A DNA stretch of 63,834 bases, filler included, from Collodictyon triciliatum (taxonomy: Eukaryota), in NCBI GenBank assembly GCA_043381765.1. It is 18 parts of 18 records of this genome, joined end to end, with 100 filler letters (N's around TTAATTAATTAA, not from the genome) between each part and the next. Parts side by side here need not be neighbours in the genome. Positions count along the whole stretch, not along the records: positions 46,900 to 50,400 come from JBHJMP010007239.1; 17 more parts are not named here. One strand, 5' to 3'. The notes under the pieces are model-generated. The model searched no databases and was not told where the DNA came from. It was given only the letters and a program-made list of their open reading frames with translations. The position numbers were made by a program, and so were the translations under genes. Within the stretch, counting starts at the first letter, position 1. Every line of letters starts with the position of its first letter. Below are positions 1 through 63,834 of the stretch, in pieces.

Positions 1-12619: not shown

Positions 12620-14190
12620 GGATGAGTCTTTCGAGGAGACAACGGGTCACTTTCCTTGCGTTTCTTGCTGGGCGACTCAGACAAAAAGCGATACATCGTT
12701 ATTTATCTGGTACTCACGGAAGTGGCGCTTGACCGTCCTTTGGTTTCGGAACCATGTGTAGCCGGCAGTGGACTTTGCTTAACCAGAGTATGGATACGCG
12801 TTTGTGGTTTTAGAAGCAAACACTCCTGCTTACCCGGACTGTCATTAGTGTCTGAAGTTCCAAGCTTGGATTCGACTTGTGCTGTTTGCTCTTGCTCCTT
12901 GGTTCTCGGTGCGACGGGCTGGGGCAGGGTAAACGGACTATCTTTGGTGGGCGCTGGTTCTTGTGTTGCCTTTGCGTTGGAGTATCCTTTCGGATAAGTA
13001 ACGAATGTGCCTTGATGCCTCCTATGTTAACCATATTCACGTCAGTCTGAACGGGTAGTTTAAGGGGGATTTCTTTCGGGGTTTGGAGATGCGCTGCTCT
13101 TGGGTTTTGCGACGTGCGGGCTTGTCCGGTGTTGGCGATGGAGGGCTCGAGTGCGAGGATTCTGAAGAGGAATCGAGATTTCCTTCCATGTTATCGTCGC
13201 TGTCGCTGTATGCACGTATCTGCTGTGAGTCTTGCGGACTCTATTGCTTCCTGTCCTTGGCTTCCTTGACCCCGTTGTTGCTTGTCTGCTTGGCAGGTGT
13301 ATTCTTTTGCGGGGCCTTTACTTGTCGTTGTTCGTTGTTCGCGGCTGGCGGACGCTCTTTGAGGATGCGCTTTGGAAACTTTTTGCCCATGTTCGTAAAC
13401 TTTGCAGGGAGCTGGTTCTTACGGCAAAGAAGCTTCACCACGGCCGTGTCTTTGCTTCGGCCTTTGTCCTTTTTGATGACCATGTGGGTCGGTCTGAACG
13501 GCTTCAGCTCCTCACGAAGGAGTTGCGGCCACACGTCCAGCGGTAATTGGTAGAGCATCATCGAGGTCTCTGTTGGTTTATTTCTGCTGAAGCTGATCGT
13601 AATATCAATCAAACTTGCTCGCCTCAGCTCCAGAAGCTTTCGGGTGTTTTCTGCAGCGCGGAAGGCAATCAGGCAAAGGCCTTCGATGTCCGGTAAGCGC
13701 AATTGGATAGACTCTTCGCAAAGTTTATTCGCTTTCAAGAAGGAGGCGAGTGCATCTGTGAGTCTGCGAGCCTTGTTCTTGTTGTAAACGACTTGCTCGA
13801 CCCCGTACAAAAATACTGTCCACTCAGACAGACTTGCAGGCAGCTTTCTTGCACGGGTCTTTCTAGACTTACGTGCAACTCGGGAGTTTTTCCGCACCAG
13901 CTTTGGAACCAGAAAAACTGGTAGCAACTTGCGAAGCTTTCGACGGGTCGTGGTTTGAGTTTTCGATCAGGCGCGTTTCAACCCCGATGGCCTACCGGCT
14001 GCTTTCATGAGAGCTTCTTTTTCCCTTTCAAGCTTCTCTCGCTCCTCTCCATCTTTATTTTTGGAACCAGCTCGATTTTTGAATAAGAAGAATAGAGAGC
14101 TGCTTTTTGAATATTGGCCATTCCGCCTCGATGGGTGCATCACCTGGGGTGTTAAAGTAAGCCCTGAGCTTGTTTTGTACGTCTTCTATC
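12620..14190 (-). pseudogene. Degenerate intronless basic ORF, possibly retrotransposon ORF1/gag-like
   Basis: 228-aa ORF 13241-13927 continues in frame past single stops on both sides; K/R-rich, two RRM-like patches, no introns in an intron-dense genome; no RT/EN motif seen. Confidence 0.4.
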
Positions 14191-14299
14191 GACTTGGAGT
14201 CATTGTATGCCCTCCACTCTATATACCTCGCCTGCCATTCACAACCACCGGCTGAATCGATGTTAGCCAGGATAGCACTGTGGTCGGACAGCGCAGAAT

Positions 14300-14338
<39 letters not shown>

Positions 14339-14458
14339 CGCCCCCTTTTCTGTTTTCTNNNNNNNNNNNNNNNNNNNNNNNNNNNNNNNNNNNNNNNNNN
14401 NNTTAATTAATTAANNNNNNNNNNNNNNNNNNNNNNNNNNNNNNNNNNNNNNNNNNNN

Positions 14459-14640
14459 TTTGATATGTTTTGATATGTTTTGATATGTTTTGATATGTTT
14501 TGATATGTTTTGATATGTTTTGATATGTTTTGATATGTTTTGATATGTTTTGATATGGTTTGATATGGTTTGATATGGTTTGATATGGTTTGATATGGTT
14601 TGATATGGTTTGATATGTTTTGATATGTTTTGGTATGTTT
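14459..14640. repeat. 10-bp tandem repeat (TTTGATATGT / TTTGATATGG)n
   Basis: About 18 units with an internal block of variant units. Confidence 0.95.
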
Positions 14641-15399
14641 AAGTACTTCTGTACTGATTCATCACATAAAGTGCTTATGAATTTGGTCTATCATAATTCG
14701 CTTCAATATCAAATTTTCAATGAAAAATAACAAGGAAGTGGCCAAAAAATCAGGTTGCTGAAACTATGCCTGTGATAGAATCTGTCCTGTTTCTGGCGTG
14801 CTAGAACTGGGGCGACTAGGCTGTTTCGGCCTGGGTAATTTTGCATATGTTCAAGTAGTGTACTTATTTCGTTATGAGAAAAAAATTGACGAGGTGGCTT
14901 CTGATTATAATGAAATAGAGGCGATAAGTTAGCAATATCTTATGTCTACCCAGATGCCGTCGGCGATAAATGCTGGCTAATATTATGTGGTGTTTCCTTG
15001 AAATGAAGTAGAGAATTTAGGGCATTTATAGATTAAGTTTAAGTTATTTAAGTACAAATATCAATGTCCAAATATAAAGCTGTATACAATGCAAAATGTC
15101 GTCATTAGGCATTTCGACATTCACCAACAAGCAAAACGAAAAGAAAAAAATCAATCACTAGGGAATCCCACCAAATTTTGCCTCTGCTCAATGTTGGAAT
15201 TGCTAGGGCATCTAATCACAGTCCCAAAAAGACAGAATAAGTTTCAGTAATTCATGGGATTATAATTAGTATGGTTTGTATGGATAAATTTAAAAAATCA
15301 TAAATAAGATAAAATAGACATGATTTTGATAAGATTATTTTAATTTTGTTAAATTGGATACCATATTTATCATAGAATAAGCAATAACCTTTTAAGCAC

Positions 15400-17800
<2,401 letters not shown>

Positions 17801-19139
17801 GATAATTTAAGGCAAAAGAGGAAAATTAGGCATTTTCTAAATCTCAGTCTTAAGTTAAAACTTGATGGTTTTTTGTTTTTTGTTTTTTGTTTTTTGTTTT
17901 TTGTTTTTTGTTTTTTGTTTTTTGTTTTTTGTTTTTTGTTTTTTGTTTTTTGTTTTTTGTTTTTNNNNNNNNNNNNNNNNNNNNNNNNNNNNNNNNNNNN
18001 NNNNNNNNTTAATTAATTAANNNNNNNNNNNNNNNNNNNNNNNNNNNNNNNNNNNNNNNNNNNNTCTCTTTCTCTTTCTCTTTCTCTTTCTCTTTCTCTT
18101 TCTCTTTCTCTTTCTCTTTCTCTTTCTCTTTCTCTTTCTCTTTCTCTTCCTCTTCCTCTTCCTTTCCTGGCGTATCATTTTCGTAAAATAAAATTAAATT
18201 AAAATATGACTGTAACATCTAGCTCGGCCCTGCACTTTCGAGCCTCCCCTCCGAACTCGCACAAAAGCTCCAGTCAATTTAGGCGGTTGGCGTCCAAGCA
18301 CCTTTATGCACTATCATTAATATATTGGTTTTGATTTGGAATCAAAGTACTCGGCTCCTTGAAATAAAAACAATGCAGACAAGCGCTCGATACACAAGCG
18401 AGACACGCGATTCCATGATTGTACTCTAATGTGGAATATAATGCATTTATGATAATTGCTCTGTAAGTGTAAGGTTATCAAATCATAGACTAATCAGAGA
18501 AAAAGAATAGAGCTACATCCGCAAAAGATACTGCAATTTTTCATAAACGCTCGCTTTCTGCTTCAAGAACCAGTCACATTTCAATACATCCCCTGTGATT
18601 TCCGTGGCCGCTAAAGTGACAGTATAGTTTCATGAAAAATTCCTGTTTTGTCAAGTCACATATACTGATAATTGATTCAATCACATAATTGATTGGAAAT
18701 CCTTATGTGGAACGAACTTTTTTTGAAATGTCGCACAACTTCAACCTGCTTTTGCCCCCTGAAACACGCAATGATCGGGCCTGCCGCACAGCCCGGGTGA
18801 TTGAACAACACAGCAGGGCTTAAGGGCTGACGTAGGAGTGTCGGTATTCCACATACTCAGCAGATCACGGCAGAATGCTCCTTGTCTGGTCCGAATTCCC
18901 CTAGGGGAAAGTCTCTTGACGAACCTCATTTTTACTATTATTATTTTATTTTTTTTGGCCTGCTTCCCATAACTTTCCCTCTGATTCGCTGGATCTATAC
19001 ACCTGAAGGCACGATCCCATATAATTTCACCTCAACCATACCACATCTCCAGTCGATCTCTTGGTATGGACGAGAAGCGTTTTTTTTTCTTCTCCATTTT
19101 AACCTTTTTTTTATTTTAACTTTAGAAAAAAGAAAGGAG

Positions 19140-20632
19140 ATGCCAGAGCACAACTTCAAGATTGTTTTGCTTGGTGAAGGTACAGTAGCACCAGACAGAT
19201 CAAATTTAAGTCACTGTCCTTTCTCAAAATATATACTTGCGCCCAGTGTTTACAAAAGCTAGTCTTTTAGTGGAACTGTTTATGACAGCCTCCCTCATCT
19301 CTTTCAAACCAACCACAACTGATTAATGTTGTACAATGTGTCTTTTTTCTCTCCCTTCTCGCTCTAATAACTCAGCTCTTGTATGATCAGTTTTTCCTCC
19401 CTCCTCGCGTTGGGACTTTCAGAAGCTAGCAACAATCCGTAACTGCTTTGGTATTAGGGCGTGTCGGGAAAACCTCTCTTGTTCTTCGCTACTGCCAAAA
19501 CACATACTCGGACAAAACAGCCAGCACTGTGCAGGCATCCTACTTGACCAAGAAGTTGACTCTCGGTGAAAACAGAGTGAACCTGGCAATCTGGGTTTGT
19601 CACACCTTCCTTTTACCTGCAGTATACCTCAGTCATGCCCCGGCTGTGATTTTTTTTTTTTTACCCTTCATTTGATTCAGAGTCTTGGCTATGAAATTGA
19701 TATCATCACTAATTTGATCCTGGGCCGGATTTTCCCCTTCTCTTCTTCTAATCGCTCTACATAGGATACTGCTGGACAGGAGCGATACCACGCACTTGGG
19801 CCTATCTATTATCGCGACGCTAATGGTAATATATTCATTTATGTTGGATTTTCTGAAACGTTTTTGTGTTGGACTAACTCGGTATGGCGAGAGGAGAGAA
19901 AAGGCTTGTTAAAATACTAACCCTGCATGACCAATTCAAACCACTGATTTAATGTAAATGTACATATTCCAGCCGCTCTCTTGGTCTATGATATGACCGA
20001 CCCAGATTCATTCTCAAAAGTCAAAAACTGGGTGAAAGAGCTTCGTACGATGCTTGGGACAAACGTTGTTTTGGCCATAGCTGGAAACAAGAGCGACCTT
20101 GAAAAGAATCGTCAAGTTAGCAATGAAGATGGGATGACGTGTGTTTCATAATATACTTTATTTTATTCACTTTTCGATTTGATCTCTGAAGGCGCCCAGT
20201 GCAGCTTTATAATATAAACGGGGTGTACAAAACCATAATTAAGACGAGTCTTTGTTAAACTATCACCTTCTTTTATCGCACTAGATACGCCCTTTCTGTC
20301 TCAGCGTCTCACTTTAACACTTCAGCTAAAAGTAACAAGAATGTCGACGAAGTCTTTCTTGACCTCACCAAGAGTATATTCTGATTGATTATATAATTTC
20401 CCATATACATATTTCCCCCTGCTTACAATCGGAATACTGAACCTGGATTCAGATAAGCACACAGATATCATGGGCAATCTTCTGAATTATGTATAACTAT
20501 GGTACAGGAATGATCGCAGCGAAACAAAATCCGTCGGCCTCGCTTCCTGCTCCAAGGAACACTCGTGGCGGGGGAGTTCAAATCGAAGCTGCATCCGACT
20601 CTGATGCCAAAAGCAGTGGTGGTTGCTGCTAA
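19140..20632 (+). CDS. RAB21: Rab21 small GTPase, complete, 6 exons
   Basis: MPEHNFKIVLLGEGRVGKTSLVLRY, STVQASYLTK, WDTAGQERYHALGPIYYRDAN, AGNKSDLEKNR, TSAK, C-terminal GGCC*; GEG..GKTSLVLRY and HALGPIYYR are Rab21-typical. Confidence 0.95.
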
Positions 20633-21670
20633 CCCATATACTCCTTCCGCTTCCCACTTCTGTAGTAGGAGTGTATCCCACTTGATGGCCGACCTGTTTA
20701 GCACCAACAAGACTCATCCAACCCCACTCGACACACATTTACTCAAATACACGCAGGAGAGGGAAAATTGTTTGGATGGCCTATGCTTCCGTTCCAGAGA
20801 CATTATCTTTGACACCATCGTTATCCTGAATGGCAACCCAATGCTTGGAAAGATTTCCCCAAACAAGCACCATTACACATGGCGTCCATACGTTTAACTT
20901 TTGTTTGGGCTTCTCTCTTTCTTCTCCTTTTTTTCTCTCTCTTTCTTCTATTTTCCTTTTTTTTTAAAAAAAAAAAATTGCTATCAATCCATACACGCTT
21001 TGACCTCATCAGATAAATCGATTTTCGCACACTATCATCTTTCTGTTTTCTCAACAAGTGAATTCCCAAAGAAGCATTTTTCTCTTCTCTCCAAAAAGAA
21101 GCCGTACTCCCGATCCACAAAATAAAATACACTGTTGCACCTCAAAGCGCCTGTTATGGGCCTGTGTGTCAGCACAGCAACCACTTCACAACGAATTTTT
21201 TCTTTTTGCCCTTCTTCACCCACCAAACGCGAAACGTTATGAAACAGGCACCCCTTCTATATATGATGAATAGTTCCCCCGACTCCAATCATTACTCTTT
21301 CCCGTGGCCCGGACGGCGATCCAATCGGCACTCGCGCAGACTAAAGCACAGCAACGAACGAGCCAGTCGTCATTTTCGTTGGCGAGGAGAAACACTGATT
21401 TTCTGCGGCGATATCACTATTGAAAGAAGCGCCCTTGGGTTCAAAACAGCGCACACACCCCTCTGTGATACGGGTAATTCCAGATTTGTGAGCTCCACCG
21501 CCACCGGGAAAGCTGATTCATCTCGATCGGCTGGGAGCAGGCGAAACAAACAAGCTGGCGTAGAGCGCTTNNNNNNNNNNNNNNNNNNNNNNNNNNNNNN
21601 NNNNNNNNNNNNNNTTAATTAATTAANNNNNNNNNNNNNNNNNNNNNNNNNNNNNNNNNNNNNNNNNNNN

Positions 21671-21763
<93 letters not shown>

Positions 21764-22151
21764 AAAAAACAAAAACAAAAACAAAAACAAAAACAAAAAC
21801 AAAAACAAAAACAAACAAAAAAATGGAACACATACCGTTCTGAACAAGACTAACAAAAACAACACACCGCTGCCCAGACTTCCCCTGCTCCGTCGACTAC
21901 ACTCTCGACCGCACCGAGGAAGGGCCGTGAATCCATCTCACGAGACTCGCAGAAGGACTTTCTATCCAGCATTCGGGACCGCATCCGCGGAAACGCACCC
22001 ACAGAACTCACCGCATCCTATCCGAGTGTGACACAGAGACTCGAAAGCTATGTGCCTTTCCACCGCGCCCTCGAGTCTTCATCGCTGCGACCAGATTCTC
22101 CCTTTTCCGCTGCCACAGAGACCGACACGCGCACCGGTCGCAGCGCACCGA

Positions 22152-23152
22152 TGTCTAGCATCCGCGCCTACTGGAAAAACCCGCATGATATCCAGTCCAC
22201 TGTCGGCCGTGTCCACAACAAAGATGACTCTGAACACGCTGAAAACGTGCTGGTGTCGTTCAGAGACAAAGTAATCCATACCCATTAATCATGACAAATG
22301 TCCTTTTTTCTCGTATTCACAGTAACTATTAACTACCGCAAATTCATTTCTTTATTTTATTTTATTTTTGCATATTTTTTTTTGTTTTCACTTGCTTCTA
22401 TGATGGAATGCGTAGATCCACTTTCTTTTTATTCTGCATACTTTCTATCCTGATTCTGTCCCCTTATTTTTATATTTCTGTACATATGTTATTTCCATAC
22501 TTGTATATAATGATGCATAAACTCGAAATATTCTCTCATGTACATAATCGATTGCATCGGGAGCTTGCTTGAAATGGACCCTTATTCATTTCTTTAACTG
22601 TTCCATTTGGCTAGAGTGAAGCTGAAAAGCTTATATTAGCTCCAGAAAAAATGTTGAGGGCACAAGAACGTATTTTAGTTGTGGGCCAGGATGTTTTTTC
22701 TGGTGGCGTTGTTTCTGCCATTCTGACACACTCAGGCTATCATGGTCAATGAGCTTCTTAAAAAAAAAAACATGCATCAATACATGATAATCTAACCCAA
22801 CCAAATTCTCTGATGGTTTCTTACCGGTCTTTTGACTCAATATATGCTAATAATTTGAATACATAGTTGTGGTAACATCCACTGGGAAGGAGGCACAAAC
22901 ACTTATTCAAGAACAAACCACAGTCTTCACGGTTGTAATAGTCCAATCTACCCTCCCTGATATGAAAGCTCAGGAATTCATTCCATATGTTCGTATAGCA
23001 CTCGGGCGTGAAGTTCCTTTAGCCGGTAAAATTTTCTGTTCGATTGAATAAATGATTCTTTCCGAGAAGGTTATTTCATAGTTACCCTTCAGTCAATCGC
23101 TCTGTTATTAAATACTATCATAAATGACTTTATTATTATTATTATAATTATA

Positions 23153-23248
<96 letters not shown>

Positions 23249-25022
23249 GTTATTATTAAATTTTTAATTTCTTTTTGTTCTCGTCTCAGTGATTGTTGGA
23301 AATCCTTCGCAAACTGGGTTAGAACACTGCTTAGAGCTCGGTGCCGATGATGTTGTATTTCCACCATTCAACCATCATCTCACCAAACAAAGAATTGATA
23401 CTCTTGTCACCTTCTTCTGGCTTCGTAAGCGAGTGGAGGTCAATTAGAATTTCATTAATTGATTAAAATTCATTCAATGACACGAAGCATAAACTCTACA
23501 AGAATATCCCCATCCTCATTTTTTCTGATTTATTTTCCATGTTAAAATTTCTTTTTAATGATTTGAATTTGATTTTTTCTTAATATTGTTTAAATAGGTT
23601 CTTACACAAGATTGCAAATTGCTTTGTTCTGAAAACGAATCGTTATACAAGGCGAATATTACGATGCAACAGAGAATTAACTTCTTGGAACATTACTTGA
23701 GTGAGCAAAAACATATAATGTACGAAAATGTTCTCATTCGGACGCAACAGGAGGAAGTCATAGCTGAAAGAGAAAATTCAAAAGTGAGATGTGTGAAATA
23801 TCCATACTTTTTAAGAATATTTTTTCTTTTTATAGTCTATCTACTTTTAAATCATTGTACCAAAATGTCTCAACAACACATAACTGTCAACTTACTAGAT
23901 GATGGCACATGCTTTGATTGAGAAAACAAAAGAATGCATTAATTTTCAAAGGCAATTAATGGTTATGCAAGATCGAGCTGAATTCCTTGAGCGTCAATTG
24001 CTTGAGAATCCCCAACAGAAAGTGAAGTTTTTTTTTTAATCATCTGCTTACTAGAGGGAATTTAATATACCTTTGTAAACGATACTCTCGTGATCTTACC
24101 TTTTATCTTTTTTTTTTTTAACCAAACAAATGATGTAGGCAAGTCCCATGGGTCGAGTCGAAACAGACGACAGTATCGAAGGAATTGAAAATGCCGAAAG
24201 TAAATCGACAAAATCTGACTACTCCATCACAATTCCTTTTCCAAGCAATGCACCCGATTGGGTGCATTTGTTTTCAACATCGCCAGATTTCAAACTTGTT
24301 TCGATGTCAAAGTTCATCAAAGACGAAATTGAGTACAAAACCATGAAAACTGGGCATGACTTGGAAAAATCGTTGACAGGAAACAATATCTTTGCCTTAA
24401 TTCAAACTATATCTACAACTATTGCTGAATGGAACTCAGGACATATAATTTCTGTCGTAACCCCAAAGTCGAAGCATAATCCATTATTGCGAGAGTGGTT
24501 AGAATATACATTTGGTCGAGCTGACAACAAACTCATCACTCACAAATCAAACAGTGAATCCAAAGCTGACTTAACGCCTATCTTAGACACCATGTCCATT
24601 TCGACATCTGACTTGAAAAAAGACGTGTCTGATTCCAAATCCGAGGATTCTGTCGCAAAGAGGTTCTTTCATTTCATAATTCTCGTACTAAAGGAAACAT
24701 AAAAAATATTTCAAATTTAAACAAAAAAATCAAGCACATTTCTTTTTTTTTTATTATTATTAACTATACATTAGCCTAAATGAAAATAATATTAGACATG
24801 AAAGTTGAGAATATTGAGACTGTTCTGAATAATTTATACATATATAGAAAAACCTCGACAGTAATGCGTCGAAAGGCATCTATGTCAATAAGTCACACCA
24901 GCGAGACTAGAAGGTCATTCCGAGGGAACTCCGTATCAGCACCCTCTGTGGTTGGGCGAATCCACATAAGCAGCTTTATATTTACGTACCCCAATCGCCG
25001 CGAGTGGAATGTAGAGGCCAAG
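22152..25022 (+). CDS. Pseudo-receiver domain + coiled-coil protein, possibly N-terminal half of a cyclic-nucleotide PDE (3' truncated)
   Basis: Exons join to NVLVSFRDKSEAEKL..VTSTGKEAQTLI..FTVVIVQSTLPDMKAQEFI..PLAVIVG..HCLELGADDVVFPPF..KQRIDTLV (receiver fold pattern), then coiled coil, LLREWLEYTF, REWNV. Confidence 0.7.
23131..23258. repeat. (TAT)n intronic microsatellite
   Basis: Directly visible. Confidence 0.95.
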
Positions 25023-25463
25023 GTTTTGGAGATTTAATATTCTTTGTCATGGCTACTCTCTCGTTCTCTTTCCTTTTCTTTTCTTTTCTTTTCTTTTCTT
25101 TTCTTTTCTTTTCTTTTCTTTTCTTTTCTTTTCTTTTCTTTTCTTTTCTTTTCTTTTCTTTTCTTCTTTTTTCTTCTTTTCTTNNNNNNNNNNNNNNNNN
25201 NNNNNNNNNNNNNNNNNNNNNNNNNNNTTAATTAATTAANNNNNNNNNNNNNNNNNNNNNNNNNNNNNNNNNNNNNNNNNNNNTGTTTTCTGTTTTCTGT
25301 TTTCTGTTTTCTGTTTTCTGTTTTCTGTTTTCTGTTTTCTGTTTTCTGTTTTCTGTTTTCTGTTTTCTGTTTTCTGTTTTCTGTTTGTCTTAATAGTATT
25401 TTCTCTCTATTAGCTGCTCATAATCCATCCGGCATCTTTAAATCAGAACATTACGCGGTGAAG

Positions 25464-26222
25464 ATGCTCTTGCAACTACAAATTGTCCCCGATGGCTTGA
25501 GCGAATGGGTTTTAGTGGAGTTCCAAGGCGCCCTTGAATTACGCGGAGCAGACTTATTTGCTGGTGTAGAGATAGGAAACCTTAGAAATAAGGTATAATT
25601 TATTATACTTTTTACACACCATTATGCGCACTGTTTTTCGTATTTCAGGTTTTAATCCTGTCTTGACAATAAAAAAAATCAAAAGAAAAAGAATACATCA
25701 TCAAATATACAGGGGAATAAGTTATGGCTGAATATTGCAAACCACGAGCTGGAGGGGAGCATCGAAAATCTGAAGAAGCCTTTTCTTGTCATAAAAAATG
25801 CAAGGGCCTCTGATATGAGCGGAGATGTATGTTATGTTTTATGTACACGTCAGATTACTTTTCCCTTTTTATTTTTTGATGAGAAATCTGATTATGATTT
25901 CTAATCACCTATCACCTCACCAATTTAATATTAATACACACCTGTGCACTGACTCTAAAGATGGTACGCATGATTTTATCTATTATTATTATTATTATTT
26001 GACATTTTTGTGGTGCGAAAGTATAATAATTATGTTATGTGATGGATGCACAATTTGACACTGATTATATTATCCATTTATGCACGTGATGAATAGAATT
26101 TTTTTGAATCAATATGTGTAGGAAGACGTATCTCCAGTCATCCAAGCGCATGCCGTTGTTCGAAAGAAGCTCATATTTAATACACGCCCTAAGCCGGTGG
26201 GAAATTCTCCTTCGAAGAATCA
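25464..26222 (+). CDS. CTF8: Chromosome transmission fidelity protein 8 (Ctf18-RFC subunit), 3 exons, stop lost in gap
   Basis: GLSEWVLVEFQGAL..IGNL / LNIANHELEGSIENLKKPFLVI / AVVRKKLIFNTRPKP matches the Ctf8 consensus. Confidence 0.92.
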
Positions 26223-27213
26223 NNNNNNNNNNNNNNNNNNNNNNNNNNNNNNNNNNNNNNNNNNNNNNNNNNNNNNNNNNNNNNNNNNNNNNNNNNNNNN
26301 NNNNNNNNNNNNNNNNNNNNNNNNNNNNNNNNNNNNNNNNNNNNNNNNNNNNNNNNNNNNNNNNNNNNNNNNNNNNNNNNNNNNNNNNNNNNNNNNNNNN
26401 NNNNNNNNNNNNNNNNNNNNNNNNNNNNNNNNNNNNNNNNNNNNNNNNNNNNNNNNNNNNNNNNNNNNNNNNNNNNNNNNNNNNNNNNNNNNNNNNNNNN
26501 NNNNNNNNNNNNNNNNNNNNNNNNNNNNNNNNNNNNNNNNNNNNNNNNNNNNNNNNNNNNNNNNNNNNNNNNNNNNNNNNNNNNNNNNNNNNNNNNNNNN
26601 NNNNNNNNNNNNNNNNNNNNNNNNNNNNNNNNNNNNNNNNNNNNNNNNNNNNNNNNNNNNNNNNNNNNNNNNNNNNNNNNNNNNNNNNNNNNNNNNNNNN
26701 NNNNNNNNNNNNNNNNNNNNNNNNNNNNNNNNNNGGAAAAAGTAACTGAGACAACAGCAAAACCTTGTGATAGCGAGATAAGGGCGATGTCTAATACCCT
26801 CCCCCGCAACATTCCACGATAAGTTTGTTGATATAATCTGGAAAATAAAATAGTATTGATATTTTACGTACTAATTTGCACTTATTCAACAGTTCTATAA
26901 TTATTATTCAATAATATGTGCATATAATATAATATTCTAGTAATTTTCCAACTTAGCCACTAGCCACAGAAAATTGTCCCAATTTGCTACCTCCCAAATG
27001 CTTTCTCAGCACAGAAATTCCGCATGTGGAACATAAATGAGTTCTTTGCTTTTTAAAACGACGAGGAGGCGGGACAATACGATCTGCAGCGATCCCAAAA
27101 GCATCAAGAGAGACAGACGCAGCACAAGAAGCACACTCGAACGAAGCATAAGAACACCACCAAACCCGATAGATACCAAAATCACCATAGTGCCATGTCT
27201 CTCTGCGCCCACG

Positions 27214-28158
27214 ATGACTTCCCGGAAATCCCTTCCTCCAAGGTAACGGCAATGGTTTTTTTTTGATTTTTTCTTATTCCTTTTCTTTTTCTTTTTCTCT
27301 TTCTCTTTCGATTCTTCTCATTTTTCTACACATCATTCCCTAGCCACTGCCACGCGAATGCACAGGGCAGCCTTTTCGTCTCAACTGACCAAACTAACAA
27401 ACCCACCTGCACGAAACAGACAGCCAAAACCATCGCACCGCTGAAGGCCGAGCATGAAGCCGCAAAAGTCGACAAGACCAGCCGGATGACAAACGCCGTG
27501 CGGGAGCTGCTTGAGTGTCTCGGAGAGGATCCGACCCGCGAAGGATTGGAGAAAACACCGCTGCGCGTGAGCAAAGCACTCAGCTTCTTCACCCAAGGAT
27601 ACCAGCAGGATCTCGAGGAGATTGTGAACGAGGCCCTCTTCTCCGAAGGCCACGACGAAATGGTCATCGTGCGCGACATCGACCTCTTCAGCATGTGCGA
27701 GCACCACATGGTCCCGTTCTACGGCAAAGTCCACATCGGATACATCCCGAACGGCAAGGTCCTTGGACTGAGCAAGCTCGCCAGAATCTCGGACATGTTT
27801 GCGCGCCGCCTGCAGGTTCAGGAACGGCTGACTCGCGAGATTGCGGAGGCCGTCTCGAAGATTCTGGAGCCCCGTGGCGTTGCTGTTGTCATCGAAGCCA
27901 CGTACGTAATTCTTCCCCGAATGTATTTCCTCGTGGATAAAGTGGATACATGCTTCCGTCCAACAGCGCCGTAAAACTCTGTCTTGGCCAAGCCACTCAT
28001 CTTTCCCGCTTTGCTCCTTCCCACCAAACAGCCACTTTTGCATGGTCATGCGTGGCGTGCAAAAGACCTCTGCAAACACAGTCACAAGTTGTATGTTGGG
28101 GGTCTTCAGAGAAGATATCCGCACCCGCGAAGAGTTTCTTCGTCTCATGAGAAAGTAG
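27214..28158 (+). CDS. GCH1: GTP cyclohydrolase I (FolE), 3 exons
   Basis: [56 protein letters not shown]; intron ~27902-28031; [20 protein letters not shown] 28156-28158; start exon inferred. Confidence 0.96.
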
Positions 28159-28889
28159 GCCGGTCTCTCCAGCCTGGCTCGTCTGAGGTCTTTGCAAGAG
28201 CACACTTTGTCTGAGACAAACCGGCATGGAGGAAATAGCTTCCGAATCGAACTCGCCTGTTGTCCATGCCCCTCAGCCAGCTGCGCTCCCATTGCCGCTT
28301 CAGAAGGCTTCAAACGCCTCCCTGCCTGCACCCCTCCAAACCCCTTTTCCTGCTGTCCCTCCTTCGCCATCCTCATGACTATTCCCTCGACTAGATCCCT
28401 TAGGCTCATTGATACGAGTCCCGAATATAAAGCGTATGTTTATTGAAGACATGCGTCACTTGTGTCTGGCAGCTCTTTGGCTATGGCTCACGTCTCCCCT
28501 TTGGGTCTGCTGATGGCCAGTTGGAAAGGAACGCCACCTGTAGCTACCCTTCTCCAAGCAACAGTGTGTCACACACACACAATGCGCTGGCCATGGTCAC
28601 ACAACAAGATAGGCATATGCAACTGTGTAATAGTAAAAACGTTGCACGTTTTCTAGCCTAAGAATAAGAGCTGGTAGGGTATTTAAAGTGAAAGCAAAGG
28701 GCAGAATTATTTTAAAAATAATTTCCAGATATAAATAAACGTTAAACTCTCCTTATAGACTCAATTCCGTTATCGCCTCTCTAAAGCGNNNNNNNNNNNN
28801 NNNNNNNNNNNNNNNNNNNNNNNNNNNNNNNNTTAATTAATTAANNNNNNNNNNNNNNNNNNNNNNNNNNNNNNNNNNNNNNNNNNNNA

Positions 28890-28982
<93 letters not shown>

Positions 28983-29197
28983 TTAAATATACATAAATTT
29001 GCATATGAATCTCAAAAAAAAATCATGTAGTAATCGAGATAGTCCAATTATTTCTTTAAGTTTTAAGAAACCTCGGAAATTTTACATTATAAGGCAAAAG
29101 GATGTATCAAATATGAGCAACGATCTAAATGTGGTGAACTTCCAAAGGTGTGATTTACATATAAAAAAATACATATGAGACGATTTAGGGAAGATAG

Positions 29198-42425: not shown

Positions 42426-43300
42426 ACGATTCTCCTCGGCCCAATCACAATTGGAGCACTCCTTTTCTTAATCTTCTTCTTTCTTTTTTTTTTATTTCCT
42501 TTTTATTTCATCTTTCTCTTACAAAGCTGGCCCTATACATATAGACTCGAGGGAATGCTATTGACGGAGGGTTGAGTTTGGAATAGAATAAAATGCAGAA
42601 GCTAATAGCAATCTTGGCGCTTTATCGCGAATACTCCGCTCCGCCCTCGCACGCAACAAAAAAAACTGCCGAACATTCACTGAATCAGCGTCTATCCAAT
42701 TATGGAATATATAATCAAACATTACATCGGCCTCTAATTAGACGATTACAACGCTATTATCGACACGATTCCGATATTCCAATAGACTACACTAATTTAT
42801 TAAGAGTTCTACTGTCACAACTCACTTTAAACTACGACATCCTTCAATTCTGCAACCAAATAGGAATCACCTGGACGAGCACTGCGGCACACATATTCCT
42901 TGCGTTCTCTTTCTTTCTCTCCTTCGCCTTTGCCTTCGCCTTCGTTTGAGGAACTCTGAATGCGGCGATGTGTGTTGTGTACGTTGAATCGGTGCAGGCG
43001 GCGTTTCTTTCGGCAGTCTGCGTGCTTTGCTTCTCCTCTGTTTTGGAGGCGCAGGCCTACCTGAGTTTCCGACAACCGAGCCCCTGCTTGTGAACGGAAA
43101 GGAATAAAAGAAAGAAGAAAGAAGAAAGAAGAAAGAAGAAAGAAGAAAGAAGAAAGAAGAAAGAAGAAAGAAGAAAGAAGAAAGAAGAAAGAAGAAAGAA
43201 NNNNNNNNNNNNNNNNNNNNNNNNNNNNNNNNNNNNNNNNNNNNTTAATTAATTAANNNNNNNNNNNNNNNNNNNNNNNNNNNNNNNNNNNNNNNNNNNN

Positions 43301-43378
<78 letters not shown>

Positions 43379-43581
43379 TAATAATAATAATAACAATAAC
43401 AACAACAATAATAATAATAATCGGTTGCAGAAGGAGAATTCACATTATCAATTGAGACAAAAAAAATTTCTCGAATGGTAGTTACATGGAAAAAATAAAA
43501 ATAAAAAACAACTCATGGTTGACATAAATGAGTATATTGTCACCTAGGAACTGGTTTTGTGATTTGAGAAAATGAGAGGAA

Positions 43582-44532
43582 CCTTTTTGAACGATGTAAT
43601 TAGTATTGGCGGCGATTTGCTGAGGATGCCAAGCTCGCTGGCCCAAGTGTCTCCGTTGCAGCATGCATAATGTCCAACAAAGGCACAGGCCAGGAATGTG
43701 AGCCACGGATTCACGTCAGAACTCAGACACACTGCATGGTCGGAGGAGGATGCTTGATAGAGAAGCGAAGCCAAAGTGCCTGCTAGTCCATTACAGAATA
43801 CCTATAGCACTCGTGGTAAGGCAATCACATCACAGCATGAAATAAACCATTCCAAACTATCATACAATAGGTCTCTGCTTCGATAGAACTTTGAGAGGGA
43901 GATTAAAAGGTAAGAAAGGAAGGGAAGAGAAGGGAGAGAAGGGAAGAGCTAGAAAGCTACTATGTGGTGTAACTGCATGAGAAAATGGAAGGCACATTCC
44001 AAAGATTCTCTATATCGCCAAGGTCCCTTTTCAGAGGCATACCTGAATTGCATTTCTCTGGCTGCTGTGGGTGTAATCGTCGTCGAGTTTCTTTTTCGTG
44101 TCAGCGCCAAACTTTGTCAGAATGGTGGATGAAGCAAAGAAAAACATCAACGAAGCAAAGAATCGCAGGCCCGAAGCTGTAGTGAAGAAGCCAACAACCC
44201 TGTATCAACGAAACAGTCCATTAGCTGCCCCGCTCGAAAGGCGGAGGGAGAAATGACATGTGTTTGTGATGCGATATGAAAATGACCTTGTCTACAGCTC
44301 GGATATATTATATACATGTATATGTATTGATAGGTGATTTACTAATTGATTCATTGAGTTATTTCTCTCTCTCTCTCTCTCTCTCTCCCTCAAATAAAGA
44401 TTTGCGTTTCACCAACCAGGCAGAGACTGCTCCGGAGTTTGTCAAGCTCTTTTTGCGCAGTGCGTAGAGGGAAATCAGCAAGCTGACCCACGCCGAAAAC
44501 ATAAACCAGACGGGATCAAACACAGCAAACAT
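43582..44532 (-). CDS. TMEM19: TMEM19 / DUF92 membrane protein (3' truncated)
   Basis: [69 protein letters not shown]. Confidence 0.92.
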
Positions 44533-45055
44533 GGCGGGTTCCTCCCTCTTTGATTCCTTTTCTACTTGAAGGCCGCCGAAGATGCGCTGCAGAATAGAAA
44601 ACGAAAAAGAAAAAGAACAGATAAAAAAAAGACCAGGAAAAGAGAAAAAATTAGAAAAGAAATGAAAAGAAAAGAATAGAAAAGAAAAGAAACGAAAAAA
44701 AAAAAGAATAGAAAAGAAAAGAAACGAAAAGAATAGAAAAGAATAGAAAAGAAAAGAAACGAAAAGAAAAAAAATGAAATGAAATGAAATGAAAAGAAAA
44801 AGAGTTTCCAAGCCGTTCACTGATTGACATCCAGAACGGCACAAAGCAGACATATTCCAAATTTGGCATGATTACACCACCTTTGCACAGCCCCAAACAT
44901 CAAACCACCAAGCTTTCCCTTCCCCTTCGTTTTTTTTCCAGGCGCTTTGGCAGGTGAGAAAAAGAGAAGAAAGAAGGAAAGAAAGAAAGAGAGTAAAAAC
45001 AAGCCAAAGATCGCCGACACTTTGCCGCAAAAGCAAGCAGCCTCGCATCCAATTC

Positions 45056-45508
45056 ATGTCCCTCCCGCAAAAGAAGCGTTACATAGAAGGAGTTGGCCAG
45101 AATTCGGTATGTCTTGATCTCTTCTTTTTCTTTTTCTGTTTTCTTTCTCTCTTTCTTTTCTTATTCTTTTTTTTTTTTTTCCATTCTTTCATTTCATTCG
45201 ACCATATCTTTGGATTAAGCTAGAAATCTATTGCTTCGGAAAGCGTTCTGCAAAGATAACCGTACCACCTTTTCCTTTATTTTCTTTTCATTATGTTGGA
45301 GCTCTCGTTTCAGGATATCGCAGGAACTGACTCTGCTTTTTTATTTTATTTTTGTCCGTGTCTGTGCGCAGCTGGTCTCTCTCAAGGCAACACTCTTCAG
45401 ACATGAGAAGGCAACAAAGAGGAACAAAGCTGCAGATGATGACCACGGAGTCTCTAATGCTCCGCTGGGCCTTCCACACAAACTAGACGGGAAGTCTGCT
45501 CCCTTGAG
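45056..45508 (+). CDS. CCDC174: CCDC174-like protein, first two exons
   Basis: MSLPQKKRYIEGVGQNS|LVSLKATLFRHEK resembles the recalled N-terminal motif (IEGVG.SS..LKA.L[FY]) of the CCDC174 family. Confidence 0.6.
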
Positions 45509-46722
45509 TATGGTTCGATTGGACTCGGTGTGTTTTTTGACATCCTGATTTTGCTTCCATTTATACGATATCCTCATGGTCTTTTGTTTGTTTNNNNNNN
45601 NNNNNNNNNNNNNNNNNNNNNNNNNNNNNNNNNNNNNNNNNNNNNNNNNNNNNNNNNNNNNNNNNNNNNNNNNNNNNNNNNNNNNNNNNNNNNNNNNNNN
45701 NNCTTGTTCGAAGAGATGCGACGCAAGTCGCTGTTTTCGATGCGCGGAGGCCGCAACCAAACCCTGCCGCAGCTGATTTGTGATTGATCATCCAAGGCTG
45801 CAAGCGAGCGATCTTGTGGCGCTTGTTATACCTGCGTGCCCATGCCTTTTTTGTATCCACGCCGGAAAGTTGAGTTGCCGTCATATATTTTCCAGAAATG
45901 GATAAACGAAAACAAAATACAAAAGGCACAGAACGAAAATGGAGCAACGGATTCTTTTCACAAAAACTAAAATAGATCAACACCAATAGTGGAAATCCAA
46001 ATTTGGTGACAGCTGTGATTTTGCCATATTTCGTGTGTTGGATTGGTGTTGGCCGAGCCTATTGAGCAAGCCGAGAATTCTAAAGAGTGGTTGGTGTTGG
46101 AGGAAACCCGCTGCGACATAGAAAAGCACGGAAATCAGAGAGTCGGGCAGAACATTGCGACTTCATTGCCCAGACTGGGCTCCACGAAACAATGTGCGCG
46201 AGCGACGACTCTTTTCCCACTCCTGCCCTCTGCTCTGCAGCGCAATGACTCTGCACTGTTTTCGGCCTCGGGGCTCCTCCTTCACCCTGCAAATGCCAAA
46301 CCAGTTTGATCGCTTGTTCGCTGTGCAATTCGATGGCGGCTGCATCCTTTGTATGGCATGATAACTTTGAACACTGTGCCGCTTATTGACACAATCGGAG
46401 AACCCGAATAGCCTTTCATTCATCTGCCAGAGACCCTCGCTGTCGATGATCTACATTCCTTTTCAGCTTACTGCAATGTCCACAAAAGCAATGATCGATC
46501 AACACAAGGACGCCACCTTTGATCCTGCCACTGGACACAACATCCAACCCATCCGACCGTCACACCTTATTTTTTTTATTTTTGGTTGTTTTGGCGATAT
46601 GCAACTAGGATTTATTGTATTGTTTGTTTCTTAATTCTTGCAGTATTTGCCCGGGCCATTGCCTGTCTTCCAATCCTCACTGGTCGGTTTCTTTCCTTTT
46701 CTTTCTTTTCTTTCTTTTCTTT

Positions 46723-46766
<44 letters not shown>

Positions 46767-46899
46767 TTTTCTTTCTTTTTTCTTTCTTTCTTTCTTTCTN
46801 NNNNNNNNNNNNNNNNNNNNNNNNNNNNNNNNNNNNNNNNNNNTTAATTAATTAANNNNNNNNNNNNNNNNNNNNNNNNNNNNNNNNNNNNNNNNNNNN

Positions 46900-46980
<81 letters not shown>

Positions 46981-47439
46981 GGAACAAAAAAGATTGAGCT
47001 CTAGCCATCGACCCACGGGCAGCAAGATTAGTATGAATATAATGCTCAGTGTTAGTTGCTCTGATTCATTCATCTGTTTTTTATCTTTTTTTCTTTTTTT
47101 CTTTTTTCTTATTCTTCGGTCTCATTCAGCCTGTAAATGGATTAACTTCATTACAAAGGTTATGACAAACTTGGTTTTATCCATTTCAAGGCACAACGAT
47201 TTTTTACAATGAAAGTGTACCCATATATAGCAGTTTATTGCACAGACAACCATCGAATTAAATCTACATCGACAAAAGCAGGAGCTTTGATGAATCCAAG
47301 AAGCAAACTGAATAATATAATAGTATAATTAGTTTATATGATAAGGTTTAAAATACTTTATAATCTCATTTTATTCCTATAAACAATTTATATTTTATTT
47401 TATATTAAGTAATTTTATCATTATAATTCAAAAATTACA

Positions 47440-49926
47440 AAGAAGCCCTTGCCTTAGCCCAGACAGAACCCATCCTATAAACCTGCCACCAAACATGCAT
47501 TTCAAAAAAGCATACTATCCACACTTGCGGCAGTAATCATGTTATTTGGGGCCGATATGTTGACTTTCAGTCGCAATCGCTATACGGCTGTCCTTTCGAA
47601 CTCGCCGAATGGGCTCTCAGCGTTTTGTCTCAAATCATTTATAAAAAACTTTGTGAGTCTGATTGCCACAATGCGCTTTTTTTGAGAGTCTCGGTAGATG
47701 CTTAATTTTACCTAAATTGATTTTATGTAGATTATTATTTATTTATCAAATTGACTAATTAACTAAAGATTTGTTAAAATTGGAAACTCGGTAGTTTTCT
47801 AAAGGAAAAAGTAAAACAAAGACTTTCAGATGAAGTAAAGAAAACGACTTGAGTCCGAGAATCTCAAGTCTGTAAAACCATACTATCGAAATGTCAAAGC
47901 ATCTCTAAAGTCGGTTGCAAAGAATGCGGATGATTATTACAAAATCAACGATACGTTTTTATTGTGTCATAATTTGGTTACTGACACTTATATGTTTGCA
48001 AGATGTTACATATTGAAATCATAACAACTCCCAACAATAGATGAAATGTTTTTTGTATGCTTTAAAGGCAGTCGGAGTAGTTTCACAAGGTAGACCCGCA
48101 AGATTAAAAATTACCAGATATAAGAGATGGCATGATGACATTTTATGTCAATGTTTTTCGATTCCTTTTGTCCCGAGAAGGACGCTTTCTGTTGGTTAGA
48201 CTGTCTCATGTATCACCGTACTTGGCGAAGCAAATGTTTACAGCTTATCGTAATAACATCAAGGAGTATTTTGTAAAGAGGTTACTGCGCTTTATAAATC
48301 AAACAGTTCCTAAAGATGAGAATACTACGGAAGCTGTTAAAAAAGGCAGAGTTACGAAAGTTAAAAAAAGCCACCTTCGAGAATCTCGAAATACCGAAAC
48401 AATATGAAGAATGGGCTGCAATACATTTGCATCATATCATTCCCAGCGATATTGTAAACGGTATCGAATATGACATCAAAGTTAATCCAAATAAGTACAT
48501 TCCATGTCTGATTTACATGAATCGCATTTTTGAGGACATTGGAACCAAAAACTGTTTCAACCAATCCCTATAAGAACTATCAATATACCATGTCATATTA
48601 CTTTAAATAACGCATGTTTGATAGATCTATTAGTATAAACTGGAAAAACAGGATTTATGAATATTATATCAGGATACAAAGAGACCCTATTGGATGAGTT
48701 CTTTGAAATGAAGAAGAGGGTCTTTCATCAGACTACAATTTTAAAAACGTGATACAAACAGACAACTTGGCGGCATCATTTTTGTTTGAAAAGAAAGGTA
48801 TTTCAAATTCAAAATCCAAATATAATAAAAAAACTCAAGAATATGTTTATATAGATGAACTTTCCGAAGGGCAGTTATCTTTATCAGCGACAAAAAATAT
48901 GTAGTTGGAGTGGACGCAGGCAAGTTTAATTTGGTTTACATGGTGGATGAGACAGGTAAGAAATCACGTTACACGACTACCAAAGAAGACATGATAGCAA
49001 ATCTCTTTAAAATCACAAAATACTCTTGCGCGAGAAAAAAGAAAAGTACAATTATTCAGGGATGTGCATGGCAACAGATTTACAAAGTGCTGTTTCTTTT
49101 GGTCATATGGCTTTTGAAGAGAATCAGCGGTTTGAGACATCAAGAGTATCATTAATCGATTTAGAGACAGGACTGAGTAAACAAAATTCATGCGCGGTCG
49201 ATTATGAAAAATTTCGAGAATATGTATCTATGAAACCAAGATACCACATAGGATTTTCCAGATTTTATGAACACGTAACTTTTCGAAAGATGATATGGAG
49301 ACAGTCTGTTAATACAAAAAAAGAAGTGAAGAATTGTTTATGGACCGAATCGAAAAGGCATTTGGCAAGGATGTTGTACTGGTGTATGGAGACTGGAGCA
49401 GAAAATGTCAGATGAAACATTTTATGCCAACAATCGGAAGAGGATTACGAAAAATACTATCCAAACGTTTTGAAACAGTTAGCGTAGATGAATTTAGAAC
49501 CTCAAGATGTGATGCAACTGCAAAAAAGAACTGGGTTATATGTGAAACCGAAAGGAAATTCAAAAAAATATGTATAGATGTCTCACATGTCAGGAATGCA
49601 ATCGCTCAGAAAGCGAACAAAGTGTATTCTTGACAAGGGACTTTATCAGCGCTAAATATATACTCCAAGTTCTTTTTATCCTACAAAATATGCCTACACC
49701 TTTCTCTAAAAAATCAGGCTTTTGGGTCTTTCCTGGCAGCCTTCACCACTACACGATCTTTGTGAAAAAAGTGGCGAGACCTTGGATACTAGCAGACCAG
49801 GTTTATCAATCGAAAGATTTAGTATACCCCTTCTAGTAGAAAAATAAATTTGCAGAATAAGTGCAAACTTTAGAGAGCGCATAATTTTTAAGGTCCGACA
49901 TATGCATGTTAAGGACTGGCGGTGCA
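47440..49926 (+). mobile_element. Non-autonomous Fanzor-carrying DNA element (left boundary approximate)
   Basis: GC-richer non-coding segment + Fanzor pseudogene + structured right end, set in AT-rich flanks; no transposase seen. Confidence 0.55.
47802..49690 (+). pseudogene. Fanzor1-type (eukaryotic TnpB) RNA-guided endonuclease, intronless, disrupted by many frameshifts/stops
   Basis: Stitched frames: YRNVKASLKSV..INDT..LVTDTYMFAR..LPTIDE; QMFTAYRNNIKEYF..LLRFIN; LFQPIPIRT..P.HI; IQTDNLAASFLF; VVGVDAGKFNLVY (RuvC-I D 48913); FRKMIWR; VVLVYGDWS..GLRKILSKRF..VDEFRTSRC (E 49490); LTCQEC (Zn finger); TRD (RuvC-III D 49639). Confidence 0.9.
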
Positions 49927-49945
49927 TAAGTATATTAATTTTTTA
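49700..49945 (+). ncRNA. Putative Fanzor omega RNA scaffold plus flank-derived guide
   Basis: Directly 3' of RuvC-III; several visible stems (49743-49777, 49786-49825 with AATC-GAAA-GATT, 49849-49867, 49893-49916), then abrupt switch to AT-rich DNA at ~49926. Confidence 0.6.
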
Positions 49946-50223
49946 ATTTTTGGTTTTTTTGTTGGCAGATTCTTTCTTGGGAAAGAGTGGCCCAGTTTGT
50001 TGGCCCAGTTCAGACCCCTCTACGAGCTGTTGGCTAATTTTCTGAAGAGAAATATGGCGATGTTAGAAAATAGGTTTCTTATTAAAAGAGTATACATTTA
50101 GAGTACAAGACGGTCTTTCTACCAAAATCAATCATCAAATACATGTGCATGCAAAGTTACTATACGCACGAAATAGTTGCATAAAACTTTTTTTTTTTGA
50201 ATATCATTAAAGAGAGTGTGTCG

Positions 50224-50225
50224 TG

Positions 50226-50298
<73 letters not shown>

Positions 50299-50303
50299 AA
50301 TTG

Positions 50304-50400
<97 letters not shown>
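50224..50400. repeat. (GTGAAA)n microsatellite at contig end
   Basis: Directly visible. Confidence 0.95.
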
Positions 50401-50722
50401 NNNNNNNNNNNNNNNNNNNNNNNNNNNNNNNNNNNNNNNNNNNNTTAATTAATTAANNNNNNNNNNNNNNNNNNNNNNNNNNNNNNNNNNNNNNNNNNNN
50501 CATTTATCTTTGTCTTTGTCTTTGTCTTTGTCTTTGTCTTTGTCTTTGTCTTTGTCTTTGTCTTTGTCTTTGTCTTTGTCTTTGTCTTTGTCTTTGTCTT
50601 TGCCGTTATCTCCACCACCGCCCGATTCGTCAATTTAAAAATAATAATAATAAAAAAAAACTCAACTCATGAAAAATTTGCTTTTGACAATCAAACGACA
50701 TGAAGAGAAAAGTGAAACACGA

Positions 50723-52941
50723 ATGAACAAGCACCAAACCTCCACATCTTCGTCCTCCTCCCGCTACCCCGCAGGCAATCATCATATCACACACCCCGAC
50801 CAAGGGAGCTCTCATGATTGCGCAAGGATGAGGTATGGCCTTCTGCCCTTAATTCTAAATTCCAGGAAAGAATATACAAGATTGGCCTGCGGATAGTAAC
50901 AATGGCTGCGTGGTCTTTTTTTGAGCAAGTGGGTCGGCAATACCACGTCAGCCATTATCAGGCAGCGTCATCGTTTGCACCGCTTTCGACTGGTGACGAC
51001 AAAGATGACACATATCTGACGATTTGATTGCAGCATAGAGACGGCGCTGTGACTCATTCTGATGATGGAGAATCGAACGCCTCTAGTAAATATTTATTTA
51101 TTGGATTTTATTGGATAAATGTGGACCATGCAATTCAAAACAAGATAGAGGTGACTGTATCGTCGAAAGAGTTTATTATAACTTCATTTTTTGGCTTTGT
51201 TGCAGAGAGCATATGGAATAAGCTAAGCTAGTGATTCTATTAAATATAAAATAAGGAACCAGCAATTTGTACAAATCTTATGATTCCAAAGCAGAATGTG
51301 TTTAGTTGCGTTACACACCGCTTTTGTCTTCTTGTATTGACCTTTTTTGACGACATGACACGATTGTGATTGATATAACACGTCTCGCCATTTCCACAGC
51401 TTATTTGAAATGATATTATTATTATTCTATTCAAATCTAATGATTGTGCAAAGGTAAATTATCTTATATTTGCAGTTTTTTTGACTATACTTTATCTTTT
51501 GGTTTGGTTGCCGACCACCTAGACCGTGTCTTGTCGTATTGCATTTTGGTATCAATCCACTACTTGAAAGGCACTCACTCTTCCCTGTTTTTTTTTTCCA
51601 ACAAGCCTTGTGCAATAAGTGAGCGTTGTTGCAGCGGCTGATTGTTCGCGGTGCATCATGATATAATTAAAAAAAAACTGCTGGTCATCAGTTTTTATTT
51701 TGTCGTCAAAGCTATCCTGTATCCTGTGATTTGAGATTTTATAAAAACTCAGCTTTTTTCTACATCATTTCGAGTGTATTATTTTCTTAAACTATTCAAT
51801 ACTATACTTCATGTGTTACTATCTTCGAAAGTCATATGTGTTGATGTATCTGCCAGTATGTATGAATTCAACTAGATTAAACTATCGGTCAGCTGGGAAT
51901 AAAATTGTAAAGACTATGAATTATTTGCTTACGTGATTTTTATGAAAATAAATACTCTAATTATGAATATTATTGAGAAAAGGAATATCAGGAAAAAAAG
52001 CATCACCTAGATGGAAAGTGAAGCCCAGTTGATGGATTCGCACATTATGGGAAATCAAAAAAGGTCAGCCCACTCATATTAATGAGCAAAGTTCGATAAC
52101 GTCATCTGATGATGCATCAGCTGCACTCTCCGAAAACAAAAATACGAATATTGAAATTATTGCCTACAGTGGGTTTCCTTCAAGCGACGATGACTCCGAT
52201 TCAAGAGACGGGTTGTCTGATCAAGAAAAGAAAATGAAGCGGTATTTACATATAGTTCATGGGTGAAAATGTTTATATATTTCAAAAGAAATATATGCCA
52301 TCTCTTGAATCAGCCATTATCGTGCAATGTTAAATGTTCAACGGCTAAAACTGACATCGGTTGTTACAGACTCCTTAAAAATCGGGAGTCCGCCCATCAG
52401 TCGCGTATTCGTAAGAAGACTTATATTTCTGAGTTGGAAAAGAGAACATCGGCATTAGCCTCTGCAAACTCCGACTTGCAAACCAAAGTCAGCACCCTCA
52501 ATACAGAGAACAAACTATTGAAAGACCAGCTCTCGTATCTCAGAGTGGTTCTATCCCAAGCAGCAACGAACACATATCATCCCCATGTCACAAGTGCACA
52601 TACAAACGCATTCCCTACTAACTTGGCGCAAAGCATTTTTCCTGGTTCCAACAACACAGCTGTTATCAATGCTGCATCTTCACATTCCCAAGGATCTTTA
52701 ATGAATGTAAGTCTGATGTTCTTTCGCAACTAGTAAAAACACATTCGAAAATAACAGCCCTGGTGTTGTTTGTCTCCCTTAAGTTGGGAGGGTATGAAAG
52801 AGAAATGGACGCAATATATTTGTAGTATTTTATTCAGCCTTCCCTTAAGATTGATGCTGACTTATAAAAACCTCGTAGCTTGGTCAAAGAACACTTTCAA
52901 GTGACTTTTTTGGTTTCTCATTTCATCCAAAGGAAAAATAA
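50723..52941 (+). CDS. bZIP transcription factor
   Basis: EKKMKR|LLKNRESAHQSRIRKKTYISELEKRTSALASANSDLQTKVSTLNTENKLLKDQLSYL (basic region + leucine heptads, ~52225-52545); 5' exons and final exon inferred. Confidence 0.88.
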
Positions 52942-53145
52942 AGCAGTTACTTTGCTCCCATTTTTCCATTTTCCTTCCTTTTTCTTTTCTGCCATTCCCT
53001 CCATTCCTTTCTGTGCAATTTTTCAGTCTCATTCTTGCCTCGTCAACTTGGAGGCGCTATCAATCATCACACATTGGAAATGATTTTTCCATAAATATTA
53101 TGTCCTTTGTTTGGCCTTGTTTAGCCTTTCCTGTCGTTCATTGTT

Positions 53146-53200
53146 ACAATTCGACATCTACTTTGAATCGAATAAAGGGAAAAAAAACAATTCGACATCT
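53146..53200 (+). mobile_element. Family 2 micro-insertion copy A with exact 14-bp TSD
   Basis: ACAATTCGACATCT at 53146-53159 and 53187-53200 flanks ACTTTGAATCGAATAAAGGG-A(n). Confidence 0.75.
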
Positions 53201-53448
53201 TTTACATAAATCATAAGGACACAGTTTCTTCGTATCAGTTGTTCTTTACTGCTAATGAGCCTCAAAACTGCCATGGAAGCCAAAAAAAAATAAAATAAGA
53301 ATTCTTGTTTGAATCAGCACCCATGCATGTTTATTTGCATTTCTGTTGGTAGTGGATATTATTGCATCATTTAATTTTAGAGATTATCTAATGCGTGGCC
53401 ATATAACAAAAATTCAACACGGCAGTTGGTCATCTATCGCAATTTTTT

Positions 53449-53508
53449 AACTTCCGTGCTTACCAATTGAATCGAACAAAGGGGGGAAAAAAAACTTTGT
53501 GCTTGCCA
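53449..53508 (+). mobile_element. Family 2 micro-insertion copy B with degenerate TSD
   Basis: TTGAATCGAACAAAGGGGGG-A(n) flanked by AACTTCCGTGCTTACCA / AACTTTGTGCTTGCCA. Confidence 0.6.
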
Positions 53509-53916
53509 CTCGATTTTTCCTTTGTTTAAACGATTGGAAGTTTCCCCCATTTTATCTTTTTTTTTTTTTTTTTTTAATGAGCGTATTCATAACTAGAAAT
53601 CGTTATGGAGGTTCGGTTAGTGAAATATTTTTCTTTACGCGTTTGGCAACATCCGTTGTCTGTTACAAGGTGGCTCGCCGCCGAACTGAAAATAAAGTTA
53701 GCAACAATAAGAAAAAATATCAACTTTATCAAGCCGCTTCAGATTATCAGCTTCTGAATGAAAGTAATGGGGCCACCATCCGAGTATCTCGGCCTATGTA
53801 AACATAACAAGGGTTTGAAAAAGATAGTAGCAACATGGGGTCGTGTTGCTATCTTTTTTTTTTTTTTGAGACTTCGTTCGGGTAGCCTCTCCCATGCAGA
53901 AGGAAAGAAAGAAGGA

Positions 53917-54000
<84 letters not shown>

Positions 54001-54115
54001 ANNNNNNNNNNNNNNNNNNNNNNNNNNNNNNNNNNNNNNNNNNNNTTAATTAATTAANNNNNNNNNNNNNNNNNNNNNNNNNNNNNNNNNNNNNNNNNNN
54101 NGAATCTTACTGACG

Positions 54116-54227
<112 letters not shown>

Positions 54228-54869
54228 TCATGAAGTCTATCTGGGTGGGAGAATGCAAAGGAATGGAAAAGAAAGTTGCACAGGTGGCCACATAAAAGAC
54301 GACAAACAAGACGCCGAAAGGAAAGATCACCTCCTGAAAGCGACTTTGTGCCTGGAAAATGACCTCCTGCACAGAAGTTGAGCTGGTCTCGTCGTTCATG
54401 CGATCGAGGCTTCCTGTCTGGAAAGATAATCACCAAAATGATTAAGACTTCTCGCCCGGACAAGAGACACGACCATGTGGCGAAGCTTTGCTGCTAATCC
54501 CAACGCACAAGCGCCTTTCTAAGAACAGACAACAGCAGCACACACAAACTCCATTGGCCCATTGGTCACTCAAATCAGGAAAAAGGTGTGTGCTTTGGGA
54601 ATTCCAGCAGACAGGCACCCGCGTTTTCTTTCTGGATGTTGTAGATGCCACATGCGGTTCGTTACAACAGCCACCCAGACTCCGCGGCACACAAAAGCTT
54701 TCTCTTCCTCGCGCTACCCAACATCCCCACAGCCACGCGAGGGAGGGGCAAAGTGAATTCTAAGCTTTCTTCTTATCCGTTCCTCTCTCACTCTCTCTCC
54801 CTTCTTCATTCTCCATTCTTTTCTTAATTTATTCATGTTTCCCTGGCTCCTTGCTTCGAAGCTTGGATT

Positions 54870-57352
54870 CGACCTGGCAGGAATCAACATCTAGGCTGGA
54901 AACTCCATGAGGTTGAGAGTGGCTTCTGGTCGGAGTAAGCAAAAGGAATATGTCATTAGTTTCAAGCGCAAAGCGTGGGTATTCAAGGATTTGTAAATGT
55001 TACCTCTTCAGTATTTGATATTCAATATATCGATTTGCAAAATCGAGGTCGTTTTCCTTCTGGAGCTGCTCAGATTTAAAAAACTAGACCAGAATAATCA
55101 AAGAGCATTTGAAAAAAACCTTTGAAGCAAAACTACTTAACGGCACATAAATAGATAAACCTGAGCTTCCTGGCAACGCCTTAGCAAGTATTTATTCCTC
55201 TCAATTCGTATGGCCGATTGGTTATAATCTCTGCAAGATGTTACGCAGGTAAGAGACAGCTTCCGCCAACAGAAACAAAACAAAAACATAGAACACAAAG
55301 AAAAACAAAATACAGAATACAAAAAAACAAAAAAAAATCCAAAAAATCCAAAATAAAAATGGAAACAATTTTTATTAACGCGGTCAAAAAATTAATAATA
55401 ATAAGAACAAGAAGAAGAACAAAAACAAAAACAAGAACAAGAACAAGAACAAGAAAAGGAAAAGGAAAAGGAAAAGGAAAAGGAAAAGGAAAAGGAAAAG
55501 GAAAAGGAAAAGGAAAAGGAAAAGGAAAAGGAAAAGGAAAAGGAAAAGGAAAGAAAAGAAAAGAAAAAAAGGAAAAGGAAAGGGAAAAGGATATAAAAGA
55601 AGGAGAAGGAGAAGGAAAAATAAAGAAGAAAATGGAACAAGGACATGGACAAGAATCATTTAATAAATGAGATATATTTTTCGAAGTAAAGATTTTTTTC
55701 CTTTATTCGAATTTTTCGAAGTAAAGATGAAAGGAAAATAATATCGAAAGGATTAAACATACATCTTTGTAATTTCTCCATTATTTACCGAGGGCCAGAC
55801 TCGACCGACTAATTTTGTGTTCATCGTTAAATTAGCTTGCAAATCAATAGACTACTGAAAAAAAAAGTGGAAAAAAAGGGAGCTATTTCTTCTTGTAACA
55901 TATGGGCACAACAAATCATAGGTAGAGTACGTTTGTGCAGTCCGATATTGGCAGCCATAGAAACAGAGTCCTACATGAAAAAGGTAACATGAGGCTTTCT
56001 ATACAAAAATTCATAGCTATCGAAAAATGCTGAAGATATAAAGTTACATAATGTACGTACTTCCATAATTTTATCTGTTCCCTCATCACGGCGGAGGATA
56101 TATTGCTAGTTATTATAAAACCAATATATAAAAAGATGGAGAATAATTGAGCAGGTAAAGCATACACTGGTATTAATAGGATAAAAGAGTCGTAAAATAA
56201 ACTGTTTAGATCATCATTTCGTCCAAAGGAAGTTCTATTTTCTCAAAAGATTAATTGGTGTAGGTAATATATAAGAAGAGAGAAGAAAAGAAGACCGCAT
56301 TCCCATTTCGCGTTCTTTGGCGCTGTGCGAGCCTGCTGATTAGAATTGCTTGTGCGGCATCTTTTGCATCTATAGATTGGATGCAAGAACTTTCTTCTTT
56401 GATCTATTAAAGTGGATTACTGCCTAAATTGCATCTTTTTTTTTTTGCATAAAATGATTTACAAGGTGCTCTTACAAGGATAATACAACTTGGAAATCGA
56501 TATATATAACGTGTCTTGGAGTTTTTTTTCAGTAGATAATATGCAAACGTTGTGGATTCTGTCCTGCAGTGCCTTCTCCCGAATTTTGGAGACATATAAT
56601 TGAGAAAATTGCTTGGGTTTCTTGTCTGAGGGCTTTGATATAACTATGCAGCTATGACCTGGATTATTTTGGGCCGAAAAGGGGAAGCTAAATATTTATT
56701 CCATTCGGAAGTATTTCTAAAAAAAAATAATTATGTTTGATCAATAAACTTCTGATATCAATCATTTTAATCTCTGCATATTCTCTCCATCACTTCAGTG
56801 CTCAAAATGTATTCACCCGAAGGCCATTTTTCTTCTGGACCTGTGTGCTCTTCAACTCTTGCGATCTCGCTATGTATAGTGCCGGCATCCTTGATGTTCA
56901 GAAGTAAGAAAGCCGAATGAATCGTTCGTGTCCTTGGTAATTTAAAAAGTAGTTGTACGTATGTATCATGCAACCAAGCAAAGGGTATGAAAAGACCAAA
57001 ACAAAATGATGGACATACAGCACTTCCCTGTATCTTTATTAAGTTGATGTAAGAACTCAATTAATTTTAAGTATTCTTTAACTTTCTTTAGTACCTGTTT
57101 CTAATGTATAAATCCTATTCGTAAGTACCCAAAATATCCTCTAGATTCAAAGGAGAAGCAGAAAGAAATAGGAGCAAGGGGCACATTAGAAGGAATAAAT
57201 GGATCTAAAAGAGTGTTAGAGTCCTTTATGACCTTCTCTGATTCGACTGAAGCCGCGCTTTTTCCACGAGCAAGCTCGTTTTTTCGACGTATTCGATCGA
57301 CCAAGGAAGCTGGAATCTCTGTTGAGGGAGAAAGCGACTTGCGTTTTTCCAT
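54870..57352 (-). CDS. Hypothetical multi-exon protein
   Basis: ATG-initiated exon MEKRKSLSPSTEIPASLVDRIRRK.. and further GT-AG-bounded open segments; no family recognised; 3' end uncertain. Confidence 0.45.
55676..55728 (-). mobile_element. Family 2 micro-insertion copy C with exact 18-bp TSD
   Basis: ATTTTTCGAAGTAAAGAT at 55676-55693 and 55711-55728 flanks the reverse complement of TCGAATAAAGG-A(n). Confidence 0.7.
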
Positions 57353-58114
57353 CACCCGCTAGAACATTTTTTTTTTAAAAAAAATAGTATTCATTTTCCA
57401 ATCTATATAACCTTTTCATTTTTCTCGTTTCTATTTTCATTTATTTTTTCCGTCTTTTCTGTCTTCTTTTTGGGTGTGTTGGCTGTCCGATTTTTTTTTT
57501 TTTTTGTTGATCAAGAAGGAAAACGGGATGAAATCCCCCCTTTTTTTTTTTTTTTTTTGTTTCTTTTCAACAGTTTATTGAGAGAAAACAAAGCCGAGGA
57601 ANNNNNNNNNNNNNNNNNNNNNNNNNNNNNNNNNNNNNNNNNNNNTTAATTAATTAANNNNNNNNNNNNNNNNNNNNNNNNNNNNNNNNNNNNNNNNNNN
57701 NGCATTTTTCTTTTTAATAAACACTTCAATATTTACTTTATTGACGGACTCATGAAACCATAAAAAAAAAAAACACGGTTTCATTCCCATACACGCTCTT
57801 AAAAGAGAAGTAAAACTTAATTAATGCTTCGCAAAGGGTCCATCAACACCAAAGTCAAAAGGATTGAATATATTTCGTCGCTTCAGAAATTCGATGACAT
57901 GTGATATTTTTTTCTGATTCATTTCATAGAACCTTCGTTATTATATATCTTTGGCCTTATTGACACCTCTTTTTTTTTTTTCACGGAAATTCTCACAGCG
58001 AAAACATTTAAATCCGAGCCAGCTGGTTTGTTTACTTTTAATCGTGATAGAAGTTGTAAATGCATAACCTGTGCATCCATATATTGAAACACATTGCCAT
58101 TATTCACTGGGTTT

Positions 58115-61012
58115 TAGAGAACGAGCCTCCAAAGTCCGAATCTGCTCTCTCTACAACCAATATACCTTCAGAACTCGGCCATGGCGACTCAGATTCTTCA
58201 GAAAACGATGAGAGCGAATCAACACAGGACACATCCGCCGATTTGCTATCATTGGAATTGAATGCTGCGAACACAGAAATCATATCTCCAGCATTGGAGC
58301 GTGAGGCTTACATGCACCGAAAGCAGAGTGTTAATGAGCAGTTTGGTAATCTGAGTATTTTAATGGAGCGGATAGCCAAATCCCAAAGAGACCTCACAAA
58401 AATCGTTGCAGTTCATGAAGAACCTGCTGTAGAAACATACTCTACTCAAAAAAGCTCTTACATACAACTAGAACAAAAATCTGAAGACAATCTGTTGAGT
58501 TTAGAATCACCTCTTTCTCATCTTGATGGGCCAGATGTAAGCCTATTGATATCCCAATCTGATACATCGCCAAAGAAAGTGAATAAAACTCAGGAAATGG
58601 ATGAGGCAGAAGAGACAGCAACGGCAGCGGTTGAGTCTTTGGGACAGGAAGCACCAAGTGGAATGAAAAATGAAGAACATGTCCTCCCAAAGAGCTTCAG
58701 TCTTGAGCAATCGATACTAGGTCATGAGGATTCCGTAGAGGCCAAAGGAGCCACCGAACCTGAGAGTGAATCAAAAAATACGATGCAGCCAAATGAGGAG
58801 GAAAGCAAAGATACCGGCGCAGTACCAATTGAATACTCAATCGATCTTTTACAAGACTCATCAGAAAATCTGGAGGTATAATAAAATTCCTCTTTTTCTT
58901 TATGAATGCAAGCATTGTCACATGAAAAATACGTATTGTCATTGGCTACTTCTTTCATAGGAAAAATAACTGATTAGTTTTGCTCAATCGATTTAGGAAT
59001 TGCTAAAAAGGGATATATATCGCGAAAAAATTGTCGATGAAATCATTTCCACAGAGTCCGACTACGTTCGAGACCTGCATATCATCGTGGAGGTATGACA
59101 AAAAAAAAAAGACAAGTTATTGTAATCATAGTATGGGTTTGTTATCTTTTCTTTTCTTTTCTTTTTTCATTCTATGAGCTCACGTATCGACAATTACCAG
59201 GAATTCCTAGAGCCGATTCTTGCAGAAAGTATTCTCTCCTCGACACAAATCAACGAAATTTTCGGAGATGTTCGGCCCCTTTACGACTTGCATTCAATCA
59301 TCTTTGAGTAAGCATGTGATTTTGACAGATACATGTGATTATGTCTGGTATCTATGTAATGTTGTCATTGAATTCCTACCAGCTTCATAAAGCAATTGAT
59401 TTTATTTTACAGAGAGTTTGTGAAGGACAAATACACAATTGGATACGTTATCGTGAAATATGTCGCAGCATTTAAAGTACTGCTTACAGATTATTAGCGC
59501 AGTTTTTTTTCCTCCATATATATCGTTGAATGCATATATATTCACTTTTTTGTATGCTTTCATATATAGATATACAGTACGTATTGTGCTGCATATGACA
59601 CGACTCTTGAAAATATAACGAAACTTAGGCAAACAAACTCACCCTTCAGGAAGTTCCTTCAGGTTTGAACACATGTTTTTGTTAGAAAAAAATCAATTGT
59701 TGATATTATGATTTGAGTTGCGTCATTTTCTCTGGTGTTTCTGTTTGGTGCATCCAGAAAGTTGCTACCTCCATCTCGAATGTAAAGAACGCTACTCATA
59801 GCCCAACAATTAAAATCTAGGCAGCGCTCCAAAGAGAAGCGTGTCGTGGATTGGATTTGAGCAGCTTTCTCATCAAACCTGTGCAACGAATATGCAAATA
59901 CCCGTTGCTTTTGAGAGTAAAGCAATATATTTTCGAAATCTCATATTGATTTTCCACATCCCTCATTCAATGTTGACATGAAACAGATGTGGAGACATAT
60001 TCAAGTTGACCACTTTTCACCAAATTTTGCTTCTGCTTTTGGCGATGTAATACTCCGTAAGAAAGAAAAAAATGAATTACTCTCAACGTAGGAATTACTT
60101 AAGTACACTCCGTCGGATAGTCCTGATTATTCTCAGATAGAAGAGGCTTTGCAGTTGGTCAATAAATGCGCAGCAGGTAGTCTTCATATCAACCATTATT
60201 TTTGTTTTTGTTTTACTATTTTAAAGAAAGAAAAAATAAAGCAGAGAATAGTGCAATAACACACATTCATTCATCAGCTTAGTAATTCAATTTTTAAATC
60301 GGGATTCGATGAATTATTTTTCTCTCATTTTTAGGAGTCAATCAAAGGGTCAAAGAGTTGAAAAACAACGAACGACTGTTGAGTATATCGAACCGAATAG
60401 AGGGCGGCAAAGTATGACACTCACTTCTTTTTTCTTCTTTATTCAATTCAAAGATGGTATTCACTTTTTAGTGAGATATGTCAAATTCTAGTCCTTTCGT
60501 CTCACATGAAGGAAATAATGAAATGCATATGAAATTTCAGACTATAGCCACATAATCGTTTATGATAGTATTATACGAGCGAGAAAAAAAAATATAGCCA
60601 ACTGCTTACTTGCTTTAGGCGAACCTTTTGACTCCTTCTCGAAAATTCATCACCGAGGCAACTGTTCGAAAGTACTCCCCTAAGTTTGGTTTCCAGCAAA
60701 GGGTAAATAAACGTTTTTGCTGGTGGACATGTTGATTTTTTTTAAGCTCAACTGGTCTGACTTGAAGGTTGCCCTTGTTAACCCTGTCTATTGGATTGCA
60801 ATAGCGCATCATACTGTTCAACGACCTCATTCTGCTTGTAAAGGATATGAAAAGTCACCACTATAAGGTGATTCTTCCATTTGAATTTATTCTTTTGTTG
60901 TGATGAAGTGTATATTCATGCCATAGGCACAAATTGTAGTGGAAAGAAGCTTTGACTATTCAGCAAAACTACGGGGTCAGAGAATACGATGACCCTTTCA
61001 ACGTGTTAGATG
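58115..61012 (+). CDS. Dbl-family RhoGEF (acidic disordered region + DH + PH), partial
   Basis: [74 protein letters not shown]. Confidence 0.93.
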
Positions 61013-61331
61013 GTAAAAAAAAAAAAAAAGAAGCTTAATATTGCAGATTGAAGACTTTATTCTTTCTTTTTTAATTTTATATTAGGCCTATTTGATTATC
61101 ATTCGAGCTTTTTTTTTTGTTTTAAAAAGTAAGCATACTCTTTAAAATACCTACTGGATGATGGAGCAGTTTTTAAATTGAGTGAAAGAAATCATTCGCT
61201 NNNNNNNNNNNNNNNNNNNNNNNNNNNNNNNNNNNNNNNNNNNNTTAATTAATTAANNNNNNNNNNNNNNNNNNNNNNNNNNNNNNNNNNNNNNNNNNNN
61301 AAAAAAAAAAAAAAAAAAAATAAAAAAAAAA

Positions 61332-61385
<54 letters not shown>

Positions 61386-61564
61386 TGTTTTGAAACCGAT
61401 ATTTTGGATCATCTATTTATTTACCTATTTATTATGAAAGCATGCAATGCGTTTTTTTTTTTTTGATATCTATTTGCCAAAATTAGCCATCAATGTATTT
61501 TTTTAAAAAATAAATTAATTAATTTATCCATCACTTGAAAAGAACCCCACTTCCTTCCGAATAG

Positions 61565-63717
61565 GGCACATTCTTTTGTGAGATTGACCTTGTATTGCAA
61601 GAACACGAGAAGAGTCAGCCATTTACATGTAAGTGGTCGAAAGTTATGACCATATGTGACTGCTACTATGCTCGACCTTTGGAATTTTGCTGATGTTAAA
61701 TTCTACATGCAAAATTATCAGTTCGTAGACTTGGTTGGTCTCAAAGCATTCTCAGGAGGTGTATCTCGCATCGCATCAGCTTTCAAAAGTAAACCAAATC
61801 CTGTTGCAACTAAATTTGTTTCAGGGGTAGACGATCTTCTATCACAAGGAACAGAATATCTTGAGCGAGAGAGGGGCATAGTGAACCAGCAGCTCTTAGC
61901 TTTTCGACGAGTGCTTAGTGAATTATCACAAGCAGATGAGTCAAAATCTGCAATCACTTCATCTCGTGACTCCAAGTGATTTTAAATTCAAAAATAATTT
62001 TAGAGCTAATTTACAAAGGGAAAAGGTATAACCTTAGTTTGCATGGATGGTATCAACTTATTATATTGACAGACTCACACGGTTCCTGGGCCCTCTCTTG
62101 AGTGGAAATTCAAAAACATACTTCTTAGCTACCATATCGCCTGATGAAGCCCATTATTTGGAGAGCGTCAGTGTTATAAACTTGTTGATAAGGTAGCATC
62201 CCTGAATTTCTGACAGCGAAATAATCCATTGAAGAACTTAATTGAAACTCCTTTTAATTTTATTTTTAATATCCGAGTGTTATTTAGTTATTATTTCAAC
62301 ATACAAATGCAGTCTGTTTATATCGTTAAAAAAAAAAGGTCTATGAAAATAACTACGGCATGTTCACGTCTCTTGAATATTTCTGAAGAAGACCTTGGGT
62401 TTACACATTCCCAACATGTGTTTTCATATCCAACCACCGGTAAATATCGCTACTTTTGTATACATTTTTATTTCTTCTGTAAAATATGATGATTTTTTAT
62501 TTTTATTTTTAGAGGGCCAAAATACTTTGGGTAAATGAGAATTTGTTTCCGTTCCCATATTTTATTCTTGAAAAATTGTGTAAACCAACAGAGGTGGAGT
62601 GTTTGGCAGCTTTAATCTAACCATATGTTCTTCCTTCTCCCAGTTGACCCTCATATTATCTCAAAAACAGCATCACGACCGCAATCTCCACAGGAGATTC
62701 CAAATACCCATTCTCGACTGAATCGTACATTACCAAACGCACACACCGATGACCGCCTCGACTATTCACCGATTGGAAAACGTTACGAAGAGGAAAGGGG
62801 TGTTCATAGGCTTTCCCTCAGCTCTGATCGTATCGACGGCAAGTCTGTTCGATTTTCTGACGGGGATGACAAATTCAACCGTAAAGCCCAACTCAAGAGT
62901 CAAGCCCAAACAATATTGACACAACTTGGCGAATCAGCTCATAAAGAACCAAATTTTATTGAGGGTGATGTCTCTTTTGAAGATTTATTTTCAGGAAAGA
63001 CCCCTTCACAATCCTCTTACCATTCTTTGCATGTGGGAGCAGCTAGTCACTCGAAAAAAAGTGAATATGAAAGCTTGGATACCTCATTTGTCCCCTTCGA
63101 ATATAAACCCTCCAGCCTTCCTCCTGATTTCCAAGAGGATGTACAAGTGGGACTTCAAGGTTTATTTCTTCTATGGACTGTGTTGGACATACAAAATGCC
63201 ATTTTTTTTTTTTTGCATATTTTTTCCCCCAAAAAGGAACCCTATCATGCGTCATCATGGTATTTTTCTTTTCTTTTAGATTATTGATGTGCGATTATTG
63301 AGTGTTGATCTATTCGTATCCAATATGAAAAAGCGTCACATTATTCGCTTTCATCACTTTAGTGTCTGTGTAAATTGTAAATATGTGGATTTTTTTTATC
63401 GGTTTCTTGACAAAGAGAGTATATACTAGTATAACTGAATCCCCCTTATTTTATAGGAAATTCCGCAGAATATTCAGCAAAAAACTTTGAAACAGTTTTA
63501 AATCTTCTCCAGGTTCGTTTCTTTTGCTTATAAATCGGCAAATTTGACCCAATTATAGCCCTAGAATGATAAAAGAAAGTAATAAGCGTTTCGAATTACT
63601 TACCAAATAAAAAAAATTGAACTCCAGAAAGAAAGAGGGATGAGGCAACAATGCCAATCCAAAATATCTGAGTTGGAGCAAGAAATATTGGAAATATCTA
63701 CAAGCTATGAAGTCAAA
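61565..63717 (+). CDS. Divergent kinesin-like protein (motor C-terminal half + linker + coiled coil), partial
   Basis: AHSFVRLTL..SHLH|FVDLVGLK, VNQQLLAFRRVLSELS, RDSK|LTRFLGPLLSGNSKTYFLATISP..HYLES. Confidence 0.85.
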
Positions 63718-63729
63718 GTATGTGCCCTC

Positions 63730-63834
63730 TTCTTCTTCTTCTTCTTCTTCTTCTTCTTCTTCTTCTTCTTCTTCTTCTTCTTCTTCTTCTTCTTCTTCTT
63801 CTTCTTCTTCTTCTTCTTCTTCTTCTTCTTCTTC
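63730..63834. repeat. (CTT)n microsatellite
   Basis: Directly visible. Confidence 0.95.

Follow-up and report, generated by a model that had tools for sequence, protein, structure and literature searches.

The interval 47830-49765 on the plus strand is a decayed Fanzor1-type nuclease pseudogene, of a family kind that is already well known. With a probability of roughly nine in ten, this relic is a decayed copy of a mobile element of ~2.6 kb in which Fanzor is the only gene, with no transposase, and which is present as many diverged copies in at least two organisms. The relic itself can no longer make a nuclease protein and yields RNA at most.

Gene structure and contig context

Frameshift-aware protein-to-DNA alignment, with the intact relative P0001 (648 aa) as reference, places P0001 residues 1 to 642 colinearly on 47830-49753, with 376 of 636 aligned positions identical (59%). 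The alignment crosses 16 breaks. Four are in-frame stops, all of them TAA (first bases at 47836, 48022, 48636 and 49008), and the other 12 are frameshifts, lying near 48052, 48107, 48342, 48541, 48732, 48899, 48979, 49317, 49511, 49537, 49569 and 49696. When a read-through of the relic, built with X at all 16 breaks, was scored against a profile of 84 relatives, it reached 533.6 bits (E 3e-158 at Z = 1e6), and none of 200 shuffled read-throughs matched that profile, which indicates a likeness far beyond chance.

An earlier note on this DNA had proposed a dead, intronless Fanzor1-type gene at 47802..49690, with ten or more frameshifts and stops, an ordered series of motifs, and a stitched protein to be matched against Fanzor profiles. 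The nature of the gene is borne out by the P0001 alignment, the PDB matches, the profile and Foldseek; the lesion count agrees with the 16 breaks found here, the listed motifs are all present in order in the translation and the P0001 alignment, and the stitched protein matches the profile as described above. As for position, the gene does lie there, but it begins with the ATG at 47830 and ends about 75 nt later than proposed, at 49765.

The description of the region as a locus in a protist genome is not supported, since the gene is alone on a 3501-nt unplaced contig (Table 1) in an artificial chain of 18. The window (the whole 63,834-nt stretch analysed) is composed of unplaced contigs of ~3.5 kb joined by artificial 100-nt linkers (44 N, TTAATTAATTAA, 44 N), so the relic has no genomic locus context. 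The ORF list of 46900-50400 contains no second long ORF. Other contigs of the window bear Myb and bZIP exons and mark the assembly as eukaryotic; a GTP cyclohydrolase I exon on one of them retrieved bacterial clusters only from the Atlas, which are uninformative about the host. The same note had suggested a search for sibling copies; within the window, tblastn with P0001-P0003 and blastn of the contig both left the other 17 contigs without a second copy. Rfam at gathering thresholds gave zero matches over the whole window.

Table 1. Features of the relic and its contig (positions along the window)
Feature	Position	Strand	Basis and remarks
3501-nt unplaced contig holding the whole gene	46900..50400	.	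Linker and N-run map; (ATA)n left end, (GTGAAA)n right end
5' leader repeated along with the gene in sibling copies	47246..47829	+	Sibling contig depth; loose end at 47246 common to runs X2 and X4
Possible GT..AG intron, 173 nt	47622-47794	+	Joint in one X2 contig
Fanzor1 pseudogene	47830..49765	+	ATG 47830 to TGA 49763-49765; 12 frameshifts, 4 in-frame TAA stops
Lys/Arg-rich N-terminus MK*RKR (MKKRKR in P0001)	47830..47850	+	Alignment; cut by the first TAA stop
TDN in place of the Fanzor1 WED-domain motif TDG	48758..48766	+	Alignment
RuvC-I motif GVDAG	48907..48921	+	Catalytic Asp codon 48913-48915 kept
YGDWS, RuvC-II strand; Gly where canonical TnpB has Glu (by published descriptions)	49385..49399	+	Alignment
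VDEFRTS, alternative catalytic Glu codon 49490-49492	49484..49504	+	Alignment; upstream of the zinc finger
C4 zinc-finger region C-CNC ... CLTC	~49505..49590	+	Three frameshifts and a one-residue deletion cross the region
RuvC-III motif TRD	49633..49641	+	Catalytic Asp codon 49639-49641
Candidate omega-RNA scaffold remnant and element right end	49720..49838	+	Covariance model R2 (marginal match); overlaps last 46 nt of the frame

Assignment to Fanzor1

No TnpB-related Pfam match at E ≤ 1 was obtained for any of the eight reading-frame pieces of the relic, and P0001 has no Pfam match at E ≤ 0.1 in a Pfam set that seemingly lacked PF26935; the assignment therefore rests on the PDB, profile and fold comparisons. 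Among solved structures, the sequence of P0001 matches GtFz1 (E 2.1e-28), PpFz1 (2.7e-24) and SpuFz1 (3.7e-23), the only other PDB sequence rows being two myoglobins at E 0.4-0.6. A piece of the relic itself, 49313-49633, matches PDB 9cf0 (Parasitella Fanzor1, PpFz1) at E 3.9e-7, and SpuFz1 at E 0.42.

Structurally, the AlphaFold2 model of P0001 (pLDDT 89.6, pTM 0.88) retrieves Fanzor1 chains as all of its top seven matches in a Foldseek search of the PDB (TMq 0.63-0.77, TMt up to 0.82). From these to the next match, Cas12o1 (E 6e-7, TM 0.24), the E-value jumps by over 17 orders of magnitude. By both sequence and fold, the whole-length likeness of P0001 is closest to the solved Fanzor1 proteins when set against TnpB, Fanzor2 and Cas12. 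The model also contains, at the level of secondary structure, two long helices (460-481 and 484-512) between RuvC-I and RuvC-II; in the description of Fanzor1 by PMC10711439 (available portion), REC2 consists of two long, kinked helices that are inserted into RuvC. A Fanzor2, IS607-type assignment was considered and rejected: Fanzor2 (9b0l) ranks only 17th for the P0001 model, with a TM of 0.20, and no recombinase was found on the contig or upstream of the relatives.

Conserved motifs and catalytic residues

The motifs of the relic follow in the order IQTD(N), GVDAG, YGDWS, VDEFRTS, two Cys pairs and TRD. In RuvC-I, D364 and P365 are invariant in the 84 aligned relatives, closest intact sibling included, and the relic replaces this family-invariant Pro by Ala (DAG at 48913-48921). 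DPG, instead of D-hydrophobic-G, is given as the RuvC-I signature of both Fanzor types, and TDG as the WED motif of Fanzor1, in the accessible text of PMC10711439. T312 of the latter motif is invariant and D313 and G314 are at least 90% conserved in the same 84 sequences. We read DAG and TDN as decay changes in a dead copy, and the presence of DAG in place of DPG classes the relic as a descendant of the family rather than a working member.

G521, the Gly of YGDWS, is invariant (84 relatives) and probably occupies the position of the canonical RuvC-II Glu, going by the papers' descriptions rather than a superposition; that Glu is replaced by Pro or Gly in Fanzors according to the part of PMC10530073 available. 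E555 and S559 of VDEFRTS are likewise invariant (84 relatives), and the Glu lies 34 residues past the YGDWS Gly, with the first Cys following seven positions later; the accessible text of PMC10711439 places the alternative Glu six residues ahead of the zinc finger. The combination described for Fanzors, Gly for Glu together with an alternative Glu upstream of the zinc finger, is found in the relic. C562, C565, C587 and C590 are invariant in a 10-sequence alignment (A1), PF07282 (Cas12f1-like TNB) matches the relatives P0002 and P0003 below its curated cut-off, and R603 and D604 are at least 90% conserved (84 relatives). The relic retains the catalytic Asp, the alternative Glu, the four Cys and RD.

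The TnpB/Fanzor superfamily motif of Bao and Jurka 2013 (PMC3627910, available part), D-X(125,275)-[TS][TS]-X-X-C4-X(5,50)-RD, is matched by P0001 as D364 ... T558 S559 K L C562 .. C565 ... C587 .. C590 ... R603 D604, with spacings of 193 and 12 residues. Written as a regular expression, it also matches the X-masked read-through of the relic (GVDAG ... RTSR-C/CNC ... CLTC ... TRD), here only across three frameshifts and a one-residue deletion. At the other end of the protein, the Lys/Arg-rich N-terminus may be NLS-like, by analogy with the description in PMC10530073 as far as available.

Relatives and phylogeny

The family extends to 3147 representative clusters at E ≤ 0.001 (HMMER); the nearest Atlas clusters carry Pfam PF26935 (DUF8286) and consist to 92-100% of giant-virus proteins, and Fanzor1 of protists and giant viruses is already in print (PMC3627910, PMC10432273, PMC10530073, each in its accessible part). 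The suggestion of a possibly undescribed family is therefore not upheld. Intact relatives, which had also been anticipated, do exist: P0001 and P0155 (648 aa, 59% identical) and the 160 metagenome and virus loci that were fetched, every one a single unbroken ORF (4 run off the contig end). Sibling contigs in public runs lack several of the relic's lesions. Relatives are encoded by 397 of 415 IMG/VR pattern matches, many of them named GVMAG, and it is on giant-virus contigs, as intact genes, that the nearest relatives with DNA sequence lie. Across 117 related loci, conservation at the nucleotide level extends no further than ~90 nt past the stop and ~450-500 nt upstream of the ATG.

In the tree, the relic pairs with P0001 (support 100*), with an end branch of 0.56 versus 0.22 for this sister (2.5 times), as expected after loss of constraint. 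All 25 viral rows fall with the relic in one supported set (95*) of 41 rows. Relic and P0001 stand on their own long branch (stem 0.51), outside every viral subclade. No direction of virus-host transfer is claimed, as this tree has no root and shows a polytomy at the node in question.

Sibling copies and the repeat unit

Copies of the element are abundant in two organism-labelled public runs, X2 and X4, the 'RNA?' label of both being only a software guess. On 47100-49880, 478 contig pieces from X2 and 486 from X4 align at 80-100% identity; those of X2 divide into 50 at ≥ 99%, 105 at 95-99%, 180 at 90-95% and 143 below 90%. Sibling contig depth falls from ~140-220 to ~15-20 in 49778-49880 and then to ~1-2 beyond, and the repeat unit in these contigs stops about 70-110 nt past the gene. 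On the left, the divergence of sibling contigs sets in upstream of 47246, but 47100-47245 is repetitive as well.

A search for terminal inverted or direct repeats around the gene returned low-complexity or chance pairs only, no target-site duplication or transposase was found for the relic, and the five small ORFs upstream of the giant-virus relatives include no transposase family and no recombinase. With none of these hallmarks at hand, it is the copy number that argues for a mobile element.

The leader of the siblings may be processed. Besides the joint listed in Table 1, one X4 contig has a 173-nt skip shifted by one base, with ends CG..TA as listed. GT..AG ends occur in 4 of the 15 listed joints of sibling contigs, and these joints hint at splicing of siblings. 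An in-frame TAA lies at 47812, upstream of the ATG.

A candidate omega-RNA element at the 3' end

Giant-virus relatives bear a covariation-supported, omega-RNA-like element at the 3' end of the gene. This element comprises a 26-pair structure in which 91.6% of cells are paired, versus 43-51% when slid, and its covariation score was reached by none of 500 shuffles; of the 32 pairs in the closest subgroup, 17 show compensatory changes. The structured element overlaps the end of the ORF.

The match of the relic to this putative element is marginal. Two covariance models were applied, R1 from 97 giant-virus 3' elements and R2 from the nine closest giant-virus loci. On the relic's contig, the best match of R2 covers the full model at 49720-49838 (12.0 bits, E 0.038); over the whole window this same place ranks second of 11 (E 0.7), and another place scores 12.9. 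R1 gives no significant match at the expected place (6.3 bits, E 3.2, rank 6 of 8), and its best match on the contig (8.8 bits, E 0.93) falls in low-complexity DNA. Thermodynamic folding of 49735-49932 gives z = -0.72, a stability at least equalled by 43 of 200 shuffles.

Origin of the contig and of the lesions

Two alternatives to a decayed copy of a small cellular element are about equally improbable. The first is that the contig is foreign to the nuclear genome of the eukaryote, derived from a giant virus or a co-sequenced contaminant. The viral context of the nearest relatives and Atlas clusters would fit such an origin, as would a contig unlinked to anything else and a GC content of 0.334 near the bottom of the 0.331-0.459 of the 18 contigs. 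Against this, the contig lies at a trinucleotide distance of 0.229 from the other 17, inside the range over all 18 (0.178-0.291). Both its ends are microsatellite and most other contigs also finish in low-complexity repeats. The metagenome and viral loci are all unbroken where the relic has 16 lesions, the two organism-labelled runs contain diverged copies by the hundred, which suits a family of cellular transposons and not a virus present in a few copies, and relic and P0001 are not nested in any viral subclade.

The second is that the contig is a fragment of an integrated giant-virus (GEVE-like) element that carries a Fanzor, rather than a free-standing transposon copy. The kinship of the family with giant-virus genes makes this conceivable, and there is a precedent: in the available portion of 10.1101/2024.09.03.611062, an integrated giant virus of Chlamydomonas has Fanzor1 elements, with a related fragment on a host chromosome. 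However, the ORF list of the contig contains no other viral gene (within only 3.5 kb), the repeat unit stops so shortly past the gene that it fits a small element and not a large viral block, and the high copy number and wide spectrum of divergence fit transposon amplification.

The decayed copy of a cellular element is thus the preferred reading, and the lesions are real and at least partly private to the relic copy. In an independent run, X1, contigs are identical to the relic over 48268-48416 (0 differences) and differ by one letter, with no gaps, over 48486-48636; the two matches together cover 2 of the 12 frameshift sites. Sibling contigs at 47836 have A, not T, wherever they cover the position (10 in X2, 12 in X4), giving a Lys codon, and show frame-restoring length differences at 48339, 48547, 49316 and 49543. 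A reassigned TAA codon was considered, all four in-frame stops being TAA, and rejected, since no single residue stands opposite the four codons (K, gap region, T, R) and the 12 frameshifts would persist.

That the gene is instead intact in the organism and broken by sequencing or assembly errors in a poor short contig is very improbable: for seven of the 12 frameshifts an A/T run of at least 5 is at the site or no more than 7 nt away, so that a few could be sequencing errors, the contig is an unplaced 3.5 kb piece, and the best-matching public run contains at most 10% of the words sampled from the stretch (no RNA run is listed among the matching ones), but five frameshifts lie clear of homopolymers, as do the four TAA stops, the invariant Pro365 and the at least 90% conserved Gly314 are substituted, the X1 contigs repeat the sequence over two frameshift sites, the relic branch is lengthened, and a long open GTP cyclohydrolase I exon on another contig (Pfam match E 5.7e-60) shows that the base quality of the assembly is not generally poor.

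Comparison with known systems

The solved Fanzor1 proteins compared here are Spizellomyces punctatus SpuFz1 (8gkh, 9ceu-9cez), Guillardia theta GtFz1 (9cer) and Parasitella parasitica PpFz1 (9cf0). P0001 shares their fold over its whole length, together with DPG, the alternative Glu, the C4 zinc finger and RD, while its sequence identity to them is just 18-21%. The relic differs further in being broken at 16 places and in having DAG and TDN for DPG and TDG. The overlap of the relatives' structured 3' RNA element with the ORF end recalls GtFz1, for which a 17 aa overlap is given in the accessible text of PMC10432273.

Closer by sequence are the giant-virus PF26935 (DUF8286) 'transposase' proteins (GVMAG / IMG-VR), which are 37-47% identical to P0001 over the full length. 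Their loci have the same architecture, with a ~450-500 nt 5' region, one ORF of 575-651 aa that lacks introns, and a conserved 3' tail of short length. These viral genes are unbroken where the relic is dead, and their 3' RNA model fits the relic marginally (R2) or not recognisably (R1).

The integrated giant virus of Chlamydomonas reinhardtii, compared by its published description only (10.1101/2024.09.03.611062, available portion), is similar in that Fanzor1 is common to giant-virus and host DNA; the families described there include full-length versions with a Tc1/Mariner-type transposase, and no transposase was found here on the contig or in the five small ORFs upstream of giant-virus relatives. 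Prokaryotic TnpB (ISDra2, 8h1j) and Fanzor2 (mimivirus, 9b0l) share the RuvC and zinc-finger core and the superfamily motif, but their fold matches to P0001 are weak (TM 0.20-0.33, E 5e-5 to 6e-4) and neither gives a P0001 sequence match at E ≤ 1. P0001 is also ~200 residues longer, with Fanzor1-type insertions.

Proposed mechanism

For intact family members a most likely mechanism can be proposed. The analysis shows homology, lesions, copy number, conservation of the catalytic residues and, in giant-virus relatives, a structured 3' element; import into the nucleus, guiding by RNA, cleavage of DNA and a possible part in the spread of the element are inferred. A protein of ~620-650 aa would enter the nucleus by means of its Lys/Arg-rich N-terminus and would bind an omega RNA drawn from the last 50-100 nt of its own ORF and ~50-90 nt past the stop. 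The scaffold of this RNA would stop at the right end of the element, and the RNA would run on into flanking DNA, which would serve as the guide. The RuvC site, formed by the Asp residues of DPG and RD together with the alternative Glu ahead of the zinc finger, would then cut the matching DNA.

A broader scenario is tentative, and we hold it to be doubtful: relic, P0001 and P0155 would form an undescribed Fanzor1 lineage that came from the giant-virus pool, was amplified to hundreds of copies in freshwater protists, is still transcribed with a spliced 5' leader, and has intact members that are active programmable nucleases with their own omega RNA and TAM.

Implications

Taken alone, the relic matters little, as dead Fanzor1 copies in eukaryotic assemblies are to be expected and databases already contain thousands of proteins of the family, along with a Pfam domain for it. 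Its modest value lies in pointing to the intact 648-aa sibling lineage (P0001/P0155), a candidate compact RNA-guided nuclease. The 3' RNA element of the giant-virus relatives, with its sharp right end, offers a guide-RNA scaffold hypothesis for the clade. The relic is also a further example of a single Fanzor1 clade that is found on giant-virus contigs and, in the form of an amplified repeat, in cellular genomes, and such a shared clade bears on how Fanzor1 elements pass between viruses and hosts.

The relic is a decayed Fanzor1 gene

The pseudogene is a real, dead copy of a Fanzor1 gene, correctly recognised in the earlier note and carried on an unplaced contig. The AT-rich stretch singled out there lacks a long open frame, and a comparison of eight frame pieces of the relic with Pfam returned nothing relevant. 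One piece (49313-49633) matches the Fanzor1 of Parasitella parasitica in the PDB (E 3.9e-7) and three proteins in a large protein collection, including P0001, an intact sibling of 648 aa. When P0001 was aligned to the window DNA by a frameshift-aware dynamic programme, its residues 1-642 proved colinear with 47830-49753, with 376 of 636 positions identical. The alignment is broken by 12 frameshifts (1 or 2 bases) and four in-frame stops, every one TAA, which bears out the claim of a coding relic split by such lesions. The frame terminates at a TGA (49763-49765), so the gene runs slightly beyond the proposed 49690 at its 3' end. Read through with an X at each break, the relic reaches 533.6 bits on a profile built from 84 relatives (shuffles scoring, 0 of 200). 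The note's observation is borne out, and the Fanzor motifs it named were all recovered in the order claimed.

The Fanzor1-type identity is further confirmed by the intact sibling. In the PDB, P0001 matches the Fanzor1 proteins of Guillardia theta (E 2.1e-28), Parasitella (2.7e-24) and Spizellomyces (3.7e-23), with no TnpB or Cas12 match at E <= 1. Its AlphaFold2 model, built with 84 relatives as input, is confident (pLDDT 89.6, pTM 0.88). The top seven Foldseek matches of this model in the PDB are Fanzor1 chains only (TMq 0.63-0.77, TMt up to 0.82), followed by Cas12o1 (E 6e-7, TM 0.24), with Fanzor2 at rank 17 (TM 0.20).

Fanzors are reported to share a RuvC-I DPG and an alternative Glu six residues ahead of the zinc finger, and Fanzor1 a WED domain with a TDG motif (PMC10711439); Pro or Gly is described in place of the canonical RuvC-II Glu (PMC10530073), and an older TnpB/Fanzor motif reads D-X(125,275)-[TS][TS]-X-X-C4-X(5,50)-RD (PMC3627910). 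Across the 84 relatives, T312, D364, P365, G521, E555 and S559 show no variation, and conservation is 90% or higher at D313, G314, R603 and D604. Besides the catalytic Asp and alternative Glu codons, the relic retains the YGDWS Gly, the four Cys and the RD. Because it reads DAG where the family has DPG, and TDN where the family has TDG, it is classed as the decayed remains of a Fanzor1 gene rather than as a working member.

Coordinates of features in the window and in related loci
Feature	Position	Strand	Remarks
Linkers	3518-3617, 7126-7225, ... 61201-61300		window 1-63834; 44 N + TTAATTAATTAA + 44 N
GTP cyclohydrolase I exon	27267-27974	+	Pfam E 5.7e-60
Myb domain, two repeats	38338-38886	+	E 3e-17
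bZIP domain	52221-52733	+	E 1.5e-12
Catalytic Asp codon	48913-48915	+	kept in relic
Alternative Glu codon	49490-49492	+	kept in relic
In-frame TAA stops	47836, 48022, 48636, 49008	+	P0001 residues K, gap region, T, R
Skip	47323-47445		joint 47322/47446; GT..AG; X2 and X4
Skip, 173 nt	47622-47794		joint 47621/47795; just 5' of ATG; GT..AG; one X2 contig
Skip	48954-49162		joint 48953/49163; GT..AG; X4
Structured 3' element, related loci L002-L160	~50-100 nt before to ~50-90 nt after stop		alignments A3, A5

Genomic context

The window consists of 18 contigs of near-equal size (2534-3526 nt), most of them terminating in microsatellites or homopolymers, joined by 17 identical 100-nt linkers about 3.6 kb apart. 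Since these are joined contigs, the neighbours in the window are not the genomic neighbourhood of the pseudogene, and findings resting on neighbour genes across a linker are unsafe. The relic sits alone on contig 46900-50400, so that the ‘locus in a protist genome’ described earlier does not hold as a locus. The GTP cyclohydrolase I, Myb and bZIP genes on other contigs are ordinary eukaryotic genes, which identifies the assembly as eukaryotic. Contamination is an unlikely source of the relic's contig: its mean trinucleotide distance (0.229; range over the 18 contigs 0.178-0.291) and its microsatellite ends, like those of other contigs, speak against it.

Lesions of the relic and the multi-copy family

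Some of the frameshifts could be sequencing errors, since seven of the 12 either coincide with an A/T run of at least five or fall no more than 7 nt from one. However, the four stops and the other five indels are remote from homopolymers, and the relic carries substitutions at the invariant Pro365 and at Gly314. Its terminal branch, at 0.56, also has 2.5 times the length seen in its sister P0001 (0.22; support for the pair 100). Of the words sampled from the stretch, every public run contained 10% or less; contigs of four public runs were aligned to the window at 80% likeness. Those of X1, a freshwater metagenome, show 0 differences over 48268-48416 and a single letter difference, gap-free, over 48486-48636, two stretches that cover two of the frameshift sites. 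Among the best-supported differences, beyond which lie 794 substitution and 133 indel entries, diverged sibling copies depart from the relic exactly at several of its breaks. At 47836 all contigs covering the site have A (10/10 in X2, 12/12 in X4, both organism-labelled runs), turning the TAA into Lys as in P0001, and frame-restoring length differences occur at 48339, 48547, 49316 and 49543. The copy is dead, as the earlier note had it. Reassignment of TAA is rejected because the aligned P0001 residues differ among the four stops, whose uniformity looks like AT-biased decay.

The two small runs X2 and X4 place 478 and 486 contig pieces, respectively, on 47100-49880; the X2 pieces comprise 50 at >= 99% likeness, 105 at 95-99%, 180 at 90-95% and 143 below 90%. 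Depth is high across the 5' region and gene, falls about tenfold in 49778-49880 and is ∼1-2 further on. At 47246, several X2 and X4 contigs turn from the window sequence into another sequence that they have in common, so that the left part of the relic copy seems to be rearranged, truncated or joined to another repeat; 47100-47245 is repetitive in its own right. Neither a transposase nor TIR or TSD was found on the contig or around the gene. Of 15 joints listed, four have GT..AG ends; an X4 contig shows the 173-nt skip displaced by one base, with listed ends CG..TA. If X2 and X4 are truly RNA, which is a tool's guess, the skip just 5' of the ATG may be a 5'-leader intron, and the family's transcripts would carry a 5' leader that is spliced.

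Relatives in giant viruses

The suggestion that the family may be undescribed is not supported by the database searches: it is large, already known and abundant in giant viruses. HMMER against 1.84 billion representatives returned 3147 proteins at E <= 0.001 (537 at E <= 1e-30), and in the nearest ESM-Atlas clusters, 92-100% viral, 74-95% of members carry Pfam PF26935 (DUF8286). Among the stretches matched in pattern scans, 531 of 599 from JGI metagenomes and 397 of 415 from IMG/VR contained relatives, many on contigs of up to 255 kb named giant-virus MAGs. Intact relatives do exist: beside the unbroken P0001, all 160 kept loci have a single unbroken ORF (575-651 aa; four run past the contig end). 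P0008, a 378-aa JGI/IMG protein, is a Fanzor-family fragment whose source name, ‘6-pyruvoyl-tetrahydropterin synthase’, looks like a mis-annotation.

A quick maximum-likelihood tree (56 rows) pairs the relic with P0001, and another family protein, P0014, joins them on a long branch (support 96). The three fall within a 41-row set (support 95) that holds all 25 viral rows, outside every viral subclade; as the tree is unrooted, no direction of transfer is read from it. Fanzor1 elements common to giant viruses and their hosts have been described (10.1101/2024.09.03.611062), as have Fanzor-only elements with a right-end guide (10.1101/2024.09.03.611062; PMC3627910).

A structured 3' element

In 117 related loci, nucleotide conservation extends from ∼450-500 nt before the ATG to ∼90 nt after the stop codon and then collapses. 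The 3' part folds into stems with clear covariation and ends sharply at a near-invariant word, GGTGTAAA, with the stop codon inside a hairpin. Its 26-pair structure is 91.6% paired, vs 43-51% when slid; 13 pairs are changed on both sides. Its covariation score was equalled by 0 of 500 shuffles, and compensatory changes are seen in 7/7 pairs of the first helix. For the nine closest loci, RNAalifold gives 32 pairs, 17 with compensatory changes. The omega RNA of GtFz1 is reported to overlap the ORF end and to read out into the flank (PMC10432273), and the relatives' element is arranged alike, as expected of a right-end RNA; Fanzor1 RNAs with three stems have also been reported (PMC10711439). The element is a strong omega-RNA candidate for the giant-virus and metagenome clade. 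By analogy with the family, intact members would enter the nucleus via a Lys/Arg-rich N-terminus and be capable of RNA-guided cleavage.

In the window, the broad covariance model R1 (97 giant-virus 3' elements) found nothing significant. The best match within the relic's contig of R2, built from the nine closest giant-virus loci, is 49720-49838, at 12.0 bits (E 0.038); it spans the stop codon on the right strand. Over the entire window it stands at E 0.7, below one unrelated place. That place, 60235-60341 (-; 12.9 bits, E 0.44), belongs to a different contig, has no Fanzor gene in its vicinity and is regarded as a chance match. Because its position agrees with the fall in repeat depth, 49720-49838 is marked as a candidate omega-RNA remnant. 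The useful leads are the intact sibling lineage and, in the viral relatives, the 3' RNA element, which is well defined.
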